Assembly (NCBI GenBank): GCA_964527765.1 | Contig: CAZGQR010000004.1 | Span: 83-64,082 of the forward strand | Length of the DNA stretch: 64,000 nt | Direction of reading: 5' to 3' | Source of the DNA: an uncultured Planctomycetia bacterium | GTDB taxonomy: Bacteria > Omnitrophota > Gorgyraeia > Tantalellales > Tantalellaceae | Shown here: in pieces, positions 1 through 64,000 of the stretch | Layout of the letters: each line of letters begins with the position of its first letter | How positions within the stretch are numbered: position 1 is the stretch's first letter | Program-made: the position numbers and the translations under genes | The notes under the pieces: model-generated | Told to the model about the DNA's origin: nothing | The model's database searches: none | What the model saw: only the letters and a program-made list of their open reading frames with translations

Positions 1-823
1 TCCGCGAAAGAAGATAGCGTCACTTTACGAAGAACTTGTTGCCGGCCTGCGCGGTTACATGAAGGAGCACGGATTCTCCAAGACAGTTGTAGGTCTTTCG
101 GGCGGGATCGATTCCGCCGTCACATGCTGCCTGGCAAAAGAAGCCGTGGAAGGCGAAAACGTCCTGGGTCTTTCGATGCCGTCGCCTTATTCTTCAAAGG
201 AAAGCGCTAAATATTCCCGGGCGCTGGCGGAGAACCTCGACATCAGGTTCAAAACAGTGCCCATCTCCGGCATATACCGCTCTTATGTCAAGGCGCTCAA
301 GAAGGATCTTTCGATCGGCGAAGACGAAAAAGAAGTGGGCGTGTATCTTCAGAACATCCAGGCCAGGATACGGGGCAATATCCTTATGGCGTTTTCCAAC
401 AGGTTCGGTCATCTTGTGCTTGCTACCGGGAACAAAAGCGAGGCCATGATGGGGTACTGCACCCTCTACGGGGATACGGCCGGGGGGCTCGCGCCCCTGG
501 CGAATATTTTAAAGACCACGGTCTACCGTCTGGCGGAATATATTAACGGCGAAAAAGAGGTGATCCCCAAAGCGATAGTAGAGAGGCATCCCTCGGCGGA
601 GCTTAGGCCCGGCCAGCGCGACCAGGATACGCTCCCCCCTTATGATGTTCTTGATCGGATACTTTATTTTCTGGAAGAGGGGTGTTCCGAAAAAGAGCTG
701 CTGGAAAAAGGTTTCGAACAGGGAACGGTGAAACAGGTCACGGCGGCCATAGAAAGAAGTGAATATAAGCGAAAACAGGTTCCCCCCGGGCTGCAGGTGA
801 ATGTGAAGCTTTTCGAGGGATGA
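1..823 (+). CDS. nadE: NH3-dependent NAD+ synthetase, 5'-truncated at window edge
   Basis: Reading frame is open from pos 2 (no stop) into the listed ORF. GLSGGIDSAV PP-loop ATP pyrophosphatase motif sits 13 aa after the listed Met, whereas NadE normally has about 40 aa upstream. Stop TGA at 821-823. Confidence 0.85.
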   Translation, partial: PRKKIASLYEELVAGLRGYMKEHGFSKTVVGLSGGIDSAVTCCLAKEAVEGENVLGLSMPSPYSSKESAKYSRALAENLDIRFKTVPISGIYRSYVKALKKDLSIGEDEKEVGVYLQNIQARIRGNILMAFSNRFGHLVLATGNKSEAMMGYCTLYGDTAGGLAPLANILKTTVYRLAEYINGEKEVIPKAIVERHPSAELRPGQRDQDTLPPYDVLDRILYFLEEGCSEKELLEKGFEQGTVKQVTAAIERSEYKRKQVPPGLQVNVKLFEG

Positions 824-857
824 AACGAGTACTGATATTAAAAAAGTGAGGTGAAAT

Positions 858-1781
858 ATGGCGAACGAAACAGTTTTCAGGCGATACAAGGGAAACCCGA
901 TCATCACCGCGGAGGCGGTACCGCGGGCCAACAGCATTCATAACAGTGCCATAGTTTCCTTCGGGAAAGGGTATGCCGGAATATTCAGGGTAGATGAGAT
1001 AGACCTGAATTTTACGATGCATCTCGGGACGAGCAGGGACGGGATCAAGTGGGAGATCGACCCGGAGCCGCTGAAGATGGAATGCGACGACCCCGAGATA
1101 TCGATAAAAGCGAGAACATACGACCCGCGTCTCACGAAAATAGGCGATACCTACTATTTTACCTGGTGCATAGATTCGGCGCAGGGCCCCTGCATAGGGC
1201 TGGCCGTCACCAAGGATTTCAAGACTTTCAGGCAGATGGAGAATCCGCTTCCGCCGGCAAACCGGAACTGCGTGATCTTTCCAAGGAAGATAGGCGGTGA
1301 TTTTGCCATGCTGCACCGTCCCAGCGACCGCGGGCACACCCCCTTCGGGGATATATTCTACAGCACGAGTCCCGATCTGGTCCACTGGGGCAGGCACCGT
1401 TTTGTTTTCGGCACGCTGAAAGGCGGCTGGCAGTCAACAAAGGTAGGTCCGGGCCCGGCGCCCATTGAGATCGAGGAAGGATGGCTCTTGATATACCACG
1501 GCGTGTGGACAAGCTGTAACGGTTATATATATTATGTAGGCGGGGCTATTCTTGAGAAGGAAAGACCCTGGAAAGTGTTATATCGCACGAAAGATTACCT
1601 CCTTGCCCCCACGGAACCGTATGAACGCATAGGCGACGTGCCGAATGTCGTTTTTCCAAGTTCCGCGGTGGTGAACGGCGACACGATATGGATATACTAT
1701 GGATGCGCCGATACCTGTATCTCCATGGCGGAGGCAAAGCTCGGGGATGTCGTCGAATTTATCAAGGCTCACAGCATCTGA
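858..1781 (+). CDS. GH130-family glycosidase / beta-mannoside phosphorylase-like (DUF377-type beta-propeller)
   Basis: 307 aa. N-terminus NPIIT....SIHNSAIV, plus the overall length and composition, are typical of GH130/DUF377 proteins. SD-like GTGAGGTG lies upstream of the ATG. Confidence 0.55.
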   Translation: MANETVFRRYKGNPIITAEAVPRANSIHNSAIVSFGKGYAGIFRVDEIDLNFTMHLGTSRDGIKWEIDPEPLKMECDDPEISIKARTYDPRLTKIGDTYYFTWCIDSAQGPCIGLAVTKDFKTFRQMENPLPPANRNCVIFPRKIGGDFAMLHRPSDRGHTPFGDIFYSTSPDLVHWGRHRFVFGTLKGGWQSTKVGPGPAPIEIEEGWLLIYHGVWTSCNGYIYYVGGAILEKERPWKVLYRTKDYLLAPTEPYERIGDVPNVVFPSSAVVNGDTIWIYYGCADTCISMAEAKLGDVVEFIKAHSI

Positions 1782-1818
1782 TCGAAGACGGTATTCGAAG
1801 CCTATTATATATAAATAC

Positions 1819-1848
1819 TTGAAATAAATTTAGCACCTATGTTATAAT
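1819..1848 (+). promoter_or_regulatory. sigma70-like promoter for the tRNA pair (TTGAAA - 18 nt - TATAAT)
   Basis: -35 TTGAAA at 1819-1824 and -10 TATAAT at 1843-1848, about 18 nt upstream of tRNA-Lys. Confidence 0.4.
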
Positions 1849-1865
1849 ACGCACCAACAAACGGT

Positions 1866-1941
1866 GCCCGCATAGCTCAATTGGTAGAGCAGCGGACTCT
1901 TAATCCGTTGGTTCAAGGTTCGAGTCCTTGTGCGGGTACCA
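1866..1941 (+). tRNA. tRNA-Lys (anticodon CTT)
   Basis: 76 nt cloverleaf folded by hand. Acceptor GCCCGCA/TGCGGGT, D-arm GCTC..GAGC, anticodon stem GCGGA/TCCGT with loop CTCTTAA, T-arm GGTTCGAGTCC, 3' ACCA encoded. Confidence 0.9.
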
Positions 1942-1993
1942 ACAAATTCTGCTCCGCAGAGTCTGTGAAGCAATAGAAAAACAGATCAATAGA

Positions 1994-2069
1994 GCGGGTG
2001 TAGCTCAGTTGGTAGAGCATCACGTTGCCAACGTGATTGTCGTCGGTTCGAGCCCGATCACCCGCTCCA
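1994..2069 (+). tRNA. tRNA-Gly (anticodon GCC)
   Basis: 76 nt cloverleaf. Acceptor GCGGGTG/CACCCGC, anticodon stem TCACG/CGTGA with loop TTGCCAA, T-arm GGTTCGAGCCC, 3' TCCA encoded. A T-run follows. Confidence 0.9.
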
Positions 2070-2149
2070 TTTTTATCTTTTACGGCCGGGGGGAGAGGAT
2101 CCCCAAGGGCGTTTTGTGCAAAAAATCAGACATATAGAAGGAAAAAAAC

Positions 2150-2623
2150 ATGAACATTCTAGAACTGCTGGCCAAGAACGCGATATCCGTTGACCTCAAG
2201 TCTTATAAGAAAAAAGAAGCGCTTTCAGAACTGGTGGACCTGCTGGTCTCGGCGGGCACGATCAAGAAAGCGGATAAACCTGAGATCCTGAATAAGCTTG
2301 AGGAAAGGGAAGTGCTGGGATCTACCGGCATAGGCAAAGGGGTGGCGATACCGCATGCCAAGTGCCCCGGGATCAAGAAAATGGTAGCCGCTTTCGGCAT
2401 ATCAAAGAAAGGCCTTGATTTTAAATCCCTTGACGGGGAACTTTCTCATATATTCTTTCTTTTGATAGCCCCCGGCGAAACACCGGGCCCCCATCTCAAG
2501 GCCCTGGCCAAGATATCCCGTTTACTGGACGATAAATTTGTAAGAGACAGGTTGCGCGCGGCGAAGAACATACAGGGCATTTTAGAGATAATCAGACAGG
2601 AAGAGCAAAAGAAATCCCGGTAG
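2150..2623 (+). CDS. ptsN: PTS EIIA type-2 protein (nitrogen-regulatory EIIA-Ntr-like)
   Basis: 157 aa. PTS_EIIA_2 hallmarks include the active-site His region GIGKGVAIPHAK. It is a stand-alone EIIA with no EIIB/EIIC nearby. Confidence 0.8.
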   Translation: MNILELLAKNAISVDLKSYKKKEALSELVDLLVSAGTIKKADKPEILNKLEEREVLGSTGIGKGVAIPHAKCPGIKKMVAAFGISKKGLDFKSLDGELSHIFFLLIAPGETPGPHLKALAKISRLLDDKFVRDRLRAAKNIQGILEIIRQEEQKKSR

Positions 2624-2625
2624 AA

Positions 2626-3882
2626 ATGAACATGAAAAGACTAAAGTGGCTATACCCGGGGATGCTGATCAAGCGGTGGATATCTCTTTCCGTTTTCGGT
2701 ATCCTCATGATCTCGATGGGGTTTGTCATAGTTATTTCCGAACGTAACCCCGAGAACAAGGCCATAGCGGGCCTTATCATCATTCTGGGGATCCTGTGCG
2801 TGATAATCGCCGTGAAAAGGATACTGAAATCCTTCATGACGGTCCTGATGCCGGAACCGGAAATGGTCAAAAATACCCTGGTAGACAAGGTGTACGCGAA
2901 ACGCATATTAGAAAAAGGTCCGAAGATAGTCGTGATCGGAGGGGGAACAGGCCTTTCCACGCTTCTGACGGGATTGAAACAAAAGACCAGTAATATCACC
3001 GCGATAGTGACGGTAGCGGATGACGGCGGGTCTTCAGGGCGGCTGCGCGAGGAATACGGAGTGCTGCCTCCGGGAGATATACGGAACTGTCTTGTGGCGC
3101 TTGCGGATTCGGAAGACCTTCTCGGGGCGCTTTTTCAGTTCCGCTTTAAGGAAGGAAAAGCGCTGCAGGGCCATAATTTCGGCAATATTTTTATCACGGC
3201 CCTTTCCAAGATCACGGGGGATTTTGCCAAGGCCATCAAGGAGTCCAGCAAGGTCCTTGCTATCAGGGGAAATGTGTTCCCGGCTACCCTGGAGAAGGTC
3301 AAACTGGTGGCGAGAAGAGAGAACGGGAAAGAGACGGTCGGAGAATGCCATATACGCGAAGAAAAGAGCAGTCCCATAGACTGGCTTTTCCTAAGGCCGA
3401 ACGAGTGCAAAGCAACGCAGGAATCAGTGGAAGCCATACGTCAGGCGGATGCGATCGTTCTGGGCCCGGGCAGCCTGTATACCAGCGTGATGCCGAACCT
3501 TCTCATAGAAGGGATACAGAGGGAGATCATGAGATCCAGGGCTATCAAGATCTATATTTGCAATGTCATGACCGAGGCGGGGGAAACGGACGATTATTCG
3601 GTAAGCGACCATGTCAAGGCCATCATAAAGCATACCCGTCCGGGCGTGATAGATTATTGCATAGCAAATGTCATGCGCATCCCAAAAGACCTTTATGAAA
3701 AATATAAGCTTGAAGACAAGTTCCCGGTGAAGTTAAATGAAAATGACGAGAGATGGTTCAGGCAGGAAAAGATAACACTGGTAAAGGCGCATATCGCCAG
3801 CATGAAGGAATTCGTCAGGCATGATTCATTAAAGCTGAGCGATACGATCATGGATATCCTGAATGAGAGCAGGAGAAGGTGA
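2626..3882 (+). CDS. yvcK: YvcK/CofD-family gluconeogenesis factor with an N-terminal extension of about 90 aa carrying two TM helices
   Basis: Core KIVVIGGGTGLSTLL....TVADDGGSSGRLR is diagnostic of the UPF0052/YvcK family. Upstream are two hydrophobic helices (ISLSVFGILMISMGFVIVI and AIAGLIIILGILCVIIAV). A later Met at about 2836 would give a conventional soluble protein. Confidence 0.8.
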   Translation: MNMKRLKWLYPGMLIKRWISLSVFGILMISMGFVIVISERNPENKAIAGLIIILGILCVIIAVKRILKSFMTVLMPEPEMVKNTLVDKVYAKRILEKGPKIVVIGGGTGLSTLLTGLKQKTSNITAIVTVADDGGSSGRLREEYGVLPPGDIRNCLVALADSEDLLGALFQFRFKEGKALQGHNFGNIFITALSKITGDFAKAIKESSKVLAIRGNVFPATLEKVKLVARRENGKETVGECHIREEKSSPIDWLFLRPNECKATQESVEAIRQADAIVLGPGSLYTSVMPNLLIEGIQREIMRSRAIKIYICNVMTEAGETDDYSVSDHVKAIIKHTRPGVIDYCIANVMRIPKDLYEKYKLEDKFPVKLNENDERWFRQEKITLVKAHIASMKEFVRHDSLKLSDTIMDILNESRRR

Positions 3883-3889
3883 AGTCCGG

Positions 3890-5923
3890 ATGGTAAAGAA
3901 GACGAAATTCGCAATGGCGTTTCACTGCTATCAGCCCGTGTTCAACTTTGAGCGGGAGATCGAGCGCGCTTTTAAAAACGCTTATTTGCCTCTCTTGAGG
4001 TCCCTGGAAGAATTTCCCGGGGTCAAGGCTTCATTCCATTATTCCGGGAATATGCTGGAATGGTTTGAACGCAGGCACCCGGCCTATATAGAGAGACTGA
4101 AAAAACTGATGCGGCGCAAGCAGATAGAGATCATGGGGGGCGGTTGTTTTGAGCCGGTCATGGCGCTTATCCCGGAACAGGACAGGAAAGAACAGCTGGA
4201 GATGAACGAGGAGATCATCTCAAGGATCTTCGGAATAAAGCCTGACGGCGCGTGGATCGCGGAAAGGGTCTGGGAGCCGGCCCTGGCCGACACCCTGCAC
4301 GATGCGGGCATTAAATATACCATCGTCGATGACCATCATATGCTGAAGGCCGGCGTGAAAGAAGAGAATATCTTCGGCCCCTGTCTTACGCGGGGCAAGA
4401 ACGGTTCGGTGATATTGTTCCCCTCACTGACGAGCCTGAGATACTTGATACCGTTCCGCTCGCCGAAGGACATACTGGGCCGCATTAAAGAGATCGCGGA
4501 GAAGAACCGCGAGGATACGACATGTGTCTTTTTCGCCGACGACGGCGAAAAATTCGGGGCATGGCCGTATACGTACCAATGGGTCCACAAGAAAGGATGG
4601 TTACGGGATTTTTTCCGTGCCCTGGAAGAAAATGCCGACTGGCTTCAGACCGCGACATATTCCGAGATCATGAACACCGTTTCGGCGAAGGAGGTCGGTG
4701 ATATCCCGGAATCCAGTTATGTCGAAATGATGAAATGGAGCGGCGGGAATTTTAAGAATTTTCTGAAAAAATATCCTGAAGCGGGCCAAATGCATAAGAG
4801 GATGGTCTCCGTCAGCGATATGATCAGGGAGATGGAATCCGGGGATGCCGGTTTTGCCGGTGATACCAGGATCCAGGAGGCAAAAAAAGAACTGTTCAAG
4901 GCTCAGGCCGGCTGCGCCTACTGGCACGGGACGTTCGGAGGACTTTATCTTCCGCATCTTCGGTCAGGGGTGTACAGACACCTGATAAAGGCGCGGAACG
5001 CTGTTGACACGCTCCGCGGCGGCGATGATAAGCGAGTGAGATATGTTGAGCACGATCTCGGGGAGTCAAGACGCGAGGTCGTGATCGAGAACAAGCTTAT
5101 CGATCTTTTTGTAAAACCCGCCCTGGGCGGAGGGATAAGCGAACTGGATTACAGGCCCCTGGACATAAATCTGATGAACACCATGTCCCGGGCAAGGGAA
5201 GACTACCATAAAAAACTCGAGAAAAATTATTCCGTGCGGGTGATGGAGGCAAGAAAAGCGATACTTCGCGGGAATTTTACCGATATCCATGACGTGCTGG
5301 GGGTCGGGGAGAGGGGATTGCGAAAGGCATTGTATTACGACGATTACCAGCGGAACTCTTTTCTCACGCATGTTTTCAGCGGCAGGAAGCCGTGGAAAGA
5401 GATGCGCAAAACGCGCACGAGCCATGACGGATTTTTAAGGGAGATGTACGGGTCGCGCGTGGAAACGGGAAAAGAATCCGTCACCCACACGCTTTCAAGG
5501 AGGGACAGGATCCTTGCGGGCAGCGGAGGGCCGCTTGATCTTGAGGTGATCAAGAGAATAACGGTAGGTTCGGAGCCGGCCGTCACGTTCACGCATAAAA
5601 TACTGAAACATTCCGGCGGGCCGGCTATTTTAAGGTACGCCGTGGAATTCAACTTCCTGATATGGGACAGGACGGTCATGTCGGGGCCGGTCTTGACGGA
5701 GACAGACCATTTTTCACTGAAGGACAGATATTCGGATGTGGGCTTGCGGTTTTTTCTCGACGGGAAGTTCACGGTTTTCATGTATCCGATCCATACCATT
5801 AATGAGACCGAAAGCGGCCTTAAGAAGATGTTCCAGGGGGTGTCGGTGCTGATAGGGGATGAATACGACCCCGATGGTGACAGCACTACAGATGATATGA
5901 AGATAACAATGACTGTCGGGTGA
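3890..5923 (+). CDS. Glycoside hydrolase family 57 protein (alpha-amylase / 4-alpha-glucanotransferase / branching-enzyme-like)
   Basis: N-terminal AFHCYQPVF motif (the GH57 HQP signature) plus the conserved EIMGG / WIAERVWEP region. Start placed at the ATG at 3890 behind SD GGAGAAGGTGA. The longer listed ORF from 3863 overlaps the yvcK stop. Confidence 0.75.
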   Translation: MVKKTKFAMAFHCYQPVFNFEREIERAFKNAYLPLLRSLEEFPGVKASFHYSGNMLEWFERRHPAYIERLKKLMRRKQIEIMGGGCFEPVMALIPEQDRKEQLEMNEEIISRIFGIKPDGAWIAERVWEPALADTLHDAGIKYTIVDDHHMLKAGVKEENIFGPCLTRGKNGSVILFPSLTSLRYLIPFRSPKDILGRIKEIAEKNREDTTCVFFADDGEKFGAWPYTYQWVHKKGWLRDFFRALEENADWLQTATYSEIMNTVSAKEVGDIPESSYVEMMKWSGGNFKNFLKKYPEAGQMHKRMVSVSDMIREMESGDAGFAGDTRIQEAKKELFKAQAGCAYWHGTFGGLYLPHLRSGVYRHLIKARNAVDTLRGGDDKRVRYVEHDLGESRREVVIENKLIDLFVKPALGGGISELDYRPLDINLMNTMSRAREDYHKKLEKNYSVRVMEARKAILRGNFTDIHDVLGVGERGLRKALYYDDYQRNSFLTHVFSGRKPWKEMRKTRTSHDGFLREMYGSRVETGKESVTHTLSRRDRILAGSGGPLDLEVIKRITVGSEPAVTFTHKILKHSGGPAILRYAVEFNFLIWDRTVMSGPVLTETDHFSLKDRYSDVGLRFFLDGKFTVFMYPIHTINETESGLKKMFQGVSVLIGDEYDPDGDSTTDDMKITMTVG

Positions 5924-5927
5924 TCGT

Positions 5928-6203
5928 ATGCTGGTTAAAAGGGAAATTGTCGTGCAAAACAAAACAGGGTTACATGCCAGGCCCGCGGCCCTGTTTGTCC
6001 AGCTGGCGAATAAATACGAAAGCGATATAACCATAATAAAGGATGACCAGGAAGTTAACGGAAAATCCATAATGGGGATACTGATGCTCGCGGCCGAGAA
6101 AGGCGCCAAAATAACCATAGTCGCCGAGGGGAATGACGCGGAGACGGCGGTGAATGAGCTGTCGGAGATCCTGCTGCATGATATCGAGCCGGATACTCTC
6201 TGA
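5928..6203 (+). CDS. ptsH: Phosphocarrier protein HPr
   Basis: 91 aa. The GLHARPA active-site His15 motif and the overall fold signature are those of HPr. Confidence 0.85.
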   Translation: MLVKREIVVQNKTGLHARPAALFVQLANKYESDITIIKDDQEVNGKSIMGILMLAAEKGAKITIVAEGNDAETAVNELSEILLHDIEPDTL

Positions 6204-6228
6204 CGGTGAATAAGGGGATAGAGAGCCG

Positions 6229-8019
6229 ATGAAAGGGAAAAAAAGTTATTATCCGAAAAAGAAGCAGATCCAGCTGAAAGGGATCCCCGCGGCCTCCGGG
6301 ATCGTGATAGGCAAAGCGTATGTCTTCGGGACCGAAGACATAATGCCCGTCAAGCGCCATATCGCCGAAAAGGACATACCGCTCGAAATAGAGAGGTTCC
6401 AGAAAGCCCTGGAGAAGACAAAAAAAGAGATCCTCACGATAGAGAGAAAGATATCCAAGGAAATGGGGGTAGAGCACGGGAAGATCTTCAGCGCCCATCT
6501 CCTCGTGCTGGAGGACAGCGTCCTTGTCGAGGAAGTCATTTCCAGGCTGAAGAAAAAGAAGAGGAACATAGAAGTCATATTCGCCGAGGTTCTGGACAAG
6601 TACGTAAGCGCACTTTCCGAAGTGAAAGACGAATATCTGAGGGACAGGATCAGCGATATAACCGATGTCGGAAAGAGAATATTGCGGAATCTCGCGGGGG
6701 TGCAGGAAAAGAGCCTGAAGGACCTTGACGAAAAATCAATAGTGATCGCTTATGACCTGTCGCCTTCCGACACGGCAATGATGCATAAAGGGCGCGTGCT
6801 GGGTTTTGCCACGGATATAGGGGGAAGAACGTCGCATACGGCCATAATGGCGAAATCTCTGGAGATACCGGCAGTGGTGGGGCTGGAATCCGTTACGGAT
6901 GTGGTCAAGAACGGCGACCAGATAATACTGGACGGAGTGCACGGCGTGGTGATCATAAATCCCACCAGGGGATTCATTGAAAAATATCAGGAAGAGCAAA
7001 AGAAGTACGAACATCTTGAGCACGAACTCGTTGAGTTGAAATCACTGCCGGGCGAGACGCTTGACGGAAAAAGGGTCATCGTGGCGGGCAACATAGAATT
7101 ACCGGAGGACGTGGCCAGCGTTATTTCCCACGGCGCGGAGGGAATAGGGTTATACAGGACCGAATATTTTTACATGAACAGGCGCGATCTGCCCAGCGAG
7201 GAAGAGCAGTTTAACGCGTACAAGTCTGTCGCGACAAGAATAAAGCCGCACTACGTGGTGGTAAGAACGCTCGACCTGGGCGGGGATAAATTCCTTTCTC
7301 AGCTTGAGGTGCCGAAGGAGATGAACCCGTTCCTTGGATGGCGGGCGATACGGTTCTGCCTGGCGCGCCCCGACATCTTTAAATCCCATCTCAGGGCCAT
7401 ATTGAGGGCTTCCGCTTTCGGGAACCTGAGACTGATGTATCCGATGATCTCCGGCATCTCGGAATTCCGGCAGGCCAACGAAGTATTGGAAGAGGTCAAA
7501 AAAGAGCTCCGCGAAGAGGGCGTTCCCTTCAATGAGAATATCCCGGTGGGAGCGATGATCGAAGTGCCCTCAGCCGCTATTACCAGCGGCGTCCTGGCGA
7601 AGGAAGCTGATTTTTTCAGTATCGGGACCAACGATCTTATTCAGTACTCGCTTGCGGTGGACAGGGTCAACGAGAAGATCGCGTATCTTTACGAACCGGC
7701 GCATCCGGCGGTGCTGGACCTTATCAAGATGGTCATCGATAACGGGCACAGGGAGAACATATCGGTGGGTTTGTGCGGCGAGATGGCCGGGGACGTGTCA
7801 TTGACCATGATCCTGCTGGGACTCGGGCTGGACGAATTCAGCACTTCTCCCATCGCCGTGCCCGAGATCAAGAAGATAATACGTTCTATAAAATATTCCG
7901 AGGCAAAGGAGATCGCGGAGAAGGTAAGGACATTTGCCACCGGAAAACAGGTTGCAGATTTTGCCAAGGCCAAATTGAAGGAACTGGTCCCGGATGTAGC
8001 CATTGAACTGGGAGAATGA
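6229..8019 (+). CDS. ptsI: Phosphoenolpyruvate-protein phosphotransferase (PTS Enzyme I)
   Basis: 596 aa. GGRTSHTAIMAKSLEIPAVVG phospho-His region, C-terminal PEP-utilising TIM barrel motifs (NDLIQYSLAVDR, CGEMAGD). Confidence 0.9.
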   Translation: MKGKKSYYPKKKQIQLKGIPAASGIVIGKAYVFGTEDIMPVKRHIAEKDIPLEIERFQKALEKTKKEILTIERKISKEMGVEHGKIFSAHLLVLEDSVLVEEVISRLKKKKRNIEVIFAEVLDKYVSALSEVKDEYLRDRISDITDVGKRILRNLAGVQEKSLKDLDEKSIVIAYDLSPSDTAMMHKGRVLGFATDIGGRTSHTAIMAKSLEIPAVVGLESVTDVVKNGDQIILDGVHGVVIINPTRGFIEKYQEEQKKYEHLEHELVELKSLPGETLDGKRVIVAGNIELPEDVASVISHGAEGIGLYRTEYFYMNRRDLPSEEEQFNAYKSVATRIKPHYVVVRTLDLGGDKFLSQLEVPKEMNPFLGWRAIRFCLARPDIFKSHLRAILRASAFGNLRLMYPMISGISEFRQANEVLEEVKKELREEGVPFNENIPVGAMIEVPSAAITSGVLAKEADFFSIGTNDLIQYSLAVDRVNEKIAYLYEPAHPAVLDLIKMVIDNGHRENISVGLCGEMAGDVSLTMILLGLGLDEFSTSPIAVPEIKKIIRSIKYSEAKEIAEKVRTFATGKQVADFAKAKLKELVPDVAIELGE

Positions 8020-8059
8020 CAAAGAGCCGGTCTTGCGCAGACAAAAGGAGAGGATTAAG

Positions 8060-8803
8060 ATGAAGGGATTGATATTAGCGGCAGGGTACGGCACCAGGCT
8101 GTATCCTCTGACACTTGATCGGCCCAAGCCTCTTGTCAAGGTCGGGGGGCAGACGATCCTGGAAAGACTGCTCAGGAAATTTGAAAAATTAGAATCTTGC
8201 GATGAAGTGTATATCGTGACAAACGATAAATTTTACGACATGCTCGCCAAGTGGGTCAGGGACCGCAGCTTTTCCATTAAATTGAAGGTCATAAACGACA
8301 TGACCACGTCCAACGAGGGACGGCTCGGCGCAATAGGCGATATTAATCTTGTCCTGGAAAAAGAAAGACCGCGTGACGCCGTGCTGATAGTGGCGGGAGA
8401 TAACCTTTTTGAGTTCGATATAGAGGATTTTATCCTGTTCGCCGAGAAAAGGGCAAAATTCAGCGTGGCATTGTTCGATGTCAAAGATTATAAGCTTGCG
8501 CAGAGGTACGGGATCGTCTCGCTCGATCCCGATCAGAAAATAGACGGTTTCGAAGAAAAGCCGTCCAAGCCGAAAAGCACGCTCGCGTCGACAGGGATCT
8601 ACTATCTGCCCAAGTCAAAACTGTCGCTGTTGGAAGATTACATGAAAACCGACCTGGTAAAAGACGCGCCCGGTAATTTTGTAAGGTGGAGTGTCGACAA
8701 CGATGATGTCTACGGATATGTTTTTACCGAGGGGTGGTATGATATCGGGGATAAAAATTCCCTGGAAAAAGCCGATATAGAATACAGGAAAAGGGAACTT
8801 TAA
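8060..8803 (+). CDS. Sugar-phosphate nucleotidyltransferase (RmlA/GalU-like)
   Basis: [18 protein letters not shown]...KPLV N-terminal signature of NTP_transferase. Start taken at the ATG at 8060 behind AAAGGAGAGG. The listed TTG at 8003 overlaps the ptsI end. Confidence 0.7.
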
Positions 8804-8814
8804 GGAGGACGTGC

Positions 8815-11234
<2,420 letters not shown>

Positions 11235-11242
11235 GGACCAGG

Positions 11243-12235
11243 GTGATGGATATGAAAGAACCGATCAAACGGATAGGAGTATTGACCTCGGGGGGTGACG
11301 CTCCCGGCATGAACGCGGCGATACGCAGCATCGTGCGAAAAGCGATATTTGAGGGGATAGAGGTCAGGGGTATCCTCAGGGGATACGAGGGGCTTATAAA
11401 CGGAGAGATCATAGAGATGAATTCCCGCAGCGTAAGCAACATCCTCGGGCGGGGCGGGACCATCCTGAAGACCGCCAGGTCGGAGGAGTTCAGGGCCAAA
11501 GAGGGCCAGGTCAAGGCCATGAAGGTGATGGAAGAAAGCGCCATTGACGCGCTCGTCATCATAGGGGGTAACGGCTCGTTCCAGGGCGCGATCGATTTTC
11601 AGAAGAACTGCGGCGCAAAAACCATCGGGATACCGGGGACCATTGATAACGATCTTGGATATACGGATTATACAATAGGGGCTCACACATCCGTGAATAC
11701 GGCCTTGGACGCGGTTGATAAGATCCGTGATACGGTTTCAAGTATGGAGCGTATTTATGTGATAGAGGTCATGGGCCGGGAAGAGCCCTATATAGCCGTA
11801 ATGACGGGGTTGGCCGGCGGCGCGGAAGAGGTCCTGTACCCCGGTTCCAGTGTAAGCATGGAACAGATCACCTCGGAGATCGAAAGAGCAGAGGAAAAGG
11901 GAAAAAGAAGCTGGATCATTATTGTGTCCGAAGGTTTTTGCAGCGCTCATTCTCTGGTAAAAAAGATCAAGGAAAGAACCAGGCACTCCGCCAGGGGTAT
12001 AACACTGGGGCACATCCAGAGAGGAGGGTCCCCTACCGCGCCGGACAGAGTGCTCGCTTCAGTGATGGGCGCTTATGCTGTTGACGCCCTCATGAAAGGC
12101 CATTCAGGGGAGATGGTCGGGATAAAGGGAAGCACGCTTCACCTTGTCCCCTACGAAAAGGCCTGCTTTGAAAGGGATCAGGACAGAGAACTGCACGCTC
12201 AGCTGTATGCCCTTACCAGATTACTTGCGTCATGA
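11243..12235 (+). CDS. pfkA: ATP-dependent 6-phosphofructokinase
   Basis: 330 aa. RIGVLTSGGDAPGMNAAIRSIVRKA and GGNGS/GIPGTIDND motifs are present. Confidence 0.9.
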   Translation: MMDMKEPIKRIGVLTSGGDAPGMNAAIRSIVRKAIFEGIEVRGILRGYEGLINGEIIEMNSRSVSNILGRGGTILKTARSEEFRAKEGQVKAMKVMEESAIDALVIIGGNGSFQGAIDFQKNCGAKTIGIPGTIDNDLGYTDYTIGAHTSVNTALDAVDKIRDTVSSMERIYVIEVMGREEPYIAVMTGLAGGAEEVLYPGSSVSMEQITSEIERAEEKGKRSWIIIVSEGFCSAHSLVKKIKERTRHSARGITLGHIQRGGSPTAPDRVLASVMGAYAVDALMKGHSGEMVGIKGSTLHLVPYEKACFERDQDRELHAQLYALTRLLAS

Positions 12236-12260
12236 AGCCCTCCGGGGTTAAGGCTTAACC

Positions 12261-13355
12261 ATGAGAATTGTAACCAGGTACATGCTTAAAGAGCTTGGGG
12301 GGCCGTTTTTGGCGTCACTGCTCATCTCGACGATCATACTTGCGGCCGGCAACATCATACAGACCGTGGATATGGTCATGAACAAAGGTGTTGAGCTTAT
12401 CCAGGTGATAAAGATATTCTGCCTGTTCCTTCCGTACGTTCTTATCTTTACCATTCCGATCTCCGTTCTTTCGGCAGTGCTTCTGGGGTTCGGCCGTCTG
12501 TCGAGCGACAATGAGGTGACAGCGCTCCGGACAAGCGGTGTAAGTATCTATAAAGTAGTATTGCCTGTCGTGCTCTGCGGGTTCATCATAAGCCTTTTAA
12601 GCGTTCCGCTGAACGACAGGATACTCCCGCAGTCCGAATTCGCGGCCAGGAAATTGCTGAAGAGAGTCGGGCTCAAACATCCCGCCGCGATGCTGGAACC
12701 GGGGGTCTTCGTCAAAGGGTTCAAGGATTATATTATTTTTATCCACGGTGTCAGGGGGAACAAGCTGGAGGATGTCCGCATATACCAGCCCAGGGAGGAC
12801 AAGCCTACGCGGACGATAGTGGCAAGAACGGGGGAGATAATACCGCTTCCGGAGAAGAACAGCGTAAAACTCAAACTTTCCGACGGTACGGCCGACGAGA
12901 TCGCTTCGGATAAGCCCGATGAGTTCTATAAACTTTCATTCAAGGATTATTATATGACCCTGAACCTGGAAGACGCCGTGGACACCGCGAATATCCAGAA
13001 GAAGGCCAGAGAGAAAAGCATAAAGGAACTCAGGGGTGATATCAGGAGCCTGAAGAAAAACGCTATCGACGTGATACCGCTGCGCATAGAACTTCATAAA
13101 AAGATCGCCCTTGCGTTCTCCAATCTTGTTTTTGTCCTTGTCGGCATACCTCTGGCCATAACCACCCATCGCCGGGAGAAGTTCGTGGGATTCGGGCTGG
13201 CAATAGTTCTGTTCCTTATATACTGGGGCATCATGCTCAGCGGCATAGCTTTCGCTATACGCGGCATTATCCCGCCGTGGGTCGGGGTATGGTCGGCCGA
13301 TGTCCTGCTGTTCGGGGCAGGGGCAGGCATGTTTTACCGCATCACCAGGTTGTAA
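12261..13355 (+). CDS. LptF/LptG-family LPS export permease (YjgP/YjgQ)
   Basis: 364 aa. N-terminus RYMLKELGGPFLASLLISTIIL, a large periplasmic loop and C-terminal TM helices give YjgP/YjgQ topology. Confidence 0.8.
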   Translation: MRIVTRYMLKELGGPFLASLLISTIILAAGNIIQTVDMVMNKGVELIQVIKIFCLFLPYVLIFTIPISVLSAVLLGFGRLSSDNEVTALRTSGVSIYKVVLPVVLCGFIISLLSVPLNDRILPQSEFAARKLLKRVGLKHPAAMLEPGVFVKGFKDYIIFIHGVRGNKLEDVRIYQPREDKPTRTIVARTGEIIPLPEKNSVKLKLSDGTADEIASDKPDEFYKLSFKDYYMTLNLEDAVDTANIQKKAREKSIKELRGDIRSLKKNAIDVIPLRIELHKKIALAFSNLVFVLVGIPLAITTHRREKFVGFGLAIVLFLIYWGIMLSGIAFAIRGIIPPWVGVWSADVLLFGAGAGMFYRITRL

Positions 13356-13369
13356 ATAGGCCTTGGATC

Positions 13370-14461
13370 ATGAGAATACTTGAAAAGTACGTTCTAAAAA
13401 GTTTTGTCGGGGCGTTTTTATTCTGCATCACGCTTCTTATAGTCCTGGGTGTCATAGGCGATATCCTGGGATTCCTTGACGATATTTTCAAACATAATAT
13501 CCCTCTTGCCAGTATCCTGTCCTTTTACTTTTACCTGGCGCCGTTCGCGTTCGTCAATATGGTCCCGTTCGCATGCCTGTTAAGCGCGGTGTACGTGTTC
13601 AACTCACTCAGCAAGAATCACGAAGTGACCGCCGTTATCGCCAGCGGGGTAAGCCTGTGGAAGCTCCTGCGGCCGGTTTTGCTCGTGACTTTCCTGCTTT
13701 GCCTGTTCACGTTCATAGTGAACGATAAATTCGTTCCTTCGTTCATGGAAAAGGCCAATCGCATCAGGCAGGAGGAGCTTGAGCACGACAAGGACAAGAA
13801 GGCTTTCGCCACGAAGGACCTGGCGATATACGGAAAAGGCGGTCAGATAATCTACGCCAAGTCGTTCACGCCCGCGACCGAAACCCTCCATAATGTGATC
13901 ATTCACCGGCAGGGCAAAGGTCATGTTATAGCCGAGAAGATAAGCGCGCGCGCCGTGAAATGGCAGGAAAAGGACGGGTCCTGGTTCGGGGAGGATGTTA
14001 TCGCTTTCAAGGTGGACCCCAAGGGGAATTTTAGCGGGGACCCCGAGATGCACAAGAGCAAAAAGATCTTTATCGGGGAGACCCCGAAAGATTTCGTTCA
14101 TAACCAGTGGGATCCCCGGTATATGAGTTACGGACAGCTCAAAAGATATCTGAAGATCTTCAGCGTCGGCTCGCCGTCCACGGTAAGACGGCTTTTGGTC
14201 GACCTTAATTACAAATTAGCTCTGCCCTTCACCGCCCTTATCACGGTGCTGGTGGGGGTTCCCTTCAGTATCGAGACCGGCCGGGCCAGCGCTCTCATAG
14301 GCATGGCCAAGGGCATCATGGTGGCCATATTGTATCTGCCGGTGATGGCTGTCAGCCTTGCGCTGGGTAAAGGCGGCATTCTTCCGCCCGTTGTATCGGC
14401 GTGGCTCAGCAACATATTATTCGCTTTTATAGGGATATATTACGTCAACCGCAAAAGCTAA
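13370..14461 (+). CDS. LptF/LptG-family LPS export permease, second paralogue
   Basis: Start at the ATG at 13370 (MRILEKYVLKSFVGAFLF), just after the upstream stop at 13353-13355. The listed 13277 start overlaps the previous gene. Same YjgP/YjgQ architecture. Confidence 0.8.
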   Translation: MRILEKYVLKSFVGAFLFCITLLIVLGVIGDILGFLDDIFKHNIPLASILSFYFYLAPFAFVNMVPFACLLSAVYVFNSLSKNHEVTAVIASGVSLWKLLRPVLLVTFLLCLFTFIVNDKFVPSFMEKANRIRQEELEHDKDKKAFATKDLAIYGKGGQIIYAKSFTPATETLHNVIIHRQGKGHVIAEKISARAVKWQEKDGSWFGEDVIAFKVDPKGNFSGDPEMHKSKKIFIGETPKDFVHNQWDPRYMSYGQLKRYLKIFSVGSPSTVRRLLVDLNYKLALPFTALITVLVGVPFSIETGRASALIGMAKGIMVAILYLPVMAVSLALGKGGILPPVVSAWLSNILFAFIGIYYVNRKS

Positions 14462-14468
14462 CCCGTCG

Positions 14469-15140
14469 TTATAAGGTTCTTGCCAGCGTGAACCCCGATA
14501 CCTCTCTTGCTCCGGCGCGGAGCAGTTCCGCGGCGCATGCGTTGAGCGTGGCTCCCGTCGTAACTATATCATCCACCAGCATTACGGATCTTCCTGTGAG
14601 CCGCAGACGTTCGGTGACGGTAAAGGAATTCTTCAGGTTATTGATCCGGCTTTTCCCTGAAAGGCCGATCTGAGGCGCGGTGTTCTTTGTTTTGACGAGG
14701 ATAGAGAATGAGACCGGGGACGAGAGCCGTTCGGATATTACGCCCGAGATAAGTTCCGACTGGTTGTATCCCCTTGAAAAACGCCGGTTCGGATGGATAG
14801 GGACAGGAATGACCAGATCGACGGGGGCGGGCAGGGTCCTGCTCCCGTCGAAGTATTTGCGGATCATATCTTCAAAGACCGGTAACAGCTGCTGTTTTCC
14901 GCAGTATTTAAATTTTTTTATGCATTCTCTTACCGGACCTTCATAGGGGCGGCAGGACCATATTTTGTTAAGGTGCTCCAATGACCGGACCGGGGGAGGG
15001 TCCCCGGACAGGATCAGGTCTTTACACCCCCGGCATATCGGCAGGGGATAAGTAGCCGGCCTTTCACCGCACGCGATGCAATCGGAAGGCAATAATATAC
15101 TTATACACGACTGCAGTATTTGTACCGTTTGGGATTTCAA
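14469..15140 (-). CDS. comF: ComF-family phosphoribosyltransferase (competence protein F-like); 5' end uncertain
   Basis: N-terminal paired CxxC zinc ribbon (CIACG....CRGCKD) and C-terminal PRTase motif VMLVDDIVTTGATL. The listed ORF extends to 15245 through the RAYT 3' end and a REP copy. The only in-frame start candidate before the zinc ribbon is a TTG at 15138-15140. Confidence 0.65.
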   Translation of the reverse strand: MKSQTVQILQSCISILLPSDCIACGERPATYPLPICRGCKDLILSGDPPPVRSLEHLNKIWSCRPYEGPVRECIKKFKYCGKQQLLPVFEDMIRKYFDGSRTLPAPVDLVIPVPIHPNRRFSRGYNQSELISGVISERLSSPVSFSILVKTKNTAPQIGLSGKSRINNLKNSFTVTERLRLTGRSVMLVDDIVTTGATLNACAAELLRAGAREVSGFTLARTL

Positions 15141-15679
15141 GATTGCAAGTGTCCCCTTTTTTGTTCTATGAAAGTGTCCCCTAATGGGATAAAAGAACAA
15201 TCCATTTTCATCGGGTCTAAAATGTGTCTTTTTGATAATAGACACCGTTCTCTATAGCTGCTCCATTTATAGTCCGCGGGATCGTTGACTATACTGGCTC
15301 TTACGGGATTATTTTCAATATAAGTGGCGGCATTTACCAGGTAACGTCCTTTTATGATAGGGTGGTTTTTGAAGCGCCCCTGCCACAGATGTCCGACCTT
15401 TTGGTATTTAGTATTATGATATTCCGTATAACCACGGGTAAGCCAGTGCATCAATTTGGATATATTTTTAGATATATTCGCTTCTATTAGTAGATGAACA
15501 TGATTTGGCATAAGGCAATAGGCATATAGCATGATTTCGTATTTTCGTTTTGCCTTTTTAAGCGTGTGAATGTATTTTTCATAGTCCTCGTCGAGAAAGA
15601 ACACCTCTTGTTTTTGATTACCTCGAGTTGTAATATGGTAGCAGGCACAATCAATAAAGATCCTTGAGCTTCTTGGCAT
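15137..15679 (-). CDS. REP-associated tyrosine transposase (RAYT, IS200/IS605-like HuH Y1 transposase)
   Basis: MPRSSRIF..YHITTRG N-terminus, HVHLL (HuH) motif and C-terminal catalytic Tyr context DYKWSSYRE. Start trimmed to the conserved MPR.. Met (listed ORF starts 3 codons earlier at 15688). Confidence 0.8.
   Translation of the reverse strand: MPRSSRIFIDCACYHITTRGNQKQEVFFLDEDYEKYIHTLKKAKRKYEIMLYAYCLMPNHVHLLIEANISKNISKLMHWLTRGYTEYHNTKYQKVGHLWQGRFKNHPIIKGRYLVNAATYIENNPVRASIVNDPADYKWSSYRERCLLSKRHILDPMKMDCSFIPLGDTFIEQKRGHLQS
15147..15181. repeat. REP copies (2x AAGTGTCCCC = reverse complement of GGGGACACTT)
   Basis: 15147-15156 and 15172-15181, inverted relative to the copies at 15742-15779. 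Confidence 0.6.
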
Positions 15680-15741
15680 AAAAATCACCTCTTACTACTA
15701 TAGACAACTTTTATCGTAAAATTGTTTCAAAAAATATTGCA

Positions 15742-15779
15742 GGGGGACAGTTTCACCCTTAAAAAGGGGGACACTTTGG
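15742..15779. repeat. REP copies (GGGGGACAGTTTCACCC and GGGGGACACTTTGG)
   Basis: G-rich REP-like motifs upstream of the RAYT gene. The same GGGGACACTTTG motif recurs at 63978-63989. Confidence 0.6.
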
Positions 15780-15957
15780 AGTTTAAATCCCCAAACGGTA
15801 CAAGATGGGGATAGACACCGGGTGAGGGCGGATTCTTTCACCCTGTCGAAAATCCCGTTATAGCCTTTTCCGAGAGGGTTCGCCCTGAATTGTCTTGATT
15901 TTATGTCTTAATAAGTTAAAATAAACCTGAGCGTCGATTTACGCGGGAGCGTTACCT

Positions 15958-16365
15958 ATGCAAAAGGAAAATCTGTTGAACCTTTCACTGTTGGTGCTGA
16001 GGATCGTACTGGGCGCGATCTTCGCGGCCTATGGCGCGCAAAAGCTTTTCGGCATGTTCAACGGTATCGGGCTGGAAGGAACGGTAAAAATGGTGGAGGG
16101 GCTTGGGATGGCCAACCCTTATTTGGTCGCGGTGGTCTGGTCCTGTATAGAGTTTATAGGAGGCATTTTTCTTATACTCGGAATATTGGCCAGGTGGTCC
16201 GCCGCGGCGATAGTTCTTACTGTCTTTGTGCATTTGTGGAAAGTCAGCGTCGTGTACGGGTCCTTTATTCACGGCGGCGGGATCGAATATAATCTTCTTA
16301 TTATAGGGTCCTGTGTGCCGCTTATTTTACTGGGCGGCGGCAGCTGGTCCGTGTGGGACGCATAA
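15958..16365 (+). CDS. DoxX-family membrane protein
   Basis: 135 aa. LLVLRIVLGAIFAAYGAQKLFG is the DoxX N-terminal signature, with 4 TM helices. Confidence 0.75.
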   Translation: MQKENLLNLSLLVLRIVLGAIFAAYGAQKLFGMFNGIGLEGTVKMVEGLGMANPYLVAVVWSCIEFIGGIFLILGILARWSAAAIVLTVFVHLWKVSVVYGSFIHGGGIEYNLLIIGSCVPLILLGGGSWSVWDA

Positions 16366-16445
16366 GGCTTGATTAGGCGGATTTGTTCTGATAAAATAGC
16401 GCGGAAAGAGAAGCTTATAACTTGCAAGAAAGAGAGGTGTTCGGA

Positions 16446-16631
16446 ATGAAAGCCGTAATAGACCATGAAACATGTATCGGTTGCGGTTTATGCGCGGAAG
16501 TGGCGCCTGAGGTGTATGAGATGCAGGGCGACAAAGCTGTCGCGAAGATGGATGAGATACCCGAAGACAAGGCAGAGGATGCCAAGAACGGCGCCGATCA
16601 GTGCCCCGTGACCGCTATCACTGTGTCATAA
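16446..16631 (+). CDS. Small 4Fe-4S ferredoxin
   Basis: Start at the ATG at 16446 behind AGAAAGAGAGGTG. CIGCGLCAEVAPEVYEM...DQCPVTAITV pattern of single-cluster ferredoxins. Confidence 0.75.
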   Translation: MKAVIDHETCIGCGLCAEVAPEVYEMQGDKAVAKMDEIPEDKAEDAKNGADQCPVTAITVS

Positions 16632-16662
16632 CAGCCCGTGGCGGTTTTTTGTTTTATCCTTT

Positions 16663-16709
16663 CCGACCCCTTTTCAAGGTCCTTTCGGTCCGGCTTTTTA
16701 AGGGGTCGG
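16663..16709 (+). other. Perfect 10-bp inverted repeat (CCGACCCCTT / AAGGGGTCGG) with a 27-nt loop
   Basis: Visible in the intergenic region after the ferredoxin gene. A GGTTTTTTGTTTT T-run lies just upstream at 16644-16656. Could be a terminator or regulatory hairpin. Confidence 0.35.
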
Positions 16710-16777
16710 CTTGTATTTTATCATTTGCGATCATTCGGTAGCATTTGATCACGATATGCGGATGCTGGGTGAATAAT

Positions 16778-17566
16778 ATGAGAATACGTCGAAAAGTATT
16801 AGTTGTTTCGGTGATATTGGCGGTCGCGGCTCTTTCGTTCTATCTTTTTTACATGCGCCCGAGGCGCGTGATACCGATACTTATGTACCATGCCGTGAGC
16901 GATGACAGAGACAGCACGCTGCACGTGACCCCGGAGAATTTTTCCCGCCAGATAGCGTTCCTGCATGAAAACGGCTACTCGGTGCTGTCGCTTGATGAGC
17001 TTGTCGAGGATATTAAGGGCGGGACCGGATTCGTCCCGAAAACCGTTGTTATCACGTTTGATGACGGTTATGAAGATAATTATCTGCATGCTTTCCCTGT
17101 CCTGGCAAAGTACGATATTCCCGCCACCATATTTTTGATCACGGATTACGTGGATAGTCGCGGGGGCTACTTGAAATGGGATCAGGTCCGCCTCATGATG
17201 AAGAACGGGATAGATTTCGGCGGGCATACGATGAGCGGCGCGTACCTTCCGTCGATAACCGATACCCAGCGTCTCTGGGAAGAAGTGGCCGGGTGCAAGA
17301 AGGAAATAGAGCTTAAGACCGGCAAGGAAGCCGGATATTTTTGTTATCCCACCGGCGGTTTTAACGAGAAGGTGAAAAACGCGGTAAAAAGAGCGGGATA
17401 CAAGGGTGCCTGCACGACCAACAGGGGTTTTGACAAACTTAACCGGGATGTATATGAATTGAACCGGGTCAAGGTAACGAATTCCGATACGAACAAGCCG
17501 TTCCATTTCAGGGCAAAATTATCCGGGTATTATAATATTTTCAGGGCATTTAAAAGCGGAGATTAG
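16778..17566 (+). CDS. Polysaccharide deacetylase (CE4/NodB-homology) family protein with N-terminal TM anchor
   Basis: ILMYHAVSDD....VVITFDDGYEDNY are NodB-domain motifs. Start at the ATG at 16778 (MRIRRKVLVV). Confidence 0.75.
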   Translation: MRIRRKVLVVSVILAVAALSFYLFYMRPRRVIPILMYHAVSDDRDSTLHVTPENFSRQIAFLHENGYSVLSLDELVEDIKGGTGFVPKTVVITFDDGYEDNYLHAFPVLAKYDIPATIFLITDYVDSRGGYLKWDQVRLMMKNGIDFGGHTMSGAYLPSITDTQRLWEEVAGCKKEIELKTGKEAGYFCYPTGGFNEKVKNAVKRAGYKGACTTNRGFDKLNRDVYELNRVKVTNSDTNKPFHFRAKLSGYYNIFRAFKSGD

Positions 17567-17569
17567 ATC

Positions 17570-18859
17570 ATGAAAAGAAACTTGAAGTACGATATCGGGT
17601 ATCTCGATGGATTTGTCTCGGACAAGGACCTGAAAAATGTGTTCAAGGAAGTCACGAAGGCGCACGAGCTTCTGGTAAAACGGAACGGTCCCGGGAAGGA
17701 TTTTCTCGGCTGGATGGACCTGCCGGAGGATACGGACGGGGGCCTTTTGGGGGATATAGAGGAAACGGCCGGCAAATTGAACCGCGCCTCGGATGCGGTC
17801 GTCATTATCGGAATAGGCGGTTCCTATCTCGGAGCCAGGGCGGCTATCGAGACCCTTGCTCCCGGCCTGACGGGAAGAAAGATCTTTTTCGCGGGACACA
17901 ACCTGTCCGGCGGTTATCTCGGGAGCCTTTTGGGCATACTGAAGGATAAGGATATCAGCGTTAATGTGATCTCAAAGTCCGGCACGACCACGGAAACGGC
18001 GATCGCCTTCAGGATCATTGAAAACTTCATGAAGGAAAAATACGGGTCAGGCAAGATCGCCGACAGGATAGTATGCACTACCGACAGCAGGAAGGGGGCC
18101 CTCAGGAGGATAGCGGATAGAGAGGGCTATAAGAGTTTTGTTATACCGGATGATGTAGGCGGCAGGTTTTCCGTCCTGACCCCGGTAGGGCTCCTGCCGA
18201 TCGCATGCGCGGGTATAAACATCAGGGATCTTATCGCCGGGGCGAAGGATGAGCGGAAATGTTCTTCCGACTGCGATCCCGGCAGCAACATGAGTTATAA
18301 ATATGCGGCCGTGCGCAACATCCTTTACCGGAAGGGCAAAAAGATCGAGATCCTCGCAAGTTTCAATAACAGGCTGCACTATGTCGATGAATGGTGGAAA
18401 CAGCTGTTCGGGGAAAGTGAGGGCAAGAACGGGCGCGGTATCTTTCCGGCTTCATGCGACTTTTCGACGGATCTCCATTCCATGGGCCAGTTGATCCAGG
18501 AAGGGGAGAGAAATCTTTTCGAAACATTCCTTATCATCGACGAAGAGGGGAAGGGATGCCCGATCCCGCGGGACGATGAGGACCTGGACAACCTGAATTA
18601 TCTGGCCGGCCGGCAGGTCGATTACGTCAACAGGAAGGCTTACGAAGCGACCGCCGAAGCGCATTTTGAGGGAGGCGTTCCCAATTCCACGGTCTCTCTT
18701 TCCGAGAGGTCGGCTTTTTGCCTGGGGCGGCTTTTTTATTTTTTCGAGAGAGCCGCGGCCGTTTCCGGGTACATGGCCGGGGTCAATCCGTTCGATCAGC
18801 CGGGAGTCGATTCCTATAAACGAAAGATGTTCAAGCTTCTGGGAAAACCCGGCGCTTAA
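17570..18859 (+). CDS. pgi: Glucose-6-phosphate isomerase
   Basis: 429 aa. IGIGGSYLGARAAIE SIS-domain signature and the C-terminal region are those of PGI. Confidence 0.85.
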   Translation: MKRNLKYDIGYLDGFVSDKDLKNVFKEVTKAHELLVKRNGPGKDFLGWMDLPEDTDGGLLGDIEETAGKLNRASDAVVIIGIGGSYLGARAAIETLAPGLTGRKIFFAGHNLSGGYLGSLLGILKDKDISVNVISKSGTTTETAIAFRIIENFMKEKYGSGKIADRIVCTTDSRKGALRRIADREGYKSFVIPDDVGGRFSVLTPVGLLPIACAGINIRDLIAGAKDERKCSSDCDPGSNMSYKYAAVRNILYRKGKKIEILASFNNRLHYVDEWWKQLFGESEGKNGRGIFPASCDFSTDLHSMGQLIQEGERNLFETFLIIDEEGKGCPIPRDDEDLDNLNYLAGRQVDYVNRKAYEATAEAHFEGGVPNSTVSLSERSAFCLGRLFYFFERAAAVSGYMAGVNPFDQPGVDSYKRKMFKLLGKPGA

Positions 18860-18862
18860 AAC

Positions 18863-19831
18863 TTGGAAGTCATGGAAATTCAATTTACCTTTTATACGAT
18901 AATAACGGCCATTATCAAACTTTTCATCCTGATGTCCGTCGGGTATGCCCTTTGCCGCCTGAAATTTATCGACGATAGATTTACCGATATGATGAGCCTG
19001 ATGCTCGTCCGCGTGGTATTCCCTGCGCTTATTATCTCAAAGACCGTAACTCATTTCAGCTTCGCGGAATATGATTACTGGTGGGTCCTGCCGCTTTGCG
19101 CCATCGTGTTCTGCCTGGCGGGGATGGCAATAGGAGCGTTCGTTTACCGTTTTTTGAGGGGGTTCGGGGCGCGGAGGGAGTTCATGTGCGCCTGCGGTTT
19201 TCAGAACTGCGGGTATCTCCCCATGAACCTGATATTGTTCTCTTTTGCGGGCATGATGAGGGACAGGCTGCTTATCTATATGTTCCTTTTCATACTGGGA
19301 TTTAATATCCTGATGTGGTCGCTCGTGCCTCTTTTTCTGTCCGGGAGACTTAAGAAGGGGTTCAGGTGGAGCGTGTTTTTAAACCCCCCGGTCGTTGCGA
19401 CCGTTTTTTCGCTTATCTGGGTGGCGATCCTGGGCAAAGGAAGCATGCCGCACCTGCTTGCGGATCCCCTAAAACAGCTCGGGCAGGCTGCGTTTCCGCT
19501 GGCAATGATCACCCTCGGCGCCTACCTTCACAGGTACCAGGCCTATAAGCCCCAGGATAAGGCGGCGCTTCTCAGCTGCGTAGTCACAAAGCTTTTTCTG
19601 TTCCCGATGCTCGTCCTGGCGGTGCTTATGTCGATACCCGTTCTCAGCCCCGATTACAGGTTTTTCCTGTTCCTGCAGAGCATGATGCCCTCTGCGGTGT
19701 CCCTGGTGGTCATCGGCAGTTACACGGGTTCCGATAACAGATTTTTCAGCAGCAGCGTGTTCTACACGCATTTTGTCGCGATCTTCAGCATTCCGCTCTG
19801 GCTGGCGGTTTTCAAGCTTTTTACCGGCTGA
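18863..19831 (+). CDS. AEC-family (auxin efflux carrier / malate permease-like) transporter
   Basis: 322 aa, about 10 TM helices. N-terminus YTIITAIIKLFILMSVGY typical of AEC/MleP-like permeases. Confidence 0.55.
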   Translation: MEVMEIQFTFYTIITAIIKLFILMSVGYALCRLKFIDDRFTDMMSLMLVRVVFPALIISKTVTHFSFAEYDYWWVLPLCAIVFCLAGMAIGAFVYRFLRGFGARREFMCACGFQNCGYLPMNLILFSFAGMMRDRLLIYMFLFILGFNILMWSLVPLFLSGRLKKGFRWSVFLNPPVVATVFSLIWVAILGKGSMPHLLADPLKQLGQAAFPLAMITLGAYLHRYQAYKPQDKAALLSCVVTKLFLFPMLVLAVLMSIPVLSPDYRFFLFLQSMMPSAVSLVVIGSYTGSDNRFFSSSVFYTHFVAIFSIPLWLAVFKLFTG

Positions 19832-19921
19832 TATGCTGAGGGCGTTCTTGACTTCTTGATATATATAGGGTATTTTCATTGTAAATCTGTATATGGTGTT
19901 TAAAGAAAGGGGACCACTGAT

Positions 19922-20107
19922 ATGGTATTTGGTGTTATACTTATAATAAGCGGTATATTGATCGCGTTGTATCCCCCGCTATTGGCGCTTATAGTAGCGG
20001 CATTGCTTATCTCTGCCGGGGTGTTACTGGTCGCCGTGGGGTACAGGTATAAGAGAATGTCCCGGCGGTTTGAAGACCCTTTTCTGGATTTTTTCATGAA
20101 ACTGTAA
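19922..20107 (+). CDS. DUF3096-like small membrane protein
   Basis: 61 aa, two TM helices (ILIISGILIALYPPLLALIVAALLISAGVLLVAVGY). Resembles the 46-aa ORF at 30683-30823. Confidence 0.45.
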   Translation: MVFGVILIISGILIALYPPLLALIVAALLISAGVLLVAVGYRYKRMSRRFEDPFLDFFMKL

Positions 20108-20125
20108 CAAATAAGGAGAATAGCC

Positions 20126-22558
20126 ATGAGGGAATTGAAGGCCGATGCGCTGCGAGAAGTATGTGATTCTTCAGTATTTCCGTTCAAGACCACGGAGGAT
20201 TATGTATTCGAGCATGAACCCCTCCATCAGGAAAGAGGCGTCAGCGCCATAGATTTCGGTTTGAACATAAAGTCGGACGGTTACAATATATTCGTTTGCG
20301 GGGCCGCGGGGACCGGACGCAACACTCAGGTGAAAAAAGCCGTCAATGAGATCGCATCCAGGCAGAAGACGCCCGACGATTGGATATATGTATATAACTT
20401 CATCCATGACGACGAGCCGATAGCTATAAGGCTTCCTGCCGGAAGGGGAATAATATTCAAAAAAGACATGGAAGAGCTGATCAATGATTTGAAAGCGGAG
20501 ATCCCCAGGGCTTTCGAGAGCGAAGATTACGAAACGCGGAAACAGAACCTGCTCAAGGAATACAAGACCAAAAGGGACGCTACCCTTGAGGAGATCGAGA
20601 AAAAGGCTTTCGAGGAGGGTTTTGTGCTGAAACAGTCCGCTACGGGCGTGATCCTTGTTCCCCGCAGCGGGGACCAGCCCATGAACGCCGAAGAATACGA
20701 AAGTCTCTCAGCTGATGAAAAGGAACGGATAGAGAGAAAAAAGCACACGCTGCATATCAAGATCGAGCAGGTTTTGAGCGAAGTGCGCGCCATGGAAAAG
20801 TCCGCCAAGACAAAGATCAAGGAGCTGGAAAAGGAGGTCGCGCTTTTTTCGGTCAAGCACATAATCGATGAGTTGAGATTCAAGTACAGGGAGTTTGAGG
20901 ATATTATCGAGCACCTGAACCACGTGCAGGAAGATGTTGTGGAGAACATGGATATCTTCAGGGAAGAGGAGGAAGAGTCGCAGCCCTCCCTTTTCGGGCT
21001 GAAGGCCGCGCCCAGGAAGAACGCATTCCGCAAGTATGAAGTGAATCTCCTGGTAGATCACAGGCATTCCAAAGGCGCTCCCGTGATATCCGAACCGAAC
21101 CCCACTTATTATAACCTGCTGGGAAGGATCGAGTATGTGTCGCAGTTCGGTTCCATGTCGACCGATTTTACCATGATAGCCCCCGGGGCATTGCATAAGG
21201 CCAACGGCGGATATCTTATCCTTCAGGCGATGGACGTTTTGAGCAGTTTCATGGCGTGGGACGCGCTCAAGCGCGTCATACGGAACCACGAGATCAAGGT
21301 GGAGGACATAAACGAGCAGTTCCGGCTGATAAGCACGACCAGCCTTAAACCCAAACCGATACCTTCGGATATCAAAATGGTCATGGTCGGCCCGCCCTGG
21401 TTGCATCAGTTGCTTTACAAGTTTGACGAGGATTTTCGCAAGATGTTCAAGATCAAGGCGGATTTTGATATCGAGATGGACCGGGACCTGGAAAAGATGA
21501 AGAAATACGCCGCTTTTATAAAAGTAAGGTGCGAGGAAGAAGGGCTCAGGCATTTTGACAGGGAGGCGGTAGCCAGGGTCGTGGAATACGGCTCGCGGCT
21601 CACGCAAGACCAGGAGAAGCTCAGCGCGCGTTTCATGTATATTGCCGACATACTCAGGGAAGCTGATTACTGGGCCAGGCAGGATAATGCGGACTATGTC
21701 GATATCCCGCACATCGAAAAAGCCATACATGAAAAGATCTATCGTTCCAACCTGATAGAGGAGAAGATAGTTGAGATGATAGGCAAGGGAGTCCTGCTGA
21801 TAGACACTGCCGGATCGATTGCGGGGCAGGTCAACGGCCTTTCCGTTATTGATATAGGCGAGTACATGTTCGGCAGGCCGTCACGCATAACCGCCCGGAC
21901 CTACATGGGGAAGAAAGGGGTCGTTGACATCGAGAGGCAGGTGAAGATGGGGGGTAATATCCATTCGAAGGGCGTGATGATCCTGAACGGGTACTTCGGC
22001 GAGAAATTCGCGCAGGATACCCCGCTGACTTTGAGCGCGAGCATCTGTTTTGAGCAGTCGTATTCAGGGATCGAAGGGGACAGCGCTTCGAGCACCGAGG
22101 CCTATTGCCTGCTGTCATCGCTTTCCGACGTGCCTATCAAGCAATCGATAGCGGTTACGGGCTCGATGAACCAGCACGGCATGATACAGCCCGTGGGCGG
22201 GATCAACGAGAAGATCGAGGGGTTTTATCACGTCTGCAAGATAAGGGGGCTTACCGGAAAGGAAGGCGTGATAATACCGGAGCGTAATGTCAAGCATCTC
22301 ATGCTGAAAGATGAAGTGATAGATGCCGTGAAAAAGAAAAAGTTCCATATATGGGCCGTGTCCACGATCGACGAGGGGATAGAGATCCTTACCGGGAAAA
22401 AAGCCGGGAAAAAGGACAAAAAAGGAAAATATCCCAAAGGGACGATCAATTACCTGGTAGATCAAAAACTGCGGGAATACTCAGAAAAGTTCGCCAAGCT
22501 CGGGGGCAAGAAAAGGAAGTCCGGGAAAAAAGGCGGCGCCGGGAAGAAAAAGGCATGA
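20126..22558 (+). CDS. Lon-like protease (LonC/LonB-type): degenerate AAA-like module plus C-terminal S16 Ser-Lys peptidase domain, with a polybasic tail
   Basis: 810 aa. P-loop is degenerate (VCGAAGTGRNT, with Arg/Asn where Lys/Thr are expected). C-terminal GDSASSTEAY (catalytic Ser context as in archaeal-type LonB) and a downstream KEGVIIPERN Lys region. Last 40 aa are Lys/Gly-rich. Confidence 0.7.
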   Translation: MRELKADALREVCDSSVFPFKTTEDYVFEHEPLHQERGVSAIDFGLNIKSDGYNIFVCGAAGTGRNTQVKKAVNEIASRQKTPDDWIYVYNFIHDDEPIAIRLPAGRGIIFKKDMEELINDLKAEIPRAFESEDYETRKQNLLKEYKTKRDATLEEIEKKAFEEGFVLKQSATGVILVPRSGDQPMNAEEYESLSADEKERIERKKHTLHIKIEQVLSEVRAMEKSAKTKIKELEKEVALFSVKHIIDELRFKYREFEDIIEHLNHVQEDVVENMDIFREEEEESQPSLFGLKAAPRKNAFRKYEVNLLVDHRHSKGAPVISEPNPTYYNLLGRIEYVSQFGSMSTDFTMIAPGALHKANGGYLILQAMDVLSSFMAWDALKRVIRNHEIKVEDINEQFRLISTTSLKPKPIPSDIKMVMVGPPWLHQLLYKFDEDFRKMFKIKADFDIEMDRDLEKMKKYAAFIKVRCEEEGLRHFDREAVARVVEYGSRLTQDQEKLSARFMYIADILREADYWARQDNADYVDIPHIEKAIHEKIYRSNLIEEKIVEMIGKGVLLIDTAGSIAGQVNGLSVIDIGEYMFGRPSRITARTYMGKKGVVDIERQVKMGGNIHSKGVMILNGYFGEKFAQDTPLTLSASICFEQSYSGIEGDSASSTEAYCLLSSLSDVPIKQSIAVTGSMNQHGMIQPVGGINEKIEGFYHVCKIRGLTGKEGVIIPERNVKHLMLKDEVIDAVKKKKFHIWAVSTIDEGIEILTGKKAGKKDKKGKYPKGTINYLVDQKLREYSEKFAKLGGKKRKSGKKGGAGKKKA

Positions 22559-22586
22559 CGCACCTGCCGGTGCAGATTAAAAGAAC

Positions 22587-24230
22587 ATGAATATATTACT
22601 GGTCATAGGTCTGATAATACTGCTCGGGACTATCGGAGGCAGGATAATCCGCAAATTCAACCTGCCCCAGGTAATGGGATACATGCTCATAGGGCTTCTC
22701 CTGGGAGAGTCTTTTCACGGCGTTCTGGCGGGTGAGGTGCTGGATTCTTTCAGGCCCATTATAAATCTGGCCCTCGGCATTATAGGTTTTATGATAGGGG
22801 CGGAGCTTCGTTTTGACCGCTTTAAAAGGTACAGCCGCTCGATATATACCATACTTTTCTTTGAAGCTTTCCTGACATTTTTTTTGGTCGCCACAACAGT
22901 TATCGCGCTGACGCAGAAGGTCTACATGGGCCTGATACTGGGGGCGCTGGCTTCCGCCACGGCTCCGGCAGCGACCTACAGCGTTCTGGGGGAATACAAG
23001 GCGAGGGGGCCGGTGACGATGACGACGCTCTCTATCGTTGCCCTGGACGACGCGCTGGCGCTTTTGTTGTACGGATTCGCGAGTGTATTCGCCAGGTCTC
23101 TTATCGTGCATGAAGGCCTGTCGTTCATGAAGACCATGGCGACACCCATGCTGCAGATAACAGGCTCGGTCCTGATAGGCGCCGCGGCCGGGTTTGCGCT
23201 TCACAGGGTTCTCTCCAGAACGAGGGAGAAGGAATGGACGCTGCCGTTCGTGCTCGGTACGATCATACTTGTTGTGGGCCTTTCCATATATTTCAGGGTA
23301 GATCCCATACTTGCGTCGATGGTGTTGGGCATCGTAACGGCTAATCTGGAGTTTCCCAAAGGTCACGAGATATTCGATCTTATTAAAAGATTCAGCGCTC
23401 CTATATTCATCCTTTTCTTCGTACTGGTTGGAGCGCGTCTTGATGCCAGGATAGTGATAAAAGGCGGTGTCCTCCTCCTCGCGATCGCTTACATTTTCAG
23501 CCGGAGTATCGGTAAGATGGCGGGTGCTTATATAGGCGGGAAGATCTCCAGAGCGGAGAAGACCGTGACAAAGTACACGGGTTTCTGCCTTTTCGACCAG
23601 GCGGGCGTCGCGGTCGGCCTGGCCATAGCCGCTTTTAACACTTTCAGTCTTCTGGGAGGCGAGGCCCTGGTGGCCGGCATTATGATAGTCAACATCGTGA
23701 CGGCTACGACATTCCTGCTGCAGCTCGTTGCTCCCCCGATGATCAAATACGCTATAAGAAAAGCGGACGAGATGAACAGGAATATCACGGAAGAGGATAT
23801 AGTGGAATCTTATAAGGTCGGCGATGTTATGCAGGAAGACTTTTTTATCATAAGGGAGAACAATAACCTGCATCAAATAATAGATATCATGAAGAAGAGC
23901 GACGCGTATATTTTTCCGGTGGTAAATATGAACAGCGATTTCATGGGGGTCATTTCACTCGGTGAGATACGCGACACTTTTTACGAAGAACAGATGGATC
24001 AATTGGTCCTCGCGGGAGATATTGTCAGCGCCACCGAGGCCGTGGTATATGCGGATCAGGACCTCAGGGACGTAATGGATATATTCAAGACGAAGAATGT
24101 CGAGTATATACCGGTCCTGGAGAAAGAAGGTTCGCTTAAGATCGTAGGACAGCTGCAATATCGAAAGCTGATGGATTATATAAGCAAGGAAGTCCTGCTG
24201 CGACAGCAGGAACTTGAGCGCAAGGATTAA
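22587..24230 (+). CDS. Cation:proton antiporter (CPA/NhaP-Kef-like) with C-terminal CBS-pair domain
   Basis: 547 aa, about 12 TM helices, with a GYMLIGLLLGESFHGVL N-terminus typical of Na+/H+ exchangers. C-terminal 150 aa has two CBS-like repeats. Confidence 0.7.
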   Translation: MNILLVIGLIILLGTIGGRIIRKFNLPQVMGYMLIGLLLGESFHGVLAGEVLDSFRPIINLALGIIGFMIGAELRFDRFKRYSRSIYTILFFEAFLTFFLVATTVIALTQKVYMGLILGALASATAPAATYSVLGEYKARGPVTMTTLSIVALDDALALLLYGFASVFARSLIVHEGLSFMKTMATPMLQITGSVLIGAAAGFALHRVLSRTREKEWTLPFVLGTIILVVGLSIYFRVDPILASMVLGIVTANLEFPKGHEIFDLIKRFSAPIFILFFVLVGARLDARIVIKGGVLLLAIAYIFSRSIGKMAGAYIGGKISRAEKTVTKYTGFCLFDQAGVAVGLAIAAFNTFSLLGGEALVAGIMIVNIVTATTFLLQLVAPPMIKYAIRKADEMNRNITEEDIVESYKVGDVMQEDFFIIRENNNLHQIIDIMKKSDAYIFPVVNMNSDFMGVISLGEIRDTFYEEQMDQLVLAGDIVSATEAVVYADQDLRDVMDIFKTKNVEYIPVLEKEGSLKIVGQLQYRKLMDYISKEVLLRQQELERKD

Positions 24231-24246
24231 ATAGAGAGGAGATATT

Positions 24247-24858
24247 GTGAAAAAGATTTCAGTTATCGTGTTTATGGTGAGCATGTCGCTGGTATTTTTA
24301 TTTCCGTGCGAAGGAAAATGTCAGGTAAAAAAGAATCTTTACAGCATGATGAGCGACGCAAAAGAGGTCAAGGTATATGTCGCTGAAGTGATCGATTCTT
24401 CCGGCCAGGCGGCGGATATACGGGTTTCTCTTAGAAAGAGCATCGAAGACGCACTGGCTACGAGGATGACCATAAATTTTGTGCCGGTTTCCAGCGAAAA
24501 TAACGCCGATGTAGTCATTACCTGTGATATTATCGAAAGAATATGGATGAAGGAAGACCCGTTGGACCAGATACACGGCATCGGCCCGGCTGCCATGGAT
24601 ATCGCCATGTCCGAGAATTACGCCCGCATGCGGGCTGTTTTTGCAGTGGAAAGAGGGGGGAAGAAAGTCATCCTTAAGGGGTTGAGGCGGTTCTTCAGGA
24701 GAAGCAATGTCATATGGAAACAGGAGCTCCAGGCCACTATTACTAAAAAAGTTATGCCCGAAAAGGAAAGTATACCCCTTTTGGAGGACCGTATCGTTCA
24801 GGTTTTCATGCGCAAGTGTTTCAGTAAAAACGCCCAATCACTAAGCACAGTATATTAG
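24247..24858 (+). CDS. Hypothetical secreted protein or lipoprotein
   Basis: GTG start behind GAGAGGAG. N-terminal signal peptide VKKISVIVFMVSMSLVFLFPC. No recognisable domain. Confidence 0.45.
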   Translation: MKKISVIVFMVSMSLVFLFPCEGKCQVKKNLYSMMSDAKEVKVYVAEVIDSSGQAADIRVSLRKSIEDALATRMTINFVPVSSENNADVVITCDIIERIWMKEDPLDQIHGIGPAAMDIAMSENYARMRAVFAVERGGKKVILKGLRRFFRRSNVIWKQELQATITKKVMPEKESIPLLEDRIVQVFMRKCFSKNAQSLSTVY

Positions 24859-24904
24859 GGACGTTTTTCAAATTAAACCCAGACCGTAAGAAAATGTGAA
24901 CTTG

Positions 24905-24987
24905 GACCTGTCCCCGCGGTCAATCCTAGACCTGTCCCCAAGGTCGATCCTAGACCTGTCCCCATAGCCAATCTTAGACTTGTTCCC
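24905..24987. repeat. Tandem REP array, four copies of TAGACCTGTCCCC (the last degenerate)
   Basis: Copies at 24905-24915, 24927-24939, 24951-24963 and 24975-24987, spaced about 24 bp apart. Inverted counterparts lie at 25538-25576. Confidence 0.65.
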
Positions 24988-24993
24988 GATATT

Positions 24994-25473
24994 TTAAATT
25001 TTAAACTTATCCAAAATGTTATTTTTCTTATCTAAAACTCTGAATTTGTAGCTACACCAAGAATAATCTTCGGCCCTTTTACAGATATTAGCCCTAATTG
25101 GATTATACTCAATATATGAGATTATATTGATCAGATATTCGTCATTTTGAACCAGGAAGCTTTTATATCGATTTTGCCATAAGTGGCCACATTTATTGTA
25201 CTTGAAGTTATAGTATTGAGCATAAGATAAGTTTATTCTATGCATAATGTGTTTCAATGTTCCGGGTTTTATGGGGTTGATGAGTAAGTGCACATGATTC
25301 GGCATCAGGCAATAGGCATAGACTTTTACGCGGAATTTGCTTTTATATTTCCATAAGATGTGAAGATAGCGTTCAAAATCAGCACGCTCGAGGAAAACAT
25401 CTTCTTTACGAATACCCCGAGTGATTACATGGTAAGAAGAACTTTCAAAAAGAATTCTAGCAGTTCTGGCCAT
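24994..25473 (-). CDS. REP-associated tyrosine transposase (RAYT, IS200/IS605-like Y1 transposase), second copy
   Basis: MARTARILFESSSYHVITRG N-terminus, HVHLL HuH motif, C-terminal DYSWCSYKF catalytic Tyr context. About 50% identical to the copy at 15137-15679. Start trimmed to the conserved Met (listed ORF extends to 25524). Confidence 0.8.
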   Translation of the reverse strand: MARTARILFESSSYHVITRGIRKEDVFLERADFERYLHILWKYKSKFRVKVYAYCLMPNHVHLLINPIKPGTLKHIMHRINLSYAQYYNFKYNKCGHLWQNRYKSFLVQNDEYLINIISYIEYNPIRANICKRAEDYSWCSYKFRVLDKKNNILDKFKI

Positions 25474-25537
25474 AATTTCACCTCCTACCATTATTAGACG
25501 CAAAAAAGCGGGAAATTCTTTCAAAAAAATTAAAAAA

Positions 25538-25576
25538 GGGGACAGGTCTAGGATCGACCTTGGGGACAGGTCTGGG
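25538..25576. repeat. REP copies (2x GGGGACAGGTCT)
   Basis: Reverse complement of the TAGACCTGTCCCC copies at 24905-24987. Confidence 0.65.
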
Positions 25577-25619
25577 ATTAAAATTATTTACGGTCTGGGA
25601 ACAAAATGAGAAACGTCCC

Positions 25620-25648
25620 TTGACTTTTTGGGTTTTGTCGGGTAATAT
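25620..25648 (+). promoter_or_regulatory. sigma70-like promoter of clpB (TTGACT - 17 nt - TAATAT)
   Basis: -35 at 25620-25625 and -10 at 25643-25648, about 80 nt upstream of the clpB ATG. It immediately abuts the right inverted repeat of RAYT-REP unit 2. Confidence 0.45.
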
Positions 25649-25726
25649 ATAGATAGATGTAAATATGTCTATATGATGACTTATTTCTGTCATTTAAGGT
25701 GTTAATGTATCAGGAGGATAAGAGTC

Positions 25727-28318
25727 ATGAAGGCGGATAAACTTACCGTAAAGACCCAGGAGGCGATCAGGGATGCTATCAGCGAAGCCGTTGAGAGGGG
25801 GCATCAGGAGGTAGATGTCGAACATCTTTTATATGTCCTTCTCGGCGATGAGACGGGTGTATGCGCGAGCGTTCTCAAAAAGATCGGTGCCGATATAAAT
25901 AAGATCCGCTCGGAACTGGGAGAAGAGCTTACGAAAAGAGCCCGGGTCTCGGGAGGCGCCGCCCAGCCGTATTTTTCCGGAAGACTGAATAAGGTCTTTT
26001 CCGATGCGGAAAAGGAGGCAAAGCAGCTGAAAGACGAATACATCAGCGTTGAGCATTTGCTTCTCGCCGTGACGGGCGAAAAAGGAACAAAGCTTGCCGA
26101 AATATTCAGGTCCCAGCAAATAACCCGTGATAGTGTCCTGCGCGCTCTTCAGGAGGTCAGAGGCGGGCACAGAGTGACCGACGACAATCCCGAGGGCAAA
26201 TATCAGGCGCTCGAAAAATACGGCAGGGACCTCGTCGATCTTGCGAACAGGGGAAAACTGGACCCCGTTATCGGGCGCGACGAGGAGATACGCAGGCTGA
26301 TCCACGTGCTGTCGCGCCGGACCAAGAATAATCCGGTTCTTATAGGGGATCCCGGGACGGGGAAGACCGCTGTCGTCGAGGGCCTCGCGCGGAGGATATC
26401 TTCGGGAGATGTCCCCAGCAGGCTCAAGGACAAGAGGATAATCGCCCTTGATATCGGGGCCCTGGTCGCGGGGGCCAAGTTCCGGGGAGAGTTCGAAGAC
26501 AGGCTGAAAGCCGTGCTCAAGGAGATAAAGGAAAGAGAAGGAGAGATCATACTGTTCATCGACGAATTACATGTTCTCGTGGGGGCCGGCGGGGCCGAAG
26601 GCGCGGTGGACGCTTCCAACATGCTGAAGCCCGCGCTCGCGAGAGGAGAACTGCGCTGCATAGGAGCCACGACCCTGGATGAGTATAGAAAATACATAGA
26701 AAAGGACAAAGCTCTTGAAAGAAGGTTCCAGCAGATATTCATAGGTGAACCTACGGTGGAAAATACTATTGCCATACTGCGGGGGCTCAAGGAAAAATAC
26801 GAGATACATCACGGTGTAAGGATATCGGATGCCGCGATCATCGCCGCGGCGACATTATCCGACAGGTATATCACGGGCAGGTTCCTGCCGGATAAAGCCA
26901 TAGATCTTATCGACGAGGCGGCTTCCAAATTGCGCATAGAGATCGACAGCGTTCCCACGGATATAGATCAGGTGCAGAGAAAGATCATGCAGCTTGAGAT
27001 AGAAAGACAGGCCCTCAAGAAAGAGGAAAGCAGCGCTGCGGGGAAAGATAAGATCAAGGACGTGGACAAGGAGCTGAAGAAGCTGCGCGATGAGCTCCAG
27101 GAGATGAAAGCCCACTGGGAAAAGGAGAAAAGTTCGATCAGCAAGATAAGCGAGATAAAAGAGAAGATCGACGAGGCGAAAATAGAGGAGACCAACGCCG
27201 AAAAAGAGGGGAACCTGGCAAAGGTCTCGGAGATCCGTTACGGTACCCTGGTCAAGCTGAAAAAACAGCTGGACGAGGAGAGCAAGCTCCTGGCGGCCGT
27301 TCAGAAAGACAGGAAAATGCTGAAAGAAGAGGTGGATGACGAGGATATAGCGAAGATCGTATCGCAATGGACGGGGATCCCCATAACCAAGCTCATGGAA
27401 TCCGAGATGCATAAGCTTGTTCACATGGAAGAGGTCCTGAAGACCCGGATCGTCGGACAGGATGAATCCGTGGAGAAGATCTCCAACGCTGTCAGACGGT
27501 CCCGGAGCGGACTGGGAGACCCCTCAAGGCCCATAGGGTCCTTTCTTTTTCTGGGGCCGACAGGAGTGGGCAAAACACACATGGCCAGGACCCTGGCCTG
27601 GTTCCTGTTCAACGATCCGGAAGCCATGGTGAGGATAGATATGTCGGAATACATGGAGAAACACGCGGTATCCCGTCTTATCGGCGCTCCCCCGGGGTAC
27701 GTGGGCTACGAAGAAGGAGGTCAGCTGACGGAGAAAGTGCGCCGCAGGCCGTACTGCGTGATACTCCTTGACGAAGTAGAGAAAGCTCACCACGACGTGT
27801 TCAATATTCTCCTGCAGATAATGGATGACGGCCGCCTCACTGACAACCAGGGGCACGTGGTGAATTTTAAGAATACCATCATAATAATGACGTCGAATAT
27901 AGGCAGTCAGTATTTTGCGGACAAGACCAGCATGGAGGAAGGTCTTTCCAGGCAGGTGCTGGCGGAAGTGAAGAGGCATTTCCGGCCGGAATTTCTGAAC
28001 AGGCTTGACGAGATCATCATCTTCAACCGTTTGACCGAAAATGATATTCTGAAAATAGTAGATCTTGAGCTGGAGCAGATCAAACAGCGGCTCTCCGAAC
28101 GCAGCATAACCGTTGATGTCACGGAGAAGGCCAGGGAAGAACTTGCCAAGCGCGGCTTCGATCCCGATTACGGAGCAAGGCCGCTGAAGCGCCTTATCCA
28201 AAAGGAGATACAGGACAGGATAGCCCTCGCGCTTTTGGAGAACAAGGTTTCAGACGGGTCGAATATTTGTGTGGATCGCGATAAGAAGGGCAAGGGCTTT
28301 ATTGTTGAGAAGACGTAA
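25727..28318 (+). CDS. clpB: ATP-dependent chaperone ClpB
   Basis: 863 aa. Two AAA+ modules ([13 protein letters not shown]; [12 protein letters not shown]), a long coiled-coil middle domain, and N-terminal Clp_N repeats. Confidence 0.95.
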
Positions 28319-28401
28319 CGACCCGATCGCTGACCGCTTGGATCAAGGGGATATAATACTTAATCGGAGAAATTAGGCGCAGGAAATAAAAGGAGAATAC
28401 A

Positions 28402-29064
28402 ATGGGTAACGATGATTACTATTCCATACTGGGCGTGAAGGAAGATGCGAGCGACGCGGAGATCAAAAAAGCCTACAGAAAGCTTGCCCTGAAGTATCAT
28501 CCCGACAAGAACCCGGGGAACAAGAAGGCCGAGGAAACGTTCAAAAGGATATCGGAAGCATATTATGCCCTCGGGGACCCGAAGCGCAGGAAAGAGTACG
28601 ATAATCTTCGCAGGATGGGAGCCTATACGGGCGATTTCTCTTCAGCGCAGGGGTTTGATTTCTCCGAATTTTCAAAGCATTTTTCGGAAGGCGGAGGGGG
28701 CTTCTCTTCAAGTTCCATATTCGGCGATATTTTCAATGATCTTTTTTCCGGGATGGGAGAAGGAAGAAAAGGGGGCAGATACACGTATTATTATTCCGCG
28801 CCCGGGCAGCCCGGGGGCAGGACGGGAGGAGCATATGCCGGGGCCGGGGTGGACACCGACACGAAAGCAGTGCTCCCGATCCCCGCGAACCTTGCAAAAA
28901 AAGGAGGGGAGGCGAAATTCAAGCTTGCCACCGGGGGACATATAACTCTTAAGATCCCGGCAGGGACAAAGAACGGGCAGAAGATGCGGCTGAAAGGCCA
29001 GGGCGAGAAATGCCCGTATTGCAAACACAAGGGGGATCTGATCGTTACGATAAGCATAAAATAA
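28402..29064 (+). CDS. J-domain co-chaperone (DnaJ/CbpA-like, lacking the 4x CxxCxGxG zinc-finger region)
   Basis: DYYSILGV....[14 protein letters not shown]-domain with HPD motif. G/F-rich linker and a short C-terminal beta domain. Confidence 0.8.
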
Positions 29065-29073
29065 GGTGAAGAG

Positions 29074-29370
29074 ATGGCGGACTATGATTTTGTAAAAATA
29101 TTCAAGGCGCTTGCGGACAAGACAAGGCAGGACATACTGGAACTCCTGGGGGAAGAGGAGATGAACGTTACCGATATCTGCTCGGAGTTCCGGATATCAC
29201 AGCCCACCATATCGCATCACCTGCATATACTCAAAAACTGCAACCTGGTGGATTTCCGTAAAGAAGGAAAAAATATCTATTACTATGTGAAACAGGAGAT
29301 AATGAACGATATGTTTGGCACTGTTGTCCGAAAGATGCATATCAGGATCGTGAAAAAGGAAAGGAAGTAA
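29074..29370 (+). CDS. ArsR/SmtB-family HTH transcriptional regulator
   Basis: 98 aa. ALADKTRQDILELL....ISQPTISHHLHILKNCNLV winged-helix signature. Confidence 0.75.
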   Translation: MADYDFVKIFKALADKTRQDILELLGEEEMNVTDICSEFRISQPTISHHLHILKNCNLVDFRKEGKNIYYYVKQEIMNDMFGTVVRKMHIRIVKKERK

Positions 29371-29379
29371 CGGCGGAAC

Positions 29380-30012
29380 ATGAAAGAGGTCATCCTGGCA
29401 TCCGCGTCCGAAAGAAGGTCCCGCATCCTTGCGGACTGCGGGATCGCCCATAAGGTCATTCCGAGCAGCGTAAAAGAGGAAACACATGAAAAGAGGCATG
29501 TTTCCGAAAGCGTGCAGCTTAACGCCGAAGCGAAAGCCGAGAAGGTCGCCGCGGCCAATAAGGGATCCATCATAATAGGGGCCGATACCCTTGTCGTTCA
29601 CGGGGAAGATATCATCGGCAAACCCGGCGGGGAGGACGCGGCCCGGGAGATGCTCAGGAAATTTTCCGGCAGCGAAATAGAAGTGTATACGGGCCTTTGC
29701 GTCATAAATCCTGAAGGGAGACCCGCTGGGAACGGCGCCGGCATTTCTAACAGGACGAGCAGGAAGGCCGCCGGCTTCGAAAAAAGCAGCCTGCTGGTAG
29801 TCCCGCTGTCTGAGAGCCGGGCCGAGAGATATTTTCAGCTGCTTGCGCCATACGATAAAGCCGGCGGTTTTTCGATCGAAGGCGTCGGTTCCATGCTTTT
29901 TGACAATATCAAGGGGTCATATTTCAATATTCTGGGACTGCCCATGATAAAACTTGGCGAGGTGTTCAGCCGGGCGGGGCTGGATATCCTGGATCATATC
30001 AGCAAAAGATAG
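29380..30012 (+). CDS. maf: Maf-like nucleoside triphosphate pyrophosphatase
   Basis: VILASASERRSRIL...IIGADTLV are Maf motifs. 210 aa with an inserted stretch in the middle. Confidence 0.85.
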   Translation: MKEVILASASERRSRILADCGIAHKVIPSSVKEETHEKRHVSESVQLNAEAKAEKVAAANKGSIIIGADTLVVHGEDIIGKPGGEDAAREMLRKFSGSEIEVYTGLCVINPEGRPAGNGAGISNRTSRKAAGFEKSSLLVVPLSESRAERYFQLLAPYDKAGGFSIEGVGSMLFDNIKGSYFNILGLPMIKLGEVFSRAGLDILDHISKR

Positions 30013-30070
30013 CACCAGAGGAAGATATTAGAGTGATTTTAGAATTTTTATATGGTAAAATAAAAGTGCA

Positions 30071-30436
30071 ATGAAAAACAAAAGAAGTCACGTACGCTAT
30101 AAGATCTTCATGTCTCCTCTTCGCTGTTCAAGATGCGATTCCAAGGATATTAAAGTCGATGTCAGCGATATTTCATGCGGCGGCATGAGAATATCTACGA
30201 ACGAGAAACTGTCCGCGGGCAAAAAGATAGAACTGGAGCTGAACATTCCCGGCGATGATATACCAATGTTTGTCGGCGGTGAGGTCGCCTGGGTCGCCAG
30301 GGATAAAGACGACGAAGGCAGTTATAACGCCGGAATAAAATTTACGAGGATCAATTATTGTGATACGGAACGGTTGGCAAAATATATCCAGTCAAGTTTT
30401 GGCGTGCAGGATATGGACTTACCCCCGGAGCTATAA
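30071..30436 (+). CDS. PilZ-domain protein (putative c-di-GMP receptor)
   Basis: RSHVR (RxxxR) and DISCGG (DxSxxG) motifs at canonical spacing. 121 aa. Confidence 0.7.
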   Translation: MKNKRSHVRYKIFMSPLRCSRCDSKDIKVDVSDISCGGMRISTNEKLSAGKKIELELNIPGDDIPMFVGGEVAWVARDKDDEGSYNAGIKFTRINYCDTERLAKYIQSSFGVQDMDLPPEL

Positions 30437-30460
30437 TCTTATTTGAAGGAGAAAAGGCAT

Positions 30461-30622
30461 ATGTCGCATAAGATCAAGGCGTTTGTTGTGGCAGGCATTC
30501 TCATCGCTTATGTCCTGGGCAGTGCCGGCTGCGCGTTGGGATGGTTTCTCGCGGGCGCGGGAACGGCGGCTACTGTGGGAGCGGTCGTAAATGAACAAGA
30601 AAAAGAGAAAGCCAAGAAATAA
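30461..30622 (+). CDS. Small (53 aa) hydrophobic protein, not in the supplied track
   Basis: Own translation: MSHKIKAFVVAGILIAYVLGSAGCALGWFLAGAGTAATVGAVVNEQEKEKAKK. SD GAAGGAGAAAAGG about 7 nt upstream of the ATG. One or two TM segments. Confidence 0.4.
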   Translation: MSHKIKAFVVAGILIAYVLGSAGCALGWFLAGAGTAATVGAVVNEQEKEKAKK

Positions 30623-30682
30623 TAGATCTGAACGGGTATCATAAGTTACCGGGCCGGATCGAACAGGGAGAAGGAGGGAAAT

Positions 30683-30823
30683 ATGACGCTTAATCATCTG
30701 ATCTATATCTTGTCAATAGTTTTTGGTGTTCTTATTCTGGCCGCGCCCAAGGTCGCGAATTATCTTATCGGGGTTTACCTTATTGCTTTCGGAGTGTTAA
30801 AGCTCATTATCGCTCTGAGCTGA
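30683..30823 (+). CDS. DUF3096-like small membrane protein (46 aa), not in the supplied track
   Basis: Own translation: MTLNHLIYILSIVFGVLILAAPKVANYLIGVYLIAFGVLKLIIALS. Strong SD GAAGGAGGGAA. Matches the DUF3096 pattern and the ORF at 19922. Confidence 0.5.
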   Translation: MTLNHLIYILSIVFGVLILAAPKVANYLIGVYLIAFGVLKLIIALS

Positions 30824-30921
30824 GGACGTAAAGCGCAAGATGTAAAAAGTACTTTACGTCATTGACTTAAGCGCTTGTTCCAAGTATACTTTTTACAAAT
30901 CCAAAGGAGGAGGAGGATAAC

Positions 30922-31116
30922 ATGCGCAATATGAACCTGGGTGAAGGGTTATTGGTGCTGTTGGGGTTCCTGCTTATATTGAACGCGCTTGTTTTCAAGA
31001 TATCAGGGTTAAATCTCTTGCCAATGATCACGAATGTCAGCAGTTTTTTTATAGCGGCCAATACCTGTTTTCTTGTAGCATGCATTAGCGCTATGTTCGG
31101 GAAGTCCGGGGAATAG
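30922..31116 (+). CDS. Small hydrophobic protein (64 aa)
   Basis: Strong SD AAAGGAGGAGGAGG 6 nt upstream of the ATG. Two predicted TM helices. No recognisable family. Confidence 0.4.
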   Translation: MRNMNLGEGLLVLLGFLLILNALVFKISGLNLLPMITNVSSFFIAANTCFLVACISAMFGKSGE

Positions 31117-31194
31117 GACCGGGAACAGGCACATTGAAGATCGGTAGCCAGGTAGCGCGCTGATCCTCTATTCTCATATCAATTCATAATCAGG

Positions 31195-31218
31195 CAGCCG
31201 GGGCTTGAGCCCCGGCTG
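31195..31218 (+). other. Perfect hairpin (10-bp stem CAGCCGGGGC / GCCCCGGCTG, 4-nt loop)
   Basis: Lies between the small-peptide islet and the dinG start. May be a terminator of the islet transcript or a regulatory structure. Confidence 0.35.
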
Positions 31219-31234
31219 TTGTGGCTTCGGTAGC

Positions 31235-33232
31235 ATGTCATTTTCCAAAGATTTCTTCGAAAAAGACGGGGCGGTAGCCGTCAGGCTGCCCGGTTATAAG
31301 GTAAGACCGCAGCAGATCCAGATGGTCCAGGCGGTGGAGGATGCTATAAACGGTCCGCGGAACCTTATCGTTGAAGCCGGCACCGGCGTCGGCAAAAGCC
31401 TTGCATACCTGGTCCCGTTCATCGACTGGGCCGTCCGGGAGAATAAAAGAGTCGTTGTCTCAACCTACACCAAAGCCCTCCAGAACCAGCTTTTCATCAA
31501 GGACCTGCCTTTTTTAAGCGAGGCGCTGGATCTCGAATTTCGATATGCGATATGCATGGGATCCGATAATTATGTCTGCCTGAGGAAAACAAACAGAAAT
31601 TCCGCGCCGGACTCGTTCAAGGGAAAAAAACAGAAAAAACAGCGGGAAGATATCGTCAGGTGGATATCGGAGACCGAAACAGGCACGGTAACGGACATGG
31701 ATTTTGTTCCCGACAGGTCTGTATGGAGCAAGTTTTCGCGCGAATCCGATCTCTGTCTGGGGAGAAGATGCCCACATGGCGACCGGTGCTTTTACAGGCG
31801 GGCCCGCCGGAGGCAGTCGGGATCGCACGTGCTCGTGGTGAACCATTCACTTCTTTTTGCTGATATGGTATCGGGGGCGCGGGGTCTCCTGCCGGATTTC
31901 CAGGCCCTGGTCCTGGATGAGGCGCATACCCTTGAAGATGTCGGGACGGCTTATTTCGGCAGGACCGCAAATAGGGCCGGATTCCGGTACCTGATCGAGA
32001 GCGTAACCGCCCTGATCACCGGCAGGGAGCTGGGATCAGGATCGCAGGACGGTGTCAGAGAAAAGATAGATGAGATCAAAGGGCGGACAAAGGAGCTCCG
32101 GGCGGTTTCCGACGGGTTTTTCAGGGAAGTGGGGGACGTTTTCGGGCAGGAAGACCGGGCCGTGCAGTTTGACAGGGAGCGCTTTTCCCCGAAGGGGATA
32201 AGTGAGTCCCTGGAGGCGTTATCGTTATCCTTGAGAGAGCTTGGCGGGATTCTTGAGGATTTCGATACGCGCGAGACGGCCAGGACATACGCGGAAAGAT
32301 GCGACAAGCTCGCAGAATCCCTGGATTTTATTTTTGGGCACGAAAGCGAAAAATACGTATACTGGCTTGATATAAGGACAAGGAAGAACGCAGTAAATTA
32401 TTCCTTCCATGCCGCGCCTGTCGATATAAGCGGGCAGATGCGGTCATATCTGTTCGAAAAGGTATGTCCTGTCGTGTTGACCTCTGCTACGCTGTCTTTG
32501 TCCGAAGGAAAGGATGATTTCAGTTTTATAGAAGGGAGACTGGGGCTGGATGATCCCCTGGAGCTCGCGCTGGATTCCCCCTTTGATTACCGCAATAATG
32601 TGCTGGTGTACCTTCCGCGCGGGATCGCCGATCCCAACAGGGACCTTGATGCCTACAGGCGCCAGGTCCGGGAGAGCATTATAGGGATATACGACATAAT
32701 GGGAGGAAGGATATTCGCGCTTTTTACGAGTTATGAGATGCTGAACGCGGTATCCGACAGTATCGCCGCCGAGAGGGAAGATATCGATGTGCTGAGGCAG
32801 GGGGACCTTCCGCGTTACGTCCTGCTTGACGTGTTCAAGAAAAGCCGCAGGAGCATTCTGATGGGGACCACGACTTTCTGGCAGGGGGTGGATGTCCCCG
32901 GCAGCTCCCTGGAGTGCGTCATAATCACAAAATTGCCGTTTTCCGTTCCCAACGACCCCATAAATGCAGCCCGTATCAAGTCTATAAAGGACCAGGGGTT
33001 GAATCCTTTCACGGAATATCAGGTCCCGCAGGCCATTATCATGTTCAAGCAGGGGTTTGGGCGCCTGATCAGGAATCATTCCGACAGAGGCGTCGTCGCC
33101 GTTCTTGATCCCCGCATACGGACCCGTTATTACGGCAGGGAGTTCATTGACGCGCTTCCGAAATGCATGCAGACCGATGATATGCTGGAGATAAAGGCTT
33201 TTTTCAGCCGGCCGGCCAATAACGGGAGATAG
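31235..33232 (+). CDS. dinG: DinG/XPD-family ATP-dependent DNA helicase (Fe-S Rad3-like)
   Basis: PGYKVRPQQIQMV...IVEAGTGVGKSLAYLVP (Walker A) and DEAH-type LVLDEAHTLED. Four-Cys cluster region (CMGSDNYVC....CLGRRCPHGDRCFY). Start at the ATG at 31235 downstream of the hairpin; the listed 31205 start lies inside the hairpin. Confidence 0.8.
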   Translation: MSFSKDFFEKDGAVAVRLPGYKVRPQQIQMVQAVEDAINGPRNLIVEAGTGVGKSLAYLVPFIDWAVRENKRVVVSTYTKALQNQLFIKDLPFLSEALDLEFRYAICMGSDNYVCLRKTNRNSAPDSFKGKKQKKQREDIVRWISETETGTVTDMDFVPDRSVWSKFSRESDLCLGRRCPHGDRCFYRRARRRQSGSHVLVVNHSLLFADMVSGARGLLPDFQALVLDEAHTLEDVGTAYFGRTANRAGFRYLIESVTALITGRELGSGSQDGVREKIDEIKGRTKELRAVSDGFFREVGDVFGQEDRAVQFDRERFSPKGISESLEALSLSLRELGGILEDFDTRETARTYAERCDKLAESLDFIFGHESEKYVYWLDIRTRKNAVNYSFHAAPVDISGQMRSYLFEKVCPVVLTSATLSLSEGKDDFSFIEGRLGLDDPLELALDSPFDYRNNVLVYLPRGIADPNRDLDAYRRQVRESIIGIYDIMGGRIFALFTSYEMLNAVSDSIAAEREDIDVLRQGDLPRYVLLDVFKKSRRSILMGTTTFWQGVDVPGSSLECVIITKLPFSVPNDPINAARIKSIKDQGLNPFTEYQVPQAIIMFKQGFGRLIRNHSDRGVVAVLDPRIRTRYYGREFIDALPKCMQTDDMLEIKAFFSRPANNGR

Positions 33233-33255
33233 CCCCACGCCCTTTCCGAGTTATC

Positions 33256-33284
33256 TTGAAAAGTGAGAAGCTTTATTGTATATT
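33256..33284 (+). promoter_or_regulatory. sigma70-like promoter of the moxR/bat operon (TTGAAA - 17 nt - TATATT)
   Basis: -35 at 33256-33261 and -10 at 33279-33284, about 45 nt upstream of the moxR ATG behind AAAGGAGGG. Confidence 0.4.
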
Positions 33285-33330
33285 GTTGATATATTTAGCT
33301 GGTAAATAATATCACAAAAGGAGGGATAAG

Positions 33331-34323
33331 ATGTCCAGGGGCATAACTGCTATAAATGAGAAGGTCGCGAAAGAAAGTGTTTTTATAGAAGAATTGATGA
33401 CAGAGATAAGAAAGGTCATCGTCGGACAGGATTATCTTATCGAACGGCTTCTGGTCGGGCTCCTGGCCAACGGACATATGCTTATCGAGGGAGTCCCCGG
33501 TCTTGCCAAAACGATGTCCGTGCGCGTGCTTTCCGCGGCCATCAGCACCAAATTCCAGAGACTGCAGTTCACGCCTGACCTGTTGCCCGCGGACCTCATA
33601 GGGACGCTTGTCTATAATCCGAAAGACGGCACTTTCACCACAAAGAAAGGCCCCGTTTTTTCCAATATGATCCTTGCCGATGAGATCAACAGGGCACCGG
33701 CCAAGGTCCAGAGCGCGCTTCTTGAAGCCATGCAGGAACGGCAGGTCACTATCGGGGAAAATACCTTCAAGCTGGATGAACCGTTCCTGGTCATGGCCAC
33801 CCAGAACCCCATTGAGCAGGAAGGCACATATCCTCTTCCGGAAGCTCAGGTCGATCGTTTCATGCTGAAAATAAACATAGGTTATCCCAACAAGGAAGAA
33901 GAGCACAAGATACTGAAGCGCATGGCGTTTACCGATAAAAAGATCGAGGTTTCACCTGTGATCTCGCCCAAGAGGATACTTGAGGTCAGAAAACTGATAA
34001 ACGACATCTACATGGACGAAAAGATCGAAAAATACATAGTAGATATTGTTTTTGCCACGCGCAAGCCCAGGAACTACGGAATCAACGATCTTGACGGGCT
34101 GATCCAGTATGGCGCTTCGCCGCGCGCCAGCATCTATCTGGCCCTTGCCGCTAAAGCGTACGCTTTCGTGAAACAGCGCGGGTATGTCACGCCGCAGGAT
34201 ATCAAATCAATAGGACATGATGTTCTCAGGCACAGGATCATTCCGAGTTATGAGGCGGAAGCCGAGGACAAGACGTCCGAGGATATAATCAAAAGGATAT
34301 TCGACGAGGTGGAGGTACCCTAG
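33331..34323 (+). CDS. moxR: MoxR-family AAA+ ATPase
   Basis: VIVGQDYLIERLLVGLLANGHMLIEGVPGLAKT and LILADEINRAPAKVQSALLEAMQE. 330 aa. Confidence 0.9.
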   Translation: MSRGITAINEKVAKESVFIEELMTEIRKVIVGQDYLIERLLVGLLANGHMLIEGVPGLAKTMSVRVLSAAISTKFQRLQFTPDLLPADLIGTLVYNPKDGTFTTKKGPVFSNMILADEINRAPAKVQSALLEAMQERQVTIGENTFKLDEPFLVMATQNPIEQEGTYPLPEAQVDRFMLKINIGYPNKEEEHKILKRMAFTDKKIEVSPVISPKRILEVRKLINDIYMDEKIEKYIVDIVFATRKPRNYGINDLDGLIQYGASPRASIYLALAAKAYAFVKQRGYVTPQDIKSIGHDVLRHRIIPSYEAEAEDKTSEDIIKRIFDEVEVP

Positions 34324-34341
34324 TCGGCAGGATATAAGCCC

Positions 34342-35241
34342 ATGATCCCGAAAGAAATAATCCGCAAGATACGCAGAATACAGATCACAACGTCCCGGAA
34401 GGTGACTGACGTTTTCGCGGGTCAGTACCAGAGCGTTTTTAAGGGCATGGGAATGGAATTCGACGAGGTGCGGGAATATTTTCCGGGGGACGAGATACGC
34501 TCGATCGACTGGAACGTTACGGCCCGCATGGGACATCCTTATGTCAAGAAGTTCGTGGAAGAACGCGAACTTACGATAATGATACTTCTGGATGTGTCCA
34601 TGTCCTGTCGTTTCGGCACGGCCGGACGCACCAAGAGTGAACTGGCGGCGGAACTGTGTTCCGTCCTGGCATTTTCCGCCATACAGAACAACGATAAAGT
34701 GGGAATGCTCACCTTCACCGACCGTGTGGAAAAATTCATACCGCCCAGAAAAGGCATACGTCATGTATTGCGTGTCGTTCGCGAAGCCATCTACAACAAG
34801 CCGCAGGGGAGCGGGACCGATATAAAGGGCGTCCTGGAATACCTGAACGGTGTTACCACCCGCCGAACCATCACTTTCGTGGTATCGGATTTTTTCGCGC
34901 CCGATTTCAAGAAAACCCTGGCAATAACGAATAAACGGCACGATGTTATCGCCGTCACCATCACCGATCCCGCCGAGACGGAGCTGCCGCGGGCGGGCAT
35001 AGTGAGGGTCCATGACGCGGAAACAGGCACCCCTTATGTAATTGACACTTCCGATCCGCAAGTGCGGAGTTTTTATAAAGACCGCGCCGGGAGATCGGCC
35101 GAGAGCCGGCGCGGGCTGTTCAGGTCCGTGGGCGTGGACAATATCATCCTCCAGACGGACAAGTCTTATGTGGAACCGCTTATACGCTTCTTCCGCATGC
35201 GCGAGAGGCGGCTGTCCCGCCAGATAGTGGGGTGGAGTTAG
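34342..35241 (+). CDS. DUF58-domain protein (vWA-like partner of MoxR)
   Basis: EFDEVREYFPGDEIRSIDWNVTARMGHPYVKKFVEERE is the conserved DUF58 core. Canonical position after moxR. Confidence 0.85.
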   Translation: MIPKEIIRKIRRIQITTSRKVTDVFAGQYQSVFKGMGMEFDEVREYFPGDEIRSIDWNVTARMGHPYVKKFVEERELTIMILLDVSMSCRFGTAGRTKSELAAELCSVLAFSAIQNNDKVGMLTFTDRVEKFIPPRKGIRHVLRVVREAIYNKPQGSGTDIKGVLEYLNGVTTRRTITFVVSDFFAPDFKKTLAITNKRHDVIAVTITDPAETELPRAGIVRVHDAETGTPYVIDTSDPQVRSFYKDRAGRSAESRRGLFRSVGVDNIILQTDKSYVEPLIRFFRMRERRLSRQIVGWS

Positions 35242-35242
35242 A

Positions 35243-36184
35243 GTGAAGCGCGCATTTCTTATATTTACGGCGCTATTGATCGCGGCAGGCGCGCTGTCCG
35301 GCGCATACGCTGATAACAAGGCCGAGAAGCCTTTTGAGATCACGGCAAAGGTCGATAAGGATGAGGTCAATGTCGGCGACAGGATAAAACTTTACGTCGC
35401 TGCCGAGGGGGCGTCCGGATATGAAGTATCATTTCCGGAAACACCGGACATGCTTGGCGATTTTTCTTTTATCGGGTCCCGCCCGATAAGGCCCGGGTTC
35501 GGAAAGACATCGGAACCGGGGCGCGAGTATGAACTGAGCGTCTATGCCACCGGGGCGCATGTCATCCCGCCCGTTCAGGTGAGGTACAGAAAACCGGGCG
35601 AAGACCGGTGGCATGTTCTGGAAAGCCCGCAGGTCCCGGTAGAAGTAAAGAGCCTTCTGACCGGGGAAGATACGGACATCAGGGACGTAAAAGGCCCGGT
35701 GACATTCGGGCCGGGACTGTCGCGGATAGCGCTTATCCTGATGGTGATGTTCATCGCGGGCGCGGCAGGCCGGGCGCTATGGATCAGGAAGAAAAAGCGC
35801 GCCTACCCGGGTGCCGCGGAACCAAGATCCGCGTATGAGATCGCCCATGAACAGCTGAAGCAGCTTAAGGGCATGGATCTCCCCGGACAGGGGCGCGTCA
35901 AGGAATATTATGTAAGACTGTCGGACATCGTCAGGCATTATCTGGAAAACAGGTTCTCATTTCGGGCGCCCGAAATGACCACAGAAGAGTTCATGACGGC
36001 CATGAAGGACTCGCCGGAGATGCTGAACGAACATAAAGACCTGCTTAAGGATTTCCTGTTCCATTGCGACATGGTGAAGTTCGCAAAGTACGGGCCGACC
36101 CCGCTGGAGATACTTGACAGCTTTCGTTCCGCGGAACATCTTCTTGAGCAGACCAGATTGGATGAGGAGGAGGAAGGGGAGTAA
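35243..36184 (+). CDS. Membrane protein of the Bat operon: signal peptide + periplasmic domain + TM + DUF4381-like cytoplasmic domain
   Basis: GTG start 2 nt after the DUF58 stop. Signal peptide LIFTALLIAAGALSGAYA, TM LILMVMFIAGAAG, and C-terminal EYYVRLSDIVRHYLENRF....DMVKFAKYGPT resembling DUF4381 proteins found at this position in bat operons. Confidence 0.5.
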   Translation: MKRAFLIFTALLIAAGALSGAYADNKAEKPFEITAKVDKDEVNVGDRIKLYVAAEGASGYEVSFPETPDMLGDFSFIGSRPIRPGFGKTSEPGREYELSVYATGAHVIPPVQVRYRKPGEDRWHVLESPQVPVEVKSLLTGEDTDIRDVKGPVTFGPGLSRIALILMVMFIAGAAGRALWIRKKKRAYPGAAEPRSAYEIAHEQLKQLKGMDLPGQGRVKEYYVRLSDIVRHYLENRFSFRAPEMTTEEFMTAMKDSPEMLNEHKDLLKDFLFHCDMVKFAKYGPTPLEILDSFRSAEHLLEQTRLDEEEEGE

Positions 36185-37185
36185 TGCGTTTTGCCAACCC
36201 ATGGGTCCTGGTTTTATGCCTTCTGATACCTCTTTTAGTGTATCTGGTCAGGAAATTCGAGGAAAAAGCGCAGAGTTCGGTTCGCTTCTCCGACCGGGAG
36301 CTGGTCAGGGGCTTAAAACCCTCCTTGCGGGTCGCATTAAGCCGTAAGCTTATTTATCTTCGCGCGGCCGGTCTTTTTTTGCTTATTCTGGCGGCGTCCA
36401 GGCCTCAAGCCGTGCTTGGCCGGACGCGGGTGCATATTGAAGGTATCGATATAGTCCTTACCGTTGATGCATCCAGCAGCATGCGGGCCATGGATTTTGA
36501 GATGGGGGGCAGGCGGGTCGACCGGCTTGAAGTCGTGAAGCATGTAGTATCGGATTTTATCAAGGAGAGGCCCAATGACAGGATAGGGATGGTCGCGTTC
36601 TCCGCGCTCGCATATACCGTGTGCCCCCTTACGCTCGATCATAACTGGCTGGAAAAGAACCTTGAAAGGGTCAGGATCGGCATGATAGAGGACGGTACCG
36701 CCATAGGTTCGGCTATAAGCGCGTCACTCAACAGGTTGAAGGATACCGAGACAAAGGAAAAGATCGTGATCCTGCTCACTGACGGACGTAATAACGCCGG
36801 CAGGATATCGCCCGTGGCTGCCGCGGAAGCGGCCGAAGCCCTGGGAGTGAGGATATACACCATAGGAGCCGGCACAAGGGACCTCGCCCCTTATCCCGTG
36901 AAGGATATGTTCGGGAACACGGTGCTCAGGCCTGTCCACATAGAGATAGACGAGGAATTACTCGAGAGAATAGCGGAAACGACAGGCGGCGAGTATTTCA
37001 GGGCCACGGATACCGCATCCCTGGAAAAGATATACGGTGAGATCGATAAGCTTGAAAAGACCCCCATGGAGGAGACCGGGTACAATGTTTACAGGGAACT
37101 CTTCGGTCTTGCACTTTTTCCGGCTCTGGCACTGCTGCTTTCAGAGGTTATATTGTCCAATACATATCTGAGGAGGATACCGTAG
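36184..37185 (+). CDS. batA: VWA-domain protein BatA-like
   Basis: N-terminal TM helices, MIDAS motif DIVLTVDASSSM, C-terminal TM. ATG overlaps the upstream stop. Confidence 0.8.
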   Translation: MRFANPWVLVLCLLIPLLVYLVRKFEEKAQSSVRFSDRELVRGLKPSLRVALSRKLIYLRAAGLFLLILAASRPQAVLGRTRVHIEGIDIVLTVDASSSMRAMDFEMGGRRVDRLEVVKHVVSDFIKERPNDRIGMVAFSALAYTVCPLTLDHNWLEKNLERVRIGMIEDGTAIGSAISASLNRLKDTETKEKIVILLTDGRNNAGRISPVAAAEAAEALGVRIYTIGAGTRDLAPYPVKDMFGNTVLRPVHIEIDEELLERIAETTGGEYFRATDTASLEKIYGEIDKLEKTPMEETGYNVYRELFGLALFPALALLLSEVILSNTYLRRIP

Positions 37186-38196
37186 ATGAAATTCGGGGCC
37201 CCTTACATGGCGGTGTGGTTATGGATCGTTCCGGGGGCGATCGTTTTTTATATCATGGCGGGCCGCGCCAGAGAAAAGGTATTGCGGGGTTTTGCGAAAG
37301 ATAACCTGCATCTGGAGATCTCCGGTTCTTTTGACATGCGGAAAAGAAAGATCAAGAATTCAATGATCATAGCGGCTGTTTTTTTCATGCTTCTGGGCTT
37401 GATGAGGCCGCAATGGGGGTTCCAGTGGCAGGAAGTAAAGCGGCGGGGACTGGACATGCTGATCGCCCTGGATACGTCCAACAGCATGCTGGCGGAGGAT
37501 GTTCTTCCCAACAGGCTGGACCGGGCCAAGCTCGCCATAAAGGATCTTGTGAAAAAACTGCACGGGGACAGGATAGGCCTTATAGCTTTTTCCGGGACAG
37601 CGTTCCTGCAGTGCCCGTTAACGGTAGATTATGACGGGTTCCTTCTTTCTCTTGACGATGTGGATGCCGATACGATCCCCGTTGGGGGGACTTCCCTGTC
37701 GAAAGCGATATATACCGCGATCGGCAGTTATGAAAACAACAGGAACGAGGAAAAGATACTTATCATCATCACGGACGGCGAAGATCTTGAAGGAGGAGTG
37801 GAGGGCGCCATCAAAAAGGCCATGGCAGCGGGCGTGAAGGTTTTCTGTGTCGGTATAGGTTCGACAGAGGGGGAGATCATCCCCATAAGGAATGAAGCCG
37901 GCAAGATGGATTTTGTTAAGGATCCCGAAGGCAATGTGGTCAGGACACGGCTTGTTGAAGAGATCCTGCAAAAAATAGCCCTTGAGGCCGGCGGGATATA
38001 TGTCCGGGCGACAGGAGCAGAATTCGGCCTTGATCTGATATATGATGAAAAACTATCCAAGCTGGAAAAGCAGGAATTTAAAAGCAGGATGGAAAAGCGC
38101 TATCATGAGAGATTTCAGATCCCGCTCGCCCTGGCGGTCATTTTGCTTTTTTTTGAACCGCTTATCGGTGACAGAAAAAGGGAGTTCTCATTGTGA
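37186..38196 (+). CDS. batB: VWA-domain protein BatB-like
   Basis: Same architecture with DMLIALDTSNSM MIDAS motif. 336 aa. Confidence 0.8.
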   Translation: MKFGAPYMAVWLWIVPGAIVFYIMAGRAREKVLRGFAKDNLHLEISGSFDMRKRKIKNSMIIAAVFFMLLGLMRPQWGFQWQEVKRRGLDMLIALDTSNSMLAEDVLPNRLDRAKLAIKDLVKKLHGDRIGLIAFSGTAFLQCPLTVDYDGFLLSLDDVDADTIPVGGTSLSKAIYTAIGSYENNRNEEKILIIITDGEDLEGGVEGAIKKAMAAGVKVFCVGIGSTEGEIIPIRNEAGKMDFVKDPEGNVVRTRLVEEILQKIALEAGGIYVRATGAEFGLDLIYDEKLSKLEKQEFKSRMEKRYHERFQIPLALAVILLFFEPLIGDRKREFSL

Positions 38197-39206
38197 GGCA
38201 GGGTAAAGGGATGCGTACGGGAAAGATCCTTGCGGCGGCCGGTGTCATATGTTTCCTGGCGGCGAACATCGCCCATGCCGCGTCCGCCGGGAGCATGGCT
38301 AAAAAGGCCGGAAGGTTTTACCGGGAAGAGAAATACGACGAAGCTCTGGAGAATTACGATCAGGCACTTTCGATAAAACCGGATGACCCTATAATACAGT
38401 ATAATCGGGCCGTAACCCTTTACCGCAAAGACAGATTTAGTGACGCGGAAGAAGCGTTCTTGAGCTCGCTCGCCGCGGGAAAAGAGGATATAGAAGAAAG
38501 AACGGTGTATAATACGGGTAACAGCAAGTACCGCATAGGCGAGGAGAGTGAAGCGGGCGATCCCAGTTCTGCCTTGCAGAGTTACCGGGAAGCTGTACAA
38601 TATTACAAAAGGGCGATGGAACTGGCTCCTGATGACAGCGATGCCAAATATAATTATGAGTATACTTTAAAGAAGATCGATGATCTTGAGAGCAAAGCGC
38701 AGCAGCCGCCGCCACCGCAGCAGCAGCCGCCGCCACCGCAGCAGCAGAAGCAGCAACAGCAAAAACAGCAGCAGAAACAACAACAGGAGCAAAAGGAAAA
38801 GGAGAAACAAGAGCAGGAAGAACAGGAGCAGCAGCAAAAACAGCAGCAACAACAGGAACAAAAGGAAAAAGACAAACAGGAGCAGGAACAGCAGCAGCAG
38901 GAGCAGCGGGAACAGGAGAAGAAAGAGGAAGAAAGAAAGAGGCAGCAGGAACAAAAGAGGCGGGAAGAGCAGGAAAAAGATCGGGAACAGCAAGAGCCGC
39001 GGCCTGAACGTTTTGAAGAGAAAAGACCCGAGGCCTCTGAAGGCCAGTCCCCCGAACCGCTTGAGCCTGAACCCGCCGAAGGGGAGATGACCAGGGAAGA
39101 GGCCGAGATGCTTATAAGACGACAGAGCGAGGAAGAAAGCCGTATGAGGGCGGAACAGAAGGAGGCCAGGAAAGCCGGGCATCCCCGGGTCCTCAGGGAC
39201 TGGTAG
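38193..39206 (+). CDS. batC: TPR-repeat protein BatC-like with long Q/K/E-rich low-complexity C-terminal region
   Basis: Signal-anchor N-terminus and TPR-like repeats (YREEKYDEALENYDQALSIKPDD...). A Q/P/K/E tract of about 120 aa follows. Start may be the GTG at 38193 or the ATG at 38211. Confidence 0.65.
   Translation: MRQGKGMRTGKILAAAGVICFLAANIAHAASAGSMAKKAGRFYREEKYDEALENYDQALSIKPDDPIIQYNRAVTLYRKDRFSDAEEAFLSSLAAGKEDIEERTVYNTGNSKYRIGEESEAGDPSSALQSYREAVQYYKRAMELAPDDSDAKYNYEYTLKKIDDLESKAQQPPPPQQQPPPPQQQKQQQQKQQQKQQQEQKEKEKQEQEEQEQQQKQQQQQEQKEKDKQEQEQQQQEQREQEKKEEERKRQQEQKRREEQEKDREQQEPRPERFEEKRPEASEGQSPEPLEPEPAEGEMTREEAEMLIRRQSEEESRMRAEQKEARKAGHPRVLRDW
38697..39060. repeat. Low-complexity CAG/CAA/GAG-rich coding tract including a perfect 21-bp tandem duplication (CAGCAGCCGCCGCCACCGCAG x2 at 38700-38741)
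   Basis: Directly visible. It generates long spurious ORFs in three other frames (38654-39352 minus, 38667-39182 minus, 38680-39090 plus). Confidence 0.7.
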
Positions 39207-39211
39207 GCAAC

Positions 39212-41047
39212 ATGCGCAGAATTTTTATTTTTACAGCTATATTCTTTCTGATAGCCGTTTCCTCCTTGGCGCAGGAAGAAAGGTTCGAGGCGAGCCTTGA
39301 GATGAACAGGGCCTCCGTGGGGAACCCGCTGTATCTTTATCTTACTTTCCACGGCAGTCAGGATATAACCCGTCCGGATGTATCTTCCGTGGAAGGGTTA
39401 CGGATAAAATATGTGGGACCGTCTACGAAGATGCTGGTTGTCAACGGCAAGATATCCCGGTCCATTACGCACATGTACCTTGTCATCCCGCTTAAAAGCG
39501 GGCAGTTCGCGATAGGTCCGTTCTTTGCCGAATATCAGGGTCAGACGTATAAGGCTGACGCCGTGACACTGACCGTCAGCGATCTGCCGTCCCGGACCGC
39601 GCAGACCGGACCTTCCCCGGCGCCGTCACCCCCCGTTACCGGGCCACCGAAGGAAGCTCCTTACGTCGGTGACAGGATCTTCCTCACGATGGACGTAGAC
39701 AAGAAACTGGTATATATAAACGAGCCCGTTCTTGCCACCATAAAAGTATACGTGGACGGAATAGGGCTGAAAGACATCGAGTACCCCTCTTACCCGCACG
39801 AAGGGTTCTCAGCCGCAGAATTTTTTGAGCCGGAGAGACACCGGGAGTCGGTGCGCGGCTCCAGGTACGACGTTCTTGTTTTCAGGCAGAATCTTTTTGC
39901 CATCAAGGAAGGGGATTATGTCCTGGGACCGGCGACATTGCGCTGTAAAATGGTGGTAAGGAAGCGGACCACGCGGCGCGCCTCACTTTTCGGCAGCAGT
40001 GTCTTTGATGATGATTTTTTCAGCAGCAGGTTCGGTCACGATGTCTATCCTATCGAACTTGAATCGGTGGAGATCCCGATCAGTATTTTGCCGTTCCCGG
40101 AGAAAGGCCGGCCGTCGGATTTTCAGGGAGCGGTGGGAGATTTTGACATGGATGTCAGTGTCCGCCCGGCGAAAGTGAAGATCGGGGATCCCGTTACACT
40201 TCGCATGACCATAACCGGCCGCGGAAACCTTGACACGGTCACAGTGCCGCGCCTCGCTTCCACCGAAGAGTTCAAGACGTATGAGCCGCAGGTCACGAAG
40301 AAAGGCGGAGAAAAAATATACGAGCAGATACTCATCCCGAAGACCGACGAGGCAAAAGAGATCCCGGAAGTTTCTTTCAGCTTTTTCAATCCTTCGTCCG
40401 AAAAGTACAAGACCATACGTAAAGGGCCGTTTCCCGTGGAGGTGGTAAAGCAGCCCGAAGCTGAGCGTACGGTCAAGATGGTCTCCATGCCCGGGGTGGA
40501 GCAGATGTTCTATCCCAAGGAAAAGATCGGCAAGGATATAATCCATATAAAAGAGAACATAGGAAGATTGCGGCGCAGGGGCCGTTTTTTGTACCAAAGC
40601 TGGCTGTTCTGGCTCGGACAGCTTATTCCTTTTGCGTTTTTGTGCGTTTTTTATGTCAGCCACAGAAAAAACGAACGGATACGCAGGGATAAAGGGTATG
40701 CCCGCTTTTTAAAGGCGCCGAGAAAAGCGCGAAACGGCCTGGCCAGGGCAAAGTCATATCTGGGCAGGAACGATTTTCCCCCGTTCTATGATACGGTATT
40801 TAAGACGCTTCAGGAATATCTTGGAGACAGGTTCAACCTCCCCAGAGGCAGTGTTACCGGTCAGGTCATCGAGGACCGTCTCCGTCCCGCCGGATGCAGC
40901 GAGAAAATACTGGAAATGCTGCAGGAAGTATTTTCCCGGTGCGAAATGGCGAGATACGCTTCTTCTGTCCCCGGGGGACATGAGGCGAAAGAGACGCTGG
41001 AGAAGGTCAAGAGGATAATCGATTATCTGGAGAAGGTGAAATTATGA
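39212..41047 (+). CDS. batD: BatD-like oxygen-tolerance protein
   Basis: 611 aa. N-terminal signal peptide, large periplasmic beta-rich region, C-terminal TM (LFWLGQLIPFAFLCVFYV) and cytoplasmic tail, as in BatD. Confidence 0.65.
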   Translation: MRRIFIFTAIFFLIAVSSLAQEERFEASLEMNRASVGNPLYLYLTFHGSQDITRPDVSSVEGLRIKYVGPSTKMLVVNGKISRSITHMYLVIPLKSGQFAIGPFFAEYQGQTYKADAVTLTVSDLPSRTAQTGPSPAPSPPVTGPPKEAPYVGDRIFLTMDVDKKLVYINEPVLATIKVYVDGIGLKDIEYPSYPHEGFSAAEFFEPERHRESVRGSRYDVLVFRQNLFAIKEGDYVLGPATLRCKMVVRKRTTRRASLFGSSVFDDDFFSSRFGHDVYPIELESVEIPISILPFPEKGRPSDFQGAVGDFDMDVSVRPAKVKIGDPVTLRMTITGRGNLDTVTVPRLASTEEFKTYEPQVTKKGGEKIYEQILIPKTDEAKEIPEVSFSFFNPSSEKYKTIRKGPFPVEVVKQPEAERTVKMVSMPGVEQMFYPKEKIGKDIIHIKENIGRLRRRGRFLYQSWLFWLGQLIPFAFLCVFYVSHRKNERIRRDKGYARFLKAPRKARNGLARAKSYLGRNDFPPFYDTVFKTLQEYLGDRFNLPRGSVTGQVIEDRLRPAGCSEKILEMLQEVFSRCEMARYASSVPGGHEAKETLEKVKRIIDYLEKVKL

Positions 41048-41820
41048 GAACGGCCGGGATATTATTATCGATCATTCTGTTTCTTACGATGGGGGCGCCC
41101 TGTCCCGCCGGAGGGGAGGGATCCCCGGAACGCACGGACCCGGAGCAGCTGTTTGCCCGAGGGAATGATCATTATGAAAAAGCCGAATACGGCAAGGCCA
41201 TAGATGAATACAAAAACGTGCTCGATGAAGGGTATGAGAGCGGCCCGCTATATTACAATATGGCCGGGGCGTATTTCAAGGCCGGCTCTCTCGGCAGGGC
41301 CATACTGAACTATGAACGGGCGAAGAATGTGATGCCGCGTGATGCCGATCTTATCAGCAATTACAGGTTCGCCCGGACCACGGCGAAAGGAAGGGTGATA
41401 CCCGAGAAAGGGATCTGGACATGGACCCCTCTCAGGTTATATTCCGCAAGTTTTACCGTGGATGAGCTTACGTGGCTGTCCTCCGGGATATATATGCTGA
41501 TCATTATTTTACTGTTCATTGCCGTACTTCGTCCGGATAAGAGCCGGCAGGTCCTGGCAGCGGCTGTTCTGCTTTTTGTTTTCATCCTGTTCAATTCAGT
41601 TGTTGTCTGGCACGAGGTCGATAAAATGGATACCGCCGCGGTCACGATCGCGCCTGAGGCTGAGGCTCTGTTCGGGCCGTTTGATTCCGCCACGGAGTTT
41701 TTTACCCTCTGGGAAGGGATGGATGTCACGATACTTAAGACCAAGGACGACTGGTATAAGGTGAGACGCGCGGACGGTAAGGTCGGATGGGTCAGAAAAA
41801 GCGATGTCGAAAGGATATAA
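41044..41820 (+). CDS. batE: BatE-like protein (TPR repeats, TM segment, C-terminal SH3b-like domain)
   Basis: TPR motifs (GNDHYEKAEYGKAIDEYKNVL; YYNMAGAYFKAGSLGRAILNYERA). C-terminal DWYKVRRADGKVGWVRKSDV is an SH3b signature. ATGA overlap with batD. Confidence 0.65.
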   Translation: MRTAGILLSIILFLTMGAPCPAGGEGSPERTDPEQLFARGNDHYEKAEYGKAIDEYKNVLDEGYESGPLYYNMAGAYFKAGSLGRAILNYERAKNVMPRDADLISNYRFARTTAKGRVIPEKGIWTWTPLRLYSASFTVDELTWLSSGIYMLIIILLFIAVLRPDKSRQVLAAAVLLFVFILFNSVVVWHEVDKMDTAAVTIAPEAEALFGPFDSATEFFTLWEGMDVTILKTKDDWYKVRRADGKVGWVRKSDVERI

Positions 41821-41832
41821 CAAGGATAAAAC

Positions 41833-44800
41833 ATGGCAAAATCACTGAGAGAGAAGTTGCAGACCGATCTGGTATTGCTGGACGGCGCTTTCGGGACATA
41901 TGCCCAGTTCCTGGGGCTTAAAGACGATCATTTCGAGGACAGGCCCGGGTGCCTGGAATATCTTTCGCTTGTCCGTCCGGATTTCGTGGCCGGGATCCAC
42001 AATGATTATCTGGAAGCGGGAAGCGACGCGGTCGAGACGAATACATTCGGCGGAAACGCCGTAAAGCTCATGGAATACGGGCTGTCGGGTGAAGTGTACG
42101 GCGTCAATCTGGCCGCCACTAAACTGGCCCGCTCAGCCGCCGATAAGTTCTCCTCTTCGTCATTCCCGAGATATGTTATAGGGACCATGGGGCCCACCGG
42201 AAAGCTTCCTTCGTCGACGGATCCCGCCCTCGGGGACATTACGTACGGGGAGCTGAAAAAGGTGTATTATGACCAGGCCCTGGGCATAATAGACGGCGGC
42301 GCGGACGCCCTGCTCGTAGAGACCGGTCAGGATATGCTGGAGATGAAAGCGGCTGTCCAAGGGGCGAAAGAGGCTCTTAAGAAAAAAAGGAAGGATCTCG
42401 TAGTGATGGCGCAGTGCACGCTGGCCAATAACGGGCGCATGCTGCTTGGGACCGAGGTGTCAGCGTTCATGGCTACGATGGGTTGCCTGGATGTTGATGT
42501 CATAGGACTTAATTGCAGCACCGGCCCGGTGGAGATGGAAAGCGCCCTTGATCTTTTAAGCGCTAGCTGCCCGACTTTTATCTCATGCGTTCCCAACGCA
42601 GGGCTTCCGGTCGAAGTTGAAGGTAAGACCGTATATCCGCTTGAGCCGGGAGAAATGGCGGAGATCCTGGCGCGTTTCGTCAGAAAGTACAGGATAGACA
42701 TCGTGGGCGGGTGCTGCGGGACCGGCCCTGAACATATCCGCCGGATGCGGAAAAAACTGGGGAAATGCAGGAAGCGCGAGCATCCGGCAAATCATTTCAT
42801 CGCCAGTTTTTACAAGGGGTACGATATGAAGGAGATGGAGCTCCCCATAAAGGTCGGTGAGCGTATCAATACCCAGGGATCCCGGAAGATGAAGGAATTT
42901 CTGATAGACGAGGATTTCGACAGGATCATCGAGATCGGCAAACAGCAGCAGAGAGACGGAGCCGAGGTCCTGGATGTATGCAGCGTCCTTACGGAACGGG
43001 CAACCGAAAAAAGAGACGCCGTTATTCTCACCAAGCGGTTAGCCGAAAGCGTCCAGGTCCCCCTCATGATAGATTCTACGGATGTCGATGTGATCGAGGC
43101 CGCTCTTCAGAATTATCCGGGAACAGCATTCGTAAATTCAGCGAATCTTGAGGATGGCGGGAAGAAGGCAGGAAAGATATTCGCTCTTGCAAGGGAACAC
43201 GGCAGTTTCGTGGTGAACCTTGTTATCGATGAAGAGGGGATGGCGAAAACGGTGGAACGAAAGCTCGAAATAGCCGGGCGTTTATACAAGATAGCGACCG
43301 AAGAGTACGGCTTGCAGCCGCACCGCCTGCTTTTCGACATGCTGACATTCACGCTGGGCACCGGGGAAAAAGAATATGCCGGCGCGGCCGCGGATACGTG
43401 CGAGGCGATAGCCGAATTCAAGAAGCGGTTCCCGGAGGCGCTGACCTCCCTTGGAGTGAGCAACGTGTCTTTCGGGCTTTCCAGGGAGGGGCGAAAAGTG
43501 CTGAACATGGTGTTTCTGCACCATGCCGTCAAGGCCGGCCTGGACATGGCGATCGTGAATCCCGCGGAGTTCATTGAATACGGGGATATTCCCGGAAAAG
43601 AGCGCAGGATCGCAGAAGACCTCATATTCAATAGGCGCGGAGATGCCCTGACGCGTCTTGTCGAATACTTTGCCGGGAAGAAAAAAGAGAAAGCTGCCGC
43701 ACCCGCGCCCGGAGAAGCCGCGGCGCTTACCATCGAAGAAAGGCTTAAAAAGTGCATTTTTGACCGTGACAAGGCCGATATCATACCCCTGGTGGACGAT
43801 GCGCTGAAGAAATATGACGCAAAGGAAATAATAAACAGCATACTTATGGATACAATGAAAGAAGTGGGTGACAAGCTTGACAGCGGAGAAATGGTCCTTC
43901 CGTATGTCCTTCAGTCGGCGGAAGTTACAAGGAAAGCGATAGAGTATCTCGCAAAGTTCCTTCCCAGGGATGCCATGCATGGCCGCGGCAAGGTGCTCCT
44001 GGCCACTGTTTTTGGGGACGTGCACGATATCGGCAAGAACCTGGTGAAGATGATCCTTCAGAACAACGGTTTTTCCGTTATAGATCTTGGCAAACAGGTC
44101 CCTGTGGAAAAGATAGTCGAAGAAGCCAAGAAGAACGAAGTGGACGCCGTGGGACTCAGCGCACTGCTTGTATCGACCGCGCGTTACATGAAGGTGTGCG
44201 TGCAGGCCATGCATGATGCGGGCCTCGATTATCCCGTGCTTGTAGGGGGCGCCCCCGTTAACAGGCAGTTCGTCATGGAGATATCCGCCTTGCAGGATAA
44301 GAGCATTTATAAAGGCGGCGTTTTTTACGCCCGCGATGCGTTTACGGGGCTCAAGATCATGCGGGCCCTGACCGATCCCGAGCAAAAAAAGGAAGAACTG
44401 CAGGTGTATTACCAGCAGTTCGAAGGGCGCGGTAAAAAGACGGTCAAAGAGGGGGTAGAAAGAGGTAAGGCCCCCGAAAAGAAAGAGAAACAGACGAAAA
44501 AGAAGCCCAGGCCGCCGTTTTACGGCATACGCTCCATTTCCAATATACCCGTGGATGAAGTATTCTCCTATCTGGACGAACACATGTTGTTCGATCTTGC
44601 ATGGGGAGCTAAGCTCAAGAACAAAGATGAGAAGGAACGCCTGATAGCCGAAGAGTACAGGCCCCTGCTGAAGGAACTGAAGGAAGAAGCCATCCGCAAG
44701 AGGTGGCTGGACCTCAAAGCCGTTTACGGGTATTTTAAATGTCAGGTCCTTGACGGGTACATGGAAGTTCTTGATGAGTCCGGAGAGGTTCTTGAGGAGA

Positions 44801-45237
44801 TCCATTTCTTCCGTTCGCAGGGAACGGGAAGCGTTGCGCTTACGGATTATTTTTTCAGCGGGCCGGAAGGATATGACATCGTCGCGTTCCAGGCAGTAAC
44901 GGTCGGTGACAGGATCAACGGCGCCGTCAGGATACTCAATGAGACAAAGGAATTCACCCGCGCGTTCTTTCTCCACGGCTTGAGCGTCTGTCTTACCGAG
45001 GCCCTGGCCGCGTATGTCCATGACAGGGTGCGCCGCGAACTGAAGCTGAAAAAGGGGCAGGGGAAACGTTACAGCCCAGGGTACCCGCTGTGGAAGCAGA
45101 TAGAGGATCAGGAGAAGATATTCCGGCTCCTGGATATAGAAAAACGGCTGGATATCAGGCTGACTGAAGGGTATCAGATGGTGCCGGAGCAGAGCACTAC
45201 CGCCATGATCGTGTATAACGATAAAGCGGAGTACTGA
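41833..45237 (+). CDS. metH: Cobalamin-dependent methionine synthase
   Basis: 1134 aa. N-terminal Hcy-binding barrel, pterin-binding region, B12-binding motif (GDVHDIGKN...) and C-terminal AdoMet-activation domain. Confidence 0.95.
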
Positions 45238-45247
45238 GGAGGGGGAG

Positions 45248-45460
45248 ATGGCTGAATGCAAGATCGCAAAGAATAAGAACAGGTGCAACTGCACCTATGA
45301 ACCGTGTTCCAAGAAAGGCGTGTGCTGTGACTGCATACAATATCACCTGAATATAGGGGAGTTCCCCGCGTGCCTTTTTCCCGATGACGTTGAAAAGACC
45401 TTTGACCGCAGTATCGAGACCTTTATAAAAACATACCAGGAACGAGGCAGATGGTGGTAA
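45248..45460 (+). CDS. Small cysteine-rich cytoplasmic protein (DUF6485-like?)
   Basis: 70 aa with [21 protein letters not shown]....PAC (8 Cys). SD GGAGGGGGAG 6 nt upstream. 3' end overlaps the mnmG start by 10 nt. Confidence 0.5.
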
Positions 45461-47274
45461 CCAGGTACGATGTTATAGTGGTCGGAGGAGGGCACGCTGG
45501 AAGCGAAGCGGCGCTTGCCTGCGCGCGAATGGGGGTCAGCACGCTTCTGATCACGATGAAGAAGAACGCAATAGGGTACACCTCGTGTAATCCCTCGATC
45601 GGCGGCGTAGGCAAGGGGCAGCTGGTCAAGGAGATAGACGCGCTGGGCGGCGAGATGGCCAGGGCCGCGGATGCCAGTACTATACAGTTCCGGATGCTGA
45701 ACTCTTCCAAGGGTTACGCGGCAAGATCATCCAGGGTTCAGATAGACCGCAAGCTGTATAACGTTTACATGAGGGATCGCCTCTTGTCCCAGGAAGGTCT
45801 TGATGTCGTCGAGGATGAAGTCAAGGAAGTCCTTGTCTCGAATTCCGGGTGCGAAGGCGTGAACACCGGTAAGGGGGAAGTCTTTAAAGCGCCAAATGTC
45901 GTGCTTACTCCGGGAACCTTCATGAGGGGCATCATGCATATAGGCCTTGAGCATTTCCCCGGAGGGCGCATGGGCGAAGACGCTTCGTCGGGGTTGTCGG
46001 AGAATCTTTCTTCACTGGGTTTCCGTGTGAGCTCTTTGAAGACGGGAACGCCGGCGAGACTGGACGGAAGGACCATAGATTTTTCTTCCCTTCAGAAGCA
46101 GGAAGGGGATGAACGGATCATTCCTTTTTCCTTTTCCACCGGAGCCGTGAGCCTGCCGCAAAAACCCTGTTATATCACCAGAACGAATGAGAATACTCAC
46201 CGCATCATACATGAAGGGCTGGACAGGTCACCCCTCTATACGGGTAAAATAAGATCCACAGGGGTACGTTACTGTCCGTCGATCGAGGACAAGGTGGTCA
46301 AATTTCCCCACAGGGATTCCCATATTGTCTTTCTTGAACCCGAGGGGCTGGATACGGACGAGTATTATCCCAACGGCATATCGACGAGCCTGCCGCTTGA
46401 TGTCCAGGAGCGCATGATCCGGAGCATAAGCGGCCTGGAGAATGCGAAGATGAATAAACCCGCGTACGGCATCGAATACGATTTCGTGGATCCCACTCAG
46501 CTGTATCCCACGCTGGAGGCAAAAAAAGTCCCCGGTCTTTTCATGGCCGGTCAGATAAACGGGACCACGGGTTATGAAGAGGCGGCCGCGCTCGGCCTGA
46601 TGGCCGGGATAAACGCCGCGCGGAAGATCAGGGGAGAAAAACCGGTCGTGCTGAAAAGACCCCGGGCTTATATAGCGGTCCTCATAGACGATCTTGTCAC
46701 CAAAGGGACGAAGGAGCCGTACAGGATGTTCACCTCGCGCGCGGAATACAGGATATTGATCCGCGAAGACAACGCCGATACCCGTCTTGCTTCGATCGGA
46801 CACGATCTGGGGCTTGTCGCGGAAAACGTGCCGGAGCGCGCGCGCCGGAAAAAAGAAAAAGTCGGGGAGGAAAGAGAAAGATTGGCCGGGACGAAGGGTC
46901 CTTCCGGGGTTTCTCTGGCGCGCCTGTTGAAGAGGCCTGAGATCTCGTACGATGACATAATGAAGCTGGAGAACAGGGACTCAGAACTTTCTTATCATGA
47001 GAAAGTGCAGCTGGAGGTCGATGTAAAATATGCGGGTTATATCGAAAGGGAGCTGGCGAGAATAGAGAAGTTCTCGTCCCTGGAGAAGATCCGTATCCCC
47101 GCGGATTTTGACTATTCCATGATCGGCGGTTTATCGAACGAGATAAAGGAAAAACTTGTTTTTTCCCGTCCCCGTTCACTGGGGCAGGCTTCAAGGATCT
47201 CCGGGGTCACGCCCGCCGCCATATCGATCCTCATGGTCAAGCTGCATGCCGCAAGGAAAGCCCCGGCGAGATAA
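45451..47274 (+). CDS. mnmG: tRNA uridine 5-carboxymethylaminomethyl modification enzyme MnmG (GidA)
   Basis: [26 protein letters not shown]-binding N-terminus and conserved GidA central/C-terminal regions. 607 aa. Confidence 0.95.
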
Positions 47275-47284
47275 GCACGATAAT

Positions 47285-48202
47285 ATGGATACACATTATA
47301 ATTCCTTTAGTTCATACCTGCATAACCGGTTCGGAGAGAAGGTAAGGAAAATAAGCCTGAACGCCGGTTTTTCGTGTCCCAACAGGGACGGAAAGCTCGG
47401 CCGGGAAGGGTGCATCTTTTGCAACGAGCTGGGATTCAGCCCGTTCGCCGGTAGAACCCTTTCCCTGGAGGAGCAGATAGAGCAGTCGATCGCCCGCGCC
47501 AGGAACAAGGACGGGACGCGGAAATTCATCGCCTATTTCCAGAACGCGACAAATACGTACGCGTCCTGCCGGGAATTGAAATGCGCTTACGATGTCATAA
47601 AAGGATACCCTGAAATAGTGGGGCTTTCGATATCAACGCGGCCCGATTGCATCGATGATAAAAAGATCGATCTTATCGAAAGCTACAGGGATGATTACGA
47701 AGTGTGGATCGAGTACGGCCTCCAGACAGCGCATGACAGGACGCTTGAAAAGGTGGATCGAAAGCATACGTTCGCGCAATCGGTCGGTGCGATAGAAAAG
47801 GCCGCGCGGAGAGGAATAAAGATCGGCGCGCATGTCATCCTGGGATTGCCCGGAGAATCCAGGGAAGAGATGATCGCAACCGCGAGGGAAATATCCCGAC
47901 TTCCCGTCTCCGGAGTAAAACTGCACGTCCTGCACGTGCTTAAAGACACCAGACTTGAGGAGTTATATCGCGAAGGCAGGATAACACTTCTGAACCAGGA
48001 TGAATATATCGGTTTCGCCTGTGATTTTCTGGAGAACCTGAGGCCGGACTGCATAATTCTCAGGCTTGTCTCGGACGCAAAAAAGGAATATCTGATCGCT
48101 CCGGAATGGATAAATAACAAGCTTCTTGTCATAAAAGAAATTGAAGATGAGTTTGAGGCAAGAGGTACCCGCCAGGGCAGTACCCCTCCTTCCGTCTCCT
48201 GA
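47285..48202 (+). CDS. Radical SAM protein, TIGR01212 (YtqA/YhcC) family
   Basis: CPNRDGKLGREGCIFC matches the Cx8Cx2C variant motif of this family. Start at the ATG at 47285 after the mnmG stop; the listed 47156 start lies inside mnmG. Confidence 0.8.
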   Translation: MDTHYNSFSSYLHNRFGEKVRKISLNAGFSCPNRDGKLGREGCIFCNELGFSPFAGRTLSLEEQIEQSIARARNKDGTRKFIAYFQNATNTYASCRELKCAYDVIKGYPEIVGLSISTRPDCIDDKKIDLIESYRDDYEVWIEYGLQTAHDRTLEKVDRKHTFAQSVGAIEKAARRGIKIGAHVILGLPGESREEMIATAREISRLPVSGVKLHVLHVLKDTRLEELYREGRITLLNQDEYIGFACDFLENLRPDCIILRLVSDAKKEYLIAPEWINNKLLVIKEIEDEFEARGTRQGSTPPSVS

Positions 48203-48292
48203 TGTAACTTTCTATAAATAAAAGAGATACATGGAAAAATGTTTCAATATTCTCTTTTGGGTTAAGATATAAAATAGGTAGAAAATACAGAT

Positions 48293-48319
48293 TGACTTTT
48301 TCTTTCTCTCTGATATAAT
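48293..48319 (+). promoter_or_regulatory. sigma70-like promoter of the giant gene (TTGACT - 15 nt - TGaTATAAT)
   Basis: -35 at 48293-48298 and extended -10 TGATATAAT at 48311-48319. The ATG at 48329 lies only 10 nt after the -10, and there is no SD. Confidence 0.45.
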
Positions 48320-48328
48320 GAATACATT

Positions 48329-51300
48329 ATGTTAAAGTTAAGAGAACTAAAAGTCATAGCTTTAGCGGTTGTGATCGCTTTTTCATTCCAGAATCTGACC
48401 TATGCCAATCCCGATCTTTTTGCCAAAAATAACCGGCAGGCATCAGATACGCTGGCGCCGGAGGGGCGTTTCCAGAATTACGGCGTTGAGGCGCAGAGCC
48501 TTATGTTCCTTGTCCGTGCGGCCCAGGAAGTTTTAGCGAAAAATATCAGGCCGGAAAAAGTAACCGATTTTATCAAGAACTCGCCCGCCCTGACCCCTGA
48601 AATAGAAGAGAAGATCGATTTTGGCCTTGTGAACATTGTCGGGGACAAATCGAACAAACTCCAAGTCGGCTATCGCGGAGAACAGGGAACGCATGTCATA
48701 ACTTTCAGCGAAAAGCCCGAGCATATCCGTGGCCGCATGCCTGATTCCGCCGGACGCGTGCAAATAGCCAATATTATCGTGGAGATCGACGTACCTTCGA
48801 AAGGCATAGAACAGCCGGGACAAGCCCCCGAGGGAGGCGCCCGGGATACACTTATAGATGAAGCAGAGGGCGATATCACAGGTGCCTCGGAAGGCGATAC
48901 CGCTATTCATAGCGGGAAAAGGCATGAGGGCAAGAAACAGTTCAGGGGGATATTCGGTATCGGGTACGGAAGATGGCTTGCCAAAAAGGTCAGCGGGGTG
49001 TTCGGCAAATGGCACGTTAAAAGAGAACCCGGGGTCAATGATGTTATAAGGAAATACTGGCGCAAAGGCAAGCCCTTAAAAGGATGCTCCGCCTGCTCGC
49101 CGGAAGAGATGTCATCCATAATGGCGGCCATCTATGCGACCATGAGCGGCAAAAAGGTGGGAACGAGCATCATCGCGAACGTGTACAAGGTCTATATCTA
49201 TGATATAGGCAGGAGAGACTTCTCCGGCGGCGTTACCACCCATTTCGGCATAAGGACCGGCACCATCCACATTACAAAGGAAGAATATGAGAGACTGAAA
49301 AAACTGGATGAACGGGAGCATGAGAAACTGGAGTCTTCGGACGAGATCCACTTTTATCACCTTGCCGCGAGAATAGCGCATGAAGTCACTGAAATAGACA
49401 GCTGGAGGAAAAAAGCCAAGGATCTTGTCGCCGAAAAGGCGATAGACAGGCTGGGGTCGATCAAGAGTAAGTACAGCGATGACTGGGCCAACGGCATAAG
49501 GAAATGGATAAGGGACAATTGCAATACGTCGGGCAAGGGAGCGGCCCAGCGGCTTGACAGGGAATTTCACAGAAAAGGGTTCGATCGGGAAGCCTGCATA
49601 CTTGCCGAGTCTCTCCTGGCTGAGAATATACTGGCCAGAAAAGGTATTTCGGACAAAGAGAAGTATTATGAAACGGTCATGAAATTGTCCCGTGAATTTT
49701 TGGAGAACGGAAAATATGACGATCTTGTCGCCGATCTGGGGTCTTCCGTAAGGATCCCCCGGGGAAAGCGCAGGGAAGCGTTCGATTCCATCGTGAACAC
49801 CCTCAAGCATTTTGATGATACCAGGGGCCGGGAAGTCTTTATCAATGTGCTGTATGCAAAGGCATCTTTCGAATATATACGCGCGCTGGACGGCGGCGTG
49901 GACAGTCTCTTGCAGAAGGATTGGAGTTTCAAGGACAAAAGCAGGGGGCTTGCGCGGCGAATGGATATTTTAAGGGAAAGTCTGGAAAAAGTAAAATATA
50001 TCGACAGTGTCTCGCGCGAAGAGATCGAGACCTGGATAGACGAGACAGGGACCAAGATAAGGGTCCCCCCTCCGGGTATAGACGCCAGGGAGGTAGACGC
50101 CCTCATCAGTATTTTTATGGAAGTGAGAAAGCTGCTTTCCGGCAGGAACCATATGCAGGAGTGGGACAAGATCTATCCAAGCGTCTTTGGTCCCGAGGAT
50201 CCGGCAAGGGAGCCGGATATCATCGGCGCCTCCGATCCGGGGGAAAGCCCGGATATTGCGAACAGCGATCCCAAAGGCCCGGAAGATACAATAAGGGCCC
50301 CGAGTCCGATCGAGCCGGACGAGATCAAGATCATCGATTTCGGCCTCGGAGAAATGAAGAGCGAGATAATATCCGAAAGCATCAGCCCCCAGAACGGTCC
50401 GGTGAAACCGCCCATGGACACCGATGCGGTGCTGAATATCCTGGAGAAGTATAAGAACTGGAATTACCGGTCCGTCAAGGGCAGGTCCACGGAGAAGAGA
50501 GAAATGACCACCGGGCGGTCGCGGATGAAAGATACCAGCCGGAAGCAAAAAGAAACCAGCCGGAAACTGGAGACCACCCAGGAGACGGCCGGGTACAAGT
50601 ATATATCAAGATTTTCGGACGATGCCATTCTCAGGGAAAAGGTCAAAAAGGCGCGCGGCAGCGCCAGGGACCTGATGAACAATCCCCTGATCCTGAGGTT
50701 GACCGAGGGGTCGAGGGATTTCAGGATGTATTATGGTTCGTCCACGGGCTATTTTGACGTGCTTGATGTCAGGAAAGACTATCCGCATATCCTTGATATC
50801 ACGATCCTGGTCGACGGCAAGAGGGACCCGATCCTCAGGGCTTATGGACAGGAAGAAATAAAAAAGATATCAGAGGGGATATCCGCGGAATTTTCAGACG
50901 TTAACAGGTTCAATCTGACCGTTGTCGGCATTGAGGATATGAGGGAAGCCTTTCGCAAAGGCTCCTCCATGTCTTCAGAGAAAAGCGCGGATCTTCAGCG
51001 CTTGTTCATCAAGCTTTATAAAGAGGATATCCAGATCGCCGGGTCCAACCTGATAGACGAGAGTTCCGGCTTTCTGTCAGAGCTTGACCACTTTGAGAGG
51101 ATCTATATCGCCGAGCTTGTATCAAAGTTCACCCAGATGGCGGCAATAAGAGAGGACATGGAAGGGCTTGAAAGACATATCGGGCTGAGCGCCGATGAGA
51201 AACAGGAGTTAAAAAAGCTCAGAGAAAACCATAATAAGACCAAACTGAAGATCGGGGAGCTGGAAACGCAGCAGGAGCGGGTCAACAACGCCATGGAGGC

Positions 51301-54300
51301 GCTTGACGGGAAGAGAAAGCAGCTGACGGGTGATCCTAAAAAGATCAAGGAAGCTACCAGAAAGATCCTTGCGGGGGAAGAGGTATCTGAAGATGAAGCA
51401 GGCCCTCTCGGCGAGGTCGTTGCCGAACTTGCCGGAAGGATCATCTCAGGAGAAAAAGTTCCCGAGGACGAGTTTGATCGCATGGCGGATGACATCAACA
51501 GGGCGGTCGCCGACTTTGACATCGATAAATTTAATCAGCAGGTAAAAACGATATCCCGTGAAGCGAATAAGGTAGCTGATGGACTGACGAAGTTGAATGG
51601 CCTTCTGAAGAGAGAGGAGGAACTGCGGATAAGGGAGCAGGGCGTGCCGCAGAGACTCGCCAGGCTTGAATTCGAAAGGTATAAAGTCGACCGGGATTGC
51701 GAACTTCTGTGCAAGAAGATAGAAGACGCGCAGTCCGGCCGCCCGCTCACTCAGGGTATCGTGATCAATAACAGGTATATCGTCATGGAAAAACTGGGCC
51801 AGGGCGGTTTCGGAGCGGTCTACCGCGTTCTTAACAAACAGACAGGCCAGGAGAAGGCCTTGAAGATCATCTTGCCTACCCGGCATATGGATCTTTCCAC
51901 GAGGATGCGGACCATGGCGGCGTTCAACAGGGAAGTGGAGAGCCATAACAGTCTCTGCGAAATACACGCTCAGGTGCCCGTGGTGGAAGCAAGGGGTGGT
52001 TACGCCGGGTCCCCGTATTTCGTAATGTCCCTTGAGAAAGGCCTGACGCTTAAAGAGATACACCAGAAGCTGGTAAACGGCAGTCTGCGGTTGAGCATGC
52101 GCGAAAAACTCATACTTATGCATGCCGTGATGAAAGCGGTTGCGACGATTCACAGCGGGGGATATATTCACAGGGACCTGAAACCAGAAAATATCATGAT
52201 CCCGGCCAACGAGGACGGCACCATAGCGTTTCCGGGCAATATCCATGAGCCTGAATTTCTCGCCAGCACCCGTTATGACGCGTTTGTGAGGAGAGTGACT
52301 ATCCTGGACCTGGGAAGGGCCGTTCGCGGCGAAAAAACCGACGAAGAGGACGATATCGCCCTGATCGAGGATATTAACAGGACCATGGTCACGGGCCAGT
52401 TCATCGTGGGAACGCCGCATTTTATGGCTCCCGAACAGTTCAAAAAAGAAGCTATCAGCAGTTTCGCTGACGTTTACGCCCTGGGGATCACGTTCTATCT
52501 GATCTTCAGCCATCATTACCCCATAGCGGACGGCGAGAGGATGTTCGCGGTCATCGCCTCGAAACATGTGGATATGGAACTGGCCCCGGAACCGCTGTGC
52601 GAAATAATAGAAAGAGAGAACGAAAGACTGCGTCAGGTAAGGGCCCAAAACCGTCTTGTGGACAAAAAGCGTCTGGACGCGATCAGGGAGGACCTGACGG
52701 ACGCGCTGGTAGCGCAGAAAGCCCCGGACAGAAGGGTCATTATCGTCTCATCCAGAAGGGACGGCCGAAGGCGCATGCAGTGGCTTACCGAGGTGCTTGA
52801 CGAAAGCATCCTGAGAGAACGGCTCGCAAGAATGCAGGATCCTGACAGCGGTGAGCGCCTGGTCACCGATGAAGAGATCGACAGGATCGTAGCGCTCGTT
52901 ATCCTCAAGCTTCCACAGACCGACGGCCTCATAGAAGCATTGATCCAGCAGATGCTGGAGAAATACCAGGGAGGGCGCCCGACCACCGAAGATGTGATCC
53001 AGGAGATGGAAAAGTATTTGACCGACAGAAAAGATGCGATGATCTACAGAAGCCGCGATGAAAAGATAAAGGAAGAAGCCCTGGAAGGCGTGGAGACGTC
53101 CCAGGACGCGAAAGCAAGACTGGCCGGGGTGAACAAGAAGATCGGCGAGCTGACGATTCAATATAAAAGCGAAACGGACACGACAAAAAAGGCTAAGATC
53201 AGGAAACTCCTGGAGATACAGGAAAAGAAGGGACAGGTGCTCGAAGAGGCCGCGACAACATTGAGGAGGGAAGGAAGCGTTGTGAGGGCCGCCAAGTGGC
53301 TCCAGAATCATACCGCTCTGCTGGCGGCTGTTGCCGCGGGTGCTGTCCTGCTCCTGGCGGCCATCGTGGCGACCCTTGTCGTTCTGTACCGGTCGGCTGT
53401 CAGTGAAAGGCAGGCCGCGCGCAAAGCTGCCGAGACAGCGAAGGCCGAAAGGACAAAAGCGCTCGAGGACAAGGAAAAAGCCCTGAAAGAGGTCGTAGTA
53501 GCCGAAAGCAGGCTGCAGGAACTTAACAAGATCAAGGAAGAACTCTCGGGGAGCCTGCTCGAGCTGGAGCAAAAGAAGGGTACCGCCCTGAAGGAGCAGG
53601 CCACGTTATCCGAACAGATAAAAGACCTTAAGGAGAGGGCGGAAAAAGCCGCCGAACTTGAGGAAACGATATTAAAGCTGGAAGAGCAGGAAAAGGCCTT
53701 AAAGCAAAAAGAAAAGGAATTGAACGAAAAGGTCGAGAAAACAGAAACCGGGCTCAAAGAAAAGACGGCCGCGCTTGAAAAGGCGCAAAAAGAACTCGCA
53801 AGGTACAGGGAAAGCATGCCGGGTGTTTTCGAGGATGCCAAGGCGAAAGCCGCAAAACTGGAAGCCGACGAGGCCATACATATCATAGAGGTAGGGGGAG
53901 AGCGGTGGTGGTGGAGCATAGACGAGACCACCCTGAAGCAGTTCACGCTCGGGTTCGACGAAGTCTCGAGGATCATGGTAAATAACGGCCAGTTCGATGA
54001 AGCCATCAGACTGGAGGAAAGAAGGATAGATTGGCTGGTCGATATGGCCGACTGGCGAGACACGGAAGCGGAAAAACTTTCCTTTGTAAAGGAAATAATA
54101 AAAAGTCAGGTTGCCGTAATAAATATTCACAGGGCGAAAGGAAGTTACGACGCGGCAGAGAAGCTTGCAAAGGAACTTATGAATAAGAACGAATACAAGG
54201 CATCGAAGGAGTGGATGGAGCTTTTGAGGGATTGTCTCATCGAGGTAGTTCTCGAAAATGCCGCGCTGGAGACGATACCTGCGAAGAGACAACAGAAATT

Positions 54301-57300
54301 GCTGGAAGCGGAAAAGCTGGTCAAACAGGTCGAATCCGAGGAAAAAAGAAATCTTCATCTCGGAAATATTTTCCTTATCAGGCCGGATCTCGGGAATGCC
54401 TTAAAGTATTTTGAGACCTATTACAACCTCTGGTTGAAAAAAGCCGGAGAAGAAGGGATATCCGCCGGCGTGAAAAACCAAAGGCAGCATGAAGCGGCTC
54501 AAGGGATCTTGTTAAGCGCGGTGACCCATAAAATGCAGGCCGAGATCCATAAAGGCAAAAACGACCCCGAAAATATGGAAAAAGCCTGTGATGCCGCGGA
54601 AAAACTGCTGGAAAAGATAGTAAAAGAGTTTGCCAAAGATAAAGACATCCAGGCCTGGGCGCTATTCTTGAAAGGTGAGACAGCGCGTCTTAAAGGAGAC
54701 CTGGAAAGATCAAAAGGGATATACGAGCAGGCGGAGTTCAGCGCGCATGATACCGAACAAAAATTGCTGGCAGCGATCATTTGCGCAAGGCTCGGGAAAA
54801 AAATCGCATGGAACAACATGACAAAGACCTGGGAGGCGCTGATATCAGGGAAGATCCCCGTCCCCGCGCCGTATATAAAGGAAGTCAAGGAGCTGCTCGT
54901 GGAAGGGACAGAAAAATACCGCAAGGGCATCGAAGATGCTAAACGCAGGGCGGAAGAAGAAAGGATAAAAGAAGAGCTCAGAAAGAAGCAGGAAGCCGAA
55001 GCGAAAGAGATCAGGAAAGAGGCACTGGAAGGCGTGGAGAAGGCAAAGGACGCGGAGAATAAACTGGTTCAGATAAACAGCGAGATCGCCGCGTTGGAAG
55101 CCGCGCTGGACAAGGAACAGGACGAATCGAAAAGAAAGGATATTCAGAAACAGCTGGACAGGGCGAAGAAAAAGAAACAGGTGCTTGGGGCGGAAAAAGA
55201 AAAGCTGGAAAAACAGGAAGCCGAAAGTAAAGCCAGGGAAGAGTTCAGGAAAAAGGTATTAGAAGGCATAAAGACATCGAAAGACGCAAAAGTCAGGCTG
55301 GTCGGGATCAACAAGGAGATCGGCACCCTGACGGGCAACCTGCGCACGGAAGAGAATAAAAGCAAAAGAGCGCAGATGGAAAAACAGCTGCAGGAGGCAA
55401 AAGAGAAAAAGAAAATACTGGAAGAAGCCAGGGACAGGCTGGAAAAAGAGGAAGCCGAGCGCAAAGCGGAAGAGGAGTTCAGGAAAGAGGTCCTGAAGAA
55501 CGTGAAAACGCCGGCGGACGCGGAAGCCGAACTTACCAAAATCAACGCCGAGATCGGCACGCTCAAAGGCAAGCTGGGCGCGACGGAAGACCAGCCCGAG
55601 AAGGAAGAGATCCAGAAACAGCTGGACAGGGCAGAGAAGGCGAAAAAGGTGCTGGAAGAGGAAAAGAAAGCCCTGGAGGAAAGAGAGGCGGAAGCCGAGC
55701 GCAAAGCGGAAGAAGAGTTCAGAAAAGAGGTCCTGAAGGATATTAAGACACTGGCGGAAGCAAAGGCCAGACTGGAGGGGCTGAATAAAGATATAGGAAC
55801 GCTGACGGATAAGCTGTCCTCGGCAAAGGATGAGGAAAAAGCGGAAATAGAGTCAGGATTGGAAAAAGCAAAGAAGACAAAACAAGTGCTTGAAGAGGCC
55901 ATAAAGAAGCTGGAGGAGGCCAGGCCCGAGAAGGAGACCCCCGATCCCGATAAAACCCCGGAACCCGGGAAAAAAGACGCTTCACAATCAGGCATGGCCC
56001 CGGTTCCGCAGATACCTATCGCAAATGATGTTTCCAGAGCGCCTGACCACAGGCTGCTCAATGCCGTTATCAAGTGCGCCATTGATGAGGCATTGTTCGA
56101 CCGTCTCGAAAAGCGGGATGATGACACGATCACGGTCTTTGTTTTCGGGGACGATAGCTGCAGGAATTTTGGCGATGTTTATGAGCGCCTGGAGAACAAG
56201 GTAAGGGTGAGCGAGATGTTCAAGGCGGCGTGCAGGGCTGACAGCGTGCCGTCGGAAATAATGCCCATGCTGCACGAGACCGGGATGGCAAACCTTCATA
56301 ATGTTTCGGGCCATGCCGGCATTGAAAATTCGACGATTTATGCCGTAAAAGGCGTTCCGAACCTGGAAGTTCTCATAAATCATGAAAAAGAGGAAATGAG
56401 GATTCATCAGAAGCACGCGGCCGGGTTCGCCGGCCTTGGTTCGTGGGAAGAAGTCCCGAAAATCGAACGGCGCGGTCTCATACAATTAATGAGGAAACGA
56501 GGAGGCGGGTGCAATGTTTTTGCCATGTTCGCCCACAAGCGGGCTAACAAAAAATTCCCGGTTTCCGGGAACAGCGAACTTATTCCGGACAGCATGGAAG
56601 AAAGAAAATTGGCCGATACTATAGGAAAACATTATCAGGTCCCCGTGGCCGGGGGAGCTGAAACACGGGAAGACTTGACCCCCGGGGCGGCCCTAAAAGC
56701 TCTTTTGGGGATCGTAAAGAAGATCTCGGGTAAACTGGTCTCTTCTTTTGCTCCGGCTCCGGTAAAGTGCCTTCGGGATCGTTCCCGCACGGATGCCGGA
56801 GAAGGTGTTATCATCTTTGCTGATGATATCGTGGACCACTCCGCGGTATTTGACCTGGACAGGGTGGCCAAAACCATGGGCAGGCCCGAAAGCATCCTGC
56901 GCACGGTCGTGCTATACGCGAAGAACGCAAAAAAGGCCGAGCTTGTCGCAGAAATAATAAAGAACGCCAATCCGAAGGCCGACGTCGAGATGATCCTGGA
57001 TAAGGATGTCAGGGAACATTACGACGAGGAGTATTATTCGACGTCGCAGGTAGAAGCTGTCGTGCGATATTCGATGAACAGGAAAAGCGGGATATTCACG
57101 CAAGCCAGCCAGATACTCGGCGTCATAAGAGGCCCTCTTTCGGCGGGTGAGAGTGAGGAAGCCCTGAGAGAGGAGCTTAAGAGAAGTTCGCTGAGAGTTC
57201 CCGTGGTTATTTTTGAAAATAGCGCCAAAGGCAATATTTATTCCGTGATGCAGGCCCTGGCGAAACTCATTGAACGCGGACGCCTTTCAGAGGACGGATG

Positions 57301-57400
57301 GCTCTTTGTCCTCCCCCCGATCACGCGCATTTCCGACATTCTGCAGAAAGAATACGAGCTGTACAGGACCATGGTCAAGGCCCTGGAAGCGGCAGCATAA
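48329..57400 (+). CDS. Giant 3,023-aa multidomain protein: signal peptide, N-region of about 1,100 aa with no recognised domain, Hanks-type Ser/Thr kinase domain, TM helix, tandem coiled-coil repeats, and C-domain of about 450 aa with no recognised domain
   Basis: Uninterrupted 9,072-nt ORF. Signal peptide MLKLRELKVIALAVVIAFSFQNLTYA. Kinase motifs GQGGFGAVY / ALKII / HRDLKPEN / DLG / MAPEQF at aa about 1150-1420. TM LLAAVAAGAVLLLAAIVATLVVLY at aa about 1663-1688. Repeats are E/K-rich, about 75 aa each. Confidence 0.85.
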   Translation: MLKLRELKVIALAVVIAFSFQNLTYANPDLFAKNNRQASDTLAPEGRFQNYGVEAQSLMFLVRAAQEVLAKNIRPEKVTDFIKNSPALTPEIEEKIDFGLVNIVGDKSNKLQVGYRGEQGTHVITFSEKPEHIRGRMPDSAGRVQIANIIVEIDVPSKGIEQPGQAPEGGARDTLIDEAEGDITGASEGDTAIHSGKRHEGKKQFRGIFGIGYGRWLAKKVSGVFGKWHVKREPGVNDVIRKYWRKGKPLKGCSACSPEEMSSIMAAIYATMSGKKVGTSIIANVYKVYIYDIGRRDFSGGVTTHFGIRTGTIHITKEEYERLKKLDEREHEKLESSDEIHFYHLAARIAHEVTEIDSWRKKAKDLVAEKAIDRLGSIKSKYSDDWANGIRKWIRDNCNTSGKGAAQRLDREFHRKGFDREACILAESLLAENILARKGISDKEKYYETVMKLSREFLENGKYDDLVADLGSSVRIPRGKRREAFDSIVNTLKHFDDTRGREVFINVLYAKASFEYIRALDGGVDSLLQKDWSFKDKSRGLARRMDILRESLEKVKYIDSVSREEIETWIDETGTKIRVPPPGIDAREVDALISIFMEVRKLLSGRNHMQEWDKIYPSVFGPEDPAREPDIIGASDPGESPDIANSDPKGPEDTIRAPSPIEPDEIKIIDFGLGEMKSEIISESISPQNGPVKPPMDTDAVLNILEKYKNWNYRSVKGRSTEKREMTTGRSRMKDTSRKQKETSRKLETTQETAGYKYISRFSDDAILREKVKKARGSARDLMNNPLILRLTEGSRDFRMYYGSSTGYFDVLDVRKDYPHILDITILVDGKRDPILRAYGQEEIKKISEGISAEFSDVNRFNLTVVGIEDMREAFRKGSSMSSEKSADLQRLFIKLYKEDIQIAGSNLIDESSGFLSELDHFERIYIAELVSKFTQMAAIREDMEGLERHIGLSADEKQELKKLRENHNKTKLKIGELETQQERVNNAMEALDGKRKQLTGDPKKIKEATRKILAGEEVSEDEAGPLGEVVAELAGRIISGEKVPEDEFDRMADDINRAVADFDIDKFNQQVKTISREANKVADGLTKLNGLLKREEELRIREQGVPQRLARLEFERYKVDRDCELLCKKIEDAQSGRPLTQGIVINNRYIVMEKLGQGGFGAVYRVLNKQTGQEKALKIILPTRHMDLSTRMRTMAAFNREVESHNSLCEIHAQVPVVEARGGYAGSPYFVMSLEKGLTLKEIHQKLVNGSLRLSMREKLILMHAVMKAVATIHSGGYIHRDLKPENIMIPANEDGTIAFPGNIHEPEFLASTRYDAFVRRVTILDLGRAVRGEKTDEEDDIALIEDINRTMVTGQFIVGTPHFMAPEQFKKEAISSFADVYALGITFYLIFSHHYPIADGERMFAVIASKHVDMELAPEPLCEIIERENERLRQVRAQNRLVDKKRLDAIREDLTDALVAQKAPDRRVIIVSSRRDGRRRMQWLTEVLDESILRERLARMQDPDSGERLVTDEEIDRIVALVILKLPQTDGLIEALIQQMLEKYQGGRPTTEDVIQEMEKYLTDRKDAMIYRSRDEKIKEEALEGVETSQDAKARLAGVNKKIGELTIQYKSETDTTKKAKIRKLLEIQEKKGQVLEEAATTLRREGSVVRAAKWLQNHTALLAAVAAGAVLLLAAIVATLVVLYRSAVSERQAARKAAETAKAERTKALEDKEKALKEVVVAESRLQELNKIKEELSGSLLELEQKKGTALKEQATLSEQIKDLKERAEKAAELEETILKLEEQEKALKQKEKELNEKVEKTETGLKEKTAALEKAQKELARYRESMPGVFEDAKAKAAKLEADEAIHIIEVGGERWWWSIDETTLKQFTLGFDEVSRIMVNNGQFDEAIRLEERRIDWLVDMADWRDTEAEKLSFVKEIIKSQVAVINIHRAKGSYDAAEKLAKELMNKNEYKASKEWMELLRDCLIEVVLENAALETIPAKRQQKLLEAEKLVKQVESEEKRNLHLGNIFLIRPDLGNALKYFETYYNLWLKKAGEEGISAGVKNQRQHEAAQGILLSAVTHKMQAEIHKGKNDPENMEKACDAAEKLLEKIVKEFAKDKDIQAWALFLKGETARLKGDLERSKGIYEQAEFSAHDTEQKLLAAIICARLGKKIAWNNMTKTWEALISGKIPVPAPYIKEVKELLVEGTEKYRKGIEDAKRRAEEERIKEELRKKQEAEAKEIRKEALEGVEKAKDAENKLVQINSEIAALEAALDKEQDESKRKDIQKQLDRAKKKKQVLGAEKEKLEKQEAESKAREEFRKKVLEGIKTSKDAKVRLVGINKEIGTLTGNLRTEENKSKRAQMEKQLQEAKEKKKILEEARDRLEKEEAERKAEEEFRKEVLKNVKTPADAEAELTKINAEIGTLKGKLGATEDQPEKEEIQKQLDRAEKAKKVLEEEKKALEEREAEAERKAEEEFRKEVLKDIKTLAEAKARLEGLNKDIGTLTDKLSSAKDEEKAEIESGLEKAKKTKQVLEEAIKKLEEARPEKETPDPDKTPEPGKKDASQSGMAPVPQIPIANDVSRAPDHRLLNAVIKCAIDEALFDRLEKRDDDTITVFVFGDDSCRNFGDVYERLENKVRVSEMFKAACRADSVPSEIMPMLHETGMANLHNVSGHAGIENSTIYAVKGVPNLEVLINHEKEEMRIHQKHAAGFAGLGSWEEVPKIERRGLIQLMRKRGGGCNVFAMFAHKRANKKFPVSGNSELIPDSMEERKLADTIGKHYQVPVAGGAETREDLTPGAALKALLGIVKKISGKLVSSFAPAPVKCLRDRSRTDAGEGVIIFADDIVDHSAVFDLDRVAKTMGRPESILRTVVLYAKNAKKAELVAEIIKNANPKADVEMILDKDVREHYDEEYYSTSQVEAVVRYSMNRKSGIFTQASQILGVIRGPLSAGESEEALREELKRSSLRVPVVIFENSAKGNIYSVMQALAKLIERGRLSEDGWLFVLPPITRISDILQKEYELYRTMVKALEAAA
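54963..55935 (+). repeat. About four tandem copies of a coiled-coil repeat of about 225-240 nt (75-80 aa) within the giant gene
   Basis: Repeated EEFRKEVLK..K...A.A.L..IN.EIGTL.G.L......K..I.KQLD.A.K.K.VLEE...LE..EAE.KA units, with recurring nt strings such as GAAGAGTTCAGGAAAGAGGTCCTGAAG. A diverged copy lies before the TM helix at about 53065-53275. A spurious antisense ORF at 55144-56133 is a by-product. Confidence 0.75.
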
Positions 57401-57496
57401 TATTCCCGAAGTGGATCCTCCCTGTACGGGGATATGCCGCACTCTTAAAGCTGAAGTCAGCAGCATCTTTTACGCTATCCAATTTAAAAAACATTG

Positions 57497-57525
57497 TTGC
57501 AATCAAAAGAATGTGTTAATATAAT
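57497..57525 (+). promoter_or_regulatory. sigma70-like promoter (TTGCAA - 17 nt - TATAAT) upstream of the glycine-zipper gene
   Basis: -35 at 57497-57502 and -10 at 57520-57525. SD CCAAGGAGGG precedes the ATG at 57570. Confidence 0.4.
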
Positions 57526-57569
57526 ATTTATTCTTAGCGGATAAACTTGTTAAGCCAAGGAGGGAATGT

Positions 57570-57968
57570 ATGAATATGAGGTTACTGGTATGCCTGATGA
57601 TCATTGCCGTTATGGTCGCACTGCCTCTTGATGAGGGCCATGCCGCGCGGAAAAGTTCCTCTTCCGATATTATCCGGTCCGGGCTCCTGGGCGCGGGTGC
57701 CGGTGCTGTCGGCGGCGCAGCCTCCGGGGCCAAGGGCGGCGATCTATGGAAAGGCGCTCTCGCCGGCGCAGGCGTAAATATCGTGGGCGGCGCGCTTCTT
57801 GATTCCATGAGCGGGGAACATGTGAGTGACGTGGAAGACGTCGATTCCGTGAGCCCCCGGACAGCATATTCGGACGGATATGAATCCGGCTATGCCAACG
57901 GATACAAGAAAGGATACACGGAAGGTTATAAAGAGGGCCTGAAAGAAGCGTATAAGAAGGGCGATTAA
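57570..57968 (+). CDS. Secreted glycine-zipper protein
   Basis: Signal peptide MNMRLLVCLMIIAVMVALPL, followed by GLLGAGAGAVGGAASGAKGG....GALAGAGVNIVGGALL GxxxG-zipper repeats, and a Tyr/Gly/Lys-rich C-terminus. Confidence 0.55.
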   Translation: MNMRLLVCLMIIAVMVALPLDEGHAARKSSSSDIIRSGLLGAGAGAVGGAASGAKGGDLWKGALAGAGVNIVGGALLDSMSGEHVSDVEDVDSVSPRTAYSDGYESGYANGYKKGYTEGYKEGLKEAYKKGD

Positions 57969-57996
57969 GCGGTATCCGGAAGGAAGCGGTTACGGC

Positions 57997-59202
57997 ATGA
58001 AAAGAAAAAAAAGCGCGGCAAAAAAAAAGACGAAAAAGATTCCCCGAGGGATCGGCCAAAAAAACGCGAAGATCCTGAAAGAAGCGGATTCGCTTCTTAA
58101 ATCCCTGATCGACAAGGAAAAGGAGATAATCAAAACCGAAGACGCGCTCGTTGAGTCCATGAGACGCTTTCGTGACCTTTTCGAACAATCACCCATCGGC
58201 GTAGGGATCAATGATACGAAGGGAGAGGTACTGATCGTCAATAAAGCCTACCTGGAGATATTCGGGTTGAAATCCTTCGCTGATATAACGCATCAGAACC
58301 TGTTCAGTGACCTGAGATTGCCGCCGGGAGATAAGAAAAGGATCCGATCCGGGCATGTTGTCCAGTATGAGAGCGAATATGATTTTAACAATGCCGGTTT
58401 CTCCACAAGCCGGGAAGGCACAAGGTATATTCTCTTTACCATTTCTCCTCTTTTCAGGGAAAAAGAGATAATAGGGTATATGGTCCAGATCCAGGATAGT
58501 ACGGAACGCAGGAAGGTGGCGGAATCCCAGAGGCTGGCCCAGCTGGGACGGCTGCTCTCGGACATGGCACACGAAGTAAACAACCCGCTGATGATCATTT
58601 CCGGCAGGGCCGAGCTTGCCCTACTGGAGGGGGTGGGAGACGAGAAAGTCAGAGATATCCTGAGCGTCATACTGGACCAGTGTTTCTTTGCCAAGAGCAT
58701 TATTCAGAGACTGCTGAAGTATTCCCGGATCGGTAAGGTGGAAAAAAGACCGGTTGACATGCGGAAAGCACTTGATCTTATAATCGATATTCTCCAGCAT
58801 CATTTTAAAATGTCCAACATCGTGCTCAAGAAGGATCTGGAACCCGATCTTCCGATGGTTACGGTGAATGAAAAGCAGATACAGGAAGTGTTCATGAATA
58901 TCCTGCGGAATTCCGCTGATGCCATGCCGCAGGGAGGCATAATCACTATAAGCGCGATGAAGGAAAAAGATTTCCTCAGGATAGACGTCCGGGATACCGG
59001 GGAAGGCATGGTCCCGGAGGTGCTTGAAAGGATCTTCGAACCTTTTTTCACGACCAGGCAGAAAGGCACCGGACTGGGGCTGGCAGTATGTCATACCATA
59101 ATGCAGGAGCACAGCGGTTACCTGAGCTATAAAAGCAAAGTAGGCGAGGGGACGACGGCGACGATATTGCTGCCCATCGGATATTCCCCCGCGTCTTATT
59201 GA
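57997..59202 (+). CDS. PAS-domain sensor histidine kinase (cytoplasmic)
   Basis: Lys-rich N-terminus, PAS region (FEQSPIGVGINDTKGEVLIVNKAYLEIFG), HisKA H-box (MAHEVNNPL), and HATPase_c N/G boxes (NILRNSADAM; DTGEGM; GTGLGL). Confidence 0.8.
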   Translation: MKRKKSAAKKKTKKIPRGIGQKNAKILKEADSLLKSLIDKEKEIIKTEDALVESMRRFRDLFEQSPIGVGINDTKGEVLIVNKAYLEIFGLKSFADITHQNLFSDLRLPPGDKKRIRSGHVVQYESEYDFNNAGFSTSREGTRYILFTISPLFREKEIIGYMVQIQDSTERRKVAESQRLAQLGRLLSDMAHEVNNPLMIISGRAELALLEGVGDEKVRDILSVILDQCFFAKSIIQRLLKYSRIGKVEKRPVDMRKALDLIIDILQHHFKMSNIVLKKDLEPDLPMVTVNEKQIQEVFMNILRNSADAMPQGGIITISAMKEKDFLRIDVRDTGEGMVPEVLERIFEPFFTTRQKGTGLGLAVCHTIMQEHSGYLSYKSKVGEGTTATILLPIGYSPASY

Positions 59203-59215
59203 GGGAGAGCAGTAG

Positions 59216-59626
59216 ATGCGCGGCAAGAACATTCTGGTGATCGATGATGAGCGGCAGATAGTGGAGATACTGGATAATTTTTTGACGCTGCAGGGGTTTA
59301 AGGTCAAAAAAGCATATGACGGGCAGCAGGGACTGGACATACTGAAAAGCGGCAAACAGGTGGATCTTATAATCCTGGATGAGAAGATGCCGGGTATGGG
59401 GGGCACGGTCTTTTTTAAAGAGGTGAAGAAACTCGAAATAGATGTGCCGGTGATAGTCCTGACCGGTTCCGTCACCATGTCACAGATAGACCATTCAGTC
59501 AAAAAGGAATATAAGCATATACTTGTCAAGCCAGTCCGTCTTTCCGAACTCCTGGAGCTTATGAATAAATTATTAGCTTCAAAGGCAAAAGGTCGATCCG
59601 GCCGGAAAGCAAAAAAGAGCAAGTGA
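59216..59626 (+). CDS. Single-domain response regulator (CheY-like receiver)
   Basis: ILVIDDE....DLIILDEKMPGMGG, with conserved receiver Asp positions and a T/K pattern. 136 aa, no output domain. Confidence 0.85.
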   Translation: MRGKNILVIDDERQIVEILDNFLTLQGFKVKKAYDGQQGLDILKSGKQVDLIILDEKMPGMGGTVFFKEVKKLEIDVPVIVLTGSVTMSQIDHSVKKEYKHILVKPVRLSELLELMNKLLASKAKGRSGRKAKKSK

Positions 59627-59704
59627 GTTTGATCTGCGCAAACCGCTTACTGTTTCCCGATAATCTTATCCGGGTAGTTTCAGGGACGTTTTAAGGGGGG
59701 AGAT

Positions 59705-60094
59705 ATGAAGGTCATTTTCGGCGCACTATACGCGCTTCTTTTCATGGCCGCGGTGCTTTTCCGGGGGGTCCCGGCGGCATGCTTTGCCGGAGAATATGAA
59801 TTATCCGCGGATCCGCGGCTGGCAGAGCCGAGAAAAAGTTTTGAACAGGCACAGGAGTATATAGAAAAGGGGAATAAAGAGTTCGGGCGGCGCACGGGCC
59901 TTGCGCAGAAGATGTTCGAACACGCGGAAGACTATTTTCTGAAAGCGGAATTTCTTTACAAGGAGCTGGGCCAGAAGCACGGGATCGATGTAAGTCATGA
60001 GGTCGCCGCATGCGAAAGGTCGTACCGTGATGCCCATGTAATGGTCGGCAAGGCGAAGAAGAAGAGCAGGCAGGGCAAAGGCGCCGGCCTGTAA
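59705..60094 (+). CDS. Hypothetical secreted protein
   Basis: Signal peptide MKVIFGALYALLFMAAVLF. No recognisable domain. 129 aa. Confidence 0.4.
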   Translation: MKVIFGALYALLFMAAVLFRGVPAACFAGEYELSADPRLAEPRKSFEQAQEYIEKGNKEFGRRTGLAQKMFEHAEDYFLKAEFLYKELGQKHGIDVSHEVAACERSYRDAHVMVGKAKKKSRQGKGAGL

Positions 60095-60121
60095 TCATTA
60101 TTAACGTAAAGGAGATCAAGC

Positions 60122-61069
60122 ATGTACAGGGAGGAAATAAAGGTTCTGGATTGCACGATAAGGGACGGGGGCCTTATCAACGCGCATTATTTTGACGATG
60201 ATTTCGTCCGGGAGGTCTACAAGGCGGTTTCCGCTTCCGGCGTGGATTATATGGAAATAGGATACAGGTGTTCGAGGAGCATAATGTCCCCGGACGAATT
60301 CGGAAAGTGGAAGTTCTGCGATGAAGAGGACATCCGCCGGGCCATAGACGGGATCGAGTCGAATACGAAGCTTTCTGTCATGGTGGACGTTGGGCGCGTG
60401 GAAAAGAAAGACATACTCCCGTGCAAGGACAGCGTCGTCGATATGATCCGCGTGGCGACCTATGTAAAAGATGTCGATAAAGCGATCGATCTTGTCAATG
60501 ACGCCGTAGATAAAGGGTACGAGGGTTCAGTGAATATCATGGCCATATCGCGGGCGCTTGATAACGAGCTCGACGAGGCTTTGGCTCAGCTTGAAGAAAG
60601 CAAGACTTCCGTAGTATACATTGTCGATAGTTTCGGGGCCCTTTATTCGGAAAGCGTCCAGTATCTTGTCAATAAGTATAAGAAGTTCCTCAAGACCAAG
60701 GAGGTCGGTATACACGGACATAACAATCAGCAGCTTGGCTATGCGAACACTATCCAGGGGATAATAGATGGATGTAATTTTGTGGACGGGACCATCTACG
60801 GCATAGGCAGAGCAGCAGGCAACTGTCCGCTTGAGCTTCTTATCGGATTTCTTAAGAACCCCAAATTCGATCTCCGCCCCATCCTGGAAGTGATCTCCAA
60901 AGAGTTCCTGCCCCTGAGGGAGAAAATAGAGTGGGGGTACCTTATACCCTACGCTATTACCGGCATGTTCAATGAACATCCCAGGGCTGCCATGTCGCTG
61001 CGGAAGACCAAGGATAAAGACAAATATCGTGAATTTTTTGAGAGCATGGCGGCCACAGAGCTCGAATAA
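60122..61069 (+). CDS. HMGL-like (DRE-TIM metallolyase) family aldolase / pyruvate carboxyltransferase-like protein
   Basis: LDCTIRDGG N-terminal metal/substrate motif and IHGHNNQQLGYAN (HxH metal ligands). 315 aa, shorter than LeuA/NifV and closer to 4-hydroxy-2-oxoacid aldolase types. Confidence 0.6.
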   Translation: MYREEIKVLDCTIRDGGLINAHYFDDDFVREVYKAVSASGVDYMEIGYRCSRSIMSPDEFGKWKFCDEEDIRRAIDGIESNTKLSVMVDVGRVEKKDILPCKDSVVDMIRVATYVKDVDKAIDLVNDAVDKGYEGSVNIMAISRALDNELDEALAQLEESKTSVVYIVDSFGALYSESVQYLVNKYKKFLKTKEVGIHGHNNQQLGYANTIQGIIDGCNFVDGTIYGIGRAAGNCPLELLIGFLKNPKFDLRPILEVISKEFLPLREKIEWGYLIPYAITGMFNEHPRAAMSLRKTKDKDKYREFFESMAATELE

Positions 61070-61071
61070 CC

Positions 61072-61707
61072 ATGGATATCCATAGTTTCAAAACGTTTCC
61101 TCTTATGGGGATAGTAAGAGGCATGGATCCGGCAGATACGGAACCGCTGTTGGAAACGGTTGTTGAAGCGGGTCTCAAAACGATAGAAGTGGCCATGAAC
61201 ACTTCCGGCGCCGCCGGGATCATATCGAAAATGTGTTCCATCTCAAACGGCCGTATTGCCGTCGGGGCCGGAACGGTTCTTTCCAGGGATGATCTCGAAG
61301 CGGCAGCGGACGCGGGCGCTTCTTTCATCGTCCTGCCCGCTTTCGTGAAAGAAGTCGTGCATCACTGTGTTAAAAAGGCGATACCTGTGTTTCCCGGAGC
61401 CTTTACGCCCCAGGAAGTGCTGGATGCGTGGAAAGGAGGAGCGACCATGGTCAAGGTTTTTCCTTCCGGCATGTTCGGACCCGGGTATATGAAGGAACTT
61501 AAAGGCCCGTTTGACGGGATCGAGCTCATGGCGGTCGGCGGTGTCCGGTTGGAAAATATAGAGGAATATTTTTCCTGCGGCGCGGATGCCGTGGCTTTCG
61601 GCGCGAGCGTCTTTAAAAAAGAGTGGCTGGCGAAGAAGGATTTTGCGTCAATAGGGAAGCTTACAGGCGAGTATGTTCAGGCGGTAAGGAAGGCAAAGGG
61701 GAAATGA
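61072..61707 (+). CDS. eda: KDPG / 4-hydroxy-2-oxoglutarate aldolase
   Basis: 211 aa. IVRGMDPADTEPLLETVVEAGLKTIEVAMNT....GAGTV....FPG....K(V)FP pattern of class I KDPG aldolases (Schiff-base Lys in GATMVKVFP). Confidence 0.8.
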   Translation: MDIHSFKTFPLMGIVRGMDPADTEPLLETVVEAGLKTIEVAMNTSGAAGIISKMCSISNGRIAVGAGTVLSRDDLEAAADAGASFIVLPAFVKEVVHHCVKKAIPVFPGAFTPQEVLDAWKGGATMVKVFPSGMFGPGYMKELKGPFDGIELMAVGGVRLENIEEYFSCGADAVAFGASVFKKEWLAKKDFASIGKLTGEYVQAVRKAKGK

Positions 61708-62459
61708 AGATCATTTCCTGGAATGTTAACGGTATACGGTCGGTAGCCGACAAGGGTTTTCCTGGATGGCTTTCAAAGGAATCGCCGGACGTGCTTTGCC
61801 TTCAGGAGACAAAAGCCGCCCCCGAACAGCTGGACCGGTCTTTGACAAGCCCCAGGGGATACACGACTTACTGGAACAATCCTCCCCGTAAAGGATATGC
61901 CGGTGTGTCTGTTTTTACAAAACAAAAGCCCGTTTCCGTTGAAAAGGACTTTCCTCCCGAAAGCTTCAATACCGAAGGCAGGGCGCTCCTGGCGCGTTTT
62001 AAGGATTTCATGCTCATAAATGTTTATTTTCCGAACGGGAGCATGGGTCCCGCCAGGCTTAAATATAAACTTGATTTTTACGACAGGTTCCTGGCATTCG
62101 TCGACAAGATCAAGGACAGGGATATTATCATCTGCGGGGATTTCAATACCGCACATAAGAGGATAGACCTGGCCAGGCCCGAGGAGAATGAGATGTTCTC
62201 CGGTTTTTTGCCGGAGGAAAGGAAATGGATGGATAAGTTTGTCGCCCGCGGATATGTGGATACTTTTCGGCATTTCAACGATGAAGGAGGGCATTATACC
62301 TGGTGGGATTATAAAAGCCGTTCCCGCCAAAGAAACGTCGGGTGGCGCATAGATTATTTTTTCGCGACGAAGAAGATGATGTCCCGCCTCAAGGACGCTT
62401 TTATCATGCCGGATGTTCCGGGTTCGGACCATTGCCCCGTAGGGATAGAGCTTCGATGA
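61704..62459 (+). CDS. xth: Exodeoxyribonuclease III
   Basis: MKIISWNVNGIRS....LCLQETK....ICGDFNTAH....WWDYK....GSDHCPV are EEP-family AP endonuclease motifs. ATGA overlap with the eda stop. Confidence 0.9.
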   Translation: MKIISWNVNGIRSVADKGFPGWLSKESPDVLCLQETKAAPEQLDRSLTSPRGYTTYWNNPPRKGYAGVSVFTKQKPVSVEKDFPPESFNTEGRALLARFKDFMLINVYFPNGSMGPARLKYKLDFYDRFLAFVDKIKDRDIIICGDFNTAHKRIDLARPEENEMFSGFLPEERKWMDKFVARGYVDTFRHFNDEGGHYTWWDYKSRSRQRNVGWRIDYFFATKKMMSRLKDAFIMPDVPGSDHCPVGIELR

Positions 62460-62474
62460 GCATTTACGTTATAA

Positions 62475-62625
62475 AACAGATGTTTGAACCGTTTTTCGCG
62501 GGGACGTCCGATTTTCCCGGCGAGAAAATCAGACTCAGCGAAAGTCCTCGCTCGTCCTCGCTGGCGCTCGGACACCGTGCCCGCTCAGACTTTCGATGCC
62601 CCGCTCCAAACAGTTCAAACATCTT
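62475..62625. other. Structured intergenic element bounded by about 18-bp imperfect inverted repeats, with nested hairpins (possible ncRNA, leader or MITE)
   Basis: AACAGATGTTTGAACCGTTT (62475-62494) versus AAACAGTTCAAACATCTT (62608-62625). Internal hairpin GATTTTC-ccggcga-GAAAATC (62510-62530), palindrome GGACGTCC (62502-62509), and inner pair CGAAAGTC (62539-62546) / GACTTTCG (62588-62595). Confidence 0.35.
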
Positions 62626-62644
62626 ATAAATAAAGTGGATTGAC

Positions 62645-63973
62645 ATGAAAAAAGAACGGCCGAAACTGCTTGTCGCGGATAAAAAGGGCAGGATCCGCGA
62701 CGTGCCCTATCTTGAAGCGACGGGCATGAAGGGCGGGGAATATTTCCGTCTGGATCCCGGGAATCTCGTGAAACTGCATCCGGACAGCGAGTTTTTCATG
62801 CTTCCGGACAGAAGACCGGTGGGTTATGACCCCCAAGCCGGACGATTCGTCCAGCTGGAACATGAGCCCTTTGCCGGGCGAAGTGAACCCGCCCGCGCGG
62901 TGGCGGCTTTTCTCCCGCCCGGATACACGGTGACGCACAGCGCTTCGTACCACGAACGCGGGAGAGCCCGGATATTGCCGCTTTTCAGCTATGCGGCAGT
63001 GGCTTTTTACAGGAACGGGTTTTATGCTGCCGGCGTGCGCGTTGACCGGGAAAAGCGCCAGGAACTTAAAGGTATGAACGCCGGGGAGCTCCGGAAGAAC
63101 GTCAGGTTGTTCAGGAAACTTTTTCCGAAGAACAGGCTTGTGCGGCATCTTGAAACATGCGCTCTTACTTACGGGTGCCCGGCAGCCAAGAATTTTTTCC
63201 TTAAAAGATATGAGGGCCCGCTTCCGATATCACCGGCGTGCAACGCCAGGTGTATAGGGTGCATATCCTATCAGCCCGGGAAAGAATGTTTTGTCACGCA
63301 GCCGCGCATTACTTTTGTCCCCGCGCCGGAGGAAGTCGCGGAAGTCGCGCTTTTTCACCTGAAAGAGGTCCGGGACCCCGTTGTGAGTTTCGGTCAGGGG
63401 TGCGAGGGGGAACCGCTCATGGCGGGGGAGGTTCTGGAAAAAGCGGTGAGAATGATAAGAAGATCCACCTCAAAAGGCATCGTCAATCTCAATACCAACG
63501 CGAGTCGCCCCGACATTGTCCGCCGGCTTTTCGAAGAAGGGCTGGATTCCATGCGCGTGAGCGTGAACAGCGTCCGCGAATCCTGCTATTCGGATTACTA
63601 CCTGCCGCGCGGGTACGGTTTTCGGGATGTCCTGAGGTCGATAAACAGCGCCAAGAAGGCAGGCGGGTTCGTTTCGATCAACTATCTTGTCATGCCGGGT
63701 TTTACGGATTCCCGAGAGGAGGCCGGGGCACTGCTGTGTTTTCTGAAAAGAACAGGAGTCGACATGGTCCAGTGGCGGAACCTGAATTACGATCCCTTGG
63801 CTTATTTCAGGAAGTTGCGCACCCCGGTAAAACGGGAGGACATGGTCGGAGTGGATACTCTTGTCAGGATGGTCGAGAAGGAATGTCCGCATGTCATGAA
63901 GGGGTACTTTAACCCGTCGAAAGAGCGCATGAAACGGGCAGAGAAAAAATTGGAGGGACACCTTCAAGCTTAA
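62645..63973 (+). CDS. Radical SAM domain protein with an N-terminal extension of about 190 aa and no assigned function
   Basis: CNARCIGC (CxxxCxxC) at aa about 197-204 and a downstream GQGCEGEPL glycine-rich SAM-binding-like motif. 442 aa. Confidence 0.65.
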   Translation: MKKERPKLLVADKKGRIRDVPYLEATGMKGGEYFRLDPGNLVKLHPDSEFFMLPDRRPVGYDPQAGRFVQLEHEPFAGRSEPARAVAAFLPPGYTVTHSASYHERGRARILPLFSYAAVAFYRNGFYAAGVRVDREKRQELKGMNAGELRKNVRLFRKLFPKNRLVRHLETCALTYGCPAAKNFFLKRYEGPLPISPACNARCIGCISYQPGKECFVTQPRITFVPAPEEVAEVALFHLKEVRDPVVSFGQGCEGEPLMAGEVLEKAVRMIRRSTSKGIVNLNTNASRPDIVRRLFEEGLDSMRVSVNSVRESCYSDYYLPRGYGFRDVLRSINSAKKAGGFVSINYLVMPGFTDSREEAGALLCFLKRTGVDMVQWRNLNYDPLAYFRKLRTPVKREDMVGVDTLVRMVEKECPHVMKGYFNPSKERMKRAEKKLEGHLQA

Positions 63974-63977
63974 AAAA

Positions 63978-63989
63978 GGGGACACTTTG
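63978..63989. repeat. REP copy (GGGGACACTTTG) at the 3' window edge
   Basis: Identical core to the REP at 15766-15779 (AAAAAGGGGGACACTTTGG versus AAAAAAGGGGACACTTTGC). Suggests a third REP/RAYT unit begins just beyond the window. Confidence 0.5.
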
Positions 63990-64000
63990 CCGATTAATAT

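Follow-up and report, generated by a model that had tools for sequence, protein, structure and literature searches.

Unit 1, at positions 15120-15803 of the window (the whole 64-kb stretch of DNA analysed), is a further example of the known TIRtron arrangement in a phylum from which it is undescribed, the Omnitrophota (the literature searched yielded no report linking TIRYTs or TIRtrons with this phylum). [quoted passage not shown] 2018 (PMC6006769). The reading preferred here, with a probability of roughly 0.8, is that unit 1 is a TIRtron consisting of a small, single-copy TIRYT gene and two inverted units of ~62 nt that would be mobilised in trans. The sequence features that an initial annotation had listed for this interval are all present in their places. 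Its description of RAYT systems as mainly proteobacterial is too narrow, as RAYT-family genes are known well outside Proteobacteria (PMC5581495, PMC6006769).

Table 1. Features of unit 1 and related elements in the window
Feature	Position	Strand	Evidence
3'-side TIR unit, in outward reading	15120-15185	minus	profile match 15181-15118, 54.0 bits, E 9.7e-16
Inner box GGGGACAC of the 3'-side TIR	reverse complement of 15174-15181		
A-run and outer box GGGGACAC of the 3'-side TIR	reverse complement of 15149-15162		
Terminal CAAACGGTACAA of the 3'-side TIR	reverse complement of 15120-15131		
Predicted TIRYT/RAYT-family Y1 HuH tyrosine transposase, 180 aa from ATG	15137-15679	minus	Pfam, NCBIfam and PDB match
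Leader and putative promoter region between gene start and 5'-side TIR	15680-15742	minus	read from sequence; putative function
5'-side TIR unit, in outward reading	15743-15803	plus	profile match 15743-15804, 64.2 bits, E 6.7e-19
Inner box GGGGACAG of the 5'-side TIR	15743-15750		
A-run and outer box GGGGACAC of the 5'-side TIR	15761-15774		
Terminal CAAACGGTACAA of the 5'-side TIR	15792-15803		
Second, diverged TIRtron (unit 2)	24859-25620	minus	weak match to unit-1 profile, E 0.003
Solo 62-nt unit without transposase gene, cut by the window end	63955-64000	plus	profile 39.7 bits as cut

The transposase gene of unit 1

The open reading frame of unit 1 is predicted to encode a Y1/HuH transposase of the RAYT branch rather than of IS200. 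When the profile check proposed in the initial annotation was run, residues 14-124 matched Pfam PF01797 (Y1_Tnp) with 60 bits (cutoff 23; E 3.3e-16), and the Pfam search of the protein returned no other domain and hence no C-terminal HTH. The earlier designation as an IS200-like Y1 (HuH) transposase thus stands for its Y1/HuH part, with the RAYT branch taking the place of IS200: the protein scores 87 bits against NCBIfam NF047646 (REP-associated tyrosine transposase, REP_Tyr_transpos; cutoff 80) and 24 bits against NF033573 (transpos_IS200), below the cutoff of 55. Its sole PDB match is E. coli TnpA_REP (4ER8, E 5e-4), with whose HMH and YIYINP its HuH and tyrosine motifs align. The key residues comprise the HuH motif H60-V-H62, the pair W99-Q100, the catalytic-type motif Y120-IEN-N124-P125 and W139-S-S-Y142, with H60, H62, W99, Q100, Y120, N124 and P125 invariant among 32 homologues of the protein. 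The tyrosine motif, including these invariant Y, N and P residues, thereby takes the form Y-x3-NP, which is the class 2 TnpA_Y1 signature, as opposed to Y-x3-Q in IS200 subclass 1.1 (PMC6006769).

The position of the enzyme within class 2 is less typical. Most TIRYTs have been assigned to subclass 2.1 of Quentin et al. 2018, which is characterized by long proteins (median 238 aa), a C-terminal HTH-like domain and the tyrosine motif YIELNP or Y[IV]HLNP (PMC6006769). The unit-1 protein fails all of these traits, having a conserved core of ~165 aa followed by a C-terminal tail encoded by the TIR, no HTH domain and the motif YIENNP, which fits YIxNNP, the pattern of subclass 2.4, at least as well as it fits YIELNP of subclass 2.1. 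The leader of the gene holds the ribosome-binding site GAGGTG and, at 15698-15708, a TATAGACA-like motif that lies at the same place in orthologues; a consensus scan for promoters and terminators was uninformative, with no convincing promoter on the minus strand. No tnpB accompanies unit 1.

Anatomy and composition of the flanking repeats

Each flank of the gene is a non-palindromic unit of ~62 nt in which an inner box GGGGACAS is followed, 24 nt on, by an A-run with an outer box GGGGACAS, then by a variable stretch of 16 nt and finally by the terminal CAAACGGTACAA. The two boxes are thus direct repeats 24 nt apart within each unit, and the motifs concerned start at 15147 and 15172 (AAGTGTCCCC), 15743 (GGGGACAG) and 15767 (GGGGACAC). 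The profile used throughout to score these units was built with nhmmer from an alignment of 15 units; an Rfam search of the whole window returned two tRNAs and nothing at unit 1. The initial annotation had presented the box as a different REP core, an apparent novelty that does not hold, since both GGGGACAC and GGGGACAG, two of which occur in each TIR, fit the consensus GGGGWSAS given as the TIRtron TIR motif in the account of PMC3733652 and restated in PMC6006769.

At the outer ends, TTGTACCGTTTGGG at 15120-15133 has its exact reverse complement at 15790-15803, and these are the sole matches with up to two mismatches in 64 kb (0.30 expected). The outer inverted repeat, previously put at 21 bp, is present and considerably longer: its arms extend over 43 nt ungapped with 79% identity and, when three small gaps are allowed, over ~63-66 nt per side (15120-15185 versus 15740-15803). 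The 3'-side TIR extends over the end of the transposase reading frame, taking in ~15 codons and the stop, and also contains the TTG (15140) predicted as the start of the adjacent comF-like gene. The reported drop in GC content inside the element is confirmed, with 0.38 in unit 1 compared with 0.513 in the window and 0.53 and 0.49 in its 1-kb flanks; 0.8% of 684-bp windows are as low in GC, all of them within unit 1 or the second RAYT unit.

Gene locus, orthologues and gene-less copies

The unit-1 gene is fixed at one locus in this population. A protein identical to that of unit 1 is encoded by 19 contigs of several samples, with DoxX and comF flanking the gene in every case, and a search for empty sites through the DoxX neighbour found the gene on all 14 contigs that carry this DoxX. 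It is a low-copy gene with no near-identical duplicate in the window or the 19 contigs. Its sole paralogue within the window, that of unit 2 (24994-25473), is 43% identical and has repeats of its own, with flanks built of 24-nt modules containing GGGGACAGGTCT (three to four on the 3' side, two on the 5' side) and outer inverted repeats of the form GGACGTTT..CCCAGACCGT.

The units that bracket orthologous genes in other Omnitrophota have kept this anatomy. Five orthologues were examined, with 60-75% identity over the tblastn matches (L136, L137/138, L139/140, L142 and L095, the last from Aadella), and in four of them (L136, L137, L139 and L142) the gene lies between two inverted units. L095 has a 3' unit directly next to the gene and a 5' copy that is partial, interrupted and located beyond a cinA-like gene. 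The 24-nt box spacing, the distance of 16 nt between outer box and terminal, and the terminal AAACGGTACAA are kept across the units of the orthologues. All orthologues lie at non-syntenic sites, all named homologues of the protein belong to the Omnitrophota, and the homologue clusters are small, with 1-13 contigs each. L136 and L139 have direct repeats of 19-26 nt immediately beyond both ends. Such repeats are absent around the window copy and L142, and are therefore not a general feature; L137 has an internally deleted mini-copy beside the full copy.

The unit also occurs without a gene, namely as a solo copy here and in L143, as at least seven solo copies in Ca. Aadella gelida and as one inverted dimer. 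The solo copy that starts at 63955 is complete in L011 (11311-11372, AGGGACACCTTCAAGCTTAAAAAAGGGGACACTTTGCCGATTAATATCGCAAACGGTACAAAA; 60.8 bits, E 7.5e-18); the initial annotation had named absence of the motifs elsewhere in the genome as evidence against its proposal, and this copy removes that objection. It also means that unit 1, described as self-contained, is not fully so, since at least one loose repeat copy lies 48 kb away. On one side of the copy is a radical-SAM gene that takes its final codons and stop from it; on the other is a Peptidase_S11 gene with a predicted TTG start inside the copy. An alternative reading of the match at 63969-63989 as a chance ribosome-binding site plus TTG start was overturned by the nhmmer profile, which recovers a full-length unit. 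It is the one gene-less copy found in ~83 kb of this genome (the 64-kb window, 10 kb downstream and 9.1 kb upstream), these two flanking stretches containing no further copies. With an identity of just 78-79% to each flank of unit 1, it gives no sign of recent activity in this genome.

The copies in Ca. Aadella gelida came from a scan of a genome collection with AAAAARGGGGACACTTKS, which returned at least 119 stretches, mostly single chance matches. Besides a gene-adjacent copy, this genome carries at least seven solo copies that are 96-100% identical, have sharp ends on both sides and occupy unrelated loci in gaps between long open reading frames. A metagenome collection that does not include the present organism was scanned with a pattern specific to the TIR ends of this genome and gave three stretches, L141-L143. 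Among them, L143 is a solo copy from the same metagenome as the gene-bearing L142, and L141 (849-981) is an inverted dimer without a gene, with a 9-nt spacer, between convergent open reading frames, which folds as a long hairpin (-45.5 kcal/mol, z = -10.6). No such inverted dimer was seen within the window, and no solo copies were found within 10 kb of the orthologues L136-L140.

Competing explanations and relation to known systems

The flanks had been read in the initial annotation as REP hairpin motifs in inverted orientation. The motifs and their inversion are real; the hairpins are not. Folding of both flanks and of single units, on both strands and with DNA parameters, showed no excess over shuffled sequences (z -1.5 to +1.3), RNAalifold found no conserved base pairs in 15 aligned units, and the GT[AG]G foot is absent from the flanks of unit 1. 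Because these analyses gave no structure, the REP-hairpin or BIME reading of the flanks, which lack both palindrome and foot, was rejected, and the folding and the alignment largely refute the canonical REPtron. Such an element would combine a RAYT with palindromic REP hairpins read via a stem-loop and a guide tetranucleotide, and would have hundreds of REPs or BIMEs with a new REP sequence; the match to the REP-associated transposase model, the single solved relative (E. coli TnpA_REP), the inverted flanks and the copy elsewhere in the genome all agree with it. Yet the units measure 62 nt as opposed to the 20-40 nt typical of REPs, they are sparse in the sequence covered, with one solo copy in ~83 kb, and their box is the TIRtron motif GGGGWSAS, which is unrelated to GTAG REPs by the account of Di Nocera et al. 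(PMC3733652), leaving this explanation very improbable. Membership in the IS200/IS605 family, that is, an insertion sequence with TnpA_IS200 and subterminal hairpins, has a negligible chance of being correct: the Pfam Y1_Tnp match and the weak NCBIfam IS200 match are outweighed by the sub-cutoff score of the latter, the Y-x3-NP motif in place of Y-x3-Q, inverted ends without hairpins, the absence of tnpB and the single locus of a gene that should be multi-copy, which together refute it.

A more serious competitor, although still improbable, is an autonomous insertion sequence made up of all 684 bp of TIR, gene and TIR and moving as one piece, with the gene-less units as decay products or abortive events. 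The unrelated genomic contexts of the orthologues in different species point in this direction, as do the low GC content of both units, which is the minimum within the window (38% versus 51%, suggestive of horizontal arrival), the direct repeats outside the ends of L136 and L139, and the mini-copy in L137. This explanation is at odds with a gene that is single-copy and at one site on every contig carrying it, with the small homologue clusters, and with the lack of direct repeats beside the window copy and L142. Moreover, seven Aadella solo copies that are near-identical and share the same sharp boundaries at unrelated loci fit propagation of the 62-nt unit itself, not independent decay of full elements.

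Under the preferred TIRtron reading, the enzyme would recognise its cognate unit by the GGGGACAS boxes and would nick and rejoin a single strand of the DNA close to, or exactly at, the conserved unit ends, the outer end presumably being ...GGTACAA and the inner end lying just before the inner box. Single 62-nt units or inverted dimers may then occasionally be copied or moved in trans to new intergenic sites, a step modelled on proposals for RAYTs and REP/REPINs. The gene itself would stay put within a lineage and be relocated or exchanged on longer time scales only, as the non-syntenic orthologues and the low GC content suggest. One point against this reading is that hairpins in DNA are what the known Y1 enzymes (IS608 TnpA, E. 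coli TnpA_REP) recognise; as a single unit here forms none, recognition must either differ or need two inverted units. The single, diverged gene-less copy in this genome, the lack of solo copies near L136-L140 and the missing HTH domain also count against it. A bolder version is tentative and rather unlikely: that an enzyme of ~165 aa without an accessory DNA-binding domain mobilises the non-palindromic 62-nt unit singly by reading the two boxes 24 nt apart and the terminal, in a sequence-directed manner unlike hairpin-guided TnpA, and that the system is active and exchanged horizontally among Omnitrophota, its units being co-opted as gene ends and starts.

The likeness to published TIRtrons extends to a RAYT-like Y1 gene placed between long TIRs instead of REP hairpins, GGGGWSAS motifs within the TIRs (here GGGGACAC or GGGGACAG), the overlap of TIRs with the gene end, and the presence of several diverged TIRYT genes with their own TIRs per genome, of which this window holds two. 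Some TIRs have also been reported to make up families of moderate abundance, with copies that are single, dimeric or grouped (in the account of PMC3733652, restated in PMC6006769), which is comparable to the solo copies in the window/L011, Aadella and L143 and the dimer in L141. This likeness concerns motif and arrangement, and the two-box 24-nt layout, the terminal CAAACGGTACAA and the 62-nt solo form are described here from the Omnitrophota units. The differences are the host phylum and the short protein (~165-aa core), which is without the C-terminal HTH-like domain of most subclass 2.1 members.

The E. coli REPtron (TnpA_REP, 4ER8) shares the enzyme branch with its HuH, WQ and Y-x3-NP motifs, and likewise has a single-copy gene between inverted cognate repeats that are also dispersed in intergenic DNA; however, protein similarity is marginal (E 5e-4), and E. 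coli REPs are hairpins of 20-40 nt with a GTAG foot in hundreds of copies, whereas the present units are 62 nt long, unstructured and, in the sequence covered, few. The REPIN-RAYT systems of Pseudomonas (Bertels & Rainey 2011; Bertels et al. 2017) are similar in having one domesticated-looking transposase per repeat family and several RAYT-repeat pairs per genome. Their inverted doublets form long hairpins, a form seen here in the relative L141 only; solo units dominate and dimers are exceptional in the sampled genomes. Group 2/3 RAYTs are reportedly inherited vertically, in contrast to the non-syntenic orthologues and the low GC content found here, which hint at horizontal movement. With IS200/IS608 (subclass 1.1), unit 1 shares the catalytic core of Y1 HuH enzymes and, presumably, a chemistry of nicking and joining single strands, but it has none of the Y-x3-Q motif, subterminal hairpins, lack of inverted repeats, multiple copies or frequent tnpB of that group.

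In practical terms, gene callers place starts and stops inside these units, affecting comF, Peptidase_S11, the radical-SAM gene and the tail of the transposase. Unit 1 is otherwise the expected kind of element and leaves current understanding unchanged. To our knowledge, no TIRYT has been studied biochemically, and there has been little follow-up since their naming in 2013. The element extends RAYT-type repeat systems to the Omnitrophota, an uncultured phylum of ultra-small bacteria, and offers a test case for a question of mechanism, namely how a Y1 enzyme would read a hairpin-free repeat. What makes it a clean one is the very small size of the enzyme, a 62-nt unit with sharp boundaries in which the two boxes and the end are invariant, and the natural occurrence of solo, dimeric and gene-flanking forms in several Omnitrophota genomes.

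Unit 1 as a TIRtron in Omnitrophota

Unit 1 (window 15120-15803), a 684-bp segment with a Y1 gene between two inverted ~62-nt units, is a TIRtron encoding a TIRYT of an already described kind, here in Omnitrophota. Di Nocera et al. (2013, PMC3733652) found long terminal inverted repeats (TIRs) in place of REPs on either side of many RAYT-like genes, and gave the name TIRtron to the structure and TIRYT to its enzyme. They reported a GGGGWSAS motif common to many such TIRs, and TIR families of moderate abundance in some genomes, with members occurring singly, as dimers or in groups. The consensus was restated as GGGG[AT][CG]A[CG] by Quentin et al. (2018, PMC6006769), who assigned most TIRYTs to subclass 2.1, where no REP hairpins could be found. 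GGGGACAC and GGGGACAG of unit 1 fit this consensus exactly, and the architecture follows the published description in its gene, in TIRs that overlap the gene end, in loose single and dimeric copies, and in the presence, within one genome, of a second, diverged gene that has TIRs of its own. A new REP class is therefore set aside.

Features of unit 1, the second TIRtron and other loci in the window
Feature	Window position	Strand	Remarks
Motif AAGTGTCCCC, two copies	15147 and 15172		Left of ORF
Transposase ORF, unit 1	15137-15679	minus	180 aa from ATG
Motif GGGGACAG	15743		Right of ORF
Motif GGGGACAC	15767		Right of ORF
Unit 2 TIRtron	24859-25620		Y1 gene 24994-25473, minus strand
Solo unit without transposase gene	63955-64000		Complete in L011 (locus overlapping the window end), 11311-11372; 60.8 bits, E 7.5e-18 (complete)
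Two tRNA genes	1866-1938, 1994-2066	plus	Only Rfam matches in window

The ORF, motifs and outer inverted repeat listed in the initial annotation are all in place, the repeat exceeding the 21 bp first assigned to it: its arms extend over 43 nt ungapped at 79% identity, or ~63-66 nt per side if three small gaps are allowed. At the outer edge, the 14 nt TTGTACCGTTTGGG (15120-15133) are the exact reverse complement of 15790-15803, and no other match with up to two mismatches occurs in the window (expected 0.30). Outward from the gene, each ~62-nt unit begins with an inner box GGGGACA(C/G), followed by an A-run and an outer box GGGGACA(C/G) at a spacing of 24 nt (25 on one side), and then by a 16-nt variable stretch and the terminal CAAACGGTACAA; the left and right flanks share 77% identity. 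The transposase ORF runs into the 3'-side unit with its last ~15 codons; this TIR (15120-15185) encodes the protein tail ...RGHLQS (stop) and also contains the TTG start predicted for the comF-like neighbour. Just beyond the right end, in a stretch at 15827-15865, GGCGGATTCTTTCACCCT resembles the inner 5'-side TIR (78% over 18 nt) and GAAAATCCCGTTATAGCC follows it; this stretch, undetected by the unit profile, may be what is left of a third unit after decay and internal deletion.

The flanking motifs had been read as REP hairpins, a reading that lacks support because each flank, on both strands, folds no better than dinucleotide shuffles (z -1.5 to +1.3) and RNAalifold found no conserved base pair among 15 aligned units from six genomes. 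The original interpretation is partly upheld, in that a Y1 transposase gene lies between inverted repeats. The lower GC proposed for the element also holds, at 0.38 against 0.513 for the whole window; GC this low occurs in only 0.8% of 684-bp windows, all of them in unit 1 or in the similar unit at ~24.9-25.6 kb. The latter, unit 2, is the lowest-GC segment of the window (CDS 34% GC), and its Y1 gene shares 43% identity with the unit 1 gene. Its flanks consist of tandem 24-nt modules with GGGGACAGGTCT, three to four on one side and two on the other, separate from the outer inverted repeats GGACGTTT..CCCAGACCGT; in the window, no loose copy of the unit 2 repeat was observed.

The transposase and its relatives

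The assignment of the unit 1 ORF to Y1 transposases is borne out by a Pfam Y1_Tnp match in profile search (60 bits, E 3.3e-16). The protein passes NF047646, the NCBI curated model for REP-associated tyrosine transposases (87 bits, cutoff 80), and does not pass the IS200 model (24 bits, cutoff 55). Among proteins of solved structure, its sole relative is E. coli TnpA_REP (4ER8, E 5e-4), and the alignment pairs the HuH and tyrosine motifs of the two. Residues H60, H62, W99, Q100, Y120, N124 and P125 are invariant across 32 aligned homologues, and all homologues with a source name belong to Candidatus Omnitrophota, which makes this phylum the very probable source of the window. The protein bears Y-x3-NP, which in the classification of Quentin et al. 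(2018, PMC6006769) marks class 2 (the RAYT branch), whereas IS200 carries Y-x3-Q. Unlike most published TIRYTs, it is short, with a core of ~165 aa, and a Pfam search found no C-terminal HTH-like domain; under the published subclass patterns (PMC6006769), its motif YIENNP fits 2.4 at least as well as 2.1. RAYT-family genes are known from many phyla, and no paper linking TIRYT or TIRtron to Omnitrophota was found in the literature searched.

An identical protein occurs on 19 contigs from several metagenomes, each time between DoxX and comF, and the gene is present on 14 of 14 contigs bearing this DoxX, which indicates that it is fixed at one site. This single site across the 19 contigs rules out a multi-copy IS. 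Five orthologues of 60-75% identity (tblastn) lie in unrelated gene neighbourhoods: those of L136 (an NCBI Omnitrophota MAG, GCA_034723315.1), L137/138, L139/140 and L142, and the Ca. Aadella gelida gene in L095. In L136, L137, L139 and L142, inverted copies of the 62-nt unit bracket the gene, and their box spacing and terminal sequence match those of unit 1. In L095, the 3' unit abuts the gene, while the 5' copy is partial and interrupted, with a cinA-like gene between it and the transposase gene.

Several further features were observed at these loci. In L136 (~9800-9855 and 10560-10585; 19 nt, 18/19 identical) and L139 (~9790-9853 and 10562-10595; 26 nt, 25/26 identical), the TIRtron is bounded by direct repeats placed a few to 17 nt beyond each end; they are too long for ordinary target-site duplications, and repeats of this kind are absent at the window copy and L142. 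About 130 nt past the right TIRtron end in L137 (~10,655-10,730), a mini-copy consists of ~28 nt from the outer end of the left TIR, with ~17 nt of the flank outside it, fused directly to ~32 nt from the outer end of the right TIR; from its sequence, it looks like an internally deleted derivative beside the full element. In Ca. Aadella gelida, a second, short repeat family, GCGCCGAGGACGTAATGTCCGAGGTGTGTCGAAAC..GTTTCGACG, with its own small inverted repeat (L095 2899-2998; L042 ~2640-2720), breaks the inverted TIR copy upstream of the transposase gene in L095 and adjoins a solo unit in L042. Omnitrophota are reported to carry giant genes; next to the TIRtron in L136, genes of 3,111 and 10,963 residues are called, and the window holds a 3023-aa ORF with protein-kinase domains (48329-57400).

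Gene-less copies and possible mobility of the unit

Searching the window with a profile built from 15 units recovered the two flanks and a third copy (63955-63998), cut by the window end. This solo unit, 48 kb from unit 1, has a radical-SAM gene on one side and a Peptidase_S11 gene on the other, and is 78-79% identical to either flank of unit 1; the repeat thus recurs elsewhere in the genome, and the objection that it might not falls away. No further copies occur in the rest of the window, 10 kb downstream or 9.1 kb upstream (~83 kb in all). The final codons and stop of the radical-SAM gene (...LEGHLQA, stop) come from the solo unit, as do the predicted RBS-like GGGGA and TTG start of the Peptidase_S11 gene; such gene ends and starts called inside repeat units may be annotation artefacts or real co-option.

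Scanning species-representative genomes with an 18-nt box pattern gave mostly single chance matches among the matches listed, and at least 8 in Ca. Aadella gelida, comprising at least 7 solo copies and the gene-adjacent copy. These solo copies share 96-100% identity across 57-62 nt and sit between long ORFs in unrelated flanks, with both boundaries sharp. A metagenome scan, covering samples without the window organism and so having no bearing on its copy number, recovered a solo copy (L143) from the same sample as the gene-bearing contig L142, and a gene-less dimer from Hainich groundwater (L141). The latter consists of two units back-to-back and inverted around a 9-nt spacer, between convergent ORFs, and forms one long hairpin (-45.5 kcal/mol, z = -10.6).

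Because the Aadella solo copies share sharp, identical boundaries, they suggest copying of the 62-nt unit itself, and they make it less likely that the whole 684-bp segment is the only mobile entity. The orthologues are non-syntenic and the GC is low, which suggests relocation or exchange of the whole gene unit over longer times. If it works as TnpA_REP and IS608 TnpA do, the enzyme would use Y120 to nick and rejoin a single DNA strand, its HuH histidines binding the metal. The two boxes and the terminal sequence, which are invariant within the unit, would be the obvious recognition and cleavage determinants; the hairpin-less unit may be read directly by sequence, or the enzyme may act on inverted pairs such as the L141 dimer or the two ends of a TIRtron. 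Unit 1 is an expected kind of element, and it represents a compact, well-bounded system for working out TIRYT biochemistry.

Follow-up and report, generated by a model that had tools for sequence, protein, structure and literature searches.

Genes of the RAYT/TIRYT type are widespread, but little is understood of what they do in bacteria other than E. coli and Pseudomonas; in the TIR-associated branch, the mobilisation of the flanking repeats is itself in doubt. IS200/IS605 elements carry asymmetric subterminal hairpins and no long inverted arms, are usually present in several copies and often include a tnpB gene. The TIR-associated tyrosine transposases, described as TIRtrons or TIRYTs (Di Nocera et al. 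2013, PMC3733652), belong mostly to the TnpA_Y1 subclass 2.1 (Quentin et al. 2018, PMC6006769). REPIN populations comprise hundreds of copies per genome, and their RAYTs are vertically inherited at stable sites (PMC5581495).

The locus described here lies in a 64,000-nt stretch of a Candidatus Omnitrophota genome (the window), where one transposase gene bracketed by inverted repeat arms occupies positions 24857-25620 (unit 2). We consider it likely that unit 2 is a single-copy element of the RAYT/TIRYT type, in which a Y1 (HUH) gene and its own 5' region are enclosed by two inverted substrate arms. Unit 2 falls within a known class, of which it is an ordinary example. Within a phylum that has yet to be cultivated, it and its relatives show transposase clades cleanly matched to arm types, gene-less derivatives in which the two different ends are both retained, orthologous sites that lack the element, and sub-repeat numbers that vary between strains.

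Architecture and transposase of unit 2

What the first-pass annotation described for unit 2 was confirmed at the positions given there. The unit is composed of the following features.

24857-24987, plus strand: left arm, lying beyond the stop codon of the transposase gene, with the outer terminus AGGGACGTTTTTC (24857-24869), the conserved box CCCAGACCGTAA (24878-24889) and sub-repeats ending GACCTGTCCCC, three of them good (24902-24915, 24925-24939 and 24949-24963) and one degenerate (24973-24987); defined from the sequence, repeat families D1 and I1-I3, and arm alignment A5.
24994-25473, minus strand: RAYT-type HUH/Y1 tyrosine transposase gene (RAYT2), 159 aa; assigned from Pfam, NCBIfam, alignment A1, PDB profile and fold.
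25474-25537, minus strand: the 5' region of RAYT2 inside the element, with the Shine-Dalgarno sequence GGAGGTG (25479-25485) and the box CGTCTAAT (25493-25500); defined from the sequence and a flank comparison across loci.
25538-25620, minus strand: right arm, upstream of the transposase start, with two sub-repeats (25538-25552 and 25562-25576), the box GACCGTAAA (25587-25599) and the outer terminus AGGGACGTTTCTC in the minus-strand reading (25608-25620); defined from the sequence, repeat families and arm alignment.

The inverted arms (24857-24939 and 25538-25620) are 83 nt each and 78% complementary, and contain a 42-nt core that is 98% complementary. Each arm begins with the outer terminus AGGGACGTTT, followed by direct sub-repeats that are copies of AGACCTGTCCCC spaced 24 nt; the good copies on the left end at 24915, 24939 and 24963, and the two on the right stand at 25538 and 25562. 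Another strain has three sub-repeats in the right arm (copy-number variant L166), and L165 shows an assembly break. The exact sequence GGGGACAGGTCT occurs four times in the 64 kb, every time within the unit 2 arms, while at up to two mismatches 13 matches are found versus 4.1 expected, a number reached in 0 of 100 shuffles. The core GGGGACAG agrees with GGGGWSAS, the motif published for the TIR-associated tyrosine transposases (PMC3733652). A lone copy of the 10-mer AGGGACGTTT at 59682, without sub-repeats, was taken as chance, a TGTCCCC/GGGGACA palindrome at 40966-40980 was set aside as it lies inside a coding sequence, and an Rfam RNA family identity was rejected, with just two matches, both far under the gathering scores.

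Single unit 2 arms fold no better than shuffled sequences (z from +0.2 to +1.4) and so do not qualify as palindromes of the classical REP kind. Of 5 variable positions, only 1-3 pair between the outer and inner half of each arm. In a classical REP, a palindrome of 20-40 nt with GT[AG]G at its 5' foot folds into a stable hairpin; unit 2 lacks both the foot and a stable single-arm hairpin. Five junction pairs show no evident target-site duplication. Rather than GTAG REP hairpins, the repeats form TIR-like arms in which sub-repeats are arranged in tandem. Neither are they a CRISPR array, as the first-pass annotation had correctly stated: CRISPR direct repeats measure 23-50 nt, share one orientation, alternate with unique spacers of similar length and usually lie close to cas genes, while here the core is 12-15 nt, the period is 24 nt, the copies have opposite orientations around the transposase gene, and there is no cas gene nearby.

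The arms of homologous elements are 37/38, 61 or 84 nt long and fold into hairpins closed by GGGAC/GTCCC, the basic arm being an imperfect palindrome of 37-38 nt (GGGAC-R-N5, a loop of ~13 nt, N5-Y-GTCCCC). Their variable stem bases co-vary, with 3.25 vs 2.06 Watson-Crick pairs, a value reached by 17 of 10,000 permutations. The arms of 61 and 84 nt would have arisen by duplication of one half plus the loop (24 nt), which would explain the 24-nt spacing of the sub-repeats. In a strict count of GGGGWSAS at 81 homologue loci an overall orientation signal is absent (34 expected vs 43 control), and the inward arrangement is found only in the Omnitrophota-type relatives.

The RAYT2 reading frame, preceded by its Shine-Dalgarno sequence, matches Y1_Tnp (E=4e-18) as the only Pfam domain, and no additional domain appears in the predicted model. 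H60-V-H62 forms the HUH motif, and Y120 corresponds in the alignment to Y115 of E. coli TnpA_REP (4ER8); both the motif and the tyrosine are invariant across the 23 homologues of alignment A1. Almost every Omnitrophota homologue has the box CGTCTAAT upstream, in the form CGTCTAWT. The NCBIfam model REP_Tyr_transpos gives RAYT2 71 bits, under its curated cut-off of 80, and the unit 1 protein 87.5 bits. The PDB profile search with RAYT2 retrieves TnpA_REP (4ER8) with E=5e-8 vs 2e-3 for ISDra2. The AlphaFold model (pLDDT 86) matches 4ER8 over its full length (TM 0.74 over 160 columns, at ~14% sequence identity) and IS608 with TM 0.52-0.56 over ~117 columns. Judged by profile and predicted fold, RAYT2 is nearer to E. 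coli TnpA_REP, a RAYT, than to the IS200/IS608 transposases. The proposal that a RAYT-type Y1 transposase gene stands here with cognate inverted repeats on both sides is thus upheld by Pfam, NCBIfam, PDB profile and fold.

Unit 2 could also be read as an ordinary autonomous insertion sequence of the IS200/IS605 family, copying only itself and having the flanking repeats merely as its ends. We regard this reading as improbable. It accounts for the Y1_Tnp domain, for the differing contexts in which close homologues stand in other genomes, and for the fact that close relatives lack units 1 and 2 at the orthologous sites, which a mobile insertion sequence would lead one to expect. However, RAYT2 obtains only 21 bits from the IS200 model of NCBIfam (cut-off 55) but 71 from the RAYT model, its fold matches that of TnpA_REP over the full length, and a tnpB gene is absent. 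Elements of this family have subterminal hairpins and lack long terminal inverted repeats (PMC6006769), whereas unit 2 has long arms. The element is found as one copy per population: the exact RAYT2 protein occurs in 12 contigs from several samples, with the reading frame intact and identical and in a single genomic context, and its 90%-identity cluster has no other member. The existence of gene-less two-arm derivatives and solo arms, described below, also speaks against an element that copies only itself. The best homologue among the GTDB representatives is 54% identical to RAYT2, and homologues are rare in plasmid records (33 of 72,556).

Two arm families and their dispersal

The window contains two further features of the same kind.

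15120-15803, minus strand: unit 1, a paralogous RAYT unit with a gene of 159 aa (15203-15679) and arms with TTGTACCGTTTGG as outer terminus and an inner core, AAGTGTCCCC, repeated every 24-25 nt.
63957-64000, plus strand: solo family-1 arm, cut by the window end and continuing in L085 (11306-11372).

The core of unit 1 is GGGGACACTT, and its GGGGACAC also agrees with the GGGGWSAS motif. In L085 the solo family-1 arm runs to the outer terminus CAAACGGTACAA, and it overlaps the final codons of a radical-SAM gene. The orthologous site of unit 1 is empty in the relative with 81% identical ClpB. The description of unit 2 as a second unit with a distinct arm family holds with respect to the arms, which are different, but the two transposases are 45% identical and not ~50% as first estimated.

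Genes of the RAYT2 clade (in the window, L169 and L124) have arms with GGGACG and AGACCT-GTCCC. For the RAYT1 clade, a CAAnnT-GTCCC core occurs together with the outer terminus GTACCG in L031 and in the window unit, and without it in L041. Since arm type tracks the transposase clade at these loci, there are indeed two cognate families. The idea of two RAYT/REP families in the first-pass annotation is therefore retained in that arm type follows the clade in other genomes, but its REP part is not, the arms being no GTAG REP hairpins.

Dispersal of family 2 is seen in contigs from one sister sample and in other metagenomes. Three gene-less derivatives of 187-258 bp in sister-sample contigs (L107, L119 and L157) have one left-type and one right-type arm each. 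When folded as single-stranded DNA, the 193-bp L119 reaches -46.6 kcal/mol (z -8.2) and L157 -39.7 kcal/mol (z -7.3). Solo family-2 arms are present in three other metagenome contigs (L128, L129 and L134), and this arm type stands also at unrelated sites beside unrelated genes. The derivative contigs are tied to the source only by an arm identity of 86-90% and by tetranucleotide correlations of 0.97, 0.93 and 0.90, which are not decisive next to 0.96 within the window and 0.91-0.94 for sister species. The metagenome pattern scan covered an incomplete collection that did not return the source contig itself, and its 76 matches are mostly unrelated high-GC repeats with GACCTGTCCCC in common. Further family-2 copies are known from sister-sample and other metagenome contigs only; in the source contig, ~84 kb (the 64-kb window and 10 kb on each side) contain no further family-2 arm.

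This lack of extra arms, together with the degenerate state of the intra-arm hairpins and of one inner sub-repeat, could point to a decayed relic, in which the gene and arms are kept by inertia only and mobilisation has ended. Such a relic appears unlikely to us, given the intact and identical reading frame in the 12 contigs from several samples, the retained catalytic residues, the 98% complementarity of the arms across 42 nt, the difference between strains in sub-repeat number, and an insertion younger than the split from the relative with 89% identical ClpB.

Insertion site and the clpB promoter

Unit 2 fills the space that separates a 203-aa gene, at its stop codon, from the -35 hexamer of clpB. 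The first bases of its left arm overlap the TAG stop codon (24856-24858) of the 203-aa gene, and its right arm adjoins the following feature.

25620-25674, plus strand: clpB promoter, a neighbour outside the element, with TTGACT (25620-25625), a 17-nt spacer, TAATAT (25643-25648) and an operator-like inverted repeat (25647-25674); defined from a promoter scan and an alignment to L167 and L168, relatives in which the site is empty.

The right repeat had been said to end exactly at the -35 element, which is correct to within 1 nt; the arm in fact overlaps the hexamer by one base, its last base T25620 being the first T of TTGACT. In the two empty-site relatives, with ClpB 89% and 81% identical, the gene order is kept and unit 2 is absent. 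Both have TTGACT, the 17-nt spacer, TAATAT and the downstream operator-like repeat essentially as in the window. Upstream of the -35, unit 2 takes the place of native sequence, a hairpin-containing spacer still present in the relatives, and its insertion postdates the split from the relative with 89% identical ClpB.

Because the relatives without the element keep the same promoter, unit 2 neither supplies nor shapes the clpB core promoter, which is older than the element and independent of it. The first-pass annotation had suggested that the insertion could influence heat-shock gene expression or supply part of this promoter, and had named an identical promoter in relatives lacking the element as the observation that would speak against it; this is what the comparison of the upstream regions revealed, and we abandon the suggestion. 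That the arm array is a host regulatory device supplying or modulating the clpB heat-shock promoter is very improbable: the right arm ends at most 1 nt from the -35 hexamer and replaces the native sequence upstream of it, but the promoter and operator-like repeat are essentially unchanged in relatives without the element and the same arm type occurs at unrelated sites by unrelated genes. Unit 2 may still affect clpB via the region upstream of the -35 or via read-through transcription. For annotation, the clpB promoter beside unit 2 is to be treated as native and element-independent, and arm arrays of this kind are not CRISPRs, break assemblies, can overlap stop codons and can mislead gene callers on start sites.

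Proposed mechanism and comparison with known systems

The unit 2 protein is predicted to be a single-strand DNA nuclease/ligase, for which the two inverted arms would be the recognition substrate. Each arm presents the outer terminus AGGGACGTTT and then 2-4 direct half-site copies ending AGACCTGTCCCC with a 23-24-nt period. When the DNA becomes single-stranded, the left and right arms could pair into a long imperfect hairpin that brings the two termini together, and the enzyme would cut and rejoin there. This reaction would move the whole unit or, in trans, gene-less two-arm derivatives. More speculatively, Omnitrophota might harbor a large undescribed clade of ~159-aa tyrosine transposases without the helix-turn-helix extension, which move as whole units, spawn left/right-asymmetric REPIN-like derivatives, change their arms by 24-nt half-palindrome duplications and prefer hairpin-containing spacers between stop codon and promoter. 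We put this forward as a tentative and rather doubtful generalization; if true, the clade would be a tractable natural model for the role of the enigmatic TIRYT branch in the RAYT superfamily.

Among known systems, the IS200/IS605 transposases (IS608, ISDra2) share with RAYT2 the HUH/Y1 catalytic core and the ferredoxin-like fold, but match it more weakly than TnpA_REP in both profile and fold. As in the REPIN-RAYT systems described for Pseudomonas by Bertels and Rainey (RAYT groups 2 and 3), a single-copy transposase is accompanied by gene-less two-armed derivatives that are predicted to form hairpins, and a genome can have two or more RAYTs, each paired with a repeat family of its own. In contrast to these systems, the arm density here is low, with at most one extra arm per ~84 kb, and both RAYT units are missing at the orthologous sites of close relatives.

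E. coli TnpA_REP, of RAYT group 2 (4ER8), is the best match of RAYT2 among solved structures by profile and full-length fold. The two proteins have the HUH motif, the catalytic tyrosine and a W-Q motif in common, and in both cases the gene lies between inverted copies of the substrate with one copy per genome. Unlike the E. coli REPtron, unit 2 has no GTAG tetranucleotide and no compact REP hairpin, and the GTAG-contacting residues E100, H101 and R104 of TnpA_REP correspond to S, F and Q in RAYT2 (residue roles from PMC6006769).

The published TIRYTs differ from unit 2 in their host phyla, Omnitrophota being the host here, and in their proteins: most are long and end in a helix-turn-helix extension at the C terminus (subclass 2.1), whereas RAYT2 has 159 aa, with a short RAYT-like tail following the Y1 core. 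No account of arms that combine a 37-nt palindrome with 24-nt half-unit duplications was found in the literature consulted. In their general organization, TIRtrons/TIRYTs resemble unit 2, with a RAYT-like Y1 gene between long inverted repeats that are not GTAG REPs; their repeats are also found alone, as dimers or in clusters, in moderate abundance, and the repeat core agrees with GGGGWSAS as it does in both units of the window (unit 2, GGGGACAG; unit 1, GGGGACAC).

The repeat-flanked transposase unit beside clpB

The element adjoining the clpB promoter (unit 2, family 2) is best supported as a single-copy RAYT/TIRYT-type unit. Its components and those of the paralogous unit 1 (family 1) are as follows.

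Features of the two units in the window
24857-24939 and 25538-25620: inverted arms of unit 2, 83 nt, 78% complementary (repeat finder)
ATG 25473, stop 24994-24996, minus strand: unit 2 transposase ORF (RAYT2), 159 aa
5 nt upstream of the RAYT2 ATG, minus strand: Shine-Dalgarno sequence GGAGGTG
15120-15803: unit 1, with a 159-aa gene at 15203-15679 and the core GGGGACACTT

The repeat finder also returned a 42-nt core inside the unit 2 arms that is 98% complementary, and direct copies on either side, spaced at exactly 24 nt. The exact sequence GGGGACAGGTCT occurs four times in the window, always within the unit 2 arms, and 13 times when up to two mismatches are allowed (4.1 expected), a count attained by no shuffle. 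Given the arms, these copies and a second unit with its own core, the pattern is not due to chance, and the RAYT unit with repeat arms that the first-pass annotation placed here is real. A listing of the RAYT2 ORF from a TTG start, at 176 aa, is an over-extension, since the homologues measure 156-160 aa and start with M-A/P-R. The two transposases share 45% identity.

The RAYT2 protein matches the Pfam family Y1_Tnp (E=4e-18). It scores 71 bits against the NCBIfam model for REP-associated tyrosine transposases, below the curated cut-off of 80 (unit 1 protein, 87.5 bits), and 21 bits against the IS200 model. A search with a 23-homologue profile, in which H60/H62 and Y120 are invariant, retrieved E. 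coli TnpA_REP (4ER8, E=5e-8) and ISDra2 TnpA (E=2e-3), with Y120 aligned to Y115 of 4ER8. The AlphaFold model (pLDDT 86) has its highest TM-score with 4ER8 (0.74 over 160 columns), with TM 0.50-0.56 over ~117 columns for IS608 and ISDra2. In the alignment, W94 and Q95 of TnpA_REP correspond to W99 and Q100 of RAYT2, whereas E100, H101 and R104, which contact GTAG (PMC6006769), are replaced by S, F and Q, consistent with arms that lack a GTAG tag. More than 600 homologues were found; among the best 120, nearly all with a name belong to Candidatus Omnitrophota, as do the closest named relatives of ClpB. Plasmid homologues are scarce (33 of 72,556 records, all <45% identity).

Arm architecture and its pairing with transposase clades

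Classical REP palindromes are ruled out as the identity of the unit 2 arms, because single arms fold no better than shuffled sequence. The arm design emerges when 80 loci from genomes, and others from metagenomes, are compared. In Omnitrophota homologues the arms are imperfect palindromes of 37-38 nt, (A)GGGAC-R-N5 / loop of ~13 nt / N5-Y-GTCCCC, whose loop frequently contains CAAAGC or CAATCG; other arms measure 61 or 84 nt, in which one or two duplications of 23-24 nt, each comprising one palindrome half plus loop, are added to the palindrome. Such arms fold with a stem closed by the GGGAC/GTCCC halves. The five variable stem positions form 3.25 Watson-Crick pairs within an arm versus 2.06 between loci, an excess matched in 17 of 10,000 permutations; as the loci are partly non-independent, this covariation lends modest support to the palindrome design.

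Unit 2 is the extreme form of this design: its arms combine a single outer half AGGGACGTTT with a conserved GACCGTAAA box and two to four inner halves AGACCTGTCCCC, and pairing of the outer half with the inner ones is weak (one to three of the five variable positions). The 24-nt spacing noted in the first-pass annotation is thus the period, one palindrome half plus loop, of this repeat class. Sub-repeat number varies with the strain: the right arm has three instead of two at the same locus in another sample (L166, ~470-585), and the contig of another assembly (L165) begins inside the array, at its positions 1-30. Copy number in the arrays is thus variable, and assemblies can break there.

A further shared motif, CGTCTAWT (window 25493-25500), precedes the Shine-Dalgarno sequence by a short, constant interval in nearly all homologues from Omnitrophota; in loci L005-L041 it stands about 20-30 nt before the transposase start, often with GTTAGAAA ~18 nt further upstream. 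The motif may serve as a common promoter, or the enzyme may recognise or cleave the DNA there.

The proposal of two transposase/repeat families is supported, each family being kept across genomes. RAYT2-like genes (window; L169, 68% identity; L124, 65%) go with GGGACG termini and AGACCT-GTCCC cores. The RAYT1 side is less uniform: window unit 1 and L031 (54%) have GTACCG termini and CAAnnT-GTCCC cores, L041 (62%) has the core but lacks the terminus, and in L020 (55%) neither was scored as present.

Insertion site and the clpB promoter

An identical ClpB is encoded in 16 contigs, all of which carry unit 2 or break inside it. Two relatives, L167 (ClpB 89% identical) and L168/L174 (81%), retain the gene order Lon, Na/H exchanger, 190/203-aa gene, ClpB, DnaJ, HTH gene and have no transposase gene at this locus. 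Upstream of clpB, both can be aligned to the window starting at the -35 hexamer, and both keep TTGACT, the spacing of 17 nt to TAATAT, and the ATATAGATAGAT-N4-ATATGTCTATAT inverted repeat. The alignment also matches the stop codon of the gene preceding clpB, and the 85-120 nt between it and the -35, which contain a strong hairpin in the relatives, are wholly replaced by unit 2 in the window. On this conservation in relatives without the element, the clpB core promoter (-35 onward) is native and independent of unit 2, although the element might still act through sequence upstream of the -35 or through read-through transcription. The earlier suggestion that the element could supply part of this promoter is thus refuted; the first-pass annotation had itself named the same promoter in related genomes without the element as the sign of independence, and this is what was found.

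The replaced spacer contains an 18-bp perfect stem TTAAATAAGTTATGTTCC...GGAACATAACTTATTTAA in L167 (~3820-3870) and a hairpin ACCCCCC...GGGGGGT in L168 (~3870-3900), neither followed by a clear T-run. In the clpB promoter of the window, the inverted repeat ATATAGATAGAT-GTAA-ATATGTCTATAT (25647-25674) overlaps both the -10 hexamer and the start region; it occurs once in the window, and three species share it. In every case a small ArsR/HTH_20-type gene (98-103 aa) comes after the clpB-dnaJ cluster, and this gene and the inverted repeat may constitute a lineage-specific heat-shock repressor and its operator.

The site of unit 1 is likewise empty in the 81% relative, and the 68%-identical RAYT2 homologue lies in another gene neighbourhood with the same arm design. 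From these comparisons, whole units have been gained, or have moved, over the time in which the species diverged.

Dispersed arms and relation to known RAYT systems

No family 2 arms were found outside unit 2 in the window or in the 10-kb extensions on both sides of the source contig. A single solo arm of family 1 sits at the window end (63957-64000) and continues in the flanking extension L085 (11306-11372), where both inner doublet and outer terminus are present; this arm overlaps the end of a radical-SAM gene (final codons and stop). The called start of the next gene (peptidase S11) falls inside this arm and is probably mis-called. In the left extension (L175, ~360-900) a putative tRNA gene cluster just outside the window edge lies in a 734-nt stretch without a called protein-coding gene; this stretch contains no arms.

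A metagenome scan with GACCTGTCCCC-N13-GACCTGTCC returned 76 loci, mostly unrelated high-GC repeats with a common core, one of which adjoins a 219-aa homologue. Family-2-type arms with the AGGGACGTTT terminus are present at eight of the 76, in three groups. Two Ga0180432 contigs from a sister sample carry gene-less two-armed elements of 258, 193 and 187 bp. These look like internal-deletion derivatives, because each retains one left-type (CAAATTRAAC) and one right-type arm (CATTTTGTTC) as in unit 2. The 193-bp and 187-bp elements form long hairpins as single-stranded DNA (z -8.2 and -7.3). The Ga0180432 contigs may or may not belong to the source organism: their tetranucleotide correlations with the window are 0.97, 0.93 and 0.90, where parts of the window compared with each other give 0.96 and sister species give 0.91-0.94. 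The L124 gene lies between arms of family-2 type. Solo arms were found in lower-GC contigs; one of 3.6 kb (L129, GC 43%) has two family-2-type and two family-1-type arms and is a second organism with both families together. Loci L090, L104 and L139 contain a different repeat type, tandem 12-nt GACCTGTCCCCC units beside repeated GAAGTTTTAACGAAGGGGG units.

The comparisons above establish the protein class, the arm anatomy, the derivatives, the match of arm type to clade, the empty sites and the independence of the promoter. The mechanism is proposed by analogy with TnpA_REP and IS608: with the DNA single-stranded, the arms would be the substrate on which the Y1 enzyme performs catalysis, pairing of left and right arms in a hairpin intermediate would bring the termini together, and the enzyme would then move the unit itself and, in trans, its gene-less derivatives.

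Elements of this kind are already known, and the chief value of unit 2 is that of a clean example in a phylum without cultivated members. Di Nocera et al. described RAYT-like genes bounded by long terminal inverted repeats that bear no relation to GTAG REPs, naming the units TIRtrons and their proteins TIRYTs; many of the repeats share GGGGWSAS, and solo, dimeric and clustered copies are moderately abundant (PMC3733652). This motif is matched by GGGGACAG in unit 2 and GGGGACAC in unit 1. Quentin et al. assigned most TIRYTs to subclass 2.1, whose members are long and extended at the C-terminus by a helix-turn-helix, and saw no REP-like hairpins in their surroundings (PMC6006769); unlike these, both window proteins lack the extension. 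High-GC soil contigs (L089, L094, L108, L120, L126, L127, L131) contain AAAAGGGACCTGTCCCCTTTT arrays with a 24-nt period, and the L108 array lies immediately upstream of the 219-aa RAYT homologue (33% identity), so longer and more distant members of the family share this core and its period. According to Bertels et al., high-copy flanking words occur only in RAYT groups 2 and 3, the remaining groups having about a dozen copies (PMC5581495); the low repeat density of the window agrees with the latter.

Follow-up and report, generated by a model that had tools for sequence, protein, structure and literature searches.

Evaluating the window (the whole 64,000-nucleotide stretch of DNA analysed here), we found that positions 51760–52600 encode aa 1144–1424 of a single 3,023-aa open reading frame (ORF) for a Hanks-type kinase protein (Table 1). 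The gene lies in the order metH, mnmG, radical SAM, kinase, small ORF, PAS histidine kinase and receiver, and this synteny is conserved in three genomes. The window also encodes LptF and LptG, from which we take the organism to be diderm. Full-length orthologues (n = 7; 2,634–2,911 aa; 32–44% identity) all derive from Omnitrophota metagenome-assembled genomes (MAGs), and we interpret the kinase as a probable core gene, vertically inherited in a narrow Omnitrophota lineage.

Table 1. Features of the kinase gene and its immediate flanks, in window coordinates.
Feature	Position	Strand	Basis or remark
Sigma-70-type promoter: TTGACT, 16-nt spacer with extended -10 TG, TATAAT	48292..48319	+	sequence read
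ORF of the 3,023-aa bitopic Hanks-type kinase protein	48329..57400	+	ORF call; identical protein P0001 in public collections
N-terminal leader, aa 1-26: MLKLRELK / VIALAVVIAFSF / QNLTYA, then NPD	48329..48406	+	Sec-like; "type A" class
N-terminal domain, aa 27-640, no known family	48407..50248	+	conservation; no family match
Conserved D-T-L-A-P motif, aa 40-44, soon after the leader	48446..48460	+	D-T-L-A invariant in 8 orthologues
Conserved region of unknown function (aa 680-960), then poorly conserved charged, probably coiled-coil stretch (aa 960-1120)	50366..51688	+	conservation profile
Hanks-type Ser/Thr kinase domain with conserved N-terminal helix and C-terminal tail	51689..53053	+	Pfam core aa 1150-1413, nt 51776-52567
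Extra copy of the ~78-aa charged repeat (EALEGVETSQDAKARL...), 5' of the TM helix	53078..53278	+	query only; absent from all orthologues
Juxtamembrane motif R-x-x-x-V-V-R-x-A-x-W-[LF]-Q-x-H (aa 1646-1661) and single TM helix (aa 1662-1687)	53264..53389	+	hydropathy; in all orthologues
Post-TM region, aa 1688-2566	53390..56026	+	sequence, TPR_12 (weak), conservation profile
CTD1, aa 2567-2760	56027..56608	+	G-H-A-G ... N-H-E-x-x-E-M; invariant residues
CTD2, aa 2794-3023, alpha/beta domain without annotation	56708..57397	+	GVIIFADD..., ILGVIRGP, VPVV.FE, YS..QA, LPPITR, ...ALEAAA-COOH
Conserved small ORF, 132 aa, downstream of the kinase gene	57570..57968	+	signal-like N-terminus, Gly-rich glycine-zipper-like stretch

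Upstream of the gene, the -10 hexamer ends 9 nt 5' of the ATG, a gap that suggests a leaderless or nearly leaderless mRNA, and the promoter hexamers (TTGAC(T/A)/TATAAT) together with the 16-nt and 9-nt spacings are kept upstream of the orthologues in the two orthologous loci, L001 and L002. With an in-frame stop at 48311 (18 nt upstream of the ATG), this conserved promoter spacing, and synonymous changes in codons 1–30 that keep the amino acids (e.g., A-N-P-D), the start codon appears secure. Starts do get misplaced in the leader/CTD2 family described below (P0058 and P0147 were called downstream of their own leaders), and the architecture could in principle be an artefact in which a mis-called start, an assembly-error gene fusion or a frameshift joins a secreted protein to a kinase gene. 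That reading, to which we give almost no credence, is effectively refuted by orthologue comparison: the full-length architecture is identical in 8 independent assemblies (JGI, NCBI, ENA, Logan), and the leader is conserved at the protein level.

Between the leader and the kinase, the N-terminal domain holds an invariant T-H-x-G-I-R-T-G-x-I-H-I-T-K ... A-x-H-E-x-x-E motif (aa 304–355). It had no sequence match in Pfam or PDB, and its AF2 model (pLDDT 70.5) returned nothing below E = 0.3 in a Foldseek search of PDB. Motifs resembling the "LAP" of D-T-L-A-P also come after the leaders of many paralogues. Beyond the transmembrane (TM) helix, a charged and probably coiled-coil stretch (aa 1688–1840) is followed by a TPR-like helical region (aa 1841–2200) whose TPR likeness is weak (TPR_12, E = 0.03), then by four charged repeats of ~78 aa each (starts at aa 2232, 2310, 2388 and 2468) and a Pro/Glu/Lys-rich linker (aa 2531–2566). 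In CTD1 the N-domain motif recurs in diverged form (hhalign, A3 against A2: E = 9e-5, probability 59%).

The kinase domain matches Pkinase (PF00069) at E = 2.7e-28 (99.5 bits, Pfam cutoff 31.7), with the match spanning only profile positions 1–213 of 263. Among solved structures, the receptor kinases StkP, PknA and PknB come closest (E = 1e-17 to 1e-14), and NCBIfam PknB_PASTA_kin scores 99.9 bits against a cutoff of 450, far below equivalog level. The first-pass annotation had described a full Hanks motif set with DFG replaced by DLG, and every motif that it quoted is present: GQGGFGAVY (aa 1157–1165), the lysine of KALKII (K1179; nt 51863–51865), HRDLKPEN (aa 1281–1288; nt 52169–52192), DLG (aa 1327–1329; nt 52307–52315), which keeps the DFG aspartate as D1327, and MAPEQF, of which APE is aa 1367–1369 (nt 52427–52435). 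The alphaC glutamate (E1202) is also in place, and the activation-loop R-T-M-V-T lies at nt 52379–52393. Conservation of the catalytic Asp and Lys, which that annotation had raised as a point to compare across homologues, holds throughout the 7 full-length orthologues (K1179, D1283 and D1327), and the alignment of these with the query (8 sequences) is likewise invariant at G1157, G1159, G1160, G1162, V1164, A1177, E1202, H1281, R1282, K1285, P1286, N1288, L1328, G1329, P1368, E1369, D1381 and R1550. Judged by this motif set, the Hanks domain appears intact and catalytically competent.

An earlier suggestion was that the domain might be a pseudo-enzyme, a structural or ligand-binding scaffold without phosphotransfer for which location relative to ATP would be irrelevant. 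The DLG, an unusual stretch of ~25 residues inserted after the catalytic loop and before DLG, the long activation segment and the partial Pfam match all lend themselves to such a reading. However, DLG is found in active kinases (e.g., TGF-beta type I receptor, RIPK1), the Gly loop, K1179, E1202, HRD, K1285, N1288, D1327 and APE do not vary across 8 orthologues at 32–44% identity, the Thr pair of the activation loop (R-T-x-[IV]-T) persists in 7 of the 8 sequences, and the domain ranks among the best conserved parts of the protein. Because the catalytic residues, the leader and the TM helix are all kept in 7 orthologues, we consider a pseudokinase very improbable.

We computed TM and signal calls by hand from hydropathy and charge rules (KD19, i.e., Kyte-Doolittle averaged over 19 residues, and Hessa energies). 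By these rules the N-terminus (MLKLRELKVIALAVVIAFSFQNLTYA, then NPD) has all three parts of a Sec signal, namely a basic n-region (K3/R5/K8), a 12-residue hydrophobic core (VIALAVVIAFSF) and a c-region (T-Y-A before N) with small residues at -3/-1; position -3 is T, V, S or A and position -1 is A in all orthologues of the kinase family, and A-x-A is kept in both leader flavours across the superfamily. The query N-terminus also carries the type-A leader motif (..F-x-x-Q-[DN]-[IL]-x-[WY]-A-x-P-D) as FSFQNLTYANPD, and an HMM from 17 non-kinase type-A leaders scored kinase-family N-termini at 8.7–23 bits (query, 12.5 bits) and the other 153 window ORFs, including ones with signal-like N-termini, at no more than 6.4 bits. 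We assign it on this sequence basis to a family-specific type-A leader class. What follows is not the extracytoplasmic sequel expected of a Sec signal, as the kinase comes without an intervening TM segment. The paradox of an apparently intact kinase behind a Sec-like N-terminus with no TM between them thus seems real, and it applies to the whole leader/CTD2 family. Treating the hydrophobic stretch as a signal anchor, as had been proposed, does not help: the core spans only ~12 residues, the summed Hessa energy of inserting any 19-mer comes to +3 to +7 kcal/mol, and the topology would be unchanged because the kinase ends up outside with an N-in anchor as much as with a cleaved signal.

Apart from the N-terminus, hydropathy revealed only one strongly hydrophobic segment in the whole protein, the TM helix (KD19 = 2.85; summed Hessa energy -3.0). 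The single helix predicted earlier therefore stands, and its predicted distance of ~400 aa downstream was roughly right, the helix lying ~250 aa past the Pfam end and ~500 aa past the kinase start. With the kinase first, a single TM helix next and then a large C-terminal part, the order is that of a receptor-type kinase, its orientation being read solely from flank charge. Scoring this charge as K+R-D-E over 15 residues on each side, we found means of +2.1 on the kinase side and 0.0 on the C side, with the kinase side more positive in 7 of 9 relatives, two ties (the query's own flanks are tied at +2 each) and no reversal, a difference that would favour a kinase-inside orientation. Among paralogues, the K/R-rich flank of the first TM element after the leader is on the N side in ~14, on the opposite side in ~6–7 and ambiguous in 5, and this pooled positive-inside signal is gone at a stricter TM threshold (0.157 vs 0.152).

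An exhaustive HMMER search with A2 (CTD1+CTD2) returned 199 clusters at E<=1e-3, and a hydrophobic leader was present in 72 of the 99 matches that were at least 500 aa long and began with M. The "leaderless" matches that we checked were artefacts in four of four cases (2 mis-called starts with the leader just upstream, 2 contig-edge fragments). Defining CTD2 as the last ~210 aa, its HMM scored 206 bits on the window ORF and matched 146 collected proteins, ending no more than 5 residues from the C-terminus in 144 of them; the domain had no match in Pfam, NCBIfam or PDB, and its AF2 model drew only weak Rossmann/SDR-like Foldseek matches. Leader and CTD2 appear to bracket a large set of Omnitrophota megaproteins, within which the kinase family carries its own N-domain, distinct from the "HEEIEA" N-terminal domain of type-B/C members (hhalign probability 0.8%).

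The cargo enclosed by this pair bears most directly on where the kinase sits. Leader-bearing paralogues with no plausible TM include P0030 (methyltransferase, Radical_SAM in two matched stretches at 1e-37, B12-binding and PRK domains) and P0075 (flavodoxin, ferredoxin-type Cys motifs CxxCxxCxxxxCP and CxxCxxCxxxCP, and NTP transferase) and, with type-A leaders, P0144 (two methyltransferases and a receiver domain, 2.5e-18), P0125 (guanylate kinase and GlcN-6-P deaminase, 3e-40) and P0109 (5-formyl-THF cyclo-ligase), and others of these TM-less paralogues hold glycine-cleavage P and T proteins, phosphotransacetylase (PTA), PPDK, DHQ synthase, APH and HATPase_c. The maximum KD19 among the TM-less paralogues is 1.87, each maximum falling within a soluble domain core, and none of the ~30 Pfam families found in ~45 proteins is a typical extracytoplasmic domain. 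Sec exports unfolded chains, Fe-S or cobalamin enzymes have no means of maturing once Sec has exported them, and GlcN-6-P, GMP, SAM and THF derivatives are cytoplasmic substrates; the cargo domains of the TM-less paralogues can only work in a cytoplasm. Since the leader heads soluble, strictly cytoplasm-type enzymes in many paralogues, it probably does not export what follows, and since the kinase shares this leader class with intracellular-enzyme proteins, it is probably inside the cell. Of the cleaved signal peptide assumed earlier, the Sec-like features hold up, but the same class of leader heads TM-less cargo of cytoplasmic type.

We therefore lean, with confidence only a little above even, towards a receptor-type kinase with a cytoplasmic catalytic domain and a leader that does not export its cargo. 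The protein would be a giant single-pass membrane Ser/Thr kinase whose kinase domain is most likely on the cytoplasmic side, the arrangement of the classical receptor-type Hanks kinases of bacteria, followed by a juxtamembrane segment, the TM helix and a presumably outward-facing coiled-coil/TPR part, so that the C-terminal half, ending in CTD1-CTD2, would lie beyond the membrane. The leader, rather than a generic secretion signal, would be a conserved class always paired with a C-terminal CTD2; its most likely role is to anchor the N-terminus at, or direct it to, the membrane or a partner, possibly together with CTD2, and it probably does not push the next ~1,630 residues across the membrane. 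This explanation, a family-specific leader class without export, fits better than the three that the first-pass annotation had offered.

Several observations run against the preferred reading. The leader has a basic n-region, a 12–18-residue hydrophobic core, an acidic flank and conserved -3/-1 positions, and the last of these suggests that cleavage at the outer face has been selected for; the way charge is distributed in the leader points to N-in/C-out. How such a peptide could escape SRP/Sec for the minutes that translation of 3,000 residues takes is not explained by any mechanism known to us. A strictly C-terminal domain paired with an N-terminal signal is a hallmark of exported-protein sorting systems. 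Moreover, the leader-proximal region and CTD2 are on one side of the membrane in the TM-less paralogues and on opposite sides in the kinase family with its one TM, so that one conserved terminal module changes compartment under any model.

These points feed the strongest alternative, genuine export, which we judge rather unlikely. The leader would then be a working Sec signal, cleaved after A26 or kept as an N-in anchor, and the N-terminal ~1,630 residues, including an active kinase, would lie beyond the cytoplasmic membrane, held by the TM helix, with the C-terminal 1,340 residues on the cytoplasmic side. Such a kinase could work only in places that offer ATP (e.g., the surface or interior of an attached host or prey cell, or a compartment fed by the host), and the leader and CTD2 together would label a whole class of cofactor-dependent enzymes, in these episymbiotic or predatory nanobacteria, for an export or sorting pathway of their own. 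The canonical signal architecture with its -3/-1 rule kept in orthologues and superfamily, the different yet equally signal-like N-termini of all three N-domain paralogues (P0010–P0012), the strictly C-terminal CTD2 and the diderm envelope would all suit this, and a preprint on Omnitrophota reports a DeepTMHMM prediction of signal peptide plus TM (SP+TM) for 39% of the phylum's long proteins (bioRxiv 10.64898/2026.06.07.730766), for which surface or predatory roles are proposed in the literature. Weighing on the other side, the TM-less proteins with the same leader hold B12-radical-SAM, Fe-S/flavodoxin, receiver, glycine-cleavage, GlcN-6-P deaminase, guanylate kinase, PTA and PPDK cargo that could be neither matured after Sec export nor supplied with substrates outside a cytoplasm, and that makes for unlikely effectors; the TM charge bias is opposite in 7 of 9 relatives; and a cytoplasmic location is predicted for the bacterial Hanks kinases studied to date (PMC11032199). 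Genomic context points the same way. No secretion apparatus, which the first-pass annotation had suggested looking for, and no secretion gene was found within the 64 kb; the window and the two orthologous loci contain housekeeping genes only, with no type III, IV or VI linkage and no mobile island. Combined with the retained strong membrane anchor, this leaves the earlier idea of an injected effector kinase with no contextual support.

A more specific form of export strikes us as unlikely and doubtful: the leader would be the export signal, and CTD2 would serve for sorting or docking in a pathway not yet described, which would place cofactor-dependent enzymes beyond the cytoplasmic membrane to act either inside an attached host or prey cell or in a compartment that this cell supplies with ATP and cofactors. 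The class routed by such a pathway would take in an active Hanks kinase, methyltransferases, dikinases and even radical-SAM enzymes.

Among known systems, the protein resembles PknB, PknA, StkP and PrkC, the receptor-type Hanks kinases, which have the same fold and full motif set and are the top matches among solved structures and NCBIfam models; PknB-type kinases share the order of kinase, juxtamembrane segment, single TM and large C-terminal part, as well as the activation-loop Thr pair. The differences are that the kinase here is internal, behind ~1,140 residues that open with a signal-like leader, and not an N-terminal cytoplasmic domain, that Pfam gives no PASTA or other known sensor domain (weak TPR_12 only), and that the protein is 3,023 aa long with DLG for DFG and the insertion before DLG. 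In Planctomycetota, all membrane Ser/Thr kinases are predicted to be kinase-in with TPR/WD40 domains outside, and the single-pass TPR/WD40 kinases of Planctomycetota/PVC likewise have helical-repeat parts beyond one TM helix (PMC11032199). Those kinases have no N-terminal signal before the kinase, whereas leader, N-domain, CTD1 and CTD2 are extra in the Omnitrophota protein.

Kinases that do act outside the producer's cytoplasm form another point of comparison, as the secreted effectors YpkA/YopO (Yersinia), LegK (Legionella) and Toxoplasma ROP kinases and the secretory-pathway kinases Fam20C and VLK are active and Hanks-like, with ROP kinases and Fam20C carrying N-terminal signal peptides. 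Bacterial effector kinases use type III/IV secretion signals, not Sec leaders, and are soluble and usually near or co-regulated with a secretion system; the protein here has a strong TM anchor and its gene sits in housekeeping synteny, with no such system in the 64 kb. Type IX secretion CTDs, PEP-CTERM and LPXTG also combine an N-terminal signal with a strictly C-terminal domain across unrelated cargo, as here. However, CTD2, as a ~210-aa alpha/beta domain, is neither a beta-sandwich nor a short TM-plus-motif tail, the proteins so bracketed carry metabolic and regulatory enzymes of the cytoplasm in place of adhesins or hydrolases, the leader itself is sequence-conserved, and no sorting enzyme was identified.

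Within the same phylum, Archaeovorin-type giants present the same conflict between predicted signals and cofactor enzymes, and the passages searched in two preprints describe predictors that put ATP-, SAM- and NAD-dependent domains outside the cell, with the authors terming some predicted localisations "highly unlikely" (bioRxiv 10.1101/2023.11.21.568195, 10.64898/2026.06.07.730766). As far as those passages go, these studies concern proteins of at least 10,000 aa with many TM helices, unlike the one TM and single enzymatic domain here, and contain no description of this kinase family, leader motif or CTD2. The Omnitrophota kinase is a small and tractable case of that contradiction, with one enzyme domain, one TM helix and eight orthologues, and it supplies two sequence handles common to well over 100 protein clusters, namely the leader motif, which is conserved, and a strictly C-terminal domain that lacks annotation. 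Should the leader be non-exporting, signal-peptide and topology predictors would be systematically wrong for the phylum's largest proteins and the "surface or predatory" readings of Omnitrophota giants would need revisiting; if it does export, these nanobacteria would carry out kinase signalling and metabolism beyond the bounds of their cytoplasm, which would amount to a novel form of dependence on a host.

Downstream of the kinase gene, the conserved 132-aa ORF, which may or may not be functionally linked to the kinase, has its position held by ORFs of 134 and 139 aa in L001 and L002.

Evaluating the single open reading frame that contains the kinase region flagged by the first-pass annotation (51760-52600, corresponding to aa 1144-1424 of 3,023), we found that the conflict it described holds: a kinase domain (Pkinase, aa 1150-1413, E=2.7e-28, the sole confident Pfam domain) lies behind a signal-like N-terminus (aa 1-28) and ahead of one transmembrane (TM) helix (aa 1662-1687). 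A hydropathy scan revealed these two to be the only strongly hydrophobic stretches, the TM helix reaching a Kyte-Doolittle hydropathy over 19 residues (KD19) of 2.85, with no segment between aa 28 and 1662 above the hydropathy of buried kinase helices. Across orthologues the central helix qualifies as a genuine TM segment (21-26 residues, -2 to -3.7 kcal/mol by a Hessa-type energy), and the N-terminal leader (aa 1-26) follows in all of them the pattern M-x-K-L-x-[VE]-[LI]-K, a run of about 12 hydrophobic positions, then Q-[NTC]-x-x-x-A-[ND]-P-D, with cleavage-type residues at -1 (Ala) and -3 (T/V/S/A). Because Hessa-type insertion energies are unfavourable (+3 to +7) for every 19-mer of the leader region, the leader looks like a cleavable signal more than an anchor. 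With a Sec-like leader and the kinase placed before the sole central TM, standard rules would predict an extracytoplasmic kinase, and the paradox is thus real. A signal anchor, proposed earlier as one way out, offers none, since an N-in anchor also places the kinase outside. By inspection we rejected a Tat signal (twin arginine absent), a lipobox in the type-A leader (no Cys suitably placed) and a class III/prepilin signal (FTL motif not at the end of the hydrophobic segment where it should lie); a hidden second TM between the C-terminal domains CTD1 (aa 2567-2760) and CTD2, suggested by the retrieved protein P0003 (KD 1.88), was rejected as well, this being a charged amphipathic helix in other orthologues.

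The leader and CTD2 proved to belong to a larger superfamily, seen only by exhaustive HMMER search with the C-terminal CTD1+CTD2 profile (199 clusters at E<=1e-3); a scan of GTDB genomes with the same profile returned 3 loci only. The CTD2 HMM matches 146 retrieved proteins of 66 to 5,475 aa (87 of them at least 1,000 aa), and in 144 the match stops no more than 5 residues short of the C-terminus; the consensus is SLILYADDILE..AV.DLE...GKIVLYA...ILGVIKGP...PIV.F..E.G.YSFAQA...GW...LPPI...YE.Y...L.AA. The N-termini of these proteins are strikingly similar, with a basic stretch, a 12-18-residue hydrophobic core and then one of two conserved flavours, both keeping A-x-A: type A, ..F-L-A-Q-D-I-A-W-A-Y-P-D, to which the kinase's FSFQNLTYANPD belongs, and a second, ..F-T-L-T-S-I-P-C-I-E-E-A-H-A-L-S-P-W. 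Most CTD2 proteins (P0036-P0157, e.g., P0054, P0057, P0075) begin with these flavours, as ..FLAQDIAWAYPD and ..FTLTSIPCIEEAHALSPW, and in many a 'LAP..G.Q.P.VRRE.L' stretch follows the leader. Leader conservation is far above that of ordinary signal peptides. An HMM built from non-kinase type-A leaders only gives kinase-family N-termini 8.7-23 bits, while the best of the other 153 window ORFs, signal-like N-termini among them, reaches 6.4 bits. A strict leader test was passed by 72 of 99 matches (at least 500 aa, starting with M), and all four 'leaderless' matches examined were artefacts, the leader lying just upstream of a mis-called start in P0058 (L008 3845-4000) and P0147 (L012 4860-5000), and P0035 and P0060 extending past contig ends. 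With mis-called starts in at least two members, public protein sets under-report the leader and its signal-peptide predictions. A distant paralogue of 2,242 aa, P0023, carries a type-A leader (FSFQNITWANPD), Pkinase, a post-kinase TM and CTD2, and replaces the core of the N-domain (aa 27-640 in the query) with a hydrophobic insert of 43 residues (aa 227-269), which might form a helical hairpin. The leader/CTD2 class appears undescribed, and is a more interesting lead than the kinase itself.

About 45 members of the class were scanned for their cargo by Pfam or PDB sequence searches. P0030 combines a methyltransferase, Radical_SAM in two matched stretches (1e-37), B12-binding and PRK domains, and P0075 a flavodoxin, ferredoxin-type Cys motifs and an NTP transferase. 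Among type-A members, P0144 holds two methyltransferases and a receiver domain, P0125 guanylate kinase, GlcN-6-P deaminase (3e-40) and PIG-L deacetylase, and P0109 TPR and 5-formyl-THF cyclo-ligase. Other members bear glycine-cleavage P and T proteins with Pyr_redox_2 (a pyridine-nucleotide-disulphide oxidoreductase domain), phosphotransacetylase, PPDK/GWD dikinases, DHQ synthase, APH, HAD, GHMP kinase, HATPase_c, PAS and GNAT. The roughly 45 yielded no family typical of the extracytoplasmic space, such as adhesins, Ig-like domains or glycoside hydrolases, and the leader-bearing proteins listed here have no plausible TM anywhere (maximum KD19 1.87, each maximum within a soluble domain core). 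Such enzymes require SAM, ATP, NAD, CoA, THF, Fe-S clusters or cobalamin, or use phosphorylated intermediates, and it is well established that such proteins cannot be matured once Sec has exported them and would meet no substrates in a periplasm. The most economical interpretation is that the leader leaves the rest of the protein unexported, which by extension would keep the kinase inside. We lean towards an active, receptor-type kinase in the cytoplasm; its signal-like leader would serve, with CTD2, as a device for targeting or tethering specific to this class.

Genuine export of the kinase and the entire enzyme class is the most serious rival, one we consider possible but on balance doubtful. 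The charge layout of the leader and its conserved A-x-A look suited to N-in/C-out insertion with cleavage at the outer face, the strictly terminal CTD2 resembles sorting domains of exported proteins, and we can name no mechanism that would keep Sec from engaging the leader; against it stand the TM-less leader-bearing paralogues with their cofactor-dependent, cytoplasm-type enzymes. Under any reading, the kinase family with its one TM and the paralogues with none must differ in the compartment that holds either the leader-proximal region or CTD2. As to orientation, the 15 residues flanking the post-kinase TM carry a mean net charge of +2.1 towards the kinase and of 0.0 beyond the helix. The kinase-side flank is the more positive one in 7 of 9 relatives (P0023 included), with two ties (the query is one) and no reversal. 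In leader-bearing TM paralogues, among them several tight hairpins (P0098, P0110, P0156, P0107, P0057), the K/R-rich flank of the first membrane element lies on the N side in about 14 cases and on the other in about 6-7. A pooled positive-inside test of the multi-TM paralogues is significant at KD>2.0 (0.179 vs 0.125 K+R per residue) and the signal is gone at KD>2.3; since the statistic depends on the threshold, the flanks give weak support, suggestive only, for an N side inside. Ordinary receptor kinases share the order kinase, juxtamembrane segment, TM and helical repeats, and in Planctomycetota all membrane Ser/Thr kinases were predicted kinase-in (PMC11032199). Two preprints on Omnitrophota giant proteins of far greater size meet the same conflict, one accepting the extracellular prediction and the other doubting it (bioRxiv 10.1101/2023.11.21.568195; 10.64898/2026.06.07.730766); the passages searched describe neither this kinase nor CTD2 nor the leader motif. 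Readings other than those set out here we hold to be improbable.

That the kinase is a mere scaffold, as also proposed earlier, fits poorly with its residues. Invariant in an 8-sequence alignment are the Gly loop (G1157, G1159, G1160, G1162, V1164), A1177, K1179, the alphaC E1202, H1281-R-D1283, K1285, P1286, N1288, D1327-L-G1329, P1368-E1369, D1381 and R1550, so the catalytic Lys and Asp (K1179, D1283, D1327), which the first-pass annotation had suggested checking in homologues, are conserved, and the activation segment R-T-x-[IV]-T is retained in 7 of 8. Active kinases with DLG instead of DFG exist, and with the invariant catalytic residues this makes a pseudokinase unlikely, a reading to which we attach very slight weight. 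Few parts of the protein are better conserved than this domain. Its nearest relatives among solved structures are StkP, PknA and PknB, and NCBIfam PknB-type models match it at scores far below their equivalog cutoffs. The kinase belongs to a known enzyme family, of which its architecture is a new variant.

An assembly or annotation artefact has practically no chance of explaining the architecture. The spacing of a conserved near-consensus promoter (extended -10 TG in 2 of 3 loci), an in-frame stop 18 nt upstream of the ATG and synonymous changes beneath conserved residues in codons 1-30 together fix the start codon, so the leader is the true N-terminus and no assembly artefact underlies the architecture; M59 was rejected as an alternative start, the leader codons being kept at the protein level. 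The 9-nt gap and the absence of a Shine-Dalgarno sequence before the ATG at the three loci suggest a leaderless mRNA for this 9-kb gene. About 25 nt further upstream of the promoter is a conserved GTTAAG.TATAAAATAG box.

Coordinates of features in the window and at related loci
Feature	Window position	Other coordinates	Remarks
tRNA-Lys(CTT), tRNA-Gly(GCC)	1866-2069		side by side
Radical-SAM ORF	47156-48202		listed TTG start overlaps mnmG end by 119 nt
Promoter TTGAC(T/A)-16 nt-TATAAT	48292-48331	L001 9963-10003; L002 2832-2872 (orthologous loci)	ends exactly 9 nt before ATG in all three
Kinase ORF (+ strand)	48329-57400	3,023 aa	single long ORF
His/Glu motif T-H-x-G-I-R-T-G-x-I-H-I..A-H-E-x-x-E	49238-49393	aa 304-355	N-domain
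Fifth ~78-aa charged repeat (EALEGV.T..DA..RL..IN.EI..L...)	53078-53278		query only, inserted before TM
Other four ~78-aa repeats	55022-55930		after TM
Diverged His/Glu copy G-H-A-G..N-H-E-x-x-E-M..H	56306-56407	aa ~2660-2693	CTD1, other side of TM
CTD2	56708-57397	aa 2794-3023	unannotated alpha/beta domain, ~210 aa; also P0011, P0014-P0157
Small ORF	57570-57968	132 aa	signal-like N-terminus, Gly-rich glycine-zipper-like stretch; directly downstream of kinase gene

Outside the kinase, neither the N-domain nor the C-terminal 470 aa has a sequence relative in Pfam, NCBIfam or PDB, and profile searches of PDB sequences with the N-domain, C-domain and CTD2 gave nothing meaningful. AF2 models were moderate (pLDDT 70.5 for the N-domain, 64.9 for the C-terminal part); Foldseek against PDB found nothing below E=0.3 for the former and only weak Rossmann/SDR-like matches (TM-scores ~0.2) for the latter. 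The His/Glu motif of the N-domain aligns with its CTD1 copy (hhalign E=9e-5, probability 59%) and may be a metal site. Homology of the N-domain to the 'HEEIEA' N-terminal domain of other leader/CTD2 proteins was dropped (hhalign probability 0.8%). Word-indexed searches added three proteins with the N-domain profile and one with the C-domain profile. Shorter N-domain paralogues occur, all with signal-like N-termini; the 'minimal' P0011 (L003 1697-4612, 971 aa), whose CTD2 those searches missed, comprises leader, N-domain and CTD2, with kinase, TM and coiled coils all absent, and its gene adjoins a PemK/RHH toxin-antitoxin pair. Orthologues have one to four ~78-aa repeats after the TM and none before; Tandem Repeats Finder detected no DNA-level repeats in the kinase ORF, the copies being diverged.

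Searching 5.8 billion proteins for orthologues revealed one identical protein and seven full-length relatives (2,634-2,911 aa, 32-44% identity), those with names labelled Candidatus Omnitrophica. Two share the gene order BatD, TPR/SH3, metH, mnmG, radical SAM, kinase, small ORF, histidine kinase and receiver, by which the kinase gene is a vertically inherited core gene and no island. In the window, a MoxR/BatA-D operon, metH, mnmG and the radical-SAM gene precede it, and the small signal-bearing ORF (conserved in 3 of 3 loci, then a PAS histidine kinase), an HMGL-like gene and KDPG aldolase follow; at L001 and L002 a receiver-only response regulator also follows, beside the PAS histidine kinase. 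LptF/LptG, elsewhere in the window with ClpB, DnaJ, SAM synthetase and others, imply a diderm organism. With this housekeeping neighbourhood and no secretion apparatus within the 64 kb, the injected effector kinase envisaged earlier finds no contextual support. The contig CAZMEZ010000004.1 (L005), carrying orthologue P0004, is titled 'uncultured Planctomycetia bacterium', probably a taxonomic mislabel, the other orthologues being labelled Omnitrophica/Omnitrophota. Since radical-SAM orthologues have 299-301 aa, the true start of that ORF probably lies about 45 codons further downstream. Nearly all genes of the 64-kb window lie on the + strand, with positive GC skew throughout.
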